From the IMG/VR virus record IMGVR_UViG_3300048883_000431, positions 1-64,000 of that record: a DNA stretch of 64,000 bases. The stretch is one strand, 5' to 3'. The notes beneath the pieces were generated by a model, which was given only the letters and a program-made list of their open reading frames with translations, searched no databases and was not told where the DNA came from. The first letter of the stretch is position 1, and every line of letters starts with the position of its first letter. Positions 1 through 64,000 of the stretch are shown in pieces. This DNA is from a virus. The translations under genes and the position numbers were made by a program.

Positions 1-2
1 TT

Positions 3-275
3 GCAGGCATCGCTACCGCCACATTTCGTGCTGTCACGGAGCCACAGGCGAACATCCTTGTGGGACTGACCGTGGAGATGCGGGACAACCTAACATTGAT
101 CGAGCGGAACACACGGATGACCGCAGAAATTCTCGGCGGTGACGTTCTAGGTGCCTTGGCTGCGCAGGGAGCCAACGCACAGAATCAGGCGGCGGGGGCT
201 CCCTCAGCCCAGCAAGCGTCTGTGAACGACCGAGAACTGCTGGACGAGGGCTTTGCTGCTGATGGGAACCTCTAA
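3..275 (+). CDS. C-terminal end of a tape-measure-like protein (5' end outside window); paralog of 43527..50195
   Basis: Frame from nt 3 reads AGIATATFRAVTEPQANILVGLTVEMRD...; 38/57 aa identical without gaps (manual count) to the TMP segment at 49920..50090. Confidence 0.8.
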   Translation, partial: AGIATATFRAVTEPQANILVGLTVEMRDNLTLIERNTRMTAEILGGDVLGALAAQGANAQNQAAGAPSAQQASVNDRELLDEGFAADGNL

Positions 276-313
276 GACTATACTCACATAGGCACGAGAC
301 CCAGGAGGACAGC

Positions 314-382
314 ATGGCAAACCAAGACGTACGGCACTACCCACAGGTCTTCAATGTTGCTGCGGCCGCAGACGCCGACTAG
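314..382 (+). CDS. 22-aa mini-ORF (leader peptide or gene remnant)
   Basis: TATACT at 279-284, strong SD AGGAGG, MANQDVRHYPQVFNVAAAADAD* (read manually). Confidence 0.35.
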   Translation: MANQDVRHYPQVFNVAAAADAD

Positions 383-467
383 GCAAAGGAACCTTTCGGG
401 AACACCTGTCGGTACATCCCTCCCGGCGGGCCGACTCGTCACTGTACTATGAACGAAGGGGCATATT

Positions 468-1859
468 ATGGCTCAGCCGGACGAACGTGACATTCTACTA
501 TCGCAGACTACGGTGCCCACGTTTACAGCGAACGTGTACACCTCGTCTTGGGTCCGAGGGGCAGACTGGGAACGAGTGGTTGGTGTGATCTATTCCAACC
601 AGGCCAGCATCGCGTCTGGGTTCAAGATAGAGCAGTCTATTGACCGGTCAACGATCTTGGACACGCAAACCTACACCATAGCTGCGTCAACAGGTACCCG
701 AGTTGAGGCCCAGGTCGTTGCCTCGTGGTTCCGGGTATCGTTCGAGCATGGTGGTGTAGCCCCCACAACCTTCCAGCTAGAGGCGTACGGCAGCATTGCG
801 GTTGTTGCCAGTTCCTTGCTAGGAAGCTCTGTAACTGTTGCAGGAGCCGCTGCCGAAGACGCTGCGGTAGTTGGTGATCCGGTACTTACTGGTGGTCGTT
901 ATGATTCCAGTGACAGATCGCTAGACGATGGTGACGTAGGCGCACTTGCGGTCACTGCGGCTGGCGAGGTCAAGATTTCAAGCGGCATAGGCGCTACGGG
1001 TCTTGGCAAAGCAGTCGATGGTGTCGGTGGTGCAACAGATACTGGAATCGCCGTTCTCGCCCTGCGGGATGATGCCCTTACAGCATTGACGCCGGTTGAC
1101 GGTGACTACGTGCGGTTGCGCGTGGATGCTAACGGCGCATTGTGGACACGCGACGACATTCTCGAAGCGGTCGTATCGGGATCGGAACTGCAAGTTGATG
1201 TTGTTACCCTACCAGGTGTAAGTGCCGAAAATGAGACTCCGGGAAGCGGCATGCTTATCCAGGGGGATGATGGTGGCGCAATGGGGGGCAACGTCAGGAA
1301 TATAGCAATCAATACTGCTGGACACCTACAGGTCGATACCACCGATGTTGTTCCGGGTACTGGCGCAACCAACTTGGGTAAAGCCGAGGATGCTGCGCAC
1401 ACTAGTGGCGACGTAGGTGTGATGGCGTTGGCCGTCCGTAACACCATCTTGGCTTCGTTGAGTGGCGCTGATGGCGATTATAGTGCGCTGCAAGTCGACG
1501 ACAACGGCGCGCTGTATCAGGTTCCAGGCGATCATATCGACATGGTATCGGTTGCCGGGACACAGGCGACTGCTGCGAGTACTTCCGTGATTTCTGCTCC
1601 GGGCGTGGGCAAAGCGGTCAAGATTCTGGGCGGGAACTTCCAACAGAACGCGGCCAGTCCTACCAATCCGCAACGCATCGCAATCGAAAATGGAACGGGC
1701 GGCGCAGAGAAATTCGTGGCGCGTCTCTCGGCGAATGATGGCGCAGGAATCGGCTTCTCGCATCCTGTCATCATGTCCGCGAATAACGCTGTGCATCTGG
1801 ATTCCGACCAAGCCGATTCGTTCATCTGGTCGTTGACCTACACCATCGTGGATATGTAA
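468..1859 (+). CDS. Putative virion/tail-associated protein with internal repeats
   Basis: 463 aa, G/A/D/T/V-rich; repeated unit AT(G/N)LGKA.D...D.G...LA.R...L....DGDY..L.VD.NGAL; follows the TMP-like ORF. Confidence 0.6.
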   Translation: MAQPDERDILLSQTTVPTFTANVYTSSWVRGADWERVVGVIYSNQASIASGFKIEQSIDRSTILDTQTYTIAASTGTRVEAQVVASWFRVSFEHGGVAPTTFQLEAYGSIAVVASSLLGSSVTVAGAAAEDAAVVGDPVLTGGRYDSSDRSLDDGDVGALAVTAAGEVKISSGIGATGLGKAVDGVGGATDTGIAVLALRDDALTALTPVDGDYVRLRVDANGALWTRDDILEAVVSGSELQVDVVTLPGVSAENETPGSGMLIQGDDGGAMGGNVRNIAINTAGHLQVDTTDVVPGTGATNLGKAEDAAHTSGDVGVMALAVRNTILASLSGADGDYSALQVDDNGALYQVPGDHIDMVSVAGTQATAASTSVISAPGVGKAVKILGGNFQQNAASPTNPQRIAIENGTGGAEKFVARLSANDGAGIGFSHPVIMSANNAVHLDSDQADSFIWSLTYTIVDM

Positions 1860-2156
1860 ATGGCTACGCATCGAGACTATAAGATCGTCCGGTTCTCGGT
1901 GGATCGGGCGGCCGTGCGATTCTTCGAGGGTGAATACCAAACACCGGTCGATGATCCTAATATCGGGGAGTTGGCGACTGATCCGGTGTATGTGCGTACT
2001 AGTGGGGGTGATCTAGTCTCATACGACTTCGCCTCGGATTGCACATACGAACGACTGGTGGATTTCCTGAACGACAAGCTGTCATCCATAGGCTCGTTGG
2101 ATAGCATCCCTGAACAGGTCCGGGTGCGTGAGCCGGACCTGATAGAGAAGACTTGA
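1860..2156 (+). CDS. Hypothetical protein
   Basis: 98-aa ORF abutting both neighbours. Confidence 0.6.
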   Translation: MATHRDYKIVRFSVDRAAVRFFEGEYQTPVDDPNIGELATDPVYVRTSGGDLVSYDFASDCTYERLVDFLNDKLSSIGSLDSIPEQVRVREPDLIEKT

Positions 2157-3235
2157 TGCGCCATCTTAGCGACGAACATTTCGATCAGCCTCTCATGCAG
2201 ACGCTAGTGCAGGCGCACGCTAATACTGCGCGTGGCCGGGAGCAGCTTTGCATCGCGGACGACGTTCCCGAGGGCCGCAGCATCATTGGGCTGCACCGCA
2301 ACCGCATGATTTGGCTTGCGGATCAGCAATATCCTGGCTGGCTTGGGGCGCAGCGACAACTATGGGAGGAACGACGCGCGGGGCGGCCGCACAGGCTGGT
2401 CGCAGACATACGGTGCGGCAACAAATTCACGGCGCGACTGCACGCATTGCAGCAGCAGGACGATCTGCACCCCTCTCTGCTCAGATCGTATCTGCGCTGG
2501 CGTCAGCACGGACTTCCGTATATCCCCGGCATCAGCGTGCGCACGGCCTACGCAGACTCAGCGACCCACTACCCTGACCCGAATCCAGAAACCACGAGCG
2601 TAGACGGATACGTATATCGCTACGTGCCGGGGTCTACGTGGGCGAGTCTCCGCGACGGTGCCGGGAATGCGGTCAATGCTGGCTATGGATGGTTCTACCC
2701 GACCTACCTGGACCCTGGCTCATCCTCCGGCCTGTGGGATTTGATACTACGGTCATTCTTTCTGTTCGACACGAGCGCTATAGGTGCAGGGTACTCCATC
2801 GACGCGGCCACGTGTAGCCTGTACGGCATGAGCGGGACAGACGGCGGGGGCCTCGCGCCAAGCGGGAATATCTATGCTTCCAACCCGGCCAGTAATACGA
2901 CCCTCGTCAACGCAGATTACGCGGCTGTCTCTAGGGTGCCATTTTCCGATGCCATCACCTACGCCGCATGGGATATATCAGCCTACAACGACTTCGCCTT
3001 CAACGCAGCCGGGCTGGCGGCCATTGATCCCGAGGGTATCAGTAAATTCTCGGGGCAGAGCATCGCTGACGCGACTGACACAGAGCCGACGTGGAGCGTT
3101 AACGCTAATTCCTACACGCGGGCACGAAGCGCCGAATACACCGGCACCACGCAAGACCCCAAATTGGTGGTGACTTACACCGTCAGTAGTAGCTATCGCG
3201 GCTTCATTGATCGGCTTCTTCTAGGGGTGGGCTGA
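2156..3235 (+). CDS. Putative structural protein with C-terminal DNRLRE/CBM96-like beta-sandwich
   Basis: RSFFLFDTSAI...IDAATCSLY...PKLVVTY pattern typical of DNRLRE-like domains. Confidence 0.55.
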   Translation: MRHLSDEHFDQPLMQTLVQAHANTARGREQLCIADDVPEGRSIIGLHRNRMIWLADQQYPGWLGAQRQLWEERRAGRPHRLVADIRCGNKFTARLHALQQQDDLHPSLLRSYLRWRQHGLPYIPGISVRTAYADSATHYPDPNPETTSVDGYVYRYVPGSTWASLRDGAGNAVNAGYGWFYPTYLDPGSSSGLWDLILRSFFLFDTSAIGAGYSIDAATCSLYGMSGTDGGGLAPSGNIYASNPASNTTLVNADYAAVSRVPFSDAITYAAWDISAYNDFAFNAAGLAAIDPEGISKFSGQSIADATDTEPTWSVNANSYTRARSAEYTGTTQDPKLVVTYTVSSSYRGFIDRLLLGVG

Positions 3236-3250
3236 TCTCGGATCGCTGGA

Positions 3251-3586
3251 GTGGACATACACGACATGATTAGTGCTACGGAAATAGCCCGTGATAAGGT
3301 TCTGGAACTTCTTGGTGATGAGTACGGTGAAGGGTACGGACTCAGGGTTAGGGTAAGTGGTGGTGGATGTAGTGGTATGCAATATCAGTTAGGATTTGAT
3401 ACACCACAAGATGGAGATAGAGTTGTTGACGAAGGTGGTCTACTTTTGATGGTAGATATGAAGTCATTGATTTATCTCAATGGTTCCGTAGTAGATTATG
3501 CAGAAGGTCTTATGGGTGCAGGTTTCACAGTAGACAATCCCAACGTAAGGTCTTCGTGTGGGTGTGGTGAGTCTTTCAGTGTCTGA
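3251..3586 (+). CDS. iscA: A-type Fe-S cluster carrier (IscA/ErpA/HesB family)
   Basis: LRVRVSGGGCSGMQY, GSVVDY, NPN..SSCGCGESF motifs. Confidence 0.95.
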   Translation: MDIHDMISATEIARDKVLELLGDEYGEGYGLRVRVSGGGCSGMQYQLGFDTPQDGDRVVDEGGLLLMVDMKSLIYLNGSVVDYAEGLMGAGFTVDNPNVRSSCGCGESFSV

Positions 3587-3652
3587 ACGCGTGGGCGATA
3601 TAGGAGCGTGCGGTGCCTCGGCACACCGTATGCGTAGTCGGTCTCGGTCATG

Positions 3653-4213
3653 TCAGGCCTCCAGAATGCTGTAGTCGCCCATGCGGTCCATCTCGTCGAG
3701 GTGGAACCAGTACCAGGCCCCTGACTTGGTGGACTCGTTCTTCTTCCGGCGCGTGTCGATGAGATGATGGATAGGGGCCTGGTAGACGCCAGTCGGGTAT
3801 GCGTCGGGCGGCGGCGGCTGGCGGTACTTCCGGGCGCGTGCACGATCCACCTCTGTAGGTTCTCCAGATTCGACTGCCAGAACCAGCTTCACAGGGATTT
3901 GGAAGTAGTCCCCGTAGATACGGTAGTCCTCGGAGCGTTTGCCCTCCACGCTGAATCCGAACACATGCCCGTAGATGTCCCAGCTCACGGTGTGCTCGTA
4001 TTTGACCTCGACCGCGACCGGACCTCGGGGGCCCACCACCTGGATGTCGGGCCTGCAGACCCTGACGCCCCCTGCGTCGACGTAGTGGTGCGTCCCGATG
4101 CGTAGAGAGGTATGCCCCAAGCGGTTGCTGAGAGCCATGAAGAGGTCCTCGTGGCGTTCCCCCTGGTCCCTCTGGCGTTCCCAGTCCGCGTCCTTGGTGC
4201 GGGCGTCCCTCAT
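3653..4213 (-). CDS. Putative PD-(D/E)xK nuclease
   Basis: RPDIQV...VAVEVK catalytic-type motif. Confidence 0.55.
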   Translation of the reverse strand: MRDARTKDADWERQRDQGERHEDLFMALSNRLGHTSLRIGTHHYVDAGGVRVCRPDIQVVGPRGPVAVEVKYEHTVSWDIYGHVFGFSVEGKRSEDYRIYGDYFQIPVKLVLAVESGEPTEVDRARARKYRQPPPPDAYPTGVYQAPIHHLIDTRRKKNESTKSGAWYWFHLDEMDRMGDYSILEA

Positions 4214-4224
4214 GTCGGACTCCC

Positions 4225-4368
4225 CTAGTCGCGACGGCTGTCGGCAAGGTAGTAGACCGCGAACAAGCCGAGAAACACCAGGACGCCCACGACGAGCACA
4301 AGGAGTTTGGCCCCCAGCGGCAAGGGCACCAGCGTTTCGAGCGGTGCGACGGTCACTGCGGTACTCAT
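4225..4368 (-). CDS. Small membrane protein (47 aa)
   Basis: MSTAVTVAPLETLVPLPLGAKLLVLVVGVLVFLGLFAVYYLADSRRD; one TM segment, AAGGA SD. Confidence 0.5.
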   Translation of the reverse strand: MSTAVTVAPLETLVPLPLGAKLLVLVVGVLVFLGLFAVYYLADSRRD

Positions 4369-4369
4369 G

Positions 4370-4477
4370 TCAGTCCTTCTCCCGAGATGAACGTATGAGG
4401 TGACGGGCAGCCCAGGATATGAGCACGGCGTACACGGAAATGACGATCCAGCAGCCAGCGGCTTGGTACCAGGTCAT
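4370..4477 (-). CDS. Small membrane protein (35 aa)
   Basis: MTWYQAAGCWIVISVYAVLISWAARHLIRSSREKD; ATGA overlap with upstream ORF. Confidence 0.45.
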   Translation of the reverse strand: MTWYQAAGCWIVISVYAVLISWAARHLIRSSREKD

Positions 4478-4737
4478 GCGGGGGTATCCTCGCACTTCGA
4501 GACTCTGTCCGATATGGAGCTCGTCAGGGAGTGGCAGGCGGGACACTTCACGTGGAGGACGTAGTCTTCCCCGTGGCCGAACACCATCACCGCAGAGGGT
4601 TCGCGTTTGGGCGGCAGTAGGAAGGAGGGATCGGTGCCCTCGATCTCCCACAGTGTGTGGCAGGTCTTACAGAAGGCTTGGAACCCAGCGTAGTCGGGTC
4701 CGATGGGCTTGCGAGTCGTCTTGATGAGCTTCGCCAA
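4474..4737 (-). CDS. Zinc-ribbon protein
   Basis: CKTC...CPAC pair; GGAGG SD before TTG start. Confidence 0.55.
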   Translation of the reverse strand: MAKLIKTTRKPIGPDYAGFQAFCKTCHTLWEIEGTDPSFLLPPKREPSAVMVFGHGEDYVLHVKCPACHSLTSSISDRVSKCEDTPA

Positions 4738-4882
4738 CGTGGAGCCTCCAGATTGTGTGGGAATGATACCACACCCGCCGCGTCTTGGGGTATCATCTTG
4801 GCATACGAAAGGGGGCCGACATGCCGGTTATGACTGACTGCGATGGTGTGGGCTGCACGGCGCGGGAACACACACAGGAGAG

Positions 4883-5263
4883 ATGAACATGTCGAGTGAG
4901 AGATACGTTCAGGCGAGAGACTACACCGGGAAGGCCACGGGCTTGGTGCGGCTGGGGTCCATCACGGCTCTGGACAACGCCCCGCTGCCGGATCGTCGGG
5001 CGGGAGAGTACCGACTCCACACGGTTAAGGCGGAGCCGCCCGACTGGCACTGGGAGGTGCACGGCGTCGACCAGAAGTTCCCCGACCAAGGCTACACGGC
5101 TCGCGGGACGCTGACGATCTTCCGGGTGAACTGTGGCAAAACCGATGGCGTGGGTTGGGGCAAGAACCCAGGTAACGCGGCCCTGGCGGCGCTGGAGCAG
5201 GCGGCAAAGCTGTCGAGACTAGGCATCGACGACCTTCTCGCGAAGGCCGCCGTCACGCTCTAG
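4883..5263 (+). CDS. Hypothetical protein
   Basis: AGGAG SD, 126-aa ORF. Confidence 0.55.
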   Translation: MNMSSERYVQARDYTGKATGLVRLGSITALDNAPLPDRRAGEYRLHTVKAEPPDWHWEVHGVDQKFPDQGYTARGTLTIFRVNCGKTDGVGWGKNPGNAALAALEQAAKLSRLGIDDLLAKAAVTL

Positions 5264-5945
5264 AGGTTCTTGACCTGTTGCGCAAGCTGCTCGCGTATAG
5301 TCACGTGCGTGCCTCCCCGGAGCCGACAGCGTAGCCCAGCATGTAGCCGCCACACCAACGCCGATGCCTCTTCCCCTTCCGCCCCTTCGGGCAGAGCGTG
5401 AGCGCCTGGATGAGTAGAGCCTCCGTGCCCATGAACGCGTTGCGCCCGTGAGCGTTCGCGTGCTTTCGCCCCAGCTTGTACCCCTTACCCATCTGTCTCC
5501 TCCTCCGAGTCCGCCTCGACGTAACACGTGGCCTCAAGAATCGCTCCCCACTCGTGGGGCACTAGGTATCGTGTCATCCTCCGTCCACCTCACTGTGTAT
5601 TCGCTTGGGTCTGCCACGACGTCGAGCGCCTCCTCCGTAGGGAAGCACTGGATTCCGTGGAGGTGTGCGTTCTTGTCGTGCCATTCGACGATCACCCACA
5701 TGGCGGTCCTTTCTTACCCCTATAGTATACCCCAAGCGGACCCGTCCGGGCGGTAACTGTGGCACAGCTCGTTCTCATCAGGGTACCAGGGCATCGGTTA
5801 TCTCCAGTCACCGGGGTTGTGCGGCCATTTGAGCGCTAGGTGGTCCGCGATCACCTTCGTCGGCGTCACGATGTAGGGCGGGACCGGCGATCTCCACCCG
5901 GTTTGCAGCACCTTCCGCGTGTGCGACACGACGTACATCCTCATG

Positions 5946-6161
5946 TCACAGGTCCCTTCGCCACGACTGGGGGAGACTAGCGGGGTGGTTGTGCGTGTAG
6001 GGGATGTGGAACTCGAACGTCGAACTGATCCAGCTCGGGAGGTAGAAGCGGGCACCGTAGAGGGACACGTATCGTTCGCCCTTGTCCCTGAAAACCCGCA
6101 GCGTCCATACGTGGTGGTCCCTGACCTTCTCCGACCGTATGTAAGGCGCGCCCTGGCTCAT
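5946..6161 (-). CDS. Hypothetical protein
   Basis: Overlaps dnaB stop (ATGA), 71 aa. Confidence 0.5.
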   Translation of the reverse strand: MSQGAPYIRSEKVRDHHVWTLRVFRDKGERYVSLYGARFYLPSWISSTFEFHIPYTHNHPASLPQSWRRDL

Positions 6162-7501
6162 TCCCTCATCTCCTCAAACAGTAGAATCTCGGCAGTGAAC
6201 GCCAGGTTGATGGTTCCCAGCGCGCCGTTCCGGTGTTTCCGTATGATGATCTCGGTCATACCCGCGTCGGGGGAGTGCTCGTCGTAGTAATCGTCGCGGT
6301 AGAGGAACATGACGATGTCCGCGTCCTGCTCGATGGCCCCTGACTCGCGTAAATCGGACAACATGGGTCGTTTATCGCCTCGGCCCTCCACAGCGCGGTT
6401 CAACTGCGACAAAGCGACCACACAGACGTCCAATTCACGTGCCAGTTCCTTCAGAGTGCGACTATACTCGGAGATTTCCTGCTCTCTGGACCGATTCGCG
6501 TTCACTCCACCCGACAGAAGCTGCATGTAGTCGAGAATGATGACCCCGAGCTTCGGATGTCGCAGCTTTAGCCGCCGCGCCTCGGCGCAGACCTCCAGAA
6601 TCGTGATCCCTGGGGTGTCGTTGATGTGCATTCGCGAGTTTTCGAGGTATCCCGCCGCCTGGGACATCCGTTTCCAGTCTTCCTGGGCTAGATGGCCTGT
6701 TCTGAGCTTCCCCATCGGGATTCTGCCCGCAGTAGAGAGCAAACGGGTCATTATCTGCTCCCTACCCATCTCCAGGGTGAACAATGCGACCTCAACTGCG
6801 TCTTCGTCGTCCCTAGCGGCGATATTCATGGCGATGTTATGTGCAAACGCGCTTTTGCCCATCGAGGGACGCGCAGCGACGATTATGAGGTCGCTCTTGT
6901 TCAATCCGTAGATATGATCGTCGATGGAGGGGATTCCGGTCGGGATTCCGACCAGTTTGCCCTTTCTCTTGTACACTTCCTCGATATAGGCGAAAGTGCT
7001 GGCTAAAACGTCGTTGAAGCCCGCAAAACCGCGATCTCGGAGGTAACTGGCGTCAAAAAGCGCCTTTTGGGCGTTTGCGACGACTTGGGGCAGTTCTATG
7101 TCCAAAGAGCCCGCATCTGCGAGAATATCGGACGCAGCGGCGACTAAAGCGCGTCTAGTCGCCCTATCCCGCACTATTTCGGCGTAATACTCGCAATTCG
7201 CCGCAGATGGGACCGATTCCTGAATATTGTAGAGATACATCGTCCCGCCGACTCTGGCGAGATCGTCGCTGGCTTTAAGCTCCTCAGCGAGCGTTAGAAG
7301 GTCAATCGGGTTTCCCTTCGCGGTCAGCCGCAGTGCGGCGGCATATAGGAGCTGATTCTTCCCAGCGAAGAAAACCGTCCTCACCTCACCCAAAATCGGG
7401 ATTACGGCGTGAATCGCGTCCGGGCGCTGCATTAGCGCCCCTAAGACGTGAGTTTCCGCGTCTAGCGCGTGTGGGGACGCATCTGGGGCGTTAGTCGCCA
7501 T
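6158..7501 (-). CDS. dnaB: Replicative DNA helicase DnaB
   Basis: Full N-domain plus AARPSMGKS Walker A, IILDYMQL, ALSQLNR, SDLRESGAIEQDAD. Confidence 0.97.
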   Translation of the reverse strand: MATNAPDASPHALDAETHVLGALMQRPDAIHAVIPILGEVRTVFFAGKNQLLYAAALRLTAKGNPIDLLTLAEELKASDDLARVGGTMYLYNIQESVPSAANCEYYAEIVRDRATRRALVAAASDILADAGSLDIELPQVVANAQKALFDASYLRDRGFAGFNDVLASTFAYIEEVYKRKGKLVGIPTGIPSIDDHIYGLNKSDLIIVAARPSMGKSAFAHNIAMNIAARDDEDAVEVALFTLEMGREQIMTRLLSTAGRIPMGKLRTGHLAQEDWKRMSQAAGYLENSRMHINDTPGITILEVCAEARRLKLRHPKLGVIILDYMQLLSGGVNANRSREQEISEYSRTLKELARELDVCVVALSQLNRAVEGRGDKRPMLSDLRESGAIEQDADIVMFLYRDDYYDEHSPDAGMTEIIIRKHRNGALGTINLAFTAEILLFEEMRE

Positions 7502-7580
7502 TTACCAGTCTCCCGCCCTTGATTGCGTCGATGTTGACGTAGCCCTCCCTGTAGTCCAACCCGCACCCAAAGTGCTAGCT

Positions 7581-7808
7581 CTATCCACGGTCCAGCCTCC
7601 GTTGCTCTTTCCGGTCGGCCCGCTTCTGGATGCGCTCCGCCTCGCGCCTCTTGGCACGGCAGGGGGTTCTGTGCGACACGATGACCCGCCCCGGTGTCCC
7701 CTTCTCCTGGTAGCAGGGGAGCGACCTATCGACGCTGTGCTGCGTGATCGGCGACTGGAGGTGGTCCATCTCCGCGATACGTTTCGCCCACGTCTGTCCT
7801 GGCTTCAT
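7581..7808 (-). CDS. Small basic hypothetical protein
   Basis: MKPGQTWAKR... start overlapping stop of 7805..8371. Confidence 0.45.
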   Translation of the reverse strand: MKPGQTWAKRIAEMDHLQSPITQHSVDRSLPCYQEKGTPGRVIVSHRTPCRAKRREAERIQKRADRKEQRRLDRG

Positions 7809-8371
7809 AACGGCTTCCTCAATCGGCTTGCTGGTCCTACGAGGTAGTGAAACGACTCCCAGAGGGCGAGCTTCTTGTCGACCGCGCCCCAGTCTCCGCA
7901 TCGGAACCGGGCGTCGGAGTTTCGGTTCCAGGGCTGGTCCATGGCGATACACGGGAACCCCTCGGCGTCGAACACGGCGATCTCTGTGGGACGGTCCTCG
8001 ATGTGGCACTGGACGCCCAGCTCGGTCGCCTTCGCCATCTTGGTGCCGCCCTTTGCGTGGTGGACCTCCGGGTCCGGGAACCACCGCGAGAGCCACCCCA
8101 CGCTGTCGATGTCTGGGTTGCGTGACGTGATGAAGACGACCTCCCGATCCGTCAGGACCTCGACAGCGCCTGGGATGGGCATTACCATGTCCCACTCCAT
8201 CCGATGCCACACAGCGGACACCTCGTCGTCGGTGAAGCCGAGAGCCGCGCCCAGGTCCCACTCGGTCAGGTCCTTGTGCCGGTAGCGCGTCCCGTGCAGC
8301 CGGTTCGCCTGCTTGAGCCACTCGCCCATCGCGTCGCCGACGACACCGTCGATGTCGCAGGAAATCCTCAT
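7805..8371 (-). CDS. HAD-family 5'(3')-deoxyribonucleotidase (NT5C-like)
   Basis: CDIDGV motif I, FITSR, HIED, DQPWN. Confidence 0.85.
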   Translation of the reverse strand: MRISCDIDGVVGDAMGEWLKQANRLHGTRYRHKDLTEWDLGAALGFTDDEVSAVWHRMEWDMVMPIPGAVEVLTDREVVFITSRNPDIDSVGWLSRWFPDPEVHHAKGGTKMAKATELGVQCHIEDRPTEIAVFDAEGFPCIAMDQPWNRNSDARFRCGDWGAVDKKLALWESFHYLVGPASRLRKPL

Positions 8372-8416
8372 GCCTTTTTCTTTCTGTGAGAGGCTCCTCG
8401 TTGAGCATGGCCCACA

Positions 8417-9049
8417 CTACGGGAGCAGATCAAACGCTCGGTTCACCCAGCCATTGATGAACGTGAGTTGTGACGGGTCTCGCTTCACGATCCCTGCATA
8501 GTAGAGCATCTGCCCATGTGCTAGGGATACGACTGCCGCCTGGACGAAGCTCTCGTTTCGTCCATCAGCATCCATGGTTGTGTACGAGTTGACTCTGGCG
8601 GCTGTGCCGGGGCCATACGTACCGTCCGCTGACGTACCTACAAGTGCTTGTAGCTTTCGCACGCCTGCCTTCAGAAGTCCTGTCCCGCCGTTGACTTTGA
8701 GGTCATAGAGTTTGCGTGCCACTCGCAGGCTGCTCACGTCGGTGACGTGTACTCGCCGTGAGGGGTCTGCCGGTTTGTAGAGCCATCCGAAGTCGCCGTA
8801 GAAGCTGGTCACGCCGTCTTGGATGGCCTGCATAGGCTCATACAGGCTGAGGTCTATCGGACCCTCACCCCAGTCCGAGCGTGATATAGCATCCACGTCT
8901 GCCCACCACCTCAGCTTGGGGTGGTGCACCCGACTCACCCCACCCACAGTCTCACCTCCGCGATCTCTTGGGTTGTTCGTCCATGTGAGCAGCCCACCTT
9001 CGGATTCGATGGTAGGCTCGAATATCTCTCGCATCCGTGAAGCGTTCAT
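8417..9049 (-). CDS. Glycoside hydrolase family 108 endolysin with peptidoglycan-binding C-terminus
   Basis: SEGG...NPRDRGGET.GG, ADGTYGPGT, FINGWVNR. Confidence 0.85.
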   Translation of the reverse strand: MNASRMREIFEPTIESEGGLLTWTNNPRDRGGETVGGVSRVHHPKLRWWADVDAISRSDWGEGPIDLSLYEPMQAIQDGVTSFYGDFGWLYKPADPSRRVHVTDVSSLRVARKLYDLKVNGGTGLLKAGVRKLQALVGTSADGTYGPGTAARVNSYTTMDADGRNESFVQAAVVSLAHGQMLYYAGIVKRDPSQLTFINGWVNRAFDLLP

Positions 9050-9516
9050 TCCGTTTGCTCCTTTCCTAGCCACTCCCAGGTTCCGAGCGCCGGGCGCTTG
9101 CCTCCGGTGTAGAGGTTGGCATGGCCGGACGTAACCATGGCGCGGTTGATGTCTGTCATGGTTCCGTCCTCTGCTGAAGATAGTGGATCGGTCCACAGAG
9201 AGACCATGTACCTCCCGTATTTCCCGGTACGCTCATCAATGTCTCCCGAGCGTCTACGGATTTTGTGGGTTTGAACGATGATCTTCTCGGGGCGGTGTGT
9301 AGAGGAGTTGTGTAGGAACGCACTGAGCGCATTCTTGGCCGCGATCCCCTTCGACTTCTCCGGCTCTGGAGTCCGTGAGTGGGACTCCGGCGTATTGATC
9401 CCGTACAATCGCACTCGCCGTTCGATCAGGACGCCAAACCCGAGGTCCATCGTCATGTCCAACGTATCTCCGTCGATGACTCGGAAGGATTTGACACCGT
9501 AGTAGAACAGGTTCAT
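9046..9516 (-). CDS. Thermonuclease (SNase-like) family nuclease
   Basis: RVIDGDT, RVRLYGINTPE, GKYGRY, IN..MV..GHA. Confidence 0.9.
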   Translation of the reverse strand: MNLFYYGVKSFRVIDGDTLDMTMDLGFGVLIERRVRLYGINTPESHSRTPEPEKSKGIAAKNALSAFLHNSSTHRPEKIIVQTHKIRRRSGDIDERTGKYGRYMVSLWTDPLSSAEDGTMTDINRAMVTSGHANLYTGGKRPALGTWEWLGKEQTE

Positions 9517-10160
9517 TGGAACGAATCTCCCATTCGTCGTAGCATGTGCGCTTTCGCCTCCTGTTTGATTTCTCCCCACTCCCCGTTACCGGATGTTTCC
9601 AGGCGTTCGAGTATTTTGGCAGGGACGTGTGTTTTTTCAGCGGCGGCTTCTATCCCGAACCCCATCGCCAATAGGTTTGCCGCTTCCGCCAGTTGTTCGC
9701 GCACCGCATCTTCCGGTGGGGGAGCTACGGGTGGTGGTGGCGGGGGCGGAGAAGTCTCTACTTCCAAGCTCGCGCGGGCCGTCTCGACGGATTGTGTCAG
9801 AGTATCAGCGGATTCTTTGAATGCGTCCACCTCCCCTGTCTTCACGGTGTCTATCTGTTCAGCCATCGCCATCATGTCCTGCGCGACCGATCCTAGACTT
9901 TTTTGCCCAGCTAGGACAAGTGGGATCGTCTTGTAGAGGTACACTGTCAGTGCTGTGGCGGCGGCGGAAGCGGTAATGAGCGCGGTGACCCCTCCCATAT
10001 CGGTGGTATGTAGGAGTGCAAGCCAGATCACCAGAGTCCCGAGGAGTTTCCCAGCCACGAGCAGCGTCGTCTGCGCCGTCCTCGTATCGGGGGTCGCGAA
10101 GGGCACGTCCGGCTTTTCTACGGGGACCGTGCGGGCAGTGCTGTAAGATGGGTGTGCCAT
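9513..10160 (-). CDS. Membrane protein (2 TM, coiled coil, Pro linker), possibly lysis-associated
   Basis: Two hydrophobic segments; two genes upstream of the GH108 lysin. Confidence 0.5.
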   Translation of the reverse strand: MAHPSYSTARTVPVEKPDVPFATPDTRTAQTTLLVAGKLLGTLVIWLALLHTTDMGGVTALITASAAATALTVYLYKTIPLVLAGQKSLGSVAQDMMAMAEQIDTVKTGEVDAFKESADTLTQSVETARASLEVETSPPPPPPPVAPPPEDAVREQLAEAANLLAMGFGIEAAAEKTHVPAKILERLETSGNGEWGEIKQEAKAHMLRRMGDSFQ

Positions 10161-10768
10161 CAGACCGCCTCCCGTAGCTTCTTCACCGCGTTCCCGTAAG
10201 CCTGGTGGACTGCCTGTCGACTAACGCCGCCTTCCCGCTTCGCTACGGCCAGCGGCTTGTGGCCCTCCGCCTGCGCCCAGGCACGCCTCCACATCAGGTC
10301 GGGGATGTCCGCGCGCGCAAGGAGCTGTTCGAGTTCTACCCGCGCGGTCCCCTCGCCCTCGGCCCAGAACTCGGGGAACTGATCGGCTCCGAGTATCTCG
10401 TCGTCCGTGTTGGTGAAGTCGACGTCGACGTGCTTCGGGAGCGTCGCTTCCCCCCGGAGGACCTTACGCCAGAACCTGTCGCCCAGGATGAACCCGCCAC
10501 GGTTGCTGCGGGCGGCCTGTACGGCGGCCCACTTGATGTAGGGGTGGAGATAGGCGGTGAGCGGCACCCCGAGGGAGGGGTCGTACCGCTCGTACATCTT
10601 CAGAACTATCTCCCAGACATCCTGGATTGTGTCGTCGATCTGGTCCTGCCGGTTGCGGTTACGCAGAATGCGGGCCACGACCGGCTCCAGATACGCCCTG
10701 AGTTCTTCACAGACTTCCGCCGTCATGCACGCCCCCCGCATGGTGGGTGTCCACCATAAGTATGCCAT
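10160..10768 (-). CDS. Sigma-70 family RNA polymerase sigma factor
   Basis: Region 2 DDTIQD...ERYDPS.GVPLTAY; region 4 HTH GVSRQAVHQ...AVKKLR. Confidence 0.8.
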   Translation of the reverse strand: MAYLWWTPTMRGACMTAEVCEELRAYLEPVVARILRNRNRQDQIDDTIQDVWEIVLKMYERYDPSLGVPLTAYLHPYIKWAAVQAARSNRGGFILGDRFWRKVLRGEATLPKHVDVDFTNTDDEILGADQFPEFWAEGEGTARVELEQLLARADIPDLMWRRAWAQAEGHKPLAVAKREGGVSRQAVHQAYGNAVKKLREAV

Positions 10769-10783
10769 GCCTCCGGCCCACGG

Positions 10784-11203
10784 TCAAGTCGGTTCCCGCG
10801 TTATGCGGGGCGGGGACGGTCGTCGAATGTCGCCCCCCGGTTCGTCCGCCAGGGGGTCGGTGAAGGTACCGTTCTCGACCATGAGCGCGATCAGCGCGTA
10901 GCCCAGTATGTCCATCCACGTGTCGCGTAGTGCTTCCCCGATGACCTTCGTCTCACCGCCGTTCTTGAATCCCTCGTAGAGACGCGCGATCTTGTCGTTG
11001 AGGCGGACGTAGATTCCTAGCTGAGGTCCCGCCACCTTCGGGTCAATTCCAGGGACCCCCCACGCCTCCGCGAGATGGGCGATGGGCGTCTCCATGATGT
11101 TAGTCGGGCCGTAGTCATGCTGCTTGCGGAGCATCAGCTCGCGCATATCCGCGAATACCTCGTCGAGCCCCTGGTTGAACGTACGGGGGGCGTCACTTGC
11201 CAT
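10784..11203 (-). CDS. Nucleotide modification-associated domain protein (DUF1599/Nmad1-like)
   Basis: RKQHDYG, VRLNDKIARL, LRDTWMDILGYA. Confidence 0.8.
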   Translation of the reverse strand: MASDAPRTFNQGLDEVFADMRELMLRKQHDYGPTNIMETPIAHLAEAWGVPGIDPKVAGPQLGIYVRLNDKIARLYEGFKNGGETKVIGEALRDTWMDILGYALIALMVENGTFTDPLADEPGGDIRRPSPPRITREPT

Positions 11204-11338
11204 GTCGCTGCGTCTCCATCCTGTCGATCATCCGCTTCGTGCGTCGACGTTGGCGGCGTTTGTGCGCACGCCGTTCGTAGGCGGTGCCCGATCCCTTCTT
11301 CGAGGGCCATCCGGTCTGCATGATGCGCCTGTAAAGAT

Positions 11339-12151
11339 TCACCCGTGCCTCCCCCTTCTGTTTAGTTCGGCGGCTCTATGGGACAGTACCAGCCTGCGGG
11401 CCGTGGCCTCGTCGGATAGCACGGACCCCCTTGTCGTCACCGTCTCTCGGAACTCAGCCAGCAGTCCCGCCTGCTCCGCCTTCAGCCGTAGATGCGGCAG
11501 TAGAGCTCTTAGAAGCTCGGACATGCTCGAAGCCGGGCAGTACCATCGGTAGGTGGCGCGAACTCCCCCCTTTCCCGGCGGGCGTTTGGTCACCTTCCCC
11601 CCGAATGTCCGTCCAAGTAGCCTCGGTATCTGGGGCCACGACTTCGTGAACGATACGTGAGCCTGCCCCGCACGTGGCGGCCTCGGGTGAGCTATCTGGA
11701 ACGTACCATCCGCGTCCATGGCACCGGCAAGGTAGGCACGTAGCTCCTCCTCCGCCAGCGCGCCCACGGGTATCGGGTCCACCACGTCCACCGCACCGCA
11801 GGCGGCTCTTACACGTCGGTGTAGCCCGTAACGGACGCTAGCCGACGCTCCCGCCATCTCGGCGAGGAGCTCTGCGCGGCCCCGTTTGTTCCGCAGGAGG
11901 GGGGTGACCTCGCCGAGCACCTCCTCCGTACGCGACCCGGCCACTTTCCACGTGTATGTATCGCGACCATTCACGCAGGAGACTGCGTTGCGGTTGGCCT
12001 TGCCACCGTATCTCCGTGCAAGGAGGGCGGGAATGCCCTCGGTTACCTGCGCAAGAACCACGAGTGGGTACGCGTGTCCGTCTACTTCGGTCGTGGTGAA
12101 GCACCCGTCGCAATCGAGCACGCCCGACAGATACGCTAGCTCAGTGTCCAT
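11339..12151 (-). CDS. Free-standing double-motif LAGLIDADG homing endonuclease
   Basis: LAYLSGVLDCDGCF and LRAYLAGAMDADGTF; GGAGG SD before ATG 12151. Confidence 0.9.
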   Translation of the reverse strand: MDTELAYLSGVLDCDGCFTTTEVDGHAYPLVVLAQVTEGIPALLARRYGGKANRNAVSCVNGRDTYTWKVAGSRTEEVLGEVTPLLRNKRGRAELLAEMAGASASVRYGLHRRVRAACGAVDVVDPIPVGALAEEELRAYLAGAMDADGTFQIAHPRPPRAGQAHVSFTKSWPQIPRLLGRTFGGKVTKRPPGKGGVRATYRWYCPASSMSELLRALLPHLRLKAEQAGLLAEFRETVTTRGSVLSDEATARRLVLSHRAAELNRRGRHG

Positions 12152-12170
12152 AGTTCCTCCAGAGAGAGAG

Positions 12171-12211
12171 AACAGCCCCCGAGGTCCGCTATGTGCGGTT
12201 CGGGGGCTGTT
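12171..12211 (-). terminator. Strong hairpin, probable intrinsic terminator of the RNA operon
   Basis: AACAGCCCCCGA...TCGGGGGCTGTT followed by a pyrimidine run on the minus strand. Confidence 0.6.
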
Positions 12212-12214
12212 GTC

Positions 12215-12448
12215 CGGGCTCCGCAAGTGTTACCCTGGCCAGGTATTCCTGCCCCCACAAGGCGCAGGGGTCTACGCTCACTCGCGACTTACCGCCCCGG
12301 TAGTCCTGCTCCCACGAAGCGCGGGGCAGTTTTGGCGTCACCGACATACCCAGGTCGCACCGTTGATTGGCCCCTCATACCCCCGACGGTCCTTTTCGAG
12401 AGCGGGTGGTGGGTTGGCCATTGGCCGCTGCGTACAGCGCCCACCGCC
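12215..12448 (-). ncRNA. Putative structured non-coding RNA, unassigned
   Basis: Nested stems ACTGCCCCG/CGGGGCGGT, TGCGAC/GTCGCG, CCTGC/GCAGG, CGCTG-TACG-CAGCG and a possible pseudoknot CTGGGTAT/ATACCTGG; no credible ORF. Confidence 0.4.
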
Positions 12449-12450
12449 AT

Positions 12451-12525
12451 TGGTACCGCTGGAGGGACTCGAACCCCCGCCGCCTGGTCCGTAGCCAGGT
12501 GTTCTATCCACTGGACGACTCCGGA
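12451..12525 (-). tRNA. tRNA-Arg(ACG), degenerate acceptor stem (possible pseudo-tRNA)
   Basis: CCTGG-CTACGGA-CCAGG anticodon arm, GGTTCGAGTCC T-arm, encoded CCA; acceptor has 3 mismatches in 7 pairs. Confidence 0.75.
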
Positions 12526-12531
12526 AGAGAG

Positions 12532-12603
12532 TAGGCGGTGGGCAGGGACTCGAACCCTGAAGTCGCCGGTTCACCACCACCCCTTTGCTATGCGCCGCCC
12601 ACA
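12532..12603 (-). ncRNA. tRNA-like element (T-arm plus partial acceptor, no clear anticodon arm)
   Basis: CAGGG-TTCGAGT-CCCTG, GTGGG/CCCAC. Confidence 0.5.
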
Positions 12604-12610
12604 TGGCTTC

Positions 12611-12654
12611 GCCACGTGCGGGGAATCGAACCCCGGCTGCTCCATTCACGCGGC
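12611..12654 (-). ncRNA. Armless tRNA-like minihelix
   Basis: GCCGCGTG/CACGTGGC stem stacked on CGGGG-TTCGATT-CCCCG with an 11-nt linker. Confidence 0.5.
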
Positions 12655-12677
12655 TAACACGACGCACACTCTGAATT

Positions 12678-12754
12678 TGGTGGCGGGGCCGGGAGTTGAA
12701 CCCGGTACTCTCCGGTTTATGAGACCGGCGCAACACCGTTATGCTATCCCCGCA
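12678..12754 (-). tRNA. tRNA with CAT anticodon (Met; 1:72 mismatch as in initiator tRNAs)
   Basis: GCGGGG/CCCCGC acceptor, CCGGT-CTCATAA-ACCGG, GGTTCAACTCC, ACCA end; 77 nt. Confidence 0.9.
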
Positions 12755-12766
12755 GGATGTAGAAGT

Positions 12767-12796
12767 AGTATAGCACGTCCCGTCCCCCTTTGGCAA
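12767..12796 (-). promoter_or_regulatory. Sigma70-type promoter of the tRNA operon
   Basis: TTGCCA-18 bp-TATACT with extended -10 TG, just upstream of the tRNA 5' end. Confidence 0.8.
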
Positions 12797-12813
12797 CTTC
12801 AAGCGGGGCCAAT

Positions 12814-12846
12814 TCCACCTCGACCAAGTCCACCTCGACCAAGTCC
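12814..12846. repeat. 15-bp tandem repeat
   Basis: TCCACCTCGACCAAG x2 plus TCC. Confidence 0.8.
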
Positions 12847-12893
12847 GTCGGTATCCCCTCGTCGGTCACGTTCGGTTGGCCAGTTACGTCCAG

Positions 12894-13244
12894 TTAGACA
12901 AGGAACCTGTCCTCGTCGTCCTCGTCCCCCGGCGGCTTGTTAGCACGTACGTGGTCCAGAGCAACTTGGGCCGAGTCCCCCATCGGGTTCATCACAATGT
13001 CGAGGATAAGAAGCGACCTCGGGGTGACCCGATACCCGCAGAGCTCCACCGTCCAGGTGGTCGCGGCCTCGCTGGGGAAGTTCGGCATCTCGGACAGAAA
13101 CACCGCATCCCCGGCCACCGGACGTGTGTCCTCCATCCACGTTCCTAGAAAGGTCGCGGCCTCAAGAGCGTCGTCGGGCGACTTCCCGTACCAGGCCAGT
13201 TGGAAATGGTGCACGGCATGTGTCCTTCTAGTCACGGGTGTCAC
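12894..13244 (-). CDS. Hypothetical protein
   Basis: 116-aa ORF downstream of dcd. Confidence 0.5.
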   Translation of the reverse strand: MTPVTRRTHAVHHFQLAWYGKSPDDALEAATFLGTWMEDTRPVAGDAVFLSEMPNFPSEAATTWTVELCGYRVTPRSLLILDIVMNPMGDSAQVALDHVRANKPPGDEDDEDRFLV

Positions 13245-13268
13245 GGCCCGCCGGGAGGGGGTTTACCG

Positions 13269-13835
13269 CTAGGTGTTCTCGACCCGAGGCAGCACGATAC
13301 CTACCTGCCCCTGGTACTTGCCACGCTTGTCGCGATATGAGACTTCGCACGGCTCGTCGGACTGAAGGAAGATCGCCTGACCGATGCCTTCGTTCGCGTA
13401 TATCTTCGCCGGGAGAGGCGTGGTGTTCGAGATTTCCAGCGTCGCGTACCCCTCCCACTCCGGCTCGAACGGCGTTACGTTGAGTATGATCCCACACCGT
13501 GCGTAAGTCGACTTACCCAAGCACACTACCAACACATCGCGAGGGATGCGCCAGAACTCCACGGTTCGCGCGAGCGCGAAGGAATTTGGCGGGATTACGC
13601 ACGTGTCCGACTGCATCTCTACAAACGCTGCGGGCTGAAAGTTCTTAGGGTCTACGACCGTTGGCGAGACGTTCGTGAATACCTTCCATTCGTCGGCTAC
13701 GCGGAAGTCATACCCAAACGACGACAGCCCGTAGCTCACGCAGCCGTCGGTTCTGACTTGCGTACCGACGAACGGCTCCACCATGCCGTGCTGAGACGCC
13801 ATCTCACGTATCCAGCGATCCGACTTCACCGACAT
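13269..13835 (-). CDS. dcd: dCTP deaminase
   Basis: [41 protein letters not shown]. Confidence 0.97.
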
Positions 13836-13905
13836 CGTGTCTTCTCCCGAGCCTATTCGCTATAGTGAGCCCACCGTGCGCCTACGCAACATTAAGTTTG
13901 GAAGA

Positions 13906-13978
13906 CCCGTGACACCCGTGACACACCAATGGACATACGGCTTTACGCCGTGACACTACCCGTGACATGCCCGTGACT
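13906..13978. repeat. Five direct copies of CCGTGAC(A) in a divergent intergenic region
   Basis: Copies near 13906, 13915, 13947, 13959 and 13970. Confidence 0.8.
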
Positions 13979-14110
13979 AGAAGGTCCATAGTGTGCCTTC
14001 TACCTTAACCGGGTGTGGCTTATATCTTACCCGGTTCCCTTGACGGGGGGAAGCCGAAGCGGGTATTATCTTGGTATCACCGCCAAGTTGCGAAATCCGA
14101 GGGGGTCGCG

Positions 14111-15082
14111 ATGAAGACTACGCACATCAACCAACTTCGCGTGCTGGTCGTGGGCGACATCATCCTCGACCGATACGTTCATAGTACGACCACACGGCTA
14201 TCATCGGAAGCCCCCGTCCCCATCCTTCGCCCGGACAAGACCGAACACCGCCTCGGCGGCGCGGCGAACGTCGCACGGCAATGCGCAGCGTTTGGGTGCG
14301 AGACACACCTAGTGGGCATCACGGGGAAGGACGGGCCGTTCGCGACCCTATGCGACCTCTTCGACGAGTCGGGGATCGGCTACCTCGGGGTGTTCCACAG
14401 TGAACGCCGTCCCACGACGGTCAAAACCCGCTTCCTGGGGAACGGACACCAGGTAATGCGTCTGGACGAGGAGGTAAACGAGCGAGACCACGGCGACGAG
14501 GTTCACCCCCGATTACTCAGCCACCTGGAGCGCACCGCCCACCTCTACGACGTCATCATCGTCCAAGACTACGGGAAGGGCGTTGTCGACTTCGACCTCC
14601 TGGAGGCACTCCTCGACAGGTCGAAGAAGGACCGCGTCCTCGTGGCGGACCCGACCCCCGACAGCATGGGCAAATTCGAGGCTTTCGACTACGTCACGCC
14701 CAATGAGCGCGAGTTCCGTGAGTACCACAACCTCAACACCGCTGACCGTGGGGCCGACCGCCAGGCGGCGAACCGCCAGATACACGATAGCTGCCTCAAG
14801 GGCGTCCTAGTCACGCGCGGCGCGGGCGGCGTCTCGATCTACTACGACGACGACATGCACGTCGGCATAAAGGCTGCCCCGGTGGTTGTCCGGGACGTCA
14901 CAGGCGCGGGGGATACCGCCGTCGCAGCGTTCGCCGTCGTGCTGGCCGCCAGCGGCTGCCTCATGACTGCTGTCCGCGCGGCTAACCATGCTGGGGCCGC
15001 CGTCGTCCAGCAGCAGGGGTGCGGCGTGGCCACGGTGAGCGACATCCTCCCTGGAGAATACGATGACGCCCCTGAGATGTGA
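14111..15082 (+). CDS. rfaE1: D-glycero-beta-D-manno-heptose-7-phosphate kinase (HldE kinase domain/HldA, PfkB fold)
   Basis: VVGDIILDRY...RLSSEAPVP, LGGAANVA, RPTTVKTR, QDYGKG, TPNERE, DVTGAGDT. Confidence 0.9.
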   Translation: MKTTHINQLRVLVVGDIILDRYVHSTTTRLSSEAPVPILRPDKTEHRLGGAANVARQCAAFGCETHLVGITGKDGPFATLCDLFDESGIGYLGVFHSERRPTTVKTRFLGNGHQVMRLDEEVNERDHGDEVHPRLLSHLERTAHLYDVIIVQDYGKGVVDFDLLEALLDRSKKDRVLVADPTPDSMGKFEAFDYVTPNEREFREYHNLNTADRGADRQAANRQIHDSCLKGVLVTRGAGGVSIYYDDDMHVGIKAAPVVVRDVTGAGDTAVAAFAVVLAASGCLMTAVRAANHAGAAVVQQQGCGVATVSDILPGEYDDAPEM

Positions 15083-15356
15083 GCCAGGATACGTGTGTGT
15101 CGAGGGCGGCGTCGCGAACTCTCACCGCATCGCCTTTGAGTCGGCCTGGATCGTGCGCATCGGGGGGAAGCCCTACCGCGTGGGGCCAGGCTGGCACGAT
15201 CTGGCCCTACTGGTACTGCAGCACTTCCAACTCCACGGCTGGAACGTGTACGTGAGCGACCCAACGCAAACTACTGTGAGTCGGCGTTGGGTCGCGCAAG
15301 CGGGGCTGGAGATCACGCCGGTTGGGCCCACTCCTGGAATTCTTCCAGCGTCATAG
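15063..15356 (+). CDS. Hypothetical protein
   Basis: 97-aa ORF overlapping the kinase end. Confidence 0.4.
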   Translation: MTPLRCEPGYVCVEGGVANSHRIAFESAWIVRIGGKPYRVGPGWHDLALLVLQHFQLHGWNVYVSDPTQTTVSRRWVAQAGLEITPVGPTPGILPAS

Positions 15357-15579
15357 GCCGTGAGGTCCTCCCCGGCGGGGACTCGTGGTAGGTGAACTCG
15401 GTGGACTCGTCGGCCAGTTCGAGGACCTTGTCGGACGCGTCCTCGTACCATTCCGACCGGGCGTCGTCTTCACACCCGTCCTCTCCGAACTCCATCAGTC
15501 CATCGTCCCACAGCTTGACATACATAGGTATGCCTCCTTCACCGGAAGCATACCTTGGCTGCCCGAGCTTGGCAAGGCG

Positions 15580-15981
15580 TTATGCGCCCACAGCCATACC
15601 AATCTGACGGTTCGCTCGGACTTCGGCGAAGATCATCTCGCCGATGCTGTCGATCAGGCCCTCCAGCACCCACTGCTCGCATACCCCGAGCCCACCGGCG
15701 GCCAGCACCCGCTCCGAAAGGGATCGCGCGGCGACAGGGGCTTCCCGCTCCGTGGCCATGATGTATAGGACCACCGCGTGGGAGTTGTCATGGTTGACCC
15801 CGTGAGTGAGGACGTAGTCGATCCTCGCCCGGAGATCGGCTACGGAGCACCGACGGCAGATGAGCTTGTACAGGGTATGCTTCTCGGCAATCCTGCGCCA
15901 CGCATCGCTTCCGCTCGCGAGCCCTAGTTCCATCGTCGCTTCCCACGTTTCGATACGTCGGAAGTCGGCTTGCTTCAACAT
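15580..15981 (-). CDS. Hypothetical protein
   Basis: GGAGG SD before MLKQADF start. Confidence 0.55.
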   Translation of the reverse strand: MLKQADFRRIETWEATMELGLASGSDAWRRIAEKHTLYKLICRRCSVADLRARIDYVLTHGVNHDNSHAVVLYIMATEREAPVAARSLSERVLAAGGLGVCEQWVLEGLIDSIGEMIFAEVRANRQIGMAVGA

Positions 15982-16118
15982 TGCTCGTCCTCCGTGTAGG
16001 GTGTCCAATTCATAGATAGTATAGATGAATGTTGGCCGCGTAGTCAAGTTGGTAAACGTAGGCTTGACTTTGGACGTGGGCGAGGTACACTCAAGCCATA
16101 CTGAAGGGACCTCGCCAT

Positions 16119-16331
16119 ATGGCCGAGCATCGACGTGTTGACTTCCAGCACCGCATCCCGCTTCTTGGGACCGACGACCCCAACCGCTGTGTCATGTGTA
16201 CGATCCCAGCCGACATCGACGACGCGGAGATGGCGCGTGTCTGCAAGGCGCTTAGGGCACTCACAGAGATTGTAGACCTGACGCCACTAGCCCACAACCG
16301 TCCGGTGGGCTCGGACAACCACGATGACTAA
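16119..16331 (+). CDS. Hypothetical protein
   Basis: Preceded by TTGACT-16-TACACT promoter-like site. Confidence 0.45.
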   Translation: MAEHRRVDFQHRIPLLGTDDPNRCVMCTIPADIDDAEMARVCKALRALTEIVDLTPLAHNRPVGSDNHDD

Positions 16332-16495
16332 GGATTCCGACAGGCCCGTGTGCGTGGAGACGCATGTGTCGGTAGCGCGTAATTCGTGAGGGTACCCTTT
16401 CCCCGCACGTAGCGAGAACGGGCCGTAGCGCGGTACAACAACCGGGGGAGTTTTGGGCTCATGGCCCCTTCCCCGGAGCCGCCCACGGGGCTATA

Positions 16496-16681
16496 ATGAC
16501 CTACGACAAACTGTTCGACGAGTTTCGGCGGGTGTCGCGCGCCAATGCGATGATGGCGCAGCTACTGGAGACCCAGGGAAAGGCCCTGGTTGCTGATAGG
16601 GAGCTGATTAAGCTCCTCATTCGTGTCCTACAAGCCAACGGCCTGGAGATTCCAGATGAAGCTATGCCCTTCCTGCGGTGA
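16496..16681 (+). CDS. Small helical hypothetical protein
   Basis: 61-aa amphipathic ORF. Confidence 0.45.
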   Translation: MTYDKLFDEFRRVSRANAMMAQLLETQGKALVADRELIKLLIRVLQANGLEIPDEAMPFLR

Positions 16682-18029
16682 GGACTCCTTGACGAAGAAC
16701 GGCACCTCCCCGCGTGCCGACGGTTCCATGTACCAGAAGTTCCGCTGCGTGAACTGCGGGGCCAACCCCACCAACTACAGCCACACCGCCCCCGCCGCCC
16801 CGCGCGGTGCTGAGGCCGTGGTGGAGCACAGCGTGAACCGGCGCACCCACACCGCCACGGTACCGATGTCGGAGGCACCGACCACACTCGACGAGTGGAT
16901 CGCGATGCTGGACATCGACCTCGACGAGTGGTCCGTTACCAAGGCGAGCGCCGGGCGGTGGGAAGGCTTCATCAAGAACTCGCAGAAGCAGATCGAGAAG
17001 ACCCCGCTGTTTAAGTTCGCGGTGGAGGTCGTGCGGCGGCACCCAGTCATCGAGTCCCCCGCCGTTCGCCCTGTCCACATCAACATCTCCTACACCCCGC
17101 TGTCGATCCCGGTCGTGGTGGCACCGGACGAGTCCTGGGGACGTGCGCTCATCATCCCCGACACGCACCACGGCTTCATCCGCGACACCTACACGCGGAA
17201 GCTCACGCCCCTCCACGACCGCCGCGCCATTTCCATCGCCATGAGCGTCGCCGAGGTAACGCAGCCGGACAAGGTCATCCTGGTCGGTGACTGCCTCGAC
17301 CTGGCGGAGTTCTCCAAGAAGTTCGTCCGAAGTTCCGAGTTCGAGCGCACGTTTCAGCCCACCATCGTCGAGTTGGCGTGGACCTTGGCAAAGCTGCGGA
17401 CCTCGTGCCCTGACGCCGAGATCATCTACATGGAAGGCAACCACGAGAAGCGGTTCCGCGAGAGCGTCCTTATGGACATGAAGGAGCTCGAAGGCGTCTA
17501 CGCTGCGCTCGACCCCGAGAAGCTGCCCGTCCTGTCCGTCGCGAACTACCTCGGACTCGACGGGCTGGGGATCAACTGGGAAGGTCCCTACCCCAAGGCC
17601 CGCGTCCAGCTCAACAACCGCATGGTGGTGACCCATGGGCACACCGTCCGGTCCAAGGGCGGCGCGACCACCCGCGCGCTGCTACAGGGACTCGACTGCA
17701 ACATGGTCATGGGACACGTCCATCGCCTGGAGCAGGCGGCGCACACGTTCCACGGCACTGGAGACCCCATCGTCTACGTGGCAACGTCCGTCGGCACGCT
17801 GGCGCACATCGACGGGCGCGTCCCCTCGGGGTCCGCGACGGAGAACTGGCAGCAGGGCTTCGGCATGGTGGCCTACGAGATCGACGGGGATAGGTCGTTT
17901 ACCACGCTCCACCCCATCACCGCTGGGTTCAGCATCGTGGAGGGCGAGGCCTACGTCGGGGATGACTACACCGAGCAGCTCGTCGACGAGACGCGGTGCG
18001 ACGAGCTATCCTTGTCATTCGATGCGTAA
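16656..18029 (+). CDS. Calcineurin-like metallophosphoesterase with N-terminal zinc ribbon
   Basis: CPSC...CVNC; PDTH, VGDCLD, GNHE, THGH, GHVHR. Confidence 0.85.
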   Translation: MKLCPSCGEDSLTKNGTSPRADGSMYQKFRCVNCGANPTNYSHTAPAAPRGAEAVVEHSVNRRTHTATVPMSEAPTTLDEWIAMLDIDLDEWSVTKASAGRWEGFIKNSQKQIEKTPLFKFAVEVVRRHPVIESPAVRPVHINISYTPLSIPVVVAPDESWGRALIIPDTHHGFIRDTYTRKLTPLHDRRAISIAMSVAEVTQPDKVILVGDCLDLAEFSKKFVRSSEFERTFQPTIVELAWTLAKLRTSCPDAEIIYMEGNHEKRFRESVLMDMKELEGVYAALDPEKLPVLSVANYLGLDGLGINWEGPYPKARVQLNNRMVVTHGHTVRSKGGATTRALLQGLDCNMVMGHVHRLEQAAHTFHGTGDPIVYVATSVGTLAHIDGRVPSGSATENWQQGFGMVAYEIDGDRSFTTLHPITAGFSIVEGEAYVGDDYTEQLVDETRCDELSLSFDA

Positions 18030-18140
18030 TCGGGCATAATATACGTGTGCACCGACGACGTACCGGAAAGCGTTCCGGCGCACATTGGTCGTGGAGTATG
18101 GTTGGGGGCCTTTGGCCCCCTTCTTCATGGAAGGGGCCAT

Positions 18141-18527
18141 ATGAGTGATTGGAGGAGGCATGGAAGCGTCCGCAGGCATGACCCGGACACGATGTTCGCG
18201 ACGGTTCGCCACGACGGCAAGCTGTACCTGAGCGCCACTGTCTACGAGAAACACCTACGCTATGAGACCCACGTGGTCTTGTTCTCCCTCCCGGATGGTG
18301 GGCGGCTCGGCGTCGCGCCGGTGCCGGACAACACCAACGACGCCTTACCGCTCCGTGGCAAGGAGCGCAACGGTGGCGCAGAGGTATCACGCGTTGGCGT
18401 GGTTCGGGAGGCCCTTACGAGTGCCGGGTATTCCCGCCCCTACGGTGGGCGACACCCGGTTGTGTGGGACGAAGACGAGAAGATGCTCGTGGTCGATTTA
18501 TCAAAGGAACTAGCACATGGCGCGTGA
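18141..18527 (+). CDS. Hypothetical protein
   Basis: 128-aa ORF with SD, coupled to next gene. Confidence 0.55.
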   Translation: MSDWRRHGSVRRHDPDTMFATVRHDGKLYLSATVYEKHLRYETHVVLFSLPDGGRLGVAPVPDNTNDALPLRGKERNGGAEVSRVGVVREALTSAGYSRPYGGRHPVVWDEDEKMLVVDLSKELAHGA

Positions 18528-19140
18528 CGCTGTTGCCTCACTGAAGCGAGTGATCCAGCCCCAAGTCAGAGAGTTCGAGTCACGATGCGCGGATGAAGGA
18601 CTCGACGTCCTGATCTACTGCGGACTTCGGTCCCCCGAGGAGCAGGCGCGGCTCTGGCGCGTCGGACGAAGCCGGGCTAAGATCGACGAAACCGTCCTTA
18701 GCCTCCGCGCGGAGGCGGCCGACCTCGTGTCCATTCCTCCGTTGGCCGCCCCGAGCTCCAAGATGCTGCAGTACGCCGCCCTCCAGTTCGCCGACAACCC
18801 GGCTTTCCACGCCTACCCCCGTCCCGACGACTGCATTCTGACCGCGCGGTTCTCGGTCTTCATGGCGTCCCACATCGACATGGCGGGGCCGCAACGGGGG
18901 ACGCGTAGGGTCACCAACGCGTGTCCGGGGCAGTCCGTCCACCAGTACGGTCTGGCCTTCGACGCTGTCCCCACACTCGGTGGGAAGCCTCTGTGGGACG
19001 ATGCCGACGCCTTGGATGACATGGGCGCGATTGGCGAGGAGTGCGGGTTTGAGTGGGCAGGACGATGGCGCACCTTCCAGGAGTTCGTCCACTTCCAAGC
19101 GGTTGGCTGGAAGGACACCGTTCGGGGGCAGGGCGTATGA
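18517..19140 (+). CDS. Peptidase M15 family (L-Ala-D-Glu peptidase-like) cell-wall hydrolase
   Basis: LRSPEEQ, VTNA.PGQSVHQYGLAFD, EWAGRW...EFVHFQ. Confidence 0.88.
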   Translation: MARDAVASLKRVIQPQVREFESRCADEGLDVLIYCGLRSPEEQARLWRVGRSRAKIDETVLSLRAEAADLVSIPPLAAPSSKMLQYAALQFADNPAFHAYPRPDDCILTARFSVFMASHIDMAGPQRGTRRVTNACPGQSVHQYGLAFDAVPTLGGKPLWDDADALDDMGAIGEECGFEWAGRWRTFQEFVHFQAVGWKDTVRGQGV

Positions 19141-19736
19141 CCCCCTTACCCGTGCGTAGGGACTTGACCAACGACATTCTCGCGCTGCACGACACCGTCA
19201 TGGGCATGGCGGTCAATCGTATGGGGATGGATTGCTACCACGCAGCCCAAGACGTGGCGCAGGACACCGTCTCCCGCGTTATCCTCAAGCAGGCGTTCAT
19301 CGACGTTCAGGACGCGGGGACGGTCAGGGCGTACACCCTTCGGGCTGCGGACAACGCCATTATCGACTACTACCGCGCCAACCATGGACCAAGCGGCAAC
19401 GGGCTCCGGGAGACCCCCACCGGGCTACGGGGGGAGTTCCTCAAGTCCCCCGGCGACGTTGAGGCAGGCGGTTACCTCTCGACCTCGTCTCTCCCCACGG
19501 CTCTGGGGGAACTCCAGCATGAGGAGAGGGCGGAGTGGGTACGGTCACGGGCTGCCCGTCTCCCGAAGGAGCAGCGGTTGGCTATTCTTGCCCTCCTGGA
19601 GGGGCATAGCATGGCCGACTACGGGAAGCGTACCGGACGAGGGGGCTCCACGACGCGCGTGCTAGTCAAGCGGGCGAAAGCCGGGCTTGCGGTGCTGCTC
19701 GACCGAGAAGGGGTTCGCGATGATCTTTGTGAATGA
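19137..19736 (+). CDS. ECF-like sigma-70 family factor
   Basis: AQDVAQD...RAADNAIIDYYR; LPKEQR...EGHS...TTRVLVKRAK. Confidence 0.8.
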   Translation: MTPLPVRRDLTNDILALHDTVMGMAVNRMGMDCYHAAQDVAQDTVSRVILKQAFIDVQDAGTVRAYTLRAADNAIIDYYRANHGPSGNGLRETPTGLRGEFLKSPGDVEAGGYLSTSSLPTALGELQHEERAEWVRSRAARLPKEQRLAILALLEGHSMADYGKRTGRGGSTTRVLVKRAKAGLAVLLDREGVRDDLCE

Positions 19737-21480
19737 GCAGTCGCAGATGGACGAGGTCGTTCGCGGCATCGCCGACATGAAGCTGCTCGGGCTGGACTGC
19801 GAGACGACGGGGCTTGACCCGCTTGTGGACGACCTTATGCTCATGCAGATCGGCAACGTCGACGAGCAGTACGTCATCGACGCGCGCCGCGTTGACCTGT
19901 CGCCGCTCATTCCCGCCCTCTGCACCAACAGGCAGCCGAAGGTGCTGCACAACGCCAAGTTCGACTACCAGTTCATCCTGACGAAGACGGGCATCCGCCT
20001 GGAGAACGTCATCGACACGATGCTGGTCGAGCAGGTGCTTCAGAACGGTCGGCTGCAGCGCGGGTTTGGACTCGCGGCGACCTACTTCCGGTACTTCGAG
20101 AAGACGGTGTCCAAGGAGGCGCAGATGTCGTTCGTCGGGCATTCCGGCGACTTCTCAGCGGCGCAACTCGAATACGCGGCGCAGGACGTCGCCTACCCCA
20201 TCGAGCTCATCCTCGCGCAGACACCGGAGCTCAAACGCTACGCGCTGGAGCACACCGCGAAGCTCGAATGCCTGGCGGTGCTCGCTATCGCGGACATGGA
20301 GCTCAACGGGATCGGCGTGGATACGGTGAAGTGGCTGGAGTTGGAGGGGCGCGCGGGCGAGCTTGTCCTTGAGGCGCGGGCGGAACTGGACGGGATGTTC
20401 TTGCCCTTCCGCGAGAAGGACATGGACGGTATGCTCCTCGCGATCCCCGACGCCCTGAACTACGACTCCGACCAGCAGATGCTGGAGGCGTTGCAGTGGA
20501 TGGACGTGCCCGTGACCGCGACGAACAAGGCGGTGATAGGGCATCTCGGGAAGGACTACCCGCTGGTTCAGAAGCTGCTCGACTACCGCGAGCACCGCAA
20601 GAACGTCACCACCTACGGGAAGGCGTTCCTGGAGCATGTCCACCCGGCCACCGGACGCATCCACTGTGACTTCAGACAGATTGGGGCGGAGAGCGGACGG
20701 CTGTCCTGCACCAAGCCAAACCTCCAGAACATCCCCTCGGGGTCCGCTTACCGCGAGTGCTTCGTCGCCGGGGAGGGCAACGTGCTCATCACCGCCGACT
20801 ACAGCGGGTGCGAGCTTCGCATTATCGCGGAGTTGAGCGGTGACCCAGGCTTCGTCGACGCGTTCAACAACGGCGTAGATCTTCACTCGAAGGTCGCGTC
20901 CGACATGTTCGGGAAGACGGTGAGCAAGACGGAGAACGAGGAGCTTCGGGATGTCGCCAAGGTCATCAACTTCGGGCTGGCCTACGGCATGTCCCATGTT
21001 AAATTGGCACACACCATGAAGGTCACCGAGGACGAAGCCAAGAAGCACCTAGAGACCTACATGGGGATGTTCCCCAAGGTCGCGTCCTGGCTGAACACTG
21101 CCGGGCGCACGGCCGCGTCGCGCGGGTTCGCCACGACCATCGGAGGACGACGACGGTGGTTCAACATCGACGGGATCAAGGACGACCGACGGCAGATGGG
21201 CGCGGTGGAGCGGAAGGGCAAGAACACGCCTATTCAGGGAACCAACGCGGATATGACGAAGCTGGCCCTCTACGGGCTGCGGCAGCAGCTCAACCGCAAG
21301 AAGGCGGATGCCCGCATCGTCAACACGGTTCACGACGAGATCGTGGTCGAGTGCGCAGCCGGGGAGGCGGCTGGCGTCCAGGCGCTCATGGAGAAGGTCA
21401 TGCGTAAGGCTGGCGAACACTACGTCAAATCCGTTCCGATGGAAGTCGAGTCGGCAGTGCGCGACTACTGGGGGCATTAA
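19720..21480 (+). CDS. polA: Family A DNA polymerase (3'-5' exonuclease plus polymerase, no 5'-3' exonuclease)
   Basis: LDCETTGL, HNAKFD, SGRLSCTKPNLQNIP, ADYSGCELR, KVINFGLAYG, VHDEIV. Confidence 0.96.
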   Translation: MIFVNEQSQMDEVVRGIADMKLLGLDCETTGLDPLVDDLMLMQIGNVDEQYVIDARRVDLSPLIPALCTNRQPKVLHNAKFDYQFILTKTGIRLENVIDTMLVEQVLQNGRLQRGFGLAATYFRYFEKTVSKEAQMSFVGHSGDFSAAQLEYAAQDVAYPIELILAQTPELKRYALEHTAKLECLAVLAIADMELNGIGVDTVKWLELEGRAGELVLEARAELDGMFLPFREKDMDGMLLAIPDALNYDSDQQMLEALQWMDVPVTATNKAVIGHLGKDYPLVQKLLDYREHRKNVTTYGKAFLEHVHPATGRIHCDFRQIGAESGRLSCTKPNLQNIPSGSAYRECFVAGEGNVLITADYSGCELRIIAELSGDPGFVDAFNNGVDLHSKVASDMFGKTVSKTENEELRDVAKVINFGLAYGMSHVKLAHTMKVTEDEAKKHLETYMGMFPKVASWLNTAGRTAASRGFATTIGGRRRWFNIDGIKDDRRQMGAVERKGKNTPIQGTNADMTKLALYGLRQQLNRKKADARIVNTVHDEIVVECAAGEAAGVQALMEKVMRKAGEHYVKSVPMEVESAVRDYWGH

Positions 21481-21481
21481 G

Positions 21482-21904
21482 ATGGGCGAGGCGTACGTCG
21501 TCTACACCGACGGGGCCTGCAAGGGGAACCCCGGACTGTCCGGGGGCGGGTATGCGATCTACGGGCCGGAAGGGATCGCGTGCTGGGGTTCCAAGGCGCT
21601 CGGGAAGATGACCAACAACCAGGCTGAGTACCTCGCGGTGACGCTCGCCTTGGAGCAGTGCCTGAAAATGGGACTCACGCGCGTGCTCGTGAAGTCGGAC
21701 AGCCTCCTGGTTGTGAACCAGATAAAGGGGTCCTACAAGGCGAATAACGGACCCCTGCGCCACCTGTGGGAGGATACCAAGAAGTGGTGTGCGCAGTTCC
21801 AGCACGTCGAGTTCGAGCACATCCCGAGGGAGGATAATGGCGTCGCCGACAAGCTCGCGTCGGACGCCTGCAAGGGCGGCGGGGTCGGCACCTGCTACCC
21901 GTGA
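21482..21904 (+). CDS. rnhA: Ribonuclease HI
   Basis: YTDGACKGNPG, TNNQAEY, SDS, HIPREDNGVADKLA. Confidence 0.93.
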   Translation: MGEAYVVYTDGACKGNPGLSGGGYAIYGPEGIACWGSKALGKMTNNQAEYLAVTLALEQCLKMGLTRVLVKSDSLLVVNQIKGSYKANNGPLRHLWEDTKKWCAQFQHVEFEHIPREDNGVADKLASDACKGGGVGTCYP

Positions 21905-21917
21905 CCGTACGCACGAA

Positions 21918-21940
21918 AGCCCCCGGACCATCCGGGGGCT
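21918..21940. terminator. Hairpin terminator between convergent genes
   Basis: AGCCCCCGGA-CCA-TCCGGGGGCT. Confidence 0.65.
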
Positions 21941-22010
21941 CTCAGTGCAGGAATCATCGCGTGAACCTGTGCGTTCGGCCCAATGAATGACGGCTATATG
22001 ATACCACCGA

Positions 22011-22500
22011 TTACTTGCCGTGGGAAAGGATAACCGTCACAAGTAACCCACCAATCATGAGAATCTGAGCTACAACGCCCAGCCAGAACATCCTCGCCGC
22101 TCGCCTACCCTGCGTGCGCTCCTCGCGAATCTCCGATATTTCCGCCTTCAAGAGCTCGACGTCCGTCACTAGGGCATGGCCCCCGTTCCCTGTAACTACA
22201 ACCCTGTAGACGACCCCCACACGATCTTTCAGTTCCCGGAGCTTTTCCGAGATAACGGCATCGGCGGACTTGGACTCCTCGATAGCCACTCGCACCTTCC
22301 CCAGCTCGGTCATAAGGTCCTTGATGATCAGCGCCAGCTTGGTCGAGCTGTCCGTGGATGGCTCCGAGTGTCTCACTGATTTCCTCGATTCGTTGGTGGT
22401 GGTTAGCCCTGGCCGCACCCCGCGCGGCAACCACTGTGGCCATAGATCGGATGTCCAGCCTCATCTGTGCCACACAGACGGCGACGCTGTCGGGTAGCAT
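22011..22500 (-). pseudogene. Coiled-coil protein with C-terminal TM helix, interrupted by a frameshift near 22340
   Basis: SD+ATG at 22500 gives MLPDSV...IHGQLD; the sensible continuation KLALIIKDL...FWLGVVAQILMIGGLLV is in another frame. Confidence 0.45.
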
Positions 22501-22586
22501 AGGGTCTCCTGTCACCGTGCGGGCCCTGTCGTCTATAATAAGCGTGTGGGCGTGAGTTCGTACTCTCAGTATAGGTTGTAGGGAAC

Positions 22587-22991
22587 ATGTACGAATTGAC
22601 CAAAGATGAGCGCGACCGGCGCGCGGCGCGTAAGCGTATCAAGCAGCGGCGACGGCACCACAGCCGACGTGGAACCGATATGTCGACTCCGCGCGGGGTG
22701 TCGCTGGGCAAGAAGATAGAAGCCCGTCGACAGCGGCGGGAGTGGCTCAACTATATCCCTGGACGTCCGGGGCAGCCAGACAGGGAGTTCGGGTCCAAGG
22801 GCCTGGGCGGAAAGCGGGAGCCATCGGAGTCCGACCTGGACATCGAGAGGAAGATGAAGCTCGCCGTGGAGTTGAAAAACGCGGAGATGGCTGGTAAAAT
22901 GCTAGGACGACGCCTGGTTCGGCAGGTGATGACGGGGGAGGGGACGCAGCATGGGCCAGAAGATGGCGACCGTGTCGATGGCACGGGCTGA
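22587..22991 (+). CDS. Basic hypothetical protein
   Basis: TATAAT at 22534-22539 upstream; first gene of the morphogenesis run. Confidence 0.6.
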   Translation: MYELTKDERDRRAARKRIKQRRRHHSRRGTDMSTPRGVSLGKKIEARRQRREWLNYIPGRPGQPDREFGSKGLGGKREPSESDLDIERKMKLAVELKNAEMAGKMLGRRLVRQVMTGEGTQHGPEDGDRVDGTG

Positions 22992-23538
22992 GGAAGCCTT
23001 CATCTACTGGATGGAGGTTCAGAATCTCTCGCAGGTGTCGCGGGACATGGACATCCCACAGCAGACGCTCAGTAAGTGGAAGAACGATCTCGATTGGGAA
23101 GAACGCTCGGCGAACATCCAGGGCACTGTGCGGAAGGCCGTGGACGGTCAGATCGCGAACCTCCACGAGCAGATGACCCACCAGGCGAAGCGGGCGTTGG
23201 ATGACGTGGCGGAGCGATTCGTCGAGGCCGAGGCGGGAACCGTCTACGACTGCGCACGCGCCTTCGACGTCCTGGCGAAGTCGATCCTCCTTCTCAACGG
23301 GGAACCGACGGCGGTCGAGGAGAAGCGGGAGGTGGGCGTCACCATTGACTTCTCAAAGCTCTACAACATGGCCTCAGAGAATCGAGTCGTTGACGTCACA
23401 CCTGGCGACGAGGAGGAGGACGTCGAAGACCCCTCCCTCGCGGCCGGACGCGTGAAGGTGCAGGAGGGACTCTTGAAGATGGGGGTCACCCTAAGCGCCG
23501 ACGGCCCGGACGCAGAGGCAGCGGCGGAGGAAGCATGA
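22951..23538 (+). CDS. Putative terminase small subunit
   Basis: N-terminal HTH (NLSQVSRDMDIPQQTLSKWK..DW); immediately upstream of TerL. Confidence 0.65.
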   Translation: MGQKMATVSMARAEEAFIYWMEVQNLSQVSRDMDIPQQTLSKWKNDLDWEERSANIQGTVRKAVDGQIANLHEQMTHQAKRALDDVAERFVEAEAGTVYDCARAFDVLAKSILLLNGEPTAVEEKREVGVTIDFSKLYNMASENRVVDVTPGDEEEDVEDPSLAAGRVKVQEGLLKMGVTLSADGPDAEAAAEEA

Positions 23539-25424
23539 GGATACCCGGAAGTCTGGTGGTCGACAACGACGCCGCCTCCCCCGAGCAGTTCGATGAGCTG
23601 CTCGGTGCGGTGGTGGCAGCACCCGATTCAAAGCGGATGCTGGACGCGGTTCGTCTTGAGTACCCCCAGCTTTACGGCGGGGTCTACGAGCGGATGCTCC
23701 GCGCGGGGGCGAAGACCGACTCGAACATGTTCCACGAGTATTGCTTCCGTAACACCGACGACACAATTCGCCTCCAGCCGCAGTTCCACCGCGAGTGGAA
23801 TCATATCTGGGACCTCCGCCCCGAGCGTCTGTTCGTTATGGCACCGCGCGACCACTCCAAGACCACGCAGACGATCCAGCGCACGTGCCGCGAACTCGGT
23901 GAGAACCCGAACCTCCGTATCAAGATCGTGAGTAACTCCGATGAGAAGGCGTCGGAGATTCTCGGCGCGGTGGGGGAGGTCATTACTGAGAACCCCTACT
24001 ACAAAGAGATCTACCCGCACATCCTGCCCGCCGGGGAATGGAAGAGCGGCAAGCTCCGCGTGCAGCGCTCGGCGACCGGGATGCGCGACTCGTCCGTGGA
24101 AGCCCTGGGCATCTTCTCGTCCGCCACAGGTGGTCGTGCTGACCTCCTGATCTTCGACGACATCGTGGATTATCGTAACGCCCGTCAGAATCCCGCCCTC
24201 CGGCGGCAGGTCAAGGACGTGTTCTACGAGGTATGGCTGAATCTTCTCGAACCGGACGGAGTCGCTTGGGTACTCGGCACCCCCTGGCATGAGGACGACT
24301 TGTACGGGGAACTGGTCGATAGATGCGAGCGCCAAGTGGGCGGCTGGATGATGTGGAGAAAGCCCTGCGTTGTCTACAGTGGGAAGGGCGAAGAACGTGT
24401 CAGGGAGCCGCTTTGGCCCGAGCGTTGGACCCTCACACACCTACGCGACCGCGAAGCCGAGATCAACGATCCTGCGGTGTTTTCTCGCCAGTGGCTGCTG
24501 AAAACGATTTCGTCAGAGGAGCAGGTTCTGTCGCCCCCCGTGTGGCGCGACGACATGGACCTGTCACAGATACCCCCCGACTGGCCCCGTTTCGTGGGCA
24601 TCGACTTGGCTTCCGCCATGAACCGTCGTGGTGCGTTCACCGTCTTCTTCATCGCTGCCCTGGGTCCGAACGGAAAACGCTACCCGCTGGAGATCATCCG
24701 CGCCAAGATGGACTTCGACACCATCGTGAAGACGCTCGTTAGCGTCTACGAGCGGCACAAGCCGTATCACATGAAGGTCGAGACCAACGCGTTCCAGGCT
24801 GCGGTCTACACACATATCGAGCGATCACACCCCGCAATCCCGTTGACGGCCATCGTAACCGGACGGCAGAAGGCGGATTACGGCATAGGCATCCCCTCGC
24901 TCGGTCTGGAATACGACCGGAAGCTGTGGGAAGTGTGGCGCGCGAAGCCGCTTGTGGGCGAGGATTCGGTGTGGGCTGCGTATCAGGACGAGCTTCTGTC
25001 TTACCCAGCGGGGCGAAACAGCGACATCGTCATGGCGAACTGGTTTACCCAGCGTGCCATTATGGAACTCGAAGGCGGGAACCGCCCACGTGTTCGTTTG
25101 CTCTCCGAGGACTATACTGACAGCGTAATGGATTTGGCTATCAAGCCGTTGCCGGTCGCGCAGCCCGACATGACCGACCCCAAGATCGTCGCGGCGGCCA
25201 GCGAGGCGCAGGCGGAGATCGAGGAAGCCGTCAAGGAGCGTGAAGCTGCGACCCTTGAATTCCGATCTGTGGAGCAGTTCGCGCGGTTGGTCGTCGAGCA
25301 GGGACGCAGGGTCGACATCAAGCTCGTGGTCGCGGTCACACAGGTTCCCGAAAAGAAGGCTGCGGAATACCTCCTACGCTTAGGGTATGCCGAGTCGGAG
25401 GTGGCAGGACAATATGCCAAGTAA
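23535..25424 (+). CDS. terL: Terminase large subunit
   Basis: APRDHSKT Walker A, LLIFDD Walker B, GTPWHEDDLY, GIDLA and SDIVMA nuclease motifs. Confidence 0.95.
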   Translation: MRIPGSLVVDNDAASPEQFDELLGAVVAAPDSKRMLDAVRLEYPQLYGGVYERMLRAGAKTDSNMFHEYCFRNTDDTIRLQPQFHREWNHIWDLRPERLFVMAPRDHSKTTQTIQRTCRELGENPNLRIKIVSNSDEKASEILGAVGEVITENPYYKEIYPHILPAGEWKSGKLRVQRSATGMRDSSVEALGIFSSATGGRADLLIFDDIVDYRNARQNPALRRQVKDVFYEVWLNLLEPDGVAWVLGTPWHEDDLYGELVDRCERQVGGWMMWRKPCVVYSGKGEERVREPLWPERWTLTHLRDREAEINDPAVFSRQWLLKTISSEEQVLSPPVWRDDMDLSQIPPDWPRFVGIDLASAMNRRGAFTVFFIAALGPNGKRYPLEIIRAKMDFDTIVKTLVSVYERHKPYHMKVETNAFQAAVYTHIERSHPAIPLTAIVTGRQKADYGIGIPSLGLEYDRKLWEVWRAKPLVGEDSVWAAYQDELLSYPAGRNSDIVMANWFTQRAIMELEGGNRPRVRLLSEDYTDSVMDLAIKPLPVAQPDMTDPKIVAAASEAQAEIEEAVKEREAATLEFRSVEQFARLVVEQGRRVDIKLVVAVTQVPEKKAAEYLLRLGYAESEVAGQYAK

Positions 25425-27147
25425 GAAGCTCAGTGTAGGAAAGCGGGTTGTCCATGCGGCTAAGTCTATTCTTGGTGTGGCTGTTACTGAGGGGATGCCT
25501 CGCGTCGTTCTGGACGAAATTGACCAGCAGGTAAGCCCCTTCGCCACCGCGTTCCGGTCCCACCGGCCGGATGAGTCCCTCGCGCCCGACGGTAGCGAGA
25601 TGCTTGACTTCCTGCTTTCTTACGCTAACGTCCCCCTGGTCTTCCGTGCCGTGGACCTCATCGCCAAGACGGCGGCCATGGTCCCCCTGGCGGTGTTCGA
25701 GTCCATCCCCGAGGCCGAGTTCGAGGAGGAGTTCGAGGAGGAGTTCCAGGTTGATCCACTCCAGGGCGTCCAGGCAATGCCCCGGCCGTCCGACTCCAAG
25801 AAGCGCGTCTATAAGCACAGCCTCTACAAGCTACTGAAGTCCGAGGTCGGGTCGGCGGACGAGACGACTACTGGTGCGCAGACGGATCTGGACAACGACA
25901 TGCGCGACGTGCAGGTAGCGGATCACCCGCTACTGCGTGTCATGCGCCGCCCGAACCGCGACCTTACGACCTTCAACCTCATGTATCGCACGTTCGCCTA
26001 CATGGAGCTCACGGGCAACTGCTACTGGATTCTTACGCGCGACGAGATCACGAAGGAGGTGAACGGCATCTTCGTGCCGAAGCCGCACCGCGTTGAGCCC
26101 ATCTCCAAGGACGGCAAGAAGGGCTTTAACCGCAAGCGCAGCGTGAGCGGCAAGCCTGACGAGAACAAGTTCTACGATTTCCAGGACGTCATCCACTTTC
26201 GCAACTTCTCCCCCGTTAGCGATCTGGTAGGCATGAGTCACCTTCGTCCTGTTATCGACACCGTGCTGACTGAGGTGTACGCAACGCGTTGGAACAAGGA
26301 CTTCTTCAAGAACAGCGCGCGCCCCGACTTCTGGCTCAAGTTCAACGACAGGCTCGACAAGGAGTCGTTCCAAAGGTTGATCCAGGAATACAATCTGATG
26401 CACCAGGGCTGGACGAAGTCCCACCGCCCTGGAATCCTCGAAGGCGGCGCGGAGGTTGTGGACTTCAGCACGAACCGCAAGGACATGGAGTTCGTCTCCC
26501 TGCGGAAGTTCGACCGTCAGGAGATTCTCATGGCCCTGGGCGTTCACCCAGCCCTTGTGGGCGTGAACGACGAGTCAGTGAACGCCGAGGAACTCCGCGA
26601 GATTCGCCGTATGTTCTGGGAAGACACCATGATTCCCAAGCTAACGATGATCGCCGAATACATCGAGCTGTACCTGTTTCCGCGTGTCCACCCGATCAGC
26701 TCCGAAGTCTTCGAGGCCGAGTTGAGGCAGGAGGCGGAGAGGTTGGGGATCGAGGACATCAAGAGCCCTGGGGAAAGGGTGGCGGCCGTGACGAGGCTGC
26801 GCGCCAACCTTACGCCACTAGAGGAAGAGCTTGACAGGTTTCACGTGCGCTATGACACGCGCAATGTCGCAGCTATGCGCGACCAGGCAATCGACGAGTC
26901 GCAGGTCGCGATGCGATACATTCAGACGGGCGTGCTGACGATTAACGAAGTGCGCCGAGACTTGAATCGTGGCCCGGTGCAATGGGGCAATAAGCCGCCG
27001 TTGAGCACCCCCGTGGGGTCGTCCATGTTGGGCGACGTGAACGAAGCGCGGACGCTGACGGCGGCGACCGGACAATCTGAGCAGCGCATGGCGACCAAGG
27101 CCGCGTTTGAGGCTGTTCGTAAGGCACGACGTAGGAGGGACGGCTAA
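25414..27147 (+). CDS. Portal protein (HK97 family)
   Basis: VFRAVDLIA, RRPN, LTGNCY, VIHFR, FFKNSARP, GVHP, LTINEVR. Confidence 0.95.
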   Translation: MPSKKLSVGKRVVHAAKSILGVAVTEGMPRVVLDEIDQQVSPFATAFRSHRPDESLAPDGSEMLDFLLSYANVPLVFRAVDLIAKTAAMVPLAVFESIPEAEFEEEFEEEFQVDPLQGVQAMPRPSDSKKRVYKHSLYKLLKSEVGSADETTTGAQTDLDNDMRDVQVADHPLLRVMRRPNRDLTTFNLMYRTFAYMELTGNCYWILTRDEITKEVNGIFVPKPHRVEPISKDGKKGFNRKRSVSGKPDENKFYDFQDVIHFRNFSPVSDLVGMSHLRPVIDTVLTEVYATRWNKDFFKNSARPDFWLKFNDRLDKESFQRLIQEYNLMHQGWTKSHRPGILEGGAEVVDFSTNRKDMEFVSLRKFDRQEILMALGVHPALVGVNDESVNAEELREIRRMFWEDTMIPKLTMIAEYIELYLFPRVHPISSEVFEAELRQEAERLGIEDIKSPGERVAAVTRLRANLTPLEEELDRFHVRYDTRNVAAMRDQAIDESQVAMRYIQTGVLTINEVRRDLNRGPVQWGNKPPLSTPVGSSMLGDVNEARTLTAATGQSEQRMATKAAFEAVRKARRRRDG

Positions 27148-28340
27148 TGGGCGTGACGCTACCCGAGCACATGGAGAGCCGGACGCCGGGCGACCAGAAG
27201 AAGTGGGCGCACGTAGCGGGGGCTGTCGAGGCCGCGTTCGAGGACCTGGGGGCGGAGAGGGCGGGACGCCTCGCTATGGCAGCCGCCAACACGGCCCTTA
27301 GCGAGAAGCGGGCGAACGGGCCCGCGTTCAAGGGGCTCAACGCCCGACTCGACAACCTGGCGCGGTGCCGCAAGGATCGTACCATGAAAGACGCTGCCGA
27401 CATCGTGGCCGCTGACCAGGTGATGCGGCACCTGCTGGTTGGGTTCTGCGACGTTCAGGACGAGTTCGTCGGGATGTTTCCGTTCGACTTCGAGTCCGGC
27501 GGGACGGTGGCCGCGAAGCACAAGCGCGCCAGCGAGATAGACCTCGCTTTCGGGGACAGTGGGGGCCCCTTCCCGTGGTCCCTCGGCAAGCTCGGGCGCA
27601 AGTCCGCTGCTGTCATCGACCACGTCCGGGCGAAGGCGGGCGACGCGTGGGACATCTACGACACCCTTACCGCCGTCACCCTGCGGATGTTCGCGGAGAC
27701 CCTCGAACACTCCGCCAAGATGAGCGTCGACGCACGCAAGAGCATCGGGAGCTTCGACCTCTACCCCGAACTCACGGTCTTCCTGCCGTTCCTTGACGGC
27801 GAGTCCGGTGTTCGTAAGGCGGTGGAGGAAGCCGAGAGCTGGGTTACTGACCTACAGGCCCTGTGCGCACGCATCGAGGACGTGGTCTTCCCACTCTACG
27901 AGGACGTGGCTCAGGACGAGGTGGGAGACGCCCCCGTCGATGAGACGGAGGACGAGTTCCAGTCGGTGAAGATGAAGGTTCTCAAAGATGGAGACGTCCG
28001 TAAGCGAGTGATCCTCGGCGTTGCCCTGGTTCCCGACGAGGTTGACCTTCAGGATGACTTGATCTCCGCACCGGAGATTGAGCGCGCGGCTCACCAGTTC
28101 ATGCTGAACAAGGGCCAGATCGGCATTATGCACCAGGAGTTCCCCAGCGGCGCGACCGCTGTGGTTGAGTCCTATCTCGCGCCGCACGACATGATCCTGG
28201 GGAACGACACCATCTCCAAGGGCAGTTGGGTCATTGGTGTCAAGGTGTTCGACGACGACTTGCTCAAGCGCATCGAGGAGGGCGAGTTCACTGGATTCAG
28301 CATTGGCGGGCACGCCGCCAGCGCACGAGAGCTAGGCTAA
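27147..28340 (+). CDS. XkdF-like putative prohead protease with ChaB-like N-terminus
   Basis: GVALVPDEVDLQDD, IMH, VVESY, GSWVIG, GEFTGFSIGG. Confidence 0.8.
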   Translation: MGVTLPEHMESRTPGDQKKWAHVAGAVEAAFEDLGAERAGRLAMAAANTALSEKRANGPAFKGLNARLDNLARCRKDRTMKDAADIVAADQVMRHLLVGFCDVQDEFVGMFPFDFESGGTVAAKHKRASEIDLAFGDSGGPFPWSLGKLGRKSAAVIDHVRAKAGDAWDIYDTLTAVTLRMFAETLEHSAKMSVDARKSIGSFDLYPELTVFLPFLDGESGVRKAVEEAESWVTDLQALCARIEDVVFPLYEDVAQDEVGDAPVDETEDEFQSVKMKVLKDGDVRKRVILGVALVPDEVDLQDDLISAPEIERAAHQFMLNKGQIGIMHQEFPSGATAVVESYLAPHDMILGNDTISKGSWVIGVKVFDDDLLKRIEEGEFTGFSIGGHAASARELG

Positions 28341-28350
28341 GGAGAGTCAC

Positions 28351-29352
28351 ATGCCACAGGCAGACACAGATCGACTGGCGGTCGACAAGAAGGTCAAGGA
28401 GCTTCTCGGGCTGACCGTGGACGAGATCTCCTTCGTGGACGTCCCCGCTGTCCCCCGCGCACGCATTATGCTGATGAAGAAGCTCACCGCACCTGACGGC
28501 GAGGCGTCCCTGGTCCCCATCGTGAAGGCTACCGCGACCCGCATGAGCGCTGTCAGGGCGGAGCTGGAGTCTGCGGGCGTGTGGAAGGGTCTCTCCGACA
28601 CGGTGACCGACGACATCCAGCTTGTGGCGAGGAACCTGATGCTCATTGGGAGGGTGATGGCGGGGCTTGACGAGAACGTCACTAAGTTCCATGACGAGTT
28701 CGAGATCGACAAGGACGAGATGCTACTGCGCGATGTCAATTTCGCGACCAGTATGCTCATTTCGCTCAAGGGAGTGTTCGAGGAAGTCGCCGCTACGATG
28801 GGCGAACCGTCGGCGGCGCTAGCCAGCGTGGCCGACACAACTCTAGAGACGCTGAGGGGCGTCGCCGACCTTCTGACGGAGGTGGTCACAGGGATGCAGG
28901 AAGCGTCCACCGTGGGCAAATCTGTGACGAAGGCCGAGGAGGATGATCCAGTGACCGAAGAGAAGGACGAAACTACGCCCCCCGAGGGCGCGACGAACGA
29001 GGCGCTCCTGGCCGCAATACAGGAGATGTCGGGCAAGTTCGACGCGGTCACCGAGCGATTGACTATACTAGAATCGAGCGACGCGGAGGAAGCGTCGGAC
29101 GACACCCCCGACGACGCCCCCAATGAACCGGGGGAACCGGACGTCGAGGACACCGAGGAAGTCGAGCCAGAGGTCCTGCTCTCACCCGAGCAGATAGCAG
29201 AAGGACTTGAGCTGTTCCCCACCATGACCGAGGAGGAGCAGGCTTCGTTCTCTGCGATACTTGAGACCCAGGCAGCCGACATCCCTTACGACGGCGAGCT
29301 AGACACTCCCGTCACAGATGGCGGCGACGACGCTGAAGAAGCAGTCGCGTAA
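28351..29352 (+). CDS. Putative capsid scaffolding protein
   Basis: EISFVDVPA motif, acidic low-complexity tail, between protease and capsid. Confidence 0.6.
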   Translation: MPQADTDRLAVDKKVKELLGLTVDEISFVDVPAVPRARIMLMKKLTAPDGEASLVPIVKATATRMSAVRAELESAGVWKGLSDTVTDDIQLVARNLMLIGRVMAGLDENVTKFHDEFEIDKDEMLLRDVNFATSMLISLKGVFEEVAATMGEPSAALASVADTTLETLRGVADLLTEVVTGMQEASTVGKSVTKAEEDDPVTEEKDETTPPEGATNEALLAAIQEMSGKFDAVTERLTILESSDAEEASDDTPDDAPNEPGEPDVEDTEEVEPEVLLSPEQIAEGLELFPTMTEEEQASFSAILETQAADIPYDGELDTPVTDGGDDAEEAVA

Positions 29353-29369
29353 CAACACGGAGGAACACA

Positions 29370-30758
29370 ATGCCAGAGCTAACCGCAGTCGCTAAGGCGA
29401 CAAGGCAGGGTCTGGACGCTATCGCGGCCGCGCGGACGCGCGCCGAGGAGAGCGAACGGATCGACCTTGTAGCCAAGGAAGTGGCCAAGGCGGTTGAGGC
29501 AATGCGTCCCGCGCAGTCAAACGACCAGTATGCGTATGACGAGGACAAGGGCTTGGTACCGGCGGGCGACGTGTCCAAGGCGACCAACCCCGAAATGCAC
29601 CACGTCATCCACAAGCGCGGCGACTGGGAGAACGACGAACGCGTCAAGCGAGTGCAGGACTGGAACGATGCCTGCTACATCGCCAGCAAGGCGATGAACG
29701 TCGACGTTCGTCATACGAAGCTCTACAAGGACGGCATCGGCGAGGTGTCCGAACTTGGCAAGGCTCTCAACACCGGCACGGCCAGTCACGGTGGCGATTG
29801 GGTCCCAACGGACCTCAGCGCCCAGGTGATCGACATTCTCGAACGCAACCTCGTCGTGGCGACGCTCTTCCAGAGCATTGACATGCCGACGCAACCATTC
29901 GAGATTCCCCAGAAGACGGCGCGTAGCACGACCTACTACGTGAACGAGTCGACTTCGGACAACCCCAATCTGTTCCGTGCAAGCCAGCCAACCGTTGGCA
30001 AGCTCACGCTGACCGCGAAGAAGTTCGCGAACCGCGTGAACCTGTCCGACGAACTGACGGAAGACGGAATCGTGGCGATGCTGCCCCTCATCCGTGAGGA
30101 CATCGCGACGTCCCAGGCGCGAGCGGTTGAGGATACTCTGATCAACGGCGACACGACGGCGACTCACCAGGACAGCGATGTCACTGGCGTCGACGACGTT
30201 CGTAAGTCGATCAGTGGCATCCGTAAGCTGATCAACACCGCTGCGAAGTACGACGTGGACGAAGACGGCTCGGGCTCGTTGGACATCGAGGACTTCCGTA
30301 ACGCGCGGAAGCTGATGACCAACACTGCGGGTGCGGCCATCTACGGTGCGGACACGGCAGGACTCTCCTGGCTTACGTCCATCCACGGCGGACTCAAGAT
30401 GATGAACGCCCTGAAGGATTACGTGACGACCATCGACAAGTTCGGTGAGTCGCGCGCGACGATCCTCAAGGGGACCCTCGGCGCGGTCGATGGAATTCCC
30501 CTGTTGACTTCCGAATTCGTTCGGGTCAACCTCAACGCCTCTGGCGTATACGATGCCTCGGTCACTACGAAGACCGTGGTCATCATCGTCAACGGCAGCG
30601 CGGGGATCATCGGTAAGCGGCGCGGGCTGAAGATCGAGCAGGATCGCGTCATCGGCGCGGATCAGAACCTGTTGGTCTCCACACAGCGTTGGGACTTCCA
30701 GCCTCGCTACCCGACGGCCGAGAACACATTCGGTCTTCTACGCGACATAACCGCGTAA
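29370..30758 (+). CDS. Major capsid protein (HK97 fold)
   Basis: GGDWVP, LTAKKFA..VNLSDEL.ED, INGD; synteny. Confidence 0.93.
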   Translation: MPELTAVAKATRQGLDAIAAARTRAEESERIDLVAKEVAKAVEAMRPAQSNDQYAYDEDKGLVPAGDVSKATNPEMHHVIHKRGDWENDERVKRVQDWNDACYIASKAMNVDVRHTKLYKDGIGEVSELGKALNTGTASHGGDWVPTDLSAQVIDILERNLVVATLFQSIDMPTQPFEIPQKTARSTTYYVNESTSDNPNLFRASQPTVGKLTLTAKKFANRVNLSDELTEDGIVAMLPLIREDIATSQARAVEDTLINGDTTATHQDSDVTGVDDVRKSISGIRKLINTAAKYDVDEDGSGSLDIEDFRNARKLMTNTAGAAIYGADTAGLSWLTSIHGGLKMMNALKDYVTTIDKFGESRATILKGTLGAVDGIPLLTSEFVRVNLNASGVYDASVTTKTVVIIVNGSAGIIGKRRGLKIEQDRVIGADQNLLVSTQRWDFQPRYPTAENTFGLLRDITA

Positions 30759-30773
30759 AAGGAGGTCAGAAGC

Positions 30774-31145
30774 ATGGCTGCATTGGATAAGCGAGTTCTC
30801 ACGTTCAACGTCGAGGACAACGCAGCGGGGACGGGTTCGACCTACCCGCTCCTGATTGCCGACCGTAAGATGGATATTCGCGAAATCAACTTCGCGAGCA
30901 AGACCACCACGGCGGCGCACGCGTCAAACTACGTAACGGTGGCGCTCAAGAACGGCTCCGACACCATCGGGTCGGCAACGACCGTGACGGTGCTGACGGC
31001 CGCGGTCTTCCGAGCCCTCACACTAACGGCCGCTAACATCCGCGTCTCCGCAGGTGACACGCTCACACTCGTCCTGACACACTCAGGAACGGGCGCGGCG
31101 ACCGACGGTCTGGTAGTACAGATCGAGGCGGACCCCGTGGAATAA
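30774..31145 (+). CDS. Putative head decoration protein
   Basis: Beta-rich 123 aa, perfect SD, between MCP and terminator. Confidence 0.6.
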   Translation: MAALDKRVLTFNVEDNAAGTGSTYPLLIADRKMDIREINFASKTTTAAHASNYVTVALKNGSDTIGSATTVTVLTAAVFRALTLTAANIRVSAGDTLTLVLTHSGTGAATDGLVVQIEADPVE

Positions 31146-31173
31146 ACCCAACACCTCCGAACGATCCTTCGCA

Positions 31174-31200
31174 AAGAAGCCGCCTTCGGGCGGTTTTTTT
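31174..31200 (+). terminator. Rho-independent terminator
   Basis: AGCCGCC-TTCG-GGCGGTT followed by T run. Confidence 0.9.
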
Positions 31201-31223
31201 GCTGCCCTCCGTGGGATGTCCTG

Positions 31224-31232
31224 TGCTATAAT
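31224..31232 (+). promoter_or_regulatory. Extended -10 promoter of glycan cassette 1
   Basis: TGCTATAAT. Confidence 0.65.
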
Positions 31233-31248
31233 GCCCGTGGGGGGCTTG

Positions 31249-31962
31249 ATGGCGCAAGAGATCGCACGGCACACAGCTCACGGCAAGTACATGATCGACT
31301 CCGACACGGGCGTGGTCTTCCGTGAGGGGTTCCGATGCGCAGAGGGGGCCGACTACACGGACCCCTACTTCCAAAAATGGGTGAACTTCCCCGAGGGACC
31401 CAAGGAGCGTCTCGCTGCCATACGCTACGGGGTGATCCGCGACCACACCGACGCCCCTGACCGCGCAAGCGTTCTCGACTTCGGGTGCGGCACTGGCGAC
31501 TTCATCATGTACGCTCGCGAACACCCTTCCCCCTTCAACGCGCAGGGGTGGGACGTCCACCGGAACGAGTCCAATCGAGCGCTAGCCCACACATTCCTCG
31601 ACCCCGGCATGATGCCCCTGAAGGTCAAGCACTGGGACGTCCTTACGATGTTCGACGTGATCGAGCACATCGAAGACCCCGCACCGATCCTTACCTCGAT
31701 CCCGCACCAATGGCTGGTGGTGACGGTTCCCAACGCGGACCCCTCTCTGTTCGGGGGCACTGGAGCGTTTTGGCGGTGGCGTCATCTCCGCCCGACCGAG
31801 CACGTACACCATTTCAACGCCACAAGCCTCCCCCTCTACCTGGAGCAGTTCGAGTACACATGCGAGTACCTGGAGTCACCGGAGGACGAGGTGCGGGTCA
31901 ATGACGAGCAGTCCTTCCCTAACACGCTCACGGGGGTTTTCAGGTGGAACGGGTCTTCCTAA
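31249..31962 (+). CDS. Class I SAM-dependent methyltransferase
   Basis: VLDFGCGTG, FDVIEHIEDP, VTVPN, EHVHHF. Confidence 0.9.
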   Translation: MAQEIARHTAHGKYMIDSDTGVVFREGFRCAEGADYTDPYFQKWVNFPEGPKERLAAIRYGVIRDHTDAPDRASVLDFGCGTGDFIMYAREHPSPFNAQGWDVHRNESNRALAHTFLDPGMMPLKVKHWDVLTMFDVIEHIEDPAPILTSIPHQWLVVTVPNADPSLFGGTGAFWRWRHLRPTEHVHHFNATSLPLYLEQFEYTCEYLESPEDEVRVNDEQSFPNTLTGVFRWNGSS

Positions 31963-32861
31963 CAGGGATCACGGGAGCCACGGGCGTCCCACTGGCCAAC
32001 GCGCTCCACAGCAAGGGGCATGTAGTGTCCGGGTGTTCGCGGCGCGGTCGCACACACAACTGTGGGCTCCACGAGCACATCCGGGTCTTCAAGGCGGACC
32101 TCACCGACCCCGTGGCCTGCTTCTGGGCCGTCAACGGCATCGAGCCGACTGTCGTGGTCCACCTCGCCGGGGCCACGAACGTGCGGGACGCGGTGGCATC
32201 GCCGCACGCCACACTCGCACTAAACGTGGGCGCACTCTTCAACCTCACGAACTTCCTGTCGCACGTCTGGCCGATCCGCTACATCGTGGCAAGCTCGTCC
32301 GAGGTCTACGGCGACACGCTGGGCGTTCTGACCGACCTTACACCCCCGGCACCGAAGTCGGTGTACGGTGTCAGCAAGATGGCACAGGAGCATGTGCTGG
32401 AGGAGCAGGTCAACGTCCGTACGTTTTGGAACATCAACCCCCTGCGCGCGGACAGCGCGATCTCCCAGTTCGCGCGGAAGATCGCCGAGGTCGAGGCGGG
32501 GATGCGGGATGACGTGGATCACGGCGACCTGGAGTCGCTCAGGTCCTTCATGGACTACACCGACGTTGTCCGTGCTTACCTGGTTCTCATCGAGAGCGGC
32601 GTGACGGAGGGCACCTACAACGTCGGGTCTGACCTAGCAACGGACGTCCACCGCATCGGCGACTACCTCGACATCTTGCGCGACATGGCGGCCTGCGACA
32701 TCCCAACACGGACTAACATTCGGGACACCGGGGAGCGGGACGTGGTACACCCCGGACTGCCCGACATTAACCCCATGAAGGCGCTGCGGTGGGCTCCCAC
32801 AAGCAGGCTGGAGGAGTCGCTCGCACACGCGCTCCACCACGCGCGGGGGCTGGTGGCATGA
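31944..32861 (+). CDS. GDP-sugar dehydratase/reductase (Gmd/Rmd-like extended SDR)
   Basis: TGITGATG, HLAG, SSSEVYG, YGVSK, GDLESLRSFMD.DVVRAY. Confidence 0.85.
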   Translation: MERVFLTGITGATGVPLANALHSKGHVVSGCSRRGRTHNCGLHEHIRVFKADLTDPVACFWAVNGIEPTVVVHLAGATNVRDAVASPHATLALNVGALFNLTNFLSHVWPIRYIVASSSEVYGDTLGVLTDLTPPAPKSVYGVSKMAQEHVLEEQVNVRTFWNINPLRADSAISQFARKIAEVEAGMRDDVDHGDLESLRSFMDYTDVVRAYLVLIESGVTEGTYNVGSDLATDVHRIGDYLDILRDMAACDIPTRTNIRDTGERDVVHPGLPDINPMKALRWAPTSRLEESLAHALHHARGLVA

Positions 32862-33982
32862 GGGTACCGGGGAAGCTCACGCAGATATGGAAGTTAGCGG
32901 ACGAGCTGTCCCGCTCCTTCACCAAGGACGAGCGCTCGGGGCGGAGCTTCGAGGTGCTTAGGTCCTGCGTGCGGGAAACGGCGTCAGTCGCGGAGCGTCA
33001 CCAACGTGCCCTCGCGGGACCCCTACCCGATGCACCGACCGGAGAACAGCAGATGATCGACTTCACGCCGCCCAAGCTAATCGAGGACGGGGACACCCCC
33101 AAGCCAAGACCGAAGCCGAGGCCGCCCGCACGCCCCCACAAGACGGTGCTCCCCCATGAGCACTTCCACGCGTTCAACCCGGTGGCATTCGAGAAGGCGA
33201 AGCGAGTGGGTGTGCCCAGGTTCTCCAGCTCCGGGCTAGGTATCGGGGACGTCCTCTTCGCTGTACCCGCCATCAAGGCGCTCGGCGGCGGCGAACTCAG
33301 CATCACCTGCTTCGACACGTTCTTCTCCTGGTCCCCGTCACACCCGTTCACCAGCGCCAGTTACCGGGGGCGCACCTACCACAACCTCGCGAAGTTCCTT
33401 GCGTCGCAGGACTACATCACGGAGTGCAAGGCGGTGTCCTATGATCCGTCAGTCTACTACGACGTGGAGTTCGACAACGTGCGCCACATCTGGCACCGTG
33501 TGGTGAATGAGAACATCCCCCTGCTGGATCTATACCAGAGCTACGTGGGCGGTAGGCTGCGACTCGACGACGCCTGGCTCACGCCCCCGGACGAGGTGTA
33601 CCCCGAGTTCCAAGACGCCGTGGTAATCAACATGAACGACCGGCGCGTCTGCGAGCTCGACCTCCGTGTGCTGGGCGACTACGAGCACGTCGTGTTCCTC
33701 GGGCTCCCCCGCGAGTGGGAATTCTTCCAGAATGAGTGGGGGATCAGCGCGACTCACCACGAGGCCAAGGACTTCTTCGATATGGCGTCACTGATGAACT
33801 CCTGTCGCATGTTCATAGGGTGCTCGTCGTCGCCCATCGTGCTTGCGGACGGACTCAACGTGGACCGTATCTACTGCCAGTGGGTCAGTAAGCCCCACCA
33901 CCAATCCGTGGGTGGGAACACAGTGACCGTGTCGACCGACGAGCAGTTCGTCGACGCACTCCTTGATCGGGGCATCCTATGA
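32858..33982 (+). CDS. GT9-like (heptosyltransferase-like) glycosyltransferase
   Basis: GIGDVLFAVPAIKALGGG, MASLMNSCRMFIGCSS. Confidence 0.65.
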   Translation: MRVPGKLTQIWKLADELSRSFTKDERSGRSFEVLRSCVRETASVAERHQRALAGPLPDAPTGEQQMIDFTPPKLIEDGDTPKPRPKPRPPARPHKTVLPHEHFHAFNPVAFEKAKRVGVPRFSSSGLGIGDVLFAVPAIKALGGGELSITCFDTFFSWSPSHPFTSASYRGRTYHNLAKFLASQDYITECKAVSYDPSVYYDVEFDNVRHIWHRVVNENIPLLDLYQSYVGGRLRLDDAWLTPPDEVYPEFQDAVVINMNDRRVCELDLRVLGDYEHVVFLGLPREWEFFQNEWGISATHHEAKDFFDMASLMNSCRMFIGCSSSPIVLADGLNVDRIYCQWVSKPHHQSVGGNTVTVSTDEQFVDALLDRGIL

Positions 33983-34173
33983 GCTTTCCCAAGTCCCTCC
34001 GCCGCCTCGACCCGCCGCCTGGACGGTTTACTAATATCCGCCAGGACGGGCTTGGGAGCGAAACCACCCGGTGCGCACAGCGCTACCTTGCCATTCCCCG
34101 CAGTGTGTGGAATACTATACTTGACGAGGCCGGGATGCTTCCGATCATGGAGCTCCTCAACTACGACGTATGA
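33979..34173 (+). CDS. Small hypothetical protein
   Basis: ATGA-coupled 64-aa ORF. Confidence 0.4.
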   Translation: MSFPKSLRRLDPPPGRFTNIRQDGLGSETTRCAQRYLAIPRSVWNTILDEAGMLPIMELLNYDV

Positions 34174-34186
34174 GAAAGGATCGCAC

Positions 34187-34834
34187 ATGTCCTGGACATT
34201 CGAGCCATCGTTTGAACGTAAGGCGTCGGTTGCGGCGCTGTTTGCTACGCTTCCGCACCGGGAGAAGATTGACGGCCCAGGCCGTGCGGGGGGCTCCCCA
34301 GACTACTACCCGGTCCTCCACGACGTGGCACGACTCATCGACGCCACGTCCGTGCTTGAAATCGGCGTCCGTCTTGGGTACGGCGCGATTGCGATACTTA
34401 GCGCCTCCCCGAGATGCGAGCGCTACGTGGGCGTGGATAACGAGTCCTACATCCCCGAATCGAACACCCTGGCCCTGGCGAATATCCTTCACGGACACGC
34501 GGGCTTCAACGCAAAGATCGTCCTCGACAACTCGGCAAAGGGACTTCCGCCGGAGGTGGGCAAGAAGAAGTTCGGACTGGCCTACGTCGACGGGAGTAAG
34601 GATAACATCGCCAAGGACGTGAAGAACGCCTGGGATGCCCTCTTGGTTGGCGGGTCGCTGCTCATTGACGACGTTCAGGTGGAAACCGAAACCCGTGAGC
34701 AGGCGGCGGACGGGCTGGCGTCCATTGGGGGCCAGTCAGAGATCGGCCCCATCATCGAGGTGTTTACGGGCACGGCGGAAGTCCCGAGAGGACTGTTGTG
34801 GGTAACCAAACTTCGCCCCCTCTCAGCAAACTGA
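34187..34834 (+). CDS. Class I SAM-dependent methyltransferase (Methyltransf_24-like)
   Basis: VLEIGVRLGYG, AYVDG, GGSLLIDD. Confidence 0.85.
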   Translation: MSWTFEPSFERKASVAALFATLPHREKIDGPGRAGGSPDYYPVLHDVARLIDATSVLEIGVRLGYGAIAILSASPRCERYVGVDNESYIPESNTLALANILHGHAGFNAKIVLDNSAKGLPPEVGKKKFGLAYVDGSKDNIAKDVKNAWDALLVGGSLLIDDVQVETETREQAADGLASIGGQSEIGPIIEVFTGTAEVPRGLLWVTKLRPLSAN

Positions 34835-35388
34835 CCCACGTTGGTCTGAACGTAGGGTGCGGTACAGACTACAGGGAGGGGTTTGTGAACGTGGACGCGT
34901 CCAATCACGGACAGCGGGTGGACGTGGTTCTGACAATTCCCCAAGACTCCCTCCTCGACGTAGTCGCCCCTGGGCAGTGCCACACCATCGTGTGTAACCA
35001 CATGCTGGAGCACCTACATAGGTGGGAGGCGGATGCTCTTTTACGAGAGTTCGTAGTTCTTCTATCCCACGGAGGGACACTGTCGCTGAGTGTCCCAAAC
35101 GTCGCGTGGATCGTGGCGAACATGTCCGAGGAAACTCTGCTTCGGTTCCTATACGGGGGGCAGGACGCCCCGCACCCAGGGGACTCGGACGTGAAGGCGC
35201 ACCGCCGCAGGACGAGCCCCGAACTGTTCGTCCACCGTTTTGGGTACACGCGGGCTACTCTGGAATCATCCCTCCTTCGGGCGGGACTAACCGACGTCGC
35301 CATCGTCGAGGATGGCCAACAACTGCATTCGGTATCCAAGTGTTCCCGGCATCACGACGGAGGCGTGGGCGATAGGGCTCCCCAGTAG
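34798..35388 (+). CDS. Class I SAM-dependent methyltransferase (glycan-cluster type)
   Basis: LNVGCGTDYREGFVNVD, HMLEHL, GGTLSLSVPN; start uncertain. Confidence 0.85.
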   Translation: MGNQTSPPLSKLTHVGLNVGCGTDYREGFVNVDASNHGQRVDVVLTIPQDSLLDVVAPGQCHTIVCNHMLEHLHRWEADALLREFVVLLSHGGTLSLSVPNVAWIVANMSEETLLRFLYGGQDAPHPGDSDVKAHRRRTSPELFVHRFGYTRATLESSLLRAGLTDVAIVEDGQQLHSVSKCSRHHDGGVGDRAPQ

Positions 35389-36355
35389 GCAACTGATCAT
35401 CGAAGCCACGGCGAACAACATCGGCGACACGTTCGTCAACGTAGGAGCACGTCGTCTGGTTCCGGGATTAGGGTCTGGGTACGTCCAGTCCCTTCCGCCC
35501 GAGAACTACCAGCACGACCCGGCGTGGCTGGAGGAGCGCACCGCCCTGAGCTTCGACGTAATCTACATCGTGGGGACCCCGTGGTTCTTCCGAGGGTGGG
35601 CGACCTCGGACAAGTCCAAGATGCTCGCGAGGGTCGTGGAGCGCTACCCCAACACACCGAAGATAATGCTGAGTCCTGGCCACTGCGTTCCCAGCGTTGG
35701 GTATGGGACCGTCTACGATTCCCCAGGGCTTGGGGATTCCGACCTCGTGAACCATATGGACCTCATCGTGTGCAGGGACCGGTATGCCTACGACTACACC
35801 AGTGGGCTATCCGACTGCGCGGATCGAGTCGTCCTCGCCAAGTGTGCCTCGCACGCGGCGTACTTGCCGGAGGACTTCGGGAACCCGCCACAGTCTGGGT
35901 CGGTCTGCGTGTGGATGGACTTCGCGTCACTGTCGGGACACGCGGGCTACCGGGCTTACCAAGCCCTCAGCGCCATAACGCCGGAGCAGTGGCAGTCGTC
36001 TATTGACCACGAGGCCACGGTGGCCGACGCAGTATGCGTCAACTCCGCGCGGGACGCAGAGGTGTACACCGCCAAGTTCGGGCGACCACCGGACATGAGC
36101 CACCGCGACCCCCACGACTACGCGGAGTGGGTGTCCCACTTTGAGAGCATGGTGACGTCGCGTGTACACTCGGCCACGATTGGGCACTCCCTCGGACTGG
36201 ACGTAAGACTCCTGGCGGCTGACACCCGTGCCGATACCGCCTACCTCTGCGGCGTGAGCTCCTACCTCGACCTCCCCGCCACCGAGACCACCCACACCGT
36301 GACTAGCTGGGATGACGTAAATGATAGAATTCTCTCACTCAGGGGCGCTCGGTGA
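35312..36355 (+). CDS. Polysaccharide pyruvyl transferase-like protein
   Basis: NNIGD, IVCRD, VTSRVHSATIG. Confidence 0.65.
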   Translation: MANNCIRYPSVPGITTEAWAIGLPSRQLIIEATANNIGDTFVNVGARRLVPGLGSGYVQSLPPENYQHDPAWLEERTALSFDVIYIVGTPWFFRGWATSDKSKMLARVVERYPNTPKIMLSPGHCVPSVGYGTVYDSPGLGDSDLVNHMDLIVCRDRYAYDYTSGLSDCADRVVLAKCASHAAYLPEDFGNPPQSGSVCVWMDFASLSGHAGYRAYQALSAITPEQWQSSIDHEATVADAVCVNSARDAEVYTAKFGRPPDMSHRDPHDYAEWVSHFESMVTSRVHSATIGHSLGLDVRLLAADTRADTAYLCGVSSYLDLPATETTHTVTSWDDVNDRILSLRGAR

Positions 36356-37118
36356 CATCCTCTACTCACTGCCGACGATCCGCGCAATGGGCGGCGGTCA
36401 CCTCACCCTCATCCTTAACAACCCCGCCGATCCGCCCATAGAGGAACCAACTGACGATTGGGTTCTTCTCGCCCCGACGGCCGGGGAGTTCATACGCCCG
36501 CTTCTGGAGATACAGGATTACATACACGGGGTCTCCCTCGTGGAGTTCAAAGACTACGAACCGGACCCGGATCGGGTCGATCTGGACGCCTGGCGTAAGT
36601 CCCCCGTTCGGTTCTGGGACGGCATCCCGCTGGCCCACAGATACGTGTTTGTGACGGGTCTTCCGGTGGACGCTGAGTCCGCGTATGTCCACGTCGACCC
36701 GTTCGTGGACACGGAGCCCTACGTCGTCCAACAGCTAACCCGCAGGTACCGTGGGGGGTCGCGGGTGTCCCACGACGCCTTAGCGAGCACGCCCCACAAA
36801 CTCGTCTTCGTAGGCTGGCCACACGAGTTTGAGACCCTCGCAGCCCCTGGGGCGGTGTACCGTCCGGTGTCGAACATGGTCGAGATGGCCAGCCTCATCG
36901 CGGGGGCCGTGTGTTTTGTAGGGAATCAGTCCTGTGGGTGGGCTCTGGCGCAGGGGATGAAGACCCCCCGCGTACTGGAGGGCTTCGGCCGCTCGCTCTG
37001 TGACGGTATGAAGCCTGGGCCTAACGGTGTCGCGTGCCTAGTCCAGGCCCATTACGACGACGCTCTCCGCCGCTTCGGCGTGCTCCCCGAAGACTTCGGA
37101 CTTATGCACGAGGGGTGA
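36321..37118 (+). CDS. GT9-like glycosyltransferase
   Basis: SGALGDILYSLPTIRAMGGG, MASLIAGAVCFVGNQS; paralog of 32858..33982. Confidence 0.7.
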   Translation: MIEFSHSGALGDILYSLPTIRAMGGGHLTLILNNPADPPIEEPTDDWVLLAPTAGEFIRPLLEIQDYIHGVSLVEFKDYEPDPDRVDLDAWRKSPVRFWDGIPLAHRYVFVTGLPVDAESAYVHVDPFVDTEPYVVQQLTRRYRGGSRVSHDALASTPHKLVFVGWPHEFETLAAPGAVYRPVSNMVEMASLIAGAVCFVGNQSCGWALAQGMKTPRVLEGFGRSLCDGMKPGPNGVACLVQAHYDDALRRFGVLPEDFGLMHEG

Positions 37119-37165
37119 CCCGCACGGCTATACTACAGCAGACAAACACGCGAGGGAGGTAGGCA

Positions 37166-38092
37166 ATGCCGGTAGTTTCAGGGAACCTGACATCCACTGT
37201 ACGTGTGAAGGAGGTGATGGACCTACAGTCCTCCGACACGCGCGACGACGCGATCATACACTCGCTCATCAACAGTGCCTCCGCGCTCGTTTCCTCCTAT
37301 TGCAAGCGCGACTTCAAGTACGGTAGTGTCACCGAGCGCATCGACGGGCTTGGCGACTGCTACATACTCACGGACAAGTACCCGATCATCGCGGTGACCA
37401 CGCTGCACATCGACAGCCTGCGCACGTTTGGTGCCACGTCGCTGCAGACCGAGGATACCCATTACTACGTTGAGGCGGCTACGGGCAAGATCAGGGGATT
37501 GACCTCGGGTGTGTTCACATGGGGGGTCGCGAACATCCAGGTCGTATACACCCACGGACCCGCCGCGTACAAGATGAGCGCATCTAACAACACCCTAGCC
37601 TTCGTCGAGAACGGCACCAGCAGGACCGCCACGGTCGCCGTGGGCGATTACAATGCAGTATCCTTCGCCACTGCCCTGCAGACCGCCATGGACGCCGTAA
37701 GCGGCGGCGATACGAACTACACGGTCACCTACGACGTGACCGGCGAGACCTTCACCATCACGATGGCCGGGACGTCAGTGAGCGAGCTCCAGCTAAACTG
37801 GACGACCAGCACGTACATGGCGACGCTCATGGGCTTCGATACCGGGGCGAACGACACTGGGGCGACCACCTACATCAGCGACGAGCCGAGCCCAGGCGTC
37901 ATCACCGGGATCGAGGAGGCCACGCGTGACTTGGTGCAGTACTGGTCGCGGTTGGTCTACGAGCGCGACTGGGGTGTGCGTCGTCGCGAGGTTCGGGAGA
38001 CGGTGACGATGTTCGAGATCACCGACATCCCGCCGCTTATTAGGCTCCAGCTTGACCTACACGTCAGGCGTTACGTGAGGACGACCTACTAA
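37166..38092 (+). CDS. Head-tail adaptor (gp6/gp15-like) with large beta-rich insertion
   Basis: VKEVM...DDAII.SLI.SAS..V..YCKRDF N-terminus; IPPLIRLQL C-terminus; TATACT at 37129-37134. Confidence 0.75.
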   Translation: MPVVSGNLTSTVRVKEVMDLQSSDTRDDAIIHSLINSASALVSSYCKRDFKYGSVTERIDGLGDCYILTDKYPIIAVTTLHIDSLRTFGATSLQTEDTHYYVEAATGKIRGLTSGVFTWGVANIQVVYTHGPAAYKMSASNNTLAFVENGTSRTATVAVGDYNAVSFATALQTAMDAVSGGDTNYTVTYDVTGETFTITMAGTSVSELQLNWTTSTYMATLMGFDTGANDTGATTYISDEPSPGVITGIEEATRDLVQYWSRLVYERDWGVRRREVRETVTMFEITDIPPLIRLQLDLHVRRYVRTTY

Positions 38093-39048
38093 TGGCGACC
38101 CGTAGACGGCGTAGTTTTGGTGCTGCAGGACAGGGTATCCGCCGTCCGTTGAAGGTCACGACGGCGGTGACCGGCCCCCTCTCCGACCGTAGCCGCACCA
38201 AGGACTTCGTGCGAGAGTTCGAGAGGGTTCTCGCTCGCGAGCTGCGGCCCATCGCCATCAAGCACGGCGAATCCGTCGCGCAGCGCGCGTTGGACAACGC
38301 CAGCAACCGTGGTCGCGGACCCGGCAATCTGAGGCACCACCGCCCCATCGGACTCAAGAAGAACTTCCGGGTCGCTGTCGCCAAGCGGGCGGAGATGGAG
38401 CGCCAGCTCAGGACCGCAAACACGAGCGCCCCAGGCATGTTTGAGGTGCAGTTCAACTCCTCCAACTCCCTCGTCAACTGGATGGCGGAGATGCTGGAGG
38501 GCAAGAACGACCGGGTCAAGGGCAACATCGAGCGCCCAGGCTACGGTAAGCAGCCCAAGGTGACCCTGAAGCCCACCAAGGCTAAGAACTTCCTGATCCC
38601 CAACATGCGCGCGAAGTTCGGCGGGGCTGCCACACGCCTCCTTACGGACATCGCTGCGCGCGACTCCCGCGATCCCAAGCGCCGGTATGTCAGCTTCCGA
38701 AGCCGCAGCGGGCGTAGGCGTCTCACGGACCAGCGCCCGACCGGCGGGTTCCGGTGGTTCGTAGCGGGCGGGAAACTGAGCGCCAGGCTCCGCATCCCCA
38801 AGGGCATCTACCTGTCGCCGACGCGCCGGAGATCAGGTAGGGACACCAAGCTCATCTTGGCCTACTACCTCAAGCCCGAGGTAAAGGTGCGTCCCAACGC
38901 ATGGTTCAGCAGCGCGCTCAACGACTGGTTCGTCGGTCGGGGCGGGCGGAACACCTTCGCGTCCATGAGCAGCGAGATTGAGGTGGCAACGGAGAAGGCG
39001 TGGGAAGAGGCATTCGCGACCAAGACGACCGAGAAGAAGGGAAGCTAA
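38092..39048 (+). CDS. Putative neck/tail-completion protein (very basic)
   Basis: Synteny; Arg/Lys-rich, VRPNAWFSSAL. Confidence 0.5.
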   Translation: MATRRRRSFGAAGQGIRRPLKVTTAVTGPLSDRSRTKDFVREFERVLARELRPIAIKHGESVAQRALDNASNRGRGPGNLRHHRPIGLKKNFRVAVAKRAEMERQLRTANTSAPGMFEVQFNSSNSLVNWMAEMLEGKNDRVKGNIERPGYGKQPKVTLKPTKAKNFLIPNMRAKFGGAATRLLTDIAARDSRDPKRRYVSFRSRSGRRRLTDQRPTGGFRWFVAGGKLSARLRIPKGIYLSPTRRRSGRDTKLILAYYLKPEVKVRPNAWFSSALNDWFVGRGGRNTFASMSSEIEVATEKAWEEAFATKTTEKKGS

Positions 39049-39049
39049 C

Positions 39050-39532
39050 ATGGGCGTGAGAGCCTTTGCTTACGACTTGGTGCAGGCGCAGTTGGTGACT
39101 ATCCTAACAGCGGATGGATTCTCCCAGGACATCACCACGGACAACATCGAGGAATACCAGGCGGGCAACCACCGTCGCAGTCGAAGCCACTACCCGCTCA
39201 TCGAGATCTCCTACGTAGGCGAGGACCTGCAGCGCGCGGACGACCAGCAGGACAATGTCTCGATGGTGTTCGTGATCCGACTCGCCCTCCGTAACGACAC
39301 GCATCAGAATCTCCTAGAGTTCATAGATGACGCGGTCCAGGTCCTTACGACCATGGAGGCGATGCCGTCTGGCTACGAATCCCTAACGGATGTGGAAGTA
39401 CACACCGCGCGTGTAACCAGTGTGGACGTGCCCACCGACACCGATGAGAACGTCGACAGCGTGCAGGAGTGTGAGGTCAGCCTGGAGATCGGTGTCCACT
39501 ACACCTTCCAGAGACACGGCTCCGAGCAGTAA
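39050..39532 (+). CDS. Putative tail terminator
   Basis: Acidic 160 aa, YPLIEI, upstream of tail tube. Confidence 0.55.
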   Translation: MGVRAFAYDLVQAQLVTILTADGFSQDITTDNIEEYQAGNHRRSRSHYPLIEISYVGEDLQRADDQQDNVSMVFVIRLALRNDTHQNLLEFIDDAVQVLTTMEAMPSGYESLTDVEVHTARVTSVDVPTDTDENVDSVQECEVSLEIGVHYTFQRHGSEQ

Positions 39533-39588
39533 GCCACGACAGGCTATACTGGTCTGAAGGATTAACGGACAACGCCAAGGAGAGACCA

Positions 39589-40416
39589 ATGGCGAGAGCA
39601 GCGCTCCCTTACGTTGGTGGTGGCGGGGACTTCACGCCCCACCACTCCATCAGCATTCCCGCAGCGATTTACCTCAAGAAGCACAACCTGACTGCGGCCT
39701 CCGGTAACGCCGTCCCTGACCCAGGAACCCTCAACAACAACGCTGAGTCCTCGGCCGACGCGATCCTGTTCGGATCGGTCACGGCCCTAGCCAACTCGGG
39801 GCTTATGGACGAGCCGTTTGACTACGACCTTACCGGCGCGAGCGGTACCGACGTCAACGCCTCCGCTTTGCCCGGCAACGCGACGGCGTGCATCGGCATG
39901 ACGTCCGGTGGCGTCCGACTCCGTAAGGAGCAGGACACGGTCGTATACAACTCGGACCAGTTGCGTGGTAACTTCGACGAAGACGCCACGAGTAACCTCT
40001 GGGCCATCGACTGCTCCATGCAGGAGATGAATCTCTACAACCTCGCCCTGGCGTGGGGACGAAGCGTTGCCGCCGTGGGCAGCTCGTCCATCATGCTGAT
40101 GAAGGCCGGGGACCAGGAGTTCCACTCCCTCTCCATGGTGACGAAGGCACCGCAGGCGAGCTTCGAGAGCTCGGTGGGCGCGTACCGCCGTGGCACGCGT
40201 GTCTACTCGTTCTTCAAGGTCAAGGCGTGGGCGAACGGGGAAATCCCCCACACCCGCGACGATGTCCAGTCCATCCCGGTTACGTTTATGACGTACTGCG
40301 ATGGTAACGAGAACTGGGGCGTGCTGTTCGACTCGTACCACGATTACAGCCCCTCCGGCAGCGGCCACGCAGCCCAAGCCATCGTCCCGACCATCTACAA
40401 CGATGCCGTGGCGTAA
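39589..40416 (+). CDS. Major tail tube protein
   Basis: IGMTSGGV.L, beta-rich, own TATACT (39545-39550) and downstream terminator. Confidence 0.7.
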   Translation: MARAALPYVGGGGDFTPHHSISIPAAIYLKKHNLTAASGNAVPDPGTLNNNAESSADAILFGSVTALANSGLMDEPFDYDLTGASGTDVNASALPGNATACIGMTSGGVRLRKEQDTVVYNSDQLRGNFDEDATSNLWAIDCSMQEMNLYNLALAWGRSVAAVGSSSIMLMKAGDQEFHSLSMVTKAPQASFESSVGAYRRGTRVYSFFKVKAWANGEIPHTRDDVQSIPVTFMTYCDGNENWGVLFDSYHDYSPSGSGHAAQAIVPTIYNDAVA

Positions 40417-40443
40417 GCACCGGGCTGCGTCAACACCCGAGAG

Positions 40444-40468
40444 GAGCCCAGCGAGAGCTGGGCTTTTC
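40444..40468 (+). terminator. Rho-independent terminator
   Basis: AGCCCAGC-GAGA-GCTGGGCT-TTT. Confidence 0.8.
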
Positions 40469-40470
40469 CC

Positions 40471-40500
40471 TTGCCCACCCCCTCCGTATGGTGATATACT
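40471..40500 (+). promoter_or_regulatory. Sigma70-type promoter of glycan cassette 2
   Basis: TTGCCC-18 bp-TATACT with TG extension. Confidence 0.65.
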
Positions 40501-40518
40501 CCCATCGGAGGCGTCTAC

Positions 40519-41649
40519 ATGGCTACTATCTTCTTTGCGAGCGACTGGCTCAAGCGTGTCCTACTTCCACCGGAGGGCACGACTTGGCACGACACACCAC
40601 AGACCGGCTACGGGAATCTCCGAAGCATGGTGCGTAAATGGGCCGACCTTCGCGGGCACACGCTTACCACCGCCCCGGAGGATGCCGACATGGAGATTCT
40701 CGTGGGCGATCCAGGAACTAAGCCTGACCCCCACATGTGGCCGTCTGCCGCCCTCACCATGTTCGAGCAGTCCAGAACCCCCGCCAAGTGGTCGCAGGCA
40801 CTGTCCGGCTGGACCTATGTCCTGCTTCCGTCGACGTGGTGCGTGTCGTGCTTCAAGGAGCAGTTCCATGAGCTAGGGTACTCGGAGGCCGCCGACCGAG
40901 TTCGGCATATACCACTCGGGTTCGTGCCTGAGAACTTCCCCTACGTCGAACGCCCGAGCCGTGACACGTGGACAATCATCGCGCAGGGGGTGGAGCTTCG
41001 GGACCGCAAGGGACTGGAGCACTTCCACGGCATCTTCTCGACTCCGGGGACGTATCCACTCCCAAACGATCTCCGAATCGTAATCAAAATCCTCCCGGTC
41101 GCGGGTGACGGTGTCGTTGTGGACCCCTACCTCTTCGAGTTGGGGAGACTTACGATTAACGCGCGAGTTCTTCCATCGGACGAGTTCCAGACGCTTCTAG
41201 GCAACTGCGACTACTCGGTCAACCCCACCGCCGGGGAGGGGTTCGGACTAATCCCCGTGGAGCACATGTCTACCGGGATGGGGGTATCCGTAACACACTG
41301 GTCGGGGGTGATGGACTATGTTAGGGATGACCTGTTCCGCCCCATTGACTTTAGTCTAGGGCAGGGGCAACTTCCTGGGGCGATGGTGGCAGTCCCCCAC
41401 ATCGACTCGGTCTACGAGAACATCATGTGGAGCTACGAGAACCAGGACGAGGCGCGTCGTCGCGGACGCGTAGGGAGCGACTACGTCAGGGACAACTGGA
41501 CGGTCGAGAGAATGTACACCGCCCTGGATGATCTCGTCACGGACATGCTGCCAATTGACCGGGAGATGAACACACGACGTCGCCCGGTAAGGCACCGCTC
41601 GGACGACGGACTTACTATCCACGAGGACGGAAGGGTTGAGCGCGTATGA
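40519..41649 (+). CDS. Glycosyltransferase, GT4-like (GT-B)
   Basis: TGYG, PSTWC, DRKG, PTAGEGFGLIPVEHMSTG. Confidence 0.88.
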   Translation: MATIFFASDWLKRVLLPPEGTTWHDTPQTGYGNLRSMVRKWADLRGHTLTTAPEDADMEILVGDPGTKPDPHMWPSAALTMFEQSRTPAKWSQALSGWTYVLLPSTWCVSCFKEQFHELGYSEAADRVRHIPLGFVPENFPYVERPSRDTWTIIAQGVELRDRKGLEHFHGIFSTPGTYPLPNDLRIVIKILPVAGDGVVVDPYLFELGRLTINARVLPSDEFQTLLGNCDYSVNPTAGEGFGLIPVEHMSTGMGVSVTHWSGVMDYVRDDLFRPIDFSLGQGQLPGAMVAVPHIDSVYENIMWSYENQDEARRRGRVGSDYVRDNWTVERMYTALDDLVTDMLPIDREMNTRRRPVRHRSDDGLTIHEDGRVERV

Positions 41650-42644
41650 TCCGACTAGAGCCAGAGTACCCTGACTACGAGGTCATCGTGCCGACCTTCG
41701 AGCGCCCCAAGATGCTCGATGCTTTCCTCGGGCAGGTGCGGCACTGCAACGCCCACAAGCCCCCCAAGCGAGTCATCGTGGTGGACGACGGCTCTTCGCC
41801 GGAGACCGTCGAGAGTACCAAGCGCCTTCGGTCCAAGCACAGCGACGCGGCAATGCGTGTTGCACTCGTCCTACGCGAGGAGCAGGGTGGGTACCAGGCC
41901 GCAACGCGTGACGGACTTTCCCACGTGGAGACCAAGTACGCCGTGGTGTGCGCCGACGATGTTCGTCTGGGGCAGGAGACTAGTCCCGGCGTGTTCTCCT
42001 GCCCGTCGGACCCCAACCCATTCGTAACGCTTGTCTACTACCTGGCGGGCGCGGAGCGCGTCCGAAGCAACATACAGAATGCGGAGGAGGAGGCACGCGT
42101 CCCCTACCCGGTGGGCGTGGTTATCCCTTGGGGGGTGAAGTTGGAGACCCCAGGCACGGTGAGCGCGTCCAATCGGGAGATGTGGTCGCTAAGTGCGGGC
42201 ATCCTCCCACTGGTTACGGACCAGAAGAGTGGTTTTGGCCTCGACGCGCTTGTAGGTGTGGAGGAGCTTGCGTTCTACGAGGGGTCAGTTGGCGCGCACT
42301 ACTGCTTCGCGCTCGACATGAACTACTACCGGTCTCTCGGTGGATTAGACCCGGAGCTCGACGGTCCCAACATGTACTCATTTTGGGACTATACTCTGCG
42401 CGCGAGGAATACAGGGGTTGCGACCTACTTTACGAACCGTGCGGTCTACATGCACCGCACCCAGCCGTACACCAAGCACCGTGCGTCGCTCGCGAACACG
42501 GTTCTCCACGGCAAAACGTCCATACGAACCGGGGAGCTTCTCCTTTCCCGGTGGGAGCGCTATTCGATTGCGGGCCTCAACCGGCCGATAAACCCGCCAC
42601 ACACAGACTTCACGGGGATGATGAACAATGCCTGGAGTGGATGA
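41646..42644 (+). CDS. Glycosyltransferase family 2 (GT-A)
   Basis: VIVPTFER, VIVVDDGS, CADD, GGLD, DYTLRA. Confidence 0.85.
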   Translation: MIRLEPEYPDYEVIVPTFERPKMLDAFLGQVRHCNAHKPPKRVIVVDDGSSPETVESTKRLRSKHSDAAMRVALVLREEQGGYQAATRDGLSHVETKYAVVCADDVRLGQETSPGVFSCPSDPNPFVTLVYYLAGAERVRSNIQNAEEEARVPYPVGVVIPWGVKLETPGTVSASNREMWSLSAGILPLVTDQKSGFGLDALVGVEELAFYEGSVGAHYCFALDMNYYRSLGGLDPELDGPNMYSFWDYTLRARNTGVATYFTNRAVYMHRTQPYTKHRASLANTVLHGKTSIRTGELLLSRWERYSIAGLNRPINPPHTDFTGMMNNAWSG

Positions 42645-43227
42645 CAAAACGGACGCGCCGATTCTGATTGAGGACGACGTGGCGGACACCGCGCCCGTTG
42701 GCGCGAACGACGAACAGCTGGGGCCGGGGATCGACGCGGGAATGCCCACGGACGAAGAGACGGCCGCGCGCGTGCGTAACGCCGGGCTGGTGGACCTGAC
42801 GCAGTCCTTCAACGAGCGCGTGGCGAACGTCCCGCGCGAGTACGAGGTGGGCGGTAAGACCGTCTACATCCACAGCAAGCCTATAGGCGACATCATCCGC
42901 ATCGACGCCGAGGTGATCCGGCTCCAGAAACTGGTCAACACCACGGTGTCAACAGCGGAGGACAACGAGCGACTGGCGGCCGACCCCGACTACCTCGCCG
43001 AGATGTACGACCGCCTCTCCGAGCGCCAGACCCAGATCTGGAATCTCGTCCGCAAGATTATCTGCGGAATTGCCAACGGCCCCGACACGCCGAAGGTCGA
43101 CAAACTCACGCCCACAGACGCGGATCGCATGACGATGGATCAGGCTAACGAAATCATCGAGGCCTACATCCACTATAATGATATTGAGGGTCTGTTAAAA
43201 AACGTGACGGGGGCGAGGAGCTTCTAA
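42628..43227 (+). CDS. Tail assembly chaperone (gpG-like)
   Basis: Upstream of TMP; ends with slippery A-AAA-AAC. Confidence 0.75.
   Translation: MPGVDDKTDAPILIEDDVADTAPVGANDEQLGPGIDAGMPTDEETAARVRNAGLVDLTQSFNERVANVPREYEVGGKTVYIHSKPIGDIIRIDAEVIRLQKLVNTTVSTAEDNERLAADPDYLAEMYDRLSERQTQIWNLVRKIICGIANGPDTPKVDKLTPTDADRMTMDQANEIIEAYIHYNDIEGLLKNVTGARSF
43197..43203 (+). promoter_or_regulatory. -1 programmed ribosomal frameshift site
   Basis: A AAA AAC in frame; -1 frame is open and joins 43269..43523. Confidence 0.85.
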
Positions 43228-43268
43228 GCAAACCTTCGCCCGGCAACCGTAAGTACGATCCGTCGTTC

Positions 43269-43523
43269 ATGGTGACGCAGATCGCGAACATCATGGACTG
43301 GCAGCCCTTCTCGTGGCAGACGATCCTGGATGAGTGGCCGTATGCCTCCCTCCAGCTCATCATGTCGCGTGTCGCAGAGAACGTCCGCAAGCAGAACACC
43401 AAGCCTGGTGATCCGGGGTTCACGAGCCTCGACACCAGCAAGTCCGCGTCGCCCGGACAGGTGATGGCTGACCTTGAGGAGCGTGCGATGGTCGCGAATC
43501 CCAACAGCATGGACGAGGGGTAA
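43269..43523 (+). CDS. Tail assembly chaperone frameshift extension (gpT-like)
   Basis: Reached by -1 shift at 43197-43203 (RDGGEELLSKPSPGNRKYDPSFMVTQ...). Confidence 0.75.
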   Translation: MVTQIANIMDWQPFSWQTILDEWPYASLQLIMSRVAENVRKQNTKPGDPGFTSLDTSKSASPGQVMADLEERAMVANPNSMDEG

Positions 43524-43526
43524 GCC

Positions 43527-46500
43527 ATGGCGCTAGTCCGCATTGCCATTCAGGCCCACTCGACCGGCTTCGACAAGGCCGCCCGGGACGTCAACCGGGC
43601 GGTCACTGATGCTGAGAACGCTCTCACACAGCACGCTCAGGGTGCCCTTGCGAACCTGGAGCGCCAGGCCGACAATGCGCTCATCGCGGTTCGCGGCGTC
43701 ACCGCCAAAATCTCCCAGGAAGGCAAGATCGAGGACCTCCCCAGGGCCTTTGAAGAGGCCACGAGGACGTTCAAGGACTTCGCGGAAGCGAGCCGTGGCG
43801 GTGTCCAGAACCTGAAGCTGATGAAGCAGACGATCAACGGCATCACCTTCGAGTTCGATGCCATGGCGAATGCTGCCGAGAACGTCGGACGCACGTTCAC
43901 CGCCGCCGGTCAGAAGGCCGTCGACCAGGCACGCGACCAGCTTGAGCTCGAAGAGAAGATCATCCGGGCCAGGGAGCGCTCGGCGCAGGCGTTCACCGCC
44001 TCACGCGCGCAGATCGACCGGGCGGGCGGCGTCCTTGCCAGTGACATGGGCCAGCAGGCGGCCATCAACGATCCCGCCGTCCAGGCCGCGCGTATCGCCT
44101 CGGGACAGGCGCGTGCGCGTCAGACCACCGCAGCGGATGCGCTCGCCGTCGGTCAAGGAACCATCGGCAGGGGGGAGCACGTCGCGGATGTACGGAAGGA
44201 GATTCGGGTACAGACCGAGCTCAACCGGAAGATGGCGAAGGCCCTCGCTCTCCAGGAGCAGCTCAACGACGCGTTCAACTTCGGGAACCGCACCGCCGCG
44301 ACCCGCGCAAAGACCAAGGCGCTCAACAAGCAGAACGTCGAGCTACGTGAAGGACAGGATCGTGTGGTGGCGCTTCGGAAGGCGGTCGTCAGCCTCGACC
44401 GTGTGCTGGAGGAGGGGGACACCGAGGTAGACGCCCTCACCCACAGCATGGAGTTCCTTACGGCCGAGTCGGGAAAGGCCGCCAAGAAGCTGGCGTCGCT
44501 CCAGATCGCACTGGACCGTCTGAATGTAAAGGGCGGGGGGTCGAAGGTAGACCGGCAGGCGCTGAAGGAGAAGATCGAAGAGCAGCAGGCTCTCCTCCGG
44601 TCGATTGAGAAGGTGCGTCGGACTGGACTGGGCGGGAGCATTCCGGGGCCTGGCGCGCGTCCCTTCGGCGACCTTGAGTCCAAGAGCCTCCGGGAGCTCC
44701 AGGTCGAGATCGACAAGCTCGACAAGAAGAACCAGAAGGCCGCCGATAGCACGCAGGAACTCAGGACTGAGATTCACGAGCTTCGCGGGGAGGAGCTGGA
44801 GAAGGCCGACGAGGCCGTTCGTGTGCTGGACCGTCGGCTGACGGACGTGGCCGAGACGATTGAGACCAAGGACGTCACCGCGCTCAGGAAGCTCGAACTC
44901 GCACTCGAACGGTCGTCCAAGGAATTCGACGATCTCAGGATCAAGGCTGACAAGGCCGAGGACAAGCTGCGCATCGCGCTCGAAGCGGGTATCGAGGAGC
45001 CCGCGCGCCAGGCGGAGAAGGAACTCAAGGACCTGGAGAAGCAGCTCGACAGGGTGACGACTGCGGGGGAGCGCACCACGCGTGAGATGCGCGAGCTTGC
45101 GTTGTCGACCATCCGCTCCGGCGGTGACGTATCGAACATCGACGCGCCCGGCTTTCGGAAGGAGGGAACGGGCGGTGGGCGTGGGGGCGGTGGGCGTGCC
45201 CAGCGTGGTACCGTAGACTTCACCGACGTCAAGAGGGAGGTGGATAAGAAGAACCCCTTCGGCGGGTTCTCCCGATTCGGTTCCAAGGTCCTCATCATCA
45301 CCGGGCTGGTGTACACCGCGCTCGGTCTCGCGCAGGCCGCCTTCCGTGGGTTCACGTTCGCGGCTAACTCCGTGGCTAAGGCGGAACGATTCAGCGACAC
45401 CCTGAACACCTACATCAATCTTTCGGAGGAGTCCGGGACCGGACTCGAATCCCTCGGGCGCGTGTTCAACGCACTGGGCGGTACCGTCGACCGCTTCTCG
45501 GTAGTCACGGCGGCCGCGAAGGCGCGCATGTCGGGACTGGCCGAGGAGACCATCCCGCAGATCGCGCAGGCGGCGCGTATCCTGTCGCGCGCGGTGGGTG
45601 TTGAGGTGACCGAGGCGTTTGACCGCCTGTCACGTGGTATCGCGAAGCAGGAAGTTGAGATTCTCGACGAACTCGGGATCATCGTGCGCCTGAACGACGC
45701 CCTGGAGAAGTGGGCGTTGAAGAACGGACGCACCGTGGAGAGCCTGAGCGCGCAGGAGCGACAGGTCGCCTTCGCGAACGAGGTGCTTGGTGTTCTTGCC
45801 GCACGGTACGCCCAGATCGGCACGCAGATGACCCGGACGTCCGACAAGCTGGACATCTTCAAGGCGCGCTGGGCCGACCTCAGCATCACGATGTCCCACG
45901 GACTGCGTGGCTGGGCCGCCGTTGGGCTTGGGCTCGGGAACTTCGCCGCGAACATCCTTGAGGGCGTCTTCCCGGCCACGCTGAAGATGAAGACCCGGAT
46001 GGAGCTACTGGATTCGGTTGTCCAGAACTTCGGGACGAGTCTAGAGGGTGTGATGGGGCGTAGGGGTACCATCGCGGACGCCATCGCCCAGATCGAGCTG
46101 ATGTCCGCCGGTATTCGTGCGGCGTCTCCTGGGAGCCTCCTCTATCAGGAGCGTCTTGACGAGATGAACCGTGTGCTCGGTAAGATGGTGGTCACGTTCC
46201 CCGAGCTCAACACCGTGATCCGAAGCACGAACTTCCTGCTCAAGGGAAGCACCGACGAGCTACGCAACTCCTTGATCGTCCTTCAGTCCGAGTTCGAGGT
46301 TCTGAGGAAGGCGTCGAATGAGAAGCGCGGCAAGGCGTTCGCCTCCCTGCAGCTTGAGATCGTAATTCTTACCGAGCAGCTCCAGGGCGCAATCGAGAAA
46401 AGAGACGATCTTTTCTTATCAGCCCCATTTGAGTTCAAGGCCATGGCGAAGGCCCGCAACGAGGTAGCCCTCCTGACGAACGAGCTCTCGTCGCTCCAGG

Positions 46501-49500
46501 GGATGTTCGGGGGCGGGAACCTCACTGGCGCGAAGCTGGGTCCCGTTGGCGAGGCGGCGCTCACCAACCTGACTCAGATTTTCCAGGGACTCGACGTGGG
46601 CACACGTCTCGGTGGGGTCGGGGGTGTGGACAGCGACCAGCGGAAGCGCGTGGCGAACCGAGTCGAGCAGTTGATGAGCTCGCTGGGTCCATCGGTGGAG
46701 CAGGGCATCCTGACGGAAAGAGCGGCGGAAGGTATTCGCGGGCAGTCCGTGGCCTTCATCTCGGGGGATCGAAACGAGGCGATGCGCGCCGTCAGCCAGA
46801 TGCTCGACATCCTCTCAGAGGGCGTGGAGAACGCGGCCCCCGACGCGACCAAGGCGTTCATGTTCGACCTCTTCAATGACCTCCGGGAGTCGGCCCTCCG
46901 TGCATTCGTCGACGCCGGGGGAAGAACCGGGGGAAGCGGCCTCGACCCGACCAAGACCCTGAAGGAGATCATCGAGTCGCGGCGTCCCGGCGGGCAGCGT
47001 TCCTTTGACATTCCCATACCCTTCACCGAGGCGTCGCGGCGCGGGCGCGCTGCGCTCAGTGGCAGTATCGTGCCCCTGGGCGGCATCAAGGCCGCGACGG
47101 CGCAGGCAACGCTGGCCGAGACGCTGGCGAAAATGGTCATCGAGGGCGAGGGTATCGCCAAGTCCAACACGGAACTACAGGGACTCACGGCGGCGTTCAT
47201 CAAGGGTGAGCGTGCGAGGCTCGCCCAAGAAATCCTCGACATCAGGGAGCTCACGCAGCTCAAGGTCACTGCCAAGGAGCAGGCCATTGAGGAAGCGCGC
47301 ATCACGGAGCTCATCAGGAAGGCCACCACGAAGTCTAAGCAGACCGAGCTCGACATCTCCGAGACGACCAACAGTATCATCCGCAACCGGGTGAGCACGT
47401 TCGCGCAGTCCGCTGGTAACCGTCCGGTGGGTAAGCTGGGTAAGGTCGTCGAGGGACTCCAAGCGGATGTCCTGACTCGCGAGGGCGACCTGAGCGCCCA
47501 AGTCCTCGCCGCACAGCAGAAGGAAGTCGAGGCACGCCTCGCCTCGGAGTCCGCCACAGCACGTAAGGCGGTCGCCGACTTCCAGGCCACCATCTCGACC
47601 ACCGTCAAGGGGTTCACCGAGGAGCTGTCCGACCTACGCGCGGCGATCCGCGAGAGCGACAACGAGACCGGCGAGACGGTCACCGCCCTCTCCGACGGCA
47701 TCACGGAGATGACGGAACTTCAGACGCGTGCGGCTGCTAAGGCCAAGGAGCTGGAGACGCTGATCACCAACGACCTCTCCAAACTGATGACCGGCGACAT
47801 CCCGGCCGCCGTGAAGGCGATGCTAACGACCCTGTTCGCCGTCACCGACACCGTGGGCGACGATGTGCGTGCGCGTGAGTCCCGGTTCCCGGCTCTGTTC
47901 CGCGCTGGCAGCACCGGCTCCGAATCGTCCCTGCGGAACCTCGGCGACGCGCGTACGCGCACGGCCGACAAGCAGGGCGACTTCGCACGACTGTTCAATC
48001 TCACCGGCTTGGGCGACATCTCGGGAATCTCGGGACTGTCCGCCGGGCGGCGTCAGCTCGAAACGCAGGCCAGTGGATTCGAGAACGCGGCGGGGCCGCT
48101 GCGCAAGGTCGCAGACCTGGGCGAGGCTCGTGCGGCGAAGGTCCTGGACCTAATGAACCAGGCGACCAGGGCCGGTAGGGGACAGGGCGACGAGTTCATG
48201 GAGCTCGCCAACATCTACAATTCCCTAGAGGAAGAGTCCGAAAAGCTCCGAGAGGAGTTGGCAGCCCTACAGGTGCAGGCGGACGCGACGCGCGTCACGG
48301 GAACCGACCTTCTGGCGGATTCGGCAACGCGACTTGCGGGAGCCCTCGGAACGAACGCAGCCCGCGCAGCGCGGGAAGCATCCCGTAGCCTGGAGGCACT
48401 CACCGGCACCCCGGAGAAGATGGACCGTCTCCGCGCGATCATGGGCGGACGGGCAGCGGACGTCTCCGCGAACCTCGGCGGACGTGGGGATGAGTTTGCG
48501 TTCGGGTCGCCCGCCGAGGTCGACCGCCGCCGCCTTACCCTGGAGACCCAGGTCGAGCAGCTCACGAAGCGGCGCGACGCACTCATCACGAGCACGCGGA
48601 CTGCCAAGGAAGGCGGCGCGTCGAGCGAGTCTCTGAGCGGCGTACGCGCCCAGACACACGAGTTGTCGCGCCAAATCCTGACCCGTCAGGTGATCTTGGA
48701 CGACCTTCTCGTCCAGTCGGACGCTATCCGCGCTTCCATCGTCGCTGGTGACTTCGCCAAGCTCGACATGGACATCCAGAAGGTCGTGGAGTCGGGGAGC
48801 GTCGAGACCATTACCCGCAACATGGGCTTCCTCAACGATGTCCTCGACGAGATGAACGACTTGACCGATGACGAGCGTGGCGGGATCAAGAAGCTGATCG
48901 ACGATCTCGATGGCGCGAAGAAGGCTGCACAGAACGCACGCGAACTCGCCGACGAACTCAAGCGCATCAAGAGTGTGTCGTCCGCCCGACAGGGCGCAAT
49001 ACGCGCCGTGGGCAGTGTGGCTGGCGGGAGGGCCGGTAGTGTGCTTGGCTCGATTGCGGGCATCGTGGGGGGCGTTACCTCGTTCTCCAGCATCGCGGCT
49101 ACGCGCACGGCGTCCCACGAGAGTAACCTCGCCGAGCGGGACGCCGGAACAATCAACCAGGGAACCTTCACCAACAACGAGTCCGCCATCAACACTGTCG
49201 CCACCATGGGCAAGATCGCGGCCGGGGCGGAGCTTGTCGGGCAGGGCATCAGCATCGCCACCACGGCCTGGTCGATGTTCAACGCGCGTGCTGAGGCAGC
49301 CAAGCAGAAGGTGCGTGAGATTCAGGAAGCCGCCAACGCGATGGGTGACGCCATCGCAGGTGGCATCGCGGCGGGCTTTGATGAGGGAGCGCAGTCGTTC
49401 GACGACTTCATGCGCAACTTCCTCCTGAACGAGTTTAGAACGAACCTCGCGGAGACTGTGCTGGAGACGTCAGGGATACGCGCGTTCACCGACGACCTGG

Positions 49501-50195
49501 CGGCCACCAAGACCCTCCTCGCGGATACGACCGACAGGGTTGACGAAATCCTTGTGCAAAACAAGGGACTCAACAAGTCCATCACCCCGGACGTCCTGAC
49601 TAACCTCAGCAAACTGGACCCGGCACTACTGCAGAACGCTAAGAACCTCACGGCACTCCAACGCCTAACCATCCTCAAGAACGCGGGGGCCGTACTACCA
49701 CAGAATGAGTTCGGGGATACGATCCCCCAGGGGACGACGGAATTCCTACAGACCCTCGGAAACGAGTTGGCCACGCGTGCGAAGCTCGGTGGGCAGCTCC
49801 AGGACGCGGCCGGGGAGGTCGAGGGGTTCAGCGAGGCCATCGCGGGTGTCCAGCCGATCTTCGACGGGTTCCGGGAGGCGCTGGGACTGAGCACTGGCGC
49901 GGTGAAGGGCGTGTCCGAGATCGCGACGTCCACGTTCCGCGCTGTCACCGAGCCACAGGCGAACCTGTTGCTCAGTGCCACCATCGAGATGCGCGACCTG
50001 CAGGTCCAGATCGAGTTCAACACACGGCGCACTGCGGAGGTCCTCACACACGACATCCTCGGCGCGCTGTTGGCGAACGGGTTCAACGCGGGCGCAAGAG
50101 AGCCAGAGGACGTTCCGACAACCCCCGCAAACCTGAAGCTCGGTGACCTGAAGCAGGGGGCCGAGCAGGTCCAGAACGGTCAGGGAGTCCTCTGA
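43527..50195 (+). CDS. Tape measure protein
   Basis: 2222 aa, Ala/Glu/Leu helical, GIAKQEVEILDELGI motif, follows the chaperone pair. Confidence 0.92.
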   Translation: MALVRIAIQAHSTGFDKAARDVNRAVTDAENALTQHAQGALANLERQADNALIAVRGVTAKISQEGKIEDLPRAFEEATRTFKDFAEASRGGVQNLKLMKQTINGITFEFDAMANAAENVGRTFTAAGQKAVDQARDQLELEEKIIRARERSAQAFTASRAQIDRAGGVLASDMGQQAAINDPAVQAARIASGQARARQTTAADALAVGQGTIGRGEHVADVRKEIRVQTELNRKMAKALALQEQLNDAFNFGNRTAATRAKTKALNKQNVELREGQDRVVALRKAVVSLDRVLEEGDTEVDALTHSMEFLTAESGKAAKKLASLQIALDRLNVKGGGSKVDRQALKEKIEEQQALLRSIEKVRRTGLGGSIPGPGARPFGDLESKSLRELQVEIDKLDKKNQKAADSTQELRTEIHELRGEELEKADEAVRVLDRRLTDVAETIETKDVTALRKLELALERSSKEFDDLRIKADKAEDKLRIALEAGIEEPARQAEKELKDLEKQLDRVTTAGERTTREMRELALSTIRSGGDVSNIDAPGFRKEGTGGGRGGGGRAQRGTVDFTDVKREVDKKNPFGGFSRFGSKVLIITGLVYTALGLAQAAFRGFTFAANSVAKAERFSDTLNTYINLSEESGTGLESLGRVFNALGGTVDRFSVVTAAAKARMSGLAEETIPQIAQAARILSRAVGVEVTEAFDRLSRGIAKQEVEILDELGIIVRLNDALEKWALKNGRTVESLSAQERQVAFANEVLGVLAARYAQIGTQMTRTSDKLDIFKARWADLSITMSHGLRGWAAVGLGLGNFAANILEGVFPATLKMKTRMELLDSVVQNFGTSLEGVMGRRGTIADAIAQIELMSAGIRAASPGSLLYQERLDEMNRVLGKMVVTFPELNTVIRSTNFLLKGSTDELRNSLIVLQSEFEVLRKASNEKRGKAFASLQLEIVILTEQLQGAIEKRDDLFLSAPFEFKAMAKARNEVALLTNELSSLQGMFGGGNLTGAKLGPVGEAALTNLTQIFQGLDVGTRLGGVGGVDSDQRKRVANRVEQLMSSLGPSVEQGILTERAAEGIRGQSVAFISGDRNEAMRAVSQMLDILSEGVENAAPDATKAFMFDLFNDLRESALRAFVDAGGRTGGSGLDPTKTLKEIIESRRPGGQRSFDIPIPFTEASRRGRAALSGSIVPLGGIKAATAQATLAETLAKMVIEGEGIAKSNTELQGLTAAFIKGERARLAQEILDIRELTQLKVTAKEQAIEEARITELIRKATTKSKQTELDISETTNSIIRNRVSTFAQSAGNRPVGKLGKVVEGLQADVLTREGDLSAQVLAAQQKEVEARLASESATARKAVADFQATISTTVKGFTEELSDLRAAIRESDNETGETVTALSDGITEMTELQTRAAAKAKELETLITNDLSKLMTGDIPAAVKAMLTTLFAVTDTVGDDVRARESRFPALFRAGSTGSESSLRNLGDARTRTADKQGDFARLFNLTGLGDISGISGLSAGRRQLETQASGFENAAGPLRKVADLGEARAAKVLDLMNQATRAGRGQGDEFMELANIYNSLEEESEKLREELAALQVQADATRVTGTDLLADSATRLAGALGTNAARAAREASRSLEALTGTPEKMDRLRAIMGGRAADVSANLGGRGDEFAFGSPAEVDRRRLTLETQVEQLTKRRDALITSTRTAKEGGASSESLSGVRAQTHELSRQILTRQVILDDLLVQSDAIRASIVAGDFAKLDMDIQKVVESGSVETITRNMGFLNDVLDEMNDLTDDERGGIKKLIDDLDGAKKAAQNARELADELKRIKSVSSARQGAIRAVGSVAGGRAGSVLGSIAGIVGGVTSFSSIAATRTASHESNLAERDAGTINQGTFTNNESAINTVATMGKIAAGAELVGQGISIATTAWSMFNARAEAAKQKVREIQEAANAMGDAIAGGIAAGFDEGAQSFDDFMRNFLLNEFRTNLAETVLETSGIRAFTDDLAATKTLLADTTDRVDEILVQNKGLNKSITPDVLTNLSKLDPALLQNAKNLTALQRLTILKNAGAVLPQNEFGDTIPQGTTEFLQTLGNELATRAKLGGQLQDAAGEVEGFSEAIAGVQPIFDGFREALGLSTGAVKGVSEIATSTFRAVTEPQANLLLSATIEMRDLQVQIEFNTRRTAEVLTHDILGALLANGFNAGAREPEDVPTTPANLKLGDLKQGAEQVQNGQGVL

Positions 50196-50216
50196 ACTCC
50201 GCCGTCTAACCTGGAG

Positions 50217-50245
50217 TTCGCAAAACGGAGCGCGCGTGCTATAAT
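50217..50245 (+). promoter_or_regulatory. Sigma70-type promoter
   Basis: TTCGCA-17 bp-TATAAT with TG extension. Confidence 0.6.
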
Positions 50246-50302
50246 AGATGGGGGACAGTCGCCAGTGGCCTTGCCCGAAACACCTTGTATGGGAGTTGTC
50301 CA

Positions 50303-50389
50303 ATGGCGAGTCCAGAGGAACGCGACGTTGTCGTAAACCAGATCACGGTGCCTACGTTCACCGCAGATGTATGGAATGAGTTGTCGTAA
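50303..50389 (+). pseudogene. 28-aa truncated paralog of the N-terminus of 468..1859
   Basis: MASPEERDVVVNQITVPTFTADVWNELS*; 15/24 identical to MAQPDERDILLSQTTVPTFTANVY; TAATG overlap with next gene. Confidence 0.75.
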
Positions 50390-51531
50390 TGGCGAACCTG
50401 GCGTGGACCAACGCGGGGATACCCGTATCCTACAAGATCAACGGCGTCAACATCCGCGAGGAGTTCGGGGTTGAGATGTCGTTGCCCAACGCCCTTATGC
50501 CCGGCGTTCGCGGACGGACATCCAATCCCTCCCAGACGCACGGGGAGGTTGACAGCGGGGCCTTCTACGGCACACGCCAGTTCTCGGTGACCGGGCGGAT
50601 CATCGCCACAACCCACGCGTTGTTCACGTCCCAGATGGACGAGTTCACCGCGTGGCTTCGACTGGAGGACAACCTCCAGCAGTTCTCGCTTCGGGGGCGC
50701 ACCCTATCGGGTATGCGACTGGAGATCGCGGGTCACGGGCTGGCGGAGCCCAGGACCCTCATCGTCACCTACAGTGGCAATGCCACGATCAGCCCGATCT
50801 CCACCGCCCACTTCAAGGGGCGTGCGTACGACTTCGGGTTGGGGCTGAAGGCGTCCTACCCGTTCTGGCTCACCCAGGAGGAGACGGACGCCCACAGGGA
50901 CACGAGCGCTCACCAGTGGATACGGGTACCGAAGGACACGTCGGGGGCCTTGGGCACGTCCCAAACATACCCCGAATACACACTCGACGGGCCGGTAAGC
51001 GGAGCGAATGTCACCATCGCGCACGGGCGATTCGGACTGAGCGTTCGGTTCAACGACCTGTCGCTGGCGGAGTCGGGTAACGGACTGGCGTTCACCGCGA
51101 CCAACATCTACGGTGACTCGACAGTGGGGACGTTCCAGAACCAAGTGGAGCTCACCGCTGTTGCGTCGACGGAGGGCGAGGGCTCGGGGGAGAGCGTGGG
51201 GCTGCACGGGTCGGCAAGCGGCGGGTCCGGCTCACTCATCAAGCTCCCCATCCGAAACGCGCAGTCACTGGCCGTGAACCCGAATGACTCGCAGGACGCG
51301 GACTACTTCAACGGCGCAGTCGGAACCTTCGGGTGCTTCTTCAAGCCTAACTTCGACATCATAGCGGGCGTGCAGGACAGCGAGAAGCGTAACGTCCTCC
51401 TAAACCTGGGTGCGGCCACGGCGGCGAACAACATGCAGATACGGTTCGCGGATTCGTCGGACAAGCGTGTTGTGGAGCTAAGGACGGTTAACGGCGCGGG
51501 GACGGTCCTGAGCAAGACGAATAACTCGTAA
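50389..51531 (+). CDS. Distal tail protein (Dit), N-terminal part, ending in a half LamG domain
   Basis: INGV...FGV..P....G.VDSGAFYGTRQFSV...YPFW...PEYTLDGP; ends GTFGCFFKP... Confidence 0.7.
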   Translation: MANLAWTNAGIPVSYKINGVNIREEFGVEMSLPNALMPGVRGRTSNPSQTHGEVDSGAFYGTRQFSVTGRIIATTHALFTSQMDEFTAWLRLEDNLQQFSLRGRTLSGMRLEIAGHGLAEPRTLIVTYSGNATISPISTAHFKGRAYDFGLGLKASYPFWLTQEETDAHRDTSAHQWIRVPKDTSGALGTSQTYPEYTLDGPVSGANVTIAHGRFGLSVRFNDLSLAESGNGLAFTATNIYGDSTVGTFQNQVELTAVASTEGEGSGESVGLHGSASGGSGSLIKLPIRNAQSLAVNPNDSQDADYFNGAVGTFGCFFKPNFDIIAGVQDSEKRNVLLNLGAATAANNMQIRFADSSDKRVVELRTVNGAGTVLSKTNNS

Positions 51532-51540
51532 GGATTTGCC

Positions 51541-53841
51541 ATGGCCAAGTCAGCTTCCACTTACCAGGGCTTCCAGGTCCCGGCACTTCAGACCGACACC
51601 ATTGGGTTTGACGACGACTTCGCTGCGTTCAAGACCCACCTCGACGCCGCCCTATCCAGCCACGCCTCGAACATCTCGGGGTCTGCGAACGCGGCGGGCG
51701 GGACCTCCTACGCCAGCAACGCGGGCAAGATTCTCTCGGCGTCGGCGAGCTCTCCGAGCCCTCTAGGACGAGTCTTCCCCCTCTCCGCGAGCACCGACTC
51801 GATTCTGATGTTCCAGGAGAACCCTGGCGGCAACACTGCGGGTAACGACAAGTGGGTCATTGGGTACGACGACTCCAGCGGCTTCTTCGCCATCCACGAC
51901 GCAGCGACTATACCGACGACCATCCGCGACGCGCGGGTGAGCATATCTGCTAACGCGATGTACGTGACGACCAACGACTCGGGCGCGACGGTCAACTCGA
52001 ACTACGACGATCTCGTCGTGGAGGTCGCCGCCACCGGGGGGATCACCATACTCGGCCCGGACGCGACCGAGTTGGGGCTTGTGTTCGGAAACGTCACGCA
52101 GCCAATCAACGCTGCCATCACGATGCAGTCTAACGACAAGCTACGGATGTTCACGTCAGTAGACGACGGCGAGATTAAGTTCGCCACCGACGTGGACTCG
52201 CTGGCCATGACCATCGACAAGAACCAGCATGTCGTCGTCCACAGCGGGTCGCTCACGGTCATTAGGAGCGGTATCCAGTCGGGATCGGACGTCAATATTG
52301 GCGCGGACGACTTGGTTATCGACGCCTCCAACAGTGCCGGGATGTCGATACTTACGAAGGCGAACTTCAGCGCCAGCGTATTCCTCGGGGCCAACGGCTC
52401 GGCTAATGACGCGGCGCGCATACAGTGGGCGGACGACGTGGACCTCTTCCACATAGGCACGAACTACGCTGGCGCTGAGGTCCGACTACGAACGGACACC
52501 AACACCCTCGCTTTGACCCTTGGGTCGGACCAGTCCGCCACGTTCGTAGGGGACGTCGTTGCGGAATCCAACCTTGACGTCGAAGGGTATGCGGCCATCG
52601 GGGACGGGTCCTCCCTCGACGCGGACTGGACCCTGACCGTCGACCGCGACTTCTCGTCCACCACAAACCCCCGTATGCTCAACATCCGTGGGATTATGAC
52701 GGTGACGGCCGGGACAAGCAACCTCTACGGTCTGTTCGCTGACACGTCCATGGTTATCAACTCCGCGTCGGCGGAGGTCCACCCCGAGGTCGCGCAGTTC
52801 TACATCTCGGACCCCGACATCTCCCTGGGGGGCACGTCGCCGGGAACCCTTACCCTGGCCGCAACCCTCCTCGTTGACGGTAAGCCCACCGAGGGTACGA
52901 AGAACGCAGGGATTTGGGTGCAGTCGGGAAGCTCCACTGCCACGCCCGACACCGGGGCCAACACCCTCGTCATCGAGGGGTCCGATCCCGACGGGACGGG
53001 GGCTAGCATACTCTCAGCCAACGGTAAGGAGTCGCGACTGTACTTCGGCTCCCCCGCTGACGGGAATGGGGCTCGAATTACCTGGGGGTATAACGCTGGG
53101 TTGCTATCCATCGCGAGCTATGTGAGCGGGGCCAATGTCGAACTCTTCAGTGGTACAGGGACGGCGGGCATAACGATTGCGGGCAACAGCGGCGACGTGA
53201 CCGTAGACGGCACGACCACCTCGACCGGCGACATTATCGCTGGCGGGGACATCGGGCTTTCCGGCGATCAGGACCTGATCTCCTTGGCGGCGAACCTGGT
53301 GACCGTCAACGGCGCGCTCACGACGACCGGCGTCATCACGACGGCGGACGACCTGATCGTCGATGGAACCAACATCGGGATCACCACAGACCTCGACCTA
53401 ATCACACTCGCGCTGAACTTGCTCACCGTGACGGGTGCCCTGACCGTCTCCCTCGACCTCATCGTGGAGGGGGGCGACATCGGGATCGCCGCCGACACCG
53501 ATCTCCTTGCTCTGGCGGCCAACGCGTTCACGATCAACGGTGCCGTCACCCAGGTCGGCGCGTTCCTCACCTCCCTGGCAGGCGATCTCCTCGTCGACGG
53601 TGGCGACATCGGCATCACGGGGGATACCGACCTCATGCAGCTCTCCAGCGCGGCGCTAACCGTGAACGGCAGCCTAAGCGCCACATCGTTCGTATCGACG
53701 CCCCTCATCTCCCTCACGGGTTCCACCGGGGACTACCTCCAGTTTGACGCGGAAGGCACGGCCCCCAACACCGCCGCCGGAAGCGTTAAGGTGGATGTTG
53801 GCGGGGCGGTTCGGTATCTCATCACATACTCTTCGCTGTAA
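51541..53841 (+). CDS. Tail fibre/receptor-binding protein with beta repeats
   Basis: (D/N)(D/T)LV(I/V).....G.(S/T)IL repeats x3 and G.(D/N)IG...D.DL..L....(L/F)TV.G repeats x4. Confidence 0.7.
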   Translation: MAKSASTYQGFQVPALQTDTIGFDDDFAAFKTHLDAALSSHASNISGSANAAGGTSYASNAGKILSASASSPSPLGRVFPLSASTDSILMFQENPGGNTAGNDKWVIGYDDSSGFFAIHDAATIPTTIRDARVSISANAMYVTTNDSGATVNSNYDDLVVEVAATGGITILGPDATELGLVFGNVTQPINAAITMQSNDKLRMFTSVDDGEIKFATDVDSLAMTIDKNQHVVVHSGSLTVIRSGIQSGSDVNIGADDLVIDASNSAGMSILTKANFSASVFLGANGSANDAARIQWADDVDLFHIGTNYAGAEVRLRTDTNTLALTLGSDQSATFVGDVVAESNLDVEGYAAIGDGSSLDADWTLTVDRDFSSTTNPRMLNIRGIMTVTAGTSNLYGLFADTSMVINSASAEVHPEVAQFYISDPDISLGGTSPGTLTLAATLLVDGKPTEGTKNAGIWVQSGSSTATPDTGANTLVIEGSDPDGTGASILSANGKESRLYFGSPADGNGARITWGYNAGLLSIASYVSGANVELFSGTGTAGITIAGNSGDVTVDGTTTSTGDIIAGGDIGLSGDQDLISLAANLVTVNGALTTTGVITTADDLIVDGTNIGITTDLDLITLALNLLTVTGALTVSLDLIVEGGDIGIAADTDLLALAANAFTINGAVTQVGAFLTSLAGDLLVDGGDIGITGDTDLMQLSSAALTVNGSLSATSFVSTPLISLTGSTGDYLQFDAEGTAPNTAAGSVKVDVGGAVRYLITYSSL

Positions 53842-53851
53842 GGATTTACGC

Positions 53852-54181
53852 ATGGCAAAGTTCCTATCGGGATACGCCTTCACGGTAAAGGCTACCCTCG
53901 GACCTGACGGGGACACCCGTGTGGTGAGGGTTCGGGCGAGCTACACCCTGGCCGACACCGAGGACGAGCGTCTCAGTACCAAGCGCGACCTCGACCTTGT
54001 ACTGTCCACCGATCCTAGATCGGCGGACGTGGGCGAGAAGGGCCTCGACATCGAGCCCCCGGATGCGGCGATTGAACGGGGCATCGTGTCCGCCATTGAG
54101 AGGTCCATACGTAGGGCGTCCAAGGGGATGGAGTCCCTGCCAATACTTGACGACGAGAAGGAGCCTGTGGCGAGGGGATGA
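53852..54181 (+). CDS. Hypothetical protein (tail-fibre associated)
   Basis: TAAGGA SD, MAKFLSG start. Confidence 0.55.
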   Translation: MAKFLSGYAFTVKATLGPDGDTRVVRVRASYTLADTEDERLSTKRDLDLVLSTDPRSADVGEKGLDIEPPDAAIERGIVSAIERSIRRASKGMESLPILDDEKEPVARG

Positions 54182-54238
54182 GTTGCCGAACGACGTTCCC
54201 CCGAGGTATAGTTCTGCCACACACCACAGGAGCTCCGA

Positions 54239-54649
54239 ATGAAACCCCTCACGATTCCGCTGTCGCGCCTGATCTTTGGTGAGGGGGATGGCCAAGTCGT
54301 ACAGCAGAACGACGCGGTCATAGCCCTTCGCTTCGCGCAGCTTTTCGACTACCTCAAGCACAGTATGGCGGAGAAGCGCGCCGCAATCGAGCTTCGGGAC
54401 GAGGCCACCCGTGCTGTCGACGGGGAGCTGGACACCCTGGAGCTCTCCAAAGACGCGGTCAGACTACTGAGTAAGATCTGCGAGTCCCCGATGGACCATC
54501 TCAAGGAGAAGACGGCGGTCGGCGCGGAAGGAATCGACGTCAAGGAGGGATTCCTCAACACCGACACCGCCCAATCCGCTATACTCAGTCTGGAACCAGC
54601 CTGCAAGGCCGCGCTGGGGGAAGAGGTAGCTACCACGGAGGCTGAGTAA
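54239..54649 (+). CDS. Hypothetical helical protein (possible fibre chaperone)
   Basis: AGGAG SD, 136 aa. Confidence 0.55.
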   Translation: MKPLTIPLSRLIFGEGDGQVVQQNDAVIALRFAQLFDYLKHSMAEKRAAIELRDEATRAVDGELDTLELSKDAVRLLSKICESPMDHLKEKTAVGAEGIDVKEGFLNTDTAQSAILSLEPACKAALGEEVATTEAE

Positions 54650-54651
54650 CC

Positions 54652-57267
54652 ATGTCGGAGATCTACGTCCAGGAGGGCGTCTGGCACCACCTCGCCGTGG
54701 TGTGGGACGATAACGCGAACACCTCTGCCATCTACATCGACGGTGTGGAGGTGTTCGCGGGGACTGCCACCAGCGGAAACTTGCCCACGGTGTCCTCCCT
54801 CCAGAACGTGATGGGGATTGGCGGGCTCGTTGGGGGCTACGGCGCAACCTCCGTTCAGGAGCTCTCCGGCGGGGACAGCATCGAATCCGACATCGACGGC
54901 CCCACGATATGGGGCAAGGCCCTCACCGCCACCGAGATTCTTCGACTGTTCACGGCGTCTGGCAGTCCCGTCGTTGCCGATGGGTCCGCACAGATCGCGG
55001 CCAAGGGGTCCAGCTTCCGCGTAGCGCCCTCCCATATCCTTGCCCACGTTCCTTTTGACGACGACGAGTCGCTATCGCTTACGTCCAGCCTGGTGGCCTC
55101 CACGCAGCTCATTAAGTACCTCGGCACAGGGTTCGGCGGACGTTACAACATCGGAACGTCCTCGGGGGCCGGCGCGACAAACGTCTACCTCGATCTCCTA
55201 AGCTCCCTCGCGAACACGGACACGAACGAGACCGACCAGCCCATCTTTTGGACCGACCACTTCCGCACCACAAGCCCGCAGAACCTGTATAGGTTGTACA
55301 ACCGTGCGACGAGCGGGGCGATGGACTCGGAGATAGTAAGCGCGGCCTCCTGGGCAGAAGGCTCTCACCTACTCACCGTGTCCGACGATCTAAACGCTAC
55401 GTACGACAAGGATGTCGGGCAGCTACAGCGCAACCTCATTGCCGACGGCGACTTCGAGATTCCGGGCGGGTTTGGGTCAAGCTCCTACTGGGCTGATGTT
55501 GGAGGAGCAACGACCAGCAGGCAGACCGGGGCACTCGTCTCGCAGGGACAGGCCTCCGCGAAGATAGTCAGCGCCGGATCGGCCGAAGGAACCTCCCAGG
55601 ATTTGAGGGGTGGGTACGCCTCGACTTCGGGGAGTACCTACAACTCAACGGACTGGGTGGCCTTCTTCGACTTCTACCCAACTATGGCGGTCAGTGGCTC
55701 CGGAGCCATCAGCTTCTTGGAAACCTCGTCGACCACGAGCACGACCGGTCTCTACTATGTAGCATTCGACCAGAAGACCGAGTGGGGCGATGCGATTGCG
55801 CAGGACTCGTGGAACCAGATGGTGTATGTCCACACCGGAAACGCTTACGACGCCGAGAACTACTTCCACCTCATAAACCCCGCGTCCGGGACCGCCTACT
55901 ATGACAACGCGCAGCTTCTGATGAGTGAGATTGTCGAGGGGAACTTCCACCTCGGGACTAACGGGAGCTGGAGTGCGTCAGGAACGGCCGCCGCACACTG
56001 GAGCATTCTTGCGGCGGGGGGGTTCGGGGTGTTCGCCGAGAGGTCCCACGTCGGGGCCAGATACGGGACTGTTGCGCTACCGGTGGAGGCCACCACAGAT
56101 ATAACGCAGACGTTCAGCCTGGCGTCGAGGGGCAGTAGGCGGTTCCTTGCGACCGTGTACGCCAAGCTCATAGACGGCGACGCCGTCACTGCCACGCTGG
56201 CGGTGAAGGACGACGGTGGGACCACCCTCGCAACCGTCTCCGAGTCCCTTACCACCGTCGCGGCCACTGGGGACTACACCAAGCTCTCGGTCCTGTTCGC
56301 CGCAGACACTGACGCTGGCTCTAACCACGACATGGTGGTGACCATCACGGGGGATGCCGGTGACGTGGTGTACCTCGCCACCGCCTACGTCATCGAGATG
56401 ACCGCGATCCCCGGCGAGGTCCGTGTGATGCCCGAGGAGCACGCCATCGTCCCCACGAAGGATCGCGCGGGCGCGCAGTTCGTGCCGGGCAACCAGGGAC
56501 TTTCGTTCAGCACGACGTACCTCAACCCGAACGAAGCCGGGTTCCTCGTCCGATTCCGACCTCAGTTCTCCAGCGATCTGAACGAGGCGACGCCGCGCGC
56601 ACTGTTCGACTGGAAGGTCGACGCCAATAACGCGGTGAGTCTTTCCTACATATCGGGGGTATGGGAGTCCACCTGGGAACAGGGCGGCACGGACAGGGAC
56701 GTGACCCCGGCCACCGTCACTGCGTTCGGGCACGACGACCTCATGGAGCTTTCCGGGTGGTTCGATACCGAGGGTCGGAGTATCGACGGTACGACCTACT
56801 ACGGGAAACTGTTCCTAAACGGTGAGGAGATAGGGAGCACCACCACCGCGTGCCCTGCTATGAGCGCCTCCCTGGCCACCGCGTACGTGGGGTCCGACAG
56901 CAGCGCGAACTCCGCCGCGAGCGTCATAGACGAAATCTATCTGATGACACAGGCCCCGACCGACCTGGAGTGCAAGGGGTTCTACGTCCAGGGCGACGCA
57001 CTACACAACGATAATCGGGACTTCTCGTGGATCGCGACCACCAACGCGGGGGACCACATCCGTCTCGACACCTTCACGCAGACGTTCGAGGTCTACAATA
57101 CGCCGGACATCCCCGAAGGCGCGGGGGACTTGGCCACGAGGAGCGCGCTCACCGCCGCGACCGGGGTTCCGCCGTCGGTCAAGCCGTACGGCTCCCGAAA
57201 GGGTTGGGTGGTTGTGGACAAGAACGTGAAGGAACTTAGGATCACCTACCGCAAAGAGTTCATATAA
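54652..57267 (+). CDS. LamG/CBM-containing tail protein, apparent C-terminal part of Dit
   Basis: Starts WHHLAVVWD...IYIDG; NLIADGDFE CBM-like module; second LamG; ends GDHIRLD...ELRITYRKEFI. Confidence 0.7.
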   Translation: MSEIYVQEGVWHHLAVVWDDNANTSAIYIDGVEVFAGTATSGNLPTVSSLQNVMGIGGLVGGYGATSVQELSGGDSIESDIDGPTIWGKALTATEILRLFTASGSPVVADGSAQIAAKGSSFRVAPSHILAHVPFDDDESLSLTSSLVASTQLIKYLGTGFGGRYNIGTSSGAGATNVYLDLLSSLANTDTNETDQPIFWTDHFRTTSPQNLYRLYNRATSGAMDSEIVSAASWAEGSHLLTVSDDLNATYDKDVGQLQRNLIADGDFEIPGGFGSSSYWADVGGATTSRQTGALVSQGQASAKIVSAGSAEGTSQDLRGGYASTSGSTYNSTDWVAFFDFYPTMAVSGSGAISFLETSSTTSTTGLYYVAFDQKTEWGDAIAQDSWNQMVYVHTGNAYDAENYFHLINPASGTAYYDNAQLLMSEIVEGNFHLGTNGSWSASGTAAAHWSILAAGGFGVFAERSHVGARYGTVALPVEATTDITQTFSLASRGSRRFLATVYAKLIDGDAVTATLAVKDDGGTTLATVSESLTTVAATGDYTKLSVLFAADTDAGSNHDMVVTITGDAGDVVYLATAYVIEMTAIPGEVRVMPEEHAIVPTKDRAGAQFVPGNQGLSFSTTYLNPNEAGFLVRFRPQFSSDLNEATPRALFDWKVDANNAVSLSYISGVWESTWEQGGTDRDVTPATVTAFGHDDLMELSGWFDTEGRSIDGTTYYGKLFLNGEEIGSTTTACPAMSASLATAYVGSDSSANSAASVIDEIYLMTQAPTDLECKGFYVQGDALHNDNRDFSWIATTNAGDHIRLDTFTQTFEVYNTPDIPEGAGDLATRSALTAATGVPPSVKPYGSRKGWVVVDKNVKELRITYRKEFI

Positions 57268-60200
57268 ATGCCATCTGAGCGGTTTTTCCTACAGGTATGG
57301 GACAAGGACGCGAAGCTCGTCACCCACTGGCTCCCCTACGCCCACGACATTGTGGAGGAGGAGGAGCTCAACGTCGAGCACACGCTCAAGTTCAAGCTCC
57401 CCATGTCGGACTCGCGGTCGGCTGACGTCGGGTTCCGTAATATCGTGCGGCTCATCGACGCGGAGAAGGGGTTCTTCGCTACGTCGTGCTCCGGTGTGGA
57501 CGAGGGAGCCAAGACGATAGACGTTCCTGACGCAAGTCGCCTATCCGTGGACGACTACGTCCTCATCTACGACTCCCCGACCACGCCAACCAAGTCGTTC
57601 GTCGCCAAGATACTCGCCGTGGACGGAACAACGCTGACGCTGTCACGGATGGACTTCGTGCCCACCGCAGGGACAGAGTCTGGCGGACGCACCTACGCGG
57701 AGATTGAGGGGGACGCCTACGTCGACTGGGTGGGGCGCGGGTACATCGACCTCCTCGGCGACTCGGGCGTCGCGAGTACCGGGTCGCCGGTAATGAAGTG
57801 GACGGGTAAGACGTTCCGCGTATGGGACGTCCGAGACAGTCGCGGGGCGGACGGAGCCCCCGTCCGGGATGTCACGTGCAACCACATAAGCTACGACCTC
57901 AACGACACACGGTTCCTAATAGACAGTCGAACGGACATCACGTTTGGACTGGCATCCACACAGTCGGTTACCAGCAAGCTCATCACCCCGGAGAGGATAG
58001 TGGACGAGGTCGTCAAGACCCAGAGAACCGCGGCAACCGATTTCTCCAATGGGTGGATCAAGGGCGACATCAGTGCACAACTGACGAAGCGTACGGAGAC
58101 CACCTACTCCGCGTCCGTGGCGATAAGCACGGCATCGAGGACGGTGACGGGAACCGGAACCTCCTTCCTATCGGGGGTACGGCAGGGGAGCCGACTCTAC
58201 ACGATCAACCTCGGGACCCTCAACGCCATTGTCGACTACGTGGTTTCCGACACGGAGCTACTACTCAAGTCCCTCCCACGGTTCACCACGACATCCGCAG
58301 TTATACAGACCGACCCCGACGTCCGCACCTTCGAGTTCGACACCAACGGGAGCCTTCGATCCGCCATCGTCAAGATAGCGGAGGTCTGGCGTGACGACAA
58401 ACAGGACGTCCACCTGACCTACGGCGAGGACAAGTCGATCAACGTGGCGAAGGTGGATAACCCGAACGCATCCGATCCCACCGGGGACATGGAGATACGT
58501 CTCGGGAAGAACCTCCAGTCGTCCTCGCGGAAGCAAGACGTAGCGGGGTTCGGGAACACCGTGTACGCGACGGGCGGGACAAGCGGGTGGGTGGGAGCGC
58601 AAACGGGACAGCACTTTACCATAGGGGGTAATCCGGCCACGCTTCCGTTCCACCGTAACACCCGTGACAAGTTCCGTCTAGACACCCCGACCGAGATACG
58701 TCAGCTACGGTGGGGCGACCCCGTCACGATCATGCACCAGCCCATGAACGTGAACGTGAGCGGGTGGACTGACGACAACGAGATTTTGATTAACTTCCGC
58801 GGGGCAATCCCCACCATATCCAGCGCTCTAGGCGATACGTTCGGCCACCTCGACTCCGACACAACCTACTACTTCCGAGTGGCTCCGGTGGACGCGGACG
58901 GTAAGGAGGGGCCTGCCTCACTGGAGGCCACGGAAACACTGGCCCCTGGGGAGCACTCCGTCATGGTGTCCTACTCGGGGGGCGGGTCTACCTACAGGGT
59001 CTACTTCTCAACCACATCCGGGGAGTACACGGAATACATCACCGACACGGCCTCCCCCTTCCAGCTTACGACCGAGGGAGGGGCCAAGAAGGGCTCCCCC
59101 AAGGACTTCGACGCGACGAGCTACACAAACGGCATGATACTCGTCCGTGACTACGACAGCTCCGGTGCGGGCTCGGTCGTCGACGTGGACATCGGAGCGG
59201 GACAGCTACGGACCATCGAGTCCATGACCAAGGTGGGCCACGTGTCGAACACGGACGAGTCCTCTCTCTACTACCGCGTCAAGACTACCAGCCCTTGGGC
59301 AGTCCTTCCGTCAACCCACTACGATGTCGTCTTGTGCAAGGGCCCCGACGCGTTTATGACTCCCATAACCGGGTTCGGGGTGTTCCAGAAGCGTCTGCCG
59401 TCCGACGGAAGCTACTCCAGCCAGGAGCCCCATGCCACCATCGAGACTGGGTCGGGGGGCCGCCGGTTCAACGCGCGGCTCGGGGACCCGGGGGTGGGGT
59501 ACCAGTCAAGCACCCACGCTTCGGGCTTTGACACGTTCAAGGACCACTACACGGGCGGGGTCATCCAGCTTAGGGACAGTAGGGGGACGTCCGCTACGAC
59601 TAGTTCCCTGGCGGACGATACCCAGCTTGACGGGCAGCAGCGAGTGATACTGTCCAGCGGGCGTGGGAGTCAGAACGAGTCCCACGCGTCGCAGACGGAC
59701 ATGATCGTTAAGTTCAAGAGCCCCGGAACCCTCAACAACCTCCTCCCCCACTACGAGATGACGGGTCCATCGCAGCTTGTGCACGAATACGACGACGGGG
59801 ACTACGACATCACCACGGAAATCGTTACCACCCCAGTCAACGGACTGAGGGTCACGGTGGTCGGGGCGGAGCGCACACGTACGAACACGGTGACCTACAC
59901 CAACTCGGCGTCACAGAAGTACGGGCAGGATCGCGGCGGGGAACTCGACTTCCTTGAGATTTCCGTGGGGGACGAAGTCTACGCGGAGTACGGCGGGGAG
60001 TGGCTGATCGGGAACGTGGGGATGGTCGACGTGGCCAACAAGCGTGTCTGGCTCGACGGCGGGTTTATCAACGGGATGTACACCGGAGGGTCACTCGACG
60101 AGCACACCCCGTCGACGAACGCCCCCATGATTATCCGCAAGCCTCGGCCCAACTTCAACCACGAGTCCGGCATTGGAAACATGTTCCATCCGGTCCTTCA

Positions 60201-61884
60201 CCGGGACAGTGCCGGGGACGGGGATTCGCCGGATTCTGTTCAGGGACACTGCTACTTGGCGGAAGCGGACTACACCGACTCGGGTGGGGATACCGCCTCC
60301 TGGGGGACTGGTGCTGAATCCGACGTCGGCGGGGTCAAGGAGGGGATTGGGCACGCCCTGGAGGTATCCACGCAGAGCGCGATTGAGAACCAGCTCTACC
60401 TTCTTTGGGACGGCGCGGCATCGACCACGCACACCGACATCACCCTCAAAAGGATACTCCTCGTTCGGCCGAACACCTTCACCTGGGTGTCGACCCTACA
60501 GTCCCCCTTCAAGTACGCCGACGGGGATGTTGTCGTTCTTATGATCGCGGAGACCGGCGGTCCCCTAACAATTGGTAAGCGCATTGCGGGGCAGTCCTGG
60601 GTCTACGGGGTCACCGGGGACCTCTCGGAGGACCACGAGTACGGGGGTATCACGGGGACGGCGATCCCGGTCCAGGATGGGCATGGGGTAAGGTTCCCCG
60701 CCGGGTCGCGTGTCTTCATCGGTGCCCAGGCCCCAAACACCGCCATCGAGTACGCCACCCGACGGGGGGACGCTAGGCTCGGGCAGGTACGCGAGGTGGA
60801 CAGTGTGGTAGTGGGCGCGGATCAGTCCCCCACGAGAGCGTTCGACATTCTCAACCTCACGGCGCGTTTGGACACCCTCCCCCAGCCGGGCGACCGGGTC
60901 GAGGTCCTGACGGTGGCGGACGCGGCGTCGATCTCCACCTACGGGCGCGTGGAACGCCCTGCCGAGCACACGGAAATCCTGGACCCCGAGGAGCTCTACC
61001 GGATTGCCCGGAAGGACTTACGACTAGGGAAGGACCCGATCCCACGCTACGAGGTGTCCGTGCTTGATCTGGAGTTTATGAACCCGACCAGTCGATACGA
61101 GTTCGACGGGGCGGTCATCGGGAACACATACAGGATCATAGACAGCGACTACGACCTGGATAGGTCTGACTTCAAGCTCGTGAAGATCAAGCGGGACTAC
61201 GAGACCCCCCTTGAGTCCCGGATGCAGTTCGACCACCACGAGAAGACGCTCATGCGTGGATTCACTCTGTCCACGGAGTTCCGTCTCCGCAAGGAAGCCC
61301 TGGCGAGAGAGCAAGTACGGTACGCCCAGGACTCGCCCAAGTGCATCTACTTCGACACGGTCACCCGACGGTGCAGGAAGGTCAAGCCGCCGAACTCGTT
61401 CTGCAATACGCAGTCGAGCAACCGCGACGGGCGTCTTCGCGGCGACAACGCACGCTTGACCACCAGTGACTGTCGGAACTTCACCCCGCCTGACAACGCG
61501 AACCTGAAATTCTTCAGCCACACGGATTCGCAGAGCTTCACGCTGGGGAGTGGGACCACGAGCCTGTCCTTCGACCTCGACGTGCTCGCCAACCCCGATC
61601 AAGGGACCACGGGGATGCAGTGGGACATCGAGGACAAGCCGAAGCCCGTCGCGTTCGTGACCGACGCCTACTACCTGGACCAGTACTCCAACAAGACGTA
61701 CGTGTCCCCCGGGGACCTCTCCGCCACGTTTGACCAGGACGACGACGGGGAGTTCACACCCAACGACGCTTTCTTCGGTACGGGAGCCCGTGTTACAATA
61801 GCCAGAGCCGGGTCGTTTGACTCCGGCGAGGCGTTGACCATCTTAGGAACACTACTGGTCGTTCTTCCTGGGTCTAGGGCTTAA
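57268..61884 (+). CDS. Tail tip/hub (Tal-like) minor structural protein with FN3-like insert
   Basis: EEELNVEHTLKFKLP, CNHISYDLND, IRLGKNL, NTVYATG, TYYFRVAPVDADGKEG. Confidence 0.78.
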   Translation: MPSERFFLQVWDKDAKLVTHWLPYAHDIVEEEELNVEHTLKFKLPMSDSRSADVGFRNIVRLIDAEKGFFATSCSGVDEGAKTIDVPDASRLSVDDYVLIYDSPTTPTKSFVAKILAVDGTTLTLSRMDFVPTAGTESGGRTYAEIEGDAYVDWVGRGYIDLLGDSGVASTGSPVMKWTGKTFRVWDVRDSRGADGAPVRDVTCNHISYDLNDTRFLIDSRTDITFGLASTQSVTSKLITPERIVDEVVKTQRTAATDFSNGWIKGDISAQLTKRTETTYSASVAISTASRTVTGTGTSFLSGVRQGSRLYTINLGTLNAIVDYVVSDTELLLKSLPRFTTTSAVIQTDPDVRTFEFDTNGSLRSAIVKIAEVWRDDKQDVHLTYGEDKSINVAKVDNPNASDPTGDMEIRLGKNLQSSSRKQDVAGFGNTVYATGGTSGWVGAQTGQHFTIGGNPATLPFHRNTRDKFRLDTPTEIRQLRWGDPVTIMHQPMNVNVSGWTDDNEILINFRGAIPTISSALGDTFGHLDSDTTYYFRVAPVDADGKEGPASLEATETLAPGEHSVMVSYSGGGSTYRVYFSTTSGEYTEYITDTASPFQLTTEGGAKKGSPKDFDATSYTNGMILVRDYDSSGAGSVVDVDIGAGQLRTIESMTKVGHVSNTDESSLYYRVKTTSPWAVLPSTHYDVVLCKGPDAFMTPITGFGVFQKRLPSDGSYSSQEPHATIETGSGGRRFNARLGDPGVGYQSSTHASGFDTFKDHYTGGVIQLRDSRGTSATTSSLADDTQLDGQQRVILSSGRGSQNESHASQTDMIVKFKSPGTLNNLLPHYEMTGPSQLVHEYDDGDYDITTEIVTTPVNGLRVTVVGAERTRTNTVTYTNSASQKYGQDRGGELDFLEISVGDEVYAEYGGEWLIGNVGMVDVANKRVWLDGGFINGMYTGGSLDEHTPSTNAPMIIRKPRPNFNHESGIGNMFHPVLHRDSAGDGDSPDSVQGHCYLAEADYTDSGGDTASWGTGAESDVGGVKEGIGHALEVSTQSAIENQLYLLWDGAASTTHTDITLKRILLVRPNTFTWVSTLQSPFKYADGDVVVLMIAETGGPLTIGKRIAGQSWVYGVTGDLSEDHEYGGITGTAIPVQDGHGVRFPAGSRVFIGAQAPNTAIEYATRRGDARLGQVREVDSVVVGADQSPTRAFDILNLTARLDTLPQPGDRVEVLTVADAASISTYGRVERPAEHTEILDPEELYRIARKDLRLGKDPIPRYEVSVLDLEFMNPTSRYEFDGAVIGNTYRIIDSDYDLDRSDFKLVKIKRDYETPLESRMQFDHHEKTLMRGFTLSTEFRLRKEALAREQVRYAQDSPKCIYFDTVTRRCRKVKPPNSFCNTQSSNRDGRLRGDNARLTTSDCRNFTPPDNANLKFFSHTDSQSFTLGSGTTSLSFDLDVLANPDQGTTGMQWDIEDKPKPVAFVTDAYYLDQYSNKTYVSPGDLSATFDQDDDGEFTPNDAFFGTGARVTIARAGSFDSGEALTILGTLLVVLPGSRA

Positions 61885-64000
61885 TGGGACACAACTCCAT
61901 CGTCTACCAGAGGGAAACTGGGGCCATCGTCCAGAAGACCTCGTCCATGTCCGTCCTTCAGCCGCGCGATGTAGCTAAGGGGCTGGTTCTCCTACATCTC
62001 CCGGCCCATCTCAGCCGAATACTGCTGGTGGAGCACACCCACGTCCGATTGTCCAACGGGGAGGCTGTCGGCTTCCACGCCGTGGGCGGTGGGTTCGGGG
62101 GGTCAGCAATATCCCACACCCAGCCCCTGGTACCCGACGGCAAGGCCAGTAAGATCGCGGTGTCCGCTCTTGGGGACGTCATACTGTCCCTACCCGCTGC
62201 CGAAGAATACGCCCGGACCCTTGACGGGGGGATCACCTACATAACCGACGGGCAGATGGTCGAGTTCCTGAGTCGGATTCCGTTCGTAGCCCGCGCGGTC
62301 TCCGGTCTACGCGCAAGATACGCCCCTGGGAGATACATCAACCTCGGGACACTGGGCGAGGCGGTTCCTCCAAGCGAACGACTCCCCCGACCGGAGCAGT
62401 ACGCGGACATCCTTGGGGTCACCCTCAGCCTGACGAGTATGCCGAATTACCTGACGTCGGGACCAGAGGAACTGGCCTGGGCCTCGTCCGTCGTGGAGAA
62501 TCTCCCTCGCCCCATCGTGATGGTGTCCCCCTTCACGGGGAGCACGTTGAAGGAGTGGCGTAAGGAGCGCGATCTCATGGCAGCCATGCCCGACGTGACC
62601 TTCCTGATGGTGGGGAAGAAGTCGGCGTCCACCGGGCTAGACAACGTCGTGAGCTTGGGCGGTCGGACAACGGTCACGTCGCTCATGTCCCTGATGACAC
62701 TGTGCGATGCAGGCGGCTTCTTGGACACCGGACTCATGCACGTGGCCGGTATGGTGGGGACGCCCTACGTTGCAGTCTTTGGAGGGGTCCATCCCCCGGT
62801 CGAGTTCACATCCCTCTACGATACCGTCCACACGCTGTCATCGCGGGATCATCGCGCCGTCACGGACATGTCCACGTCGGACTGCTCCCCCTGCTACCTC
62901 GGTAAGTCAGGCTCATGCTTGGGGACCGAGCACGAGCGGTGGTGTATGCGGAGTATCGAGATCGACGAGGTGGGGACCAAGCTCCGGGAAGTGCTTGATG
63001 GGAACGGGCGCAGGGGGCCGAGTAAGTGGTCCACGCCGAAGGGGCGTCCACGAAAGGCCACAAAGAGCGTAGCAGTTGTGTGCGTTGGCGGGTTCGGGGA
63101 CACCCTGGTGGCCCTCAACACCCTCCGGGAGTTATCCCCCAAGCTCCGAGAATCCTACCCAAGCGCGGAGATCGACTTCGTAGTTCGGGACGACTATCGG
63201 GCACTGAAGGACCTGCCCTGGTTTGACAACTGGCGGGCGGTCTCCGGTGGCACGACCCAGGCGAAGTCCATGGAGTGGTGCCAGAGTAACTACGACCTCA
63301 CGATAGAGCTCAAGCACGGCAACCCCAAGTCGGACCCGTTCGGTCCCGACCCCATAGCTCTGGTACAGTCCAGAAACCTCGGAGACCTGTCGTTTACCCC
63401 GGACGGTGGGACTCTCACGCACCACCTCGACGTCCTCTCCCCTGGACGTGCCGAGGTGGCCCGGCTATCCCGGGTGCTTCCGCCCGAAGGGGAGTACGTG
63501 GTCTTGGCGAACGGGACCGACGTGACACTTGGGAATCTGACGAAGGCAGTGGGGGGCAAGTTCTTCGGCGACCTGGGACGCCTCATCGCCGAAGCCGGGC
63601 TTACGCCGGTGGTCGTAGGTGTCAAGGGGGCGGGAGCTGTCGCGATCCCCGGCGCGCTCGATCTTGTGGGGAAGACCAGTCTCGGAGGGCTGGCGTCCGT
63701 CCTTCGCGGCGCGCGCGGGGTGGTGTCCATCGACAACGGGGTTGTTCACCTCGCCTCCCAGATAGGCGTCCCGTGTGTCGTTCTGTTTGGGCCGACCAGC
63801 GCCGCCTTCTGGGGGTACGAGTTCAACCTGAACGTGACCCCCGAACCAAACACCTGCAGCGAGGCCCCCTGCTGGCTTACCACCCGGGATTGGCACACGG
63901 CCTGCAAGGTCGACCCGATGTCCACCGGGACCCCGGCCTGCATGGGTTCGTATGACGCTGCTAGAATATGGGCGTTGGCTGGTCGCTATCTGGAAGATCG
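61884..64000 (+). CDS. Tandem double GT9 (ADP-heptose:LPS heptosyltransferase-like) protein, runs off the window; absent from the ORF track
   Basis: Manual translation: ALGDVILSLP...KEW...DTGLMHVAGMVGTPYVAVFG...CSPC, then GGFGDTL...DLVGKTSL...IDNGVVHLASQIGVPCVVLFGPT. Confidence 0.88.
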   Translation, partial: MGHNSIVYQRETGAIVQKTSSMSVLQPRDVAKGLVLLHLPAHLSRILLVEHTHVRLSNGEAVGFHAVGGGFGGSAISHTQPLVPDGKASKIAVSALGDVILSLPAAEEYARTLDGGITYITDGQMVEFLSRIPFVARAVSGLRARYAPGRYINLGTLGEAVPPSERLPRPEQYADILGVTLSLTSMPNYLTSGPEELAWASSVVENLPRPIVMVSPFTGSTLKEWRKERDLMAAMPDVTFLMVGKKSASTGLDNVVSLGGRTTVTSLMSLMTLCDAGGFLDTGLMHVAGMVGTPYVAVFGGVHPPVEFTSLYDTVHTLSSRDHRAVTDMSTSDCSPCYLGKSGSCLGTEHERWCMRSIEIDEVGTKLREVLDGNGRRGPSKWSTPKGRPRKATKSVAVVCVGGFGDTLVALNTLRELSPKLRESYPSAEIDFVVRDDYRALKDLPWFDNWRAVSGGTTQAKSMEWCQSNYDLTIELKHGNPKSDPFGPDPIALVQSRNLGDLSFTPDGGTLTHHLDVLSPGRAEVARLSRVLPPEGEYVVLANGTDVTLGNLTKAVGGKFFGDLGRLIAEAGLTPVVVGVKGAGAVAIPGALDLVGKTSLGGLASVLRGARGVVSIDNGVVHLASQIGVPCVVLFGPTSAAFWGYEFNLNVTPEPNTCSEAPCWLTTRDWHTACKVDPMSTGTPACMGSYDAARIWALAGRYLED

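Follow-up and report, generated by a model that had tools for sequence, protein, structure and literature searches.

An apparent second tape measure-family gene end beside a shared three-gene module at the start of a viral contig

The window analysed here is a stretch of 64,000 nucleotides that makes up the first part of the IMG/VR contig IMGVR_UViG_3300048883_000431 (112,229 nt, classed as linear and 92% complete), and its position 1 is the contig's first base. The window opens within a reading frame, here called TMP', that is truncated by the contig end and not by the edge of the window. Behind it lie a spacer, a module of three genes (X, p98 and p360) and, as the first gene of the contig backbone, an Fe-S assembly gene of the IscA/HesB type; the main tail operon is found some 40 kb further along (Table 1). 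In that operon, three features identify the longest frame as the tape measure protein (TMP): its size, a match to PHROG 3779 ("tail length tape measure protein", 2.8e-14) and the presence of a Dit-like gene (PHROG 33) behind it. Between the two sits a stub ORF whose TAA stop overlaps the ATG of Dit (TAATG).

Table 1. Features at the left end of the contig and in its main tail operon, in window coordinates
Feature	Position	Strand	Remarks
TMP' end: last 90 codons and stop, open at the contig start	3..275	+	conserved block 9-179
Spacer TMP'-X	276..467	+	holds a 22-codon ORF; graph fork at 440
Gene X, 463 aa, beta-rich	468..1859	+	internal repeat domain at residues about 166-350
p98, 98 aa	1860..2156	+	middle gene of the module
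p360 (called from ATG 2156, 359 aa)	2153..3235	+	graph forks at 3236
IscA/HesB-type Fe-S assembly gene	3251..3586	+	Pfam PF01521, PHROG 17776; first backbone gene after the module
Main TMP, 2222 aa	43527..50195	+	block 49920-50090 is the counterpart of 9-179
Stub ORF, 28 codons	50303..50389	+	15/28 identical to the start of gene X
N-terminal Dit piece, begins MANLAWTNAGIP	50389..51531	+	reference for the Dit-like start in the module's alternative right flank

The end of TMP' carries the similarity to the C terminus of the main TMP that the first-pass annotation had reported, and both the ungapped match and its coordinates were reproduced: in BLASTP with the 90-aa query, 38 of 57 residues are identical, without gaps, to main TMP residues 2132-2188 (E = 8e-21). 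At the DNA level, the two blocks agree at 108 of 171 bases (63% nucleotide identity), third codon positions are equal in only 25 of the 57 codons, and 17 of the identical residues are written with different codons. Self-BLASTN of the whole 112,229-nt contig gave no repeat linking its two ends. With 63% identity and no such repeat, terminal redundancy, or a direct terminal repeat, is ruled out, as the many synonymous differences had already been taken to mean. By these comparisons, window 3-275 reads as the genuine 3' end of a second, diverged TMP-family gene. That its N-terminal part might be encoded at the 3' end of the contig was considered and rejected: no coding-like frame leaves the contig there, and P0001, the longer form of TMP' described below, matches two places of the contig only.

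The extension of TMP' upstream of position 1 can be followed in other data. An exhaustive HMMER search of 1.84 billion cluster representatives returned four true relatives of the 90-aa end: P0001 (594 aa), 100% identical to window 3-275 over its last 90 residues; P0002 (2217 aa) and P0005 (1805 aa), the TMPs of a 117,857-nt and a 105,703-nt contig, respectively; and P0008 (693 aa), which is partial. The only contig found to carry P0001 is one from JGI, 11,327 nt long and named K in the following, and the protein starts 1,509 nt ahead of window position 3; over its residues 6-563 it runs colinear with residues 1664-2188 of the main TMP (31.6% identity; E = 3e-51). TMP' accordingly spans at least 594 codons. 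That the gene is complete at 594 aa, as the initial Met of P0001 could suggest, was rejected: partial proteins from JGI begin at the first start codon past the contig edge, and a Met start is therefore no sign of completeness. The JGI/IMG edge proteins P0013, P0014 and P0041-P0043 open at whichever ATG, GTG or TTG comes first past the contig edge, and in each case this is an internal Met, Val or Leu of the full-length counterpart.

The first-pass annotation had placed a second TMP upstream of the window and had proposed to measure it by extending the contig. The continuation was found, with a frame that reaches at least 594 aa through P0001, is colinear with the main TMP and is accompanied by a Logan contig running 9.3 kb beyond position 1, but the known part, of 594 residues, falls short of the 1805-2222 aa of the full-length TMPs in this phage group. 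No N-terminal part of TMP' turned up among the proteins of 708-2256 aa when the middle of the main TMP was used as the query, and no relative of P0001 of similar length was found; in the metagenome contigs, viral contigs, GenBank phages and species genomes, neither TMP' nor its relatives gave a match. P0001 has no Pfam or PHROG match of its own, and the PHROG match of the main TMP and its relatives falls in the N-terminal third, a part missing from the known TMP'.

Kinship with the TMPs is seen in the colinear homology, which amounts to 31.6% identity over about 560 aa and to 67% in the last, 57-aa block. No other part of this TMP family is as well conserved as the latter, which TMP' has in common with the main TMP, and P0002 and P0005 share the C-terminal quarter with TMP', including the FNAxAEAAKQ and ATFRAVTEPQAN motifs. 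The genomic position of TMP' is not the one between chaperone and Dit: downstream are X, p98, p360 and IscA, and upstream the contig ends. According to the protein searches, P0002 and P0005 are single long genes, whereas TMP' is known for its last 594 residues and adjoins X, not Dit. Identity to P0002 is 43.5% for the main TMP and 37% for P0001. TMP' is about as distant from the main TMP as the TMPs of the relatives are; the distances thus point to another phage lineage as the source of TMP', rather than to a recent internal duplication.

For X, p98 and p360, no Pfam or PHROG family was found. The C-terminal ~200 aa of p360 form a beta-sandwich, CBM-like domain, similar in the ESM Atlas to beta-sandwiches of the CBM96 type and to small proteins of viruses. 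The repeat domain of X occurs in many viral contigs. Two loci with such a protein were inspected: at L022, its gene comes after a tail fibre gene, and at L020, it is found ~2 kb downstream of a gene resembling those for tail fibre assembly. Structure modelling gave poor results (pLDDT 30 for p360 alone and 48.6 for X with 14 sequences), and Foldseek against the PDB gave no match at E <= 0.001. Going by position only, the module proteins are probably parts of a distal-tail fibre or adhesin.

The same trio in the same order, coding for proteins of 420, 94 and 351 aa, is found at 8389-10978 of a distant viral contig, IMGVR_UViG_3300005683_000177 (L026), where X and p360 are each 37% identical to those of the window. 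There, the trio lies between RecT-type recombination genes and downstream structural genes, not after a TMP, and the gene upstream of it is unrelated. Since the trio has been kept together outside the tail operon in L026, the module appears to be an old and self-contained unit, able to occupy different places. In the hydrothermal-vent data described below, swap points were seen inside p360 at 2518, 2618 and 2712 and dense clusters of variants at 2944-3054, and one protein variant, P0041, begins at p360 residue 157, in agreement with the internal swap points; the C-terminal CBM-like domain appears to be exchanged apart from the rest of the gene. Two smaller features were noted in this region. 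One contig of vent run X4 has 8 extra bases (GGAACAGT) between the stop of X and the start of p98 (window 1858/1859), and the 22-codon ORF of the spacer (314-382; MANQDVRHYPQVFNVAAAADAD) begins 6 nt after a perfect AGGAGG and has no counterpart behind the main TMP.

The history of the module is connected to the main tail operon by the stub. In an all-against-all comparison of every open frame of the 112-kb contig, the short frame behind the main TMP matched the first 28 residues of gene X and formed a second colinear block beside the TMP end. The order of TMP end, spacer and start of X is therefore common to two loci of the contig, and these two, the TMP end and the X start, are the only paralogous blocks tied to TMP'. 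We infer that X has disappeared from the main operon except for the 28 codons of the stub between TMP and Dit; the block consisting of a TMP end and the following start of X would then be a diverged copy of a junction formerly present in the main tail operon. The comparison, which had been suggested in the first-pass annotation as a protein-level self dot-plot, also covered the genes expected of a complete tail: no second Dit, Tal, tail tube or chaperone was found on the 112-kb contig. The idea that the genes at 468-3235 make up a second tail module, giving "two tail modules" in one genome, finds no support in this.

The first 4 kb of the window were also found in hydrothermal-vent metagenomes, and Logan contigs of four vent runs (X1-X4) were aligned to window 1-6000. 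Contigs without differences to window 1-488/493 reach 1.1 kb (X1), 9.3 kb (X2) and 1.6 kb (X4) upstream of position 1. All four runs have a fork at 440, upstream of which other contigs continue for at least 2.5 kb with unrelated DNA. Behind 3236, alternative sequence is present in three of the four (X2-X4), with two different downstream sequences in total, and the X1 backbone contig starts within p360, at 3078. The borders of the module fall at gene boundaries, 28 nt before the start of X and 1 nt after the stop of p360, and the 2.8-kb segment X-p98-p360 is common to several genomes with different flanks, at about 99% identity.

The depths of these contigs are uneven. In X1, the TMP' flank has a depth of 6.5 and the backbone contig (from 3078) one of 16.3, a ratio of 0.40; with the backbone contig covering 3202-6000, the corresponding depths are 44 and 76 in X2 (ratio 0.58), 48-55 and 98 in X3 (about 0.5-0.57) and 45 and 86 in X4 (0.52). 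The module (440-3236) is covered at about 25-190, above the TMP' flank and the backbone, and the other left flank at 34.5 in X1 and 148.7 in X3, 1.5-2x the backbone. From a TMP' flank at 0.40-0.58 of the backbone depth, it follows that at most about half of the backbone genomes carry TMP'. Depth arithmetic for pairing the left with the right flanks was tried and discarded, both pairings fitting by construction.

The commonest alternative right flank, read together with the preceding bases of the window, gives TGATG and then codons for MNLSWANDGI; the Dit starts that we compared it with read MANLAWTNAGIP in the window and M[AP]NLAWNN[TE]GIPVSY in the relatives. With such a Dit-like start in the alternative flank, the module stands directly before Dit in at least one other vent genome. 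Together with the stub in the main operon, this flank makes TMP-X-p98-p360-Dit the likely ancestral order. The 30-base loose ends were absent from the 112-kb contig and from the viral and metagenome contigs searched, and Dit-based searches for relatives found none.

Our evidence that TMP' and the backbone share a genome comes from protein look-ups and contig depths, not from reads spanning the module. Variants of window genes 8417-9049 (210 aa, 98.6% identical) and 9046-9516 (156 aa, 93.6% identical) are found on an 11,327-nt JGI contig, and it is solely by this equal size of 11,327 nt that K is identified as the carrier of both P0001 and the two gene variants. From its geometry, K is expected to end near window 9,760-9,816, and this range holds both genes and cuts the next. 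K would then represent a diverged strain that again joins TMP' to the same replication arm, so that the order of TMP', module and replication arm recurs. For the same wrong turn to be taken twice into the less covered branch is less likely, and real linkage is thus favoured over a chimera. Moreover, the 112.2 kb of the contig and the 9.3 kb upstream add up to ~121.5 kb, close to the size implied by 92% completeness. The last 90 aa of TMP' are identical in the two JGI contigs despite their differing backbone genes, and identical ends also fit one donor phage misjoined twice. Weighing these observations, we find it fairly probable that TMP' truly resides in this genome, or in a subpopulation of it.

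The explanation that we prefer, and to which we give an even chance when it is taken as a whole, places TMP' in the left arm of this phage's genome, at least in a sizeable part of its population, as a piece captured with an exchanged module. Recombination would have inserted part of the tail operon of a relative beside IscA and the replication genes, and this part would include X-p98-p360 and no less than the final ~1.6 kb of the relative's TMP. The main operon would have lost its own copy of the module, the 28-codon stub excepted, and the module proteins would then be supplied from the second site, TMP' having come along with the module as a passenger. The segment X-p98-p360 (440-3236) would, in addition, be exchanged almost unchanged among co-occurring phages. 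The breaks ~1.5-1.6 kb upstream of position 1, seen in K and X4, are a hint of where the captured piece may end on its left side. What is observed is the homology, the continuation of the gene upstream, the gene order recurring in a second strain and the several flanks of the module; that a capture took place, that the module serves the tail and that TMP' is a passenger are indirect readings of these patterns.

The most serious rival is the mundane one, raised already in the first-pass annotation, that the contig end is chimeric and that no genome with two TMPs exists. Chimeric metagenomic contigs, formed at sequence common to strains or related viruses, are a known assembly artefact. In such a case, a phage B with the order TMP'-X-p98-p360-Dit', about half as abundant, would coexist with a phage A in which the other left flank, the module and the backbone follow each other, and the assembler would have gone from the backbone of A through the 2.8-kb shared module into the TMP' of B, stopping at the next fork. 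Several features are those of assembly chimeras: a shared segment longer than read pairs, forks at both of its ends (440 and 3236), steps in depth, with the TMP' flank at 0.4-0.58 of the backbone and the alternative left flank no shallower than it, and a second continuation in canonical order, in which the right flank opens a Dit homologue as expected of a relative with TMP'-module-Dit'. On this reading, both derived junctions, that of the other flank with the module and that of the module with IscA, would come from one insertion and B would keep both ancestral junctions, and the contig ends only 440 nt past the module, where X3 forks too. A coverage break or misjoin near 3600 had been named as a possible refutation; what the graphs show are the forks at 440 and 3236 and the halved depth of the TMP' flank. 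Unlike in assembly chimeras, however, the join is met again in another contig, that of a diverged strain: K, whose backbone proteins have 93.6% and 98.6% identity, also links TMP' with these backbone genes, a carriage established by the size match of 11,327 nt only. Nor was a Dit-like protein found on any 11,327-nt contig, and the missing genome length agrees with the 9.3 kb upstream. We therefore consider a chimera rather unlikely, while taking it seriously.

A bolder alternative goes beyond the capture of a gene end and sees in TMP' a complete and functional second tape measure, heading its own set of distal-tail genes and serving two tails or tips or a recombination reservoir. No stop interrupts the frame over at least 594 codons, two strains have the same last 90 aa and the 57-aa block is the best conserved part of the family; the 9.3 kb upstream could accommodate a gene of ~2000 codons, and X retains the N-terminal peptide that is also left as the stub in the main operon. 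Yet the searches among proteins of 708-2256 aa brought up no N-terminal part, two data sets (X4 and K) break ~1.5-1.6 kb upstream of position 1, the contig has no second Dit, Tal, tube or chaperone, the module is followed by IscA instead of Dit, and its association with tails is itself derived from position. We regard such a gene as improbable; equally improbable is the corresponding picture of a ~122-kb siphophage with two full-length TMPs, having two types of tail or tip or swapping tips via its two TMP-X junctions. There is finally the reading in which the 90-aa ORF represents a domain similar to the TMP C terminus, carried by a protein which is no tape measure and belongs to the module as a regular fourth gene. 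P0001 is indeed free of Pfam and PHROG matches, and it is always seen beside the module, but its homology to the main TMP is colinear over about 560 aa and not confined to the last domain, the gene upstream of the module in L026 is unrelated, and the graph fork at 440 parts TMP' from the module; in our view, this is very improbable.

The case has both parallels and differences among known systems. The mosaic exchange of distal-tail and receptor-binding cassettes between related siphophages is part of general phage mosaicism, and the 2.8-kb block resembles such cassettes in its borders at gene boundaries and in its identity of about 99%, against about 30-70% for the neighbouring genes. It differs in that the block lies here outside the tail operon and is accompanied by the end of a second gene of the TMP family, and in that the main operon keeps only a 28-codon stub of it. 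In the cluster S mycobacteriophages (Marvin and relatives), two minor tail genes lie atypically in the right arm, off the tail operon (PMC9872701), and the present case is similar in that presumed tail-end genes are displaced into a nonstructural arm. The abstract of the same paper (PMC9872701) mentions no second TMP-type gene, and the tail role of the displaced genes is in our case deduced. A brief literature search turned up no report of phages with two tape measure genes, the pairs reported being of chaperones only, and it is unusual to find a gene of the TMP family, or much of one, away from the tail operon.

The consequences depend on the linkage. Should it be true, part or all of a second TMP lies beside a mobile module and outside an operon that holds only a stub of that module, giving a clear snapshot of sets of tail-tip genes moving between and within phage genomes and raising the question of a second TMP-type protein in tail assembly or DNA delivery. 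Should it be false, the end of this IMG/VR "high-quality" contig comes from a neighbouring phage, a documented case of concern to the users of such records.

The base composition varies along the contig, and the left arm shows a compositional patchwork. GC3 is 0.63 in the TMP' piece, 0.56-0.69 in the module, 0.33 in IscA and about 0.82 in the tail operon, and the genes up to about 10 kb, with GC3 of 0.62-0.69, are similar to TMP' and the module. The value of 0.33 for IscA compares with averages of about 0.75-0.85 for the genes of the genome, and IscA looks like a recently acquired auxiliary gene. Further along the replication arm, the 156-aa nuclease gene at 9046-9516 (minus strand; "micrococcal nuclease" according to one source) differs between strains by 6-9% at the protein level, while the adjacent gene at 8417-9049 differs by 1-2% only, in three of the four cluster variants; the nuclease gene is a locally divergent allele. 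Close to the other end of the contig, an ORF-poor region at 111393-112006, just before the 3' end, holds three copies of a 43-56-nt repeat, about 280 nt apart, and in tetranucleotide composition, no region of the genome deviates more strongly than contig 105-110 kb.
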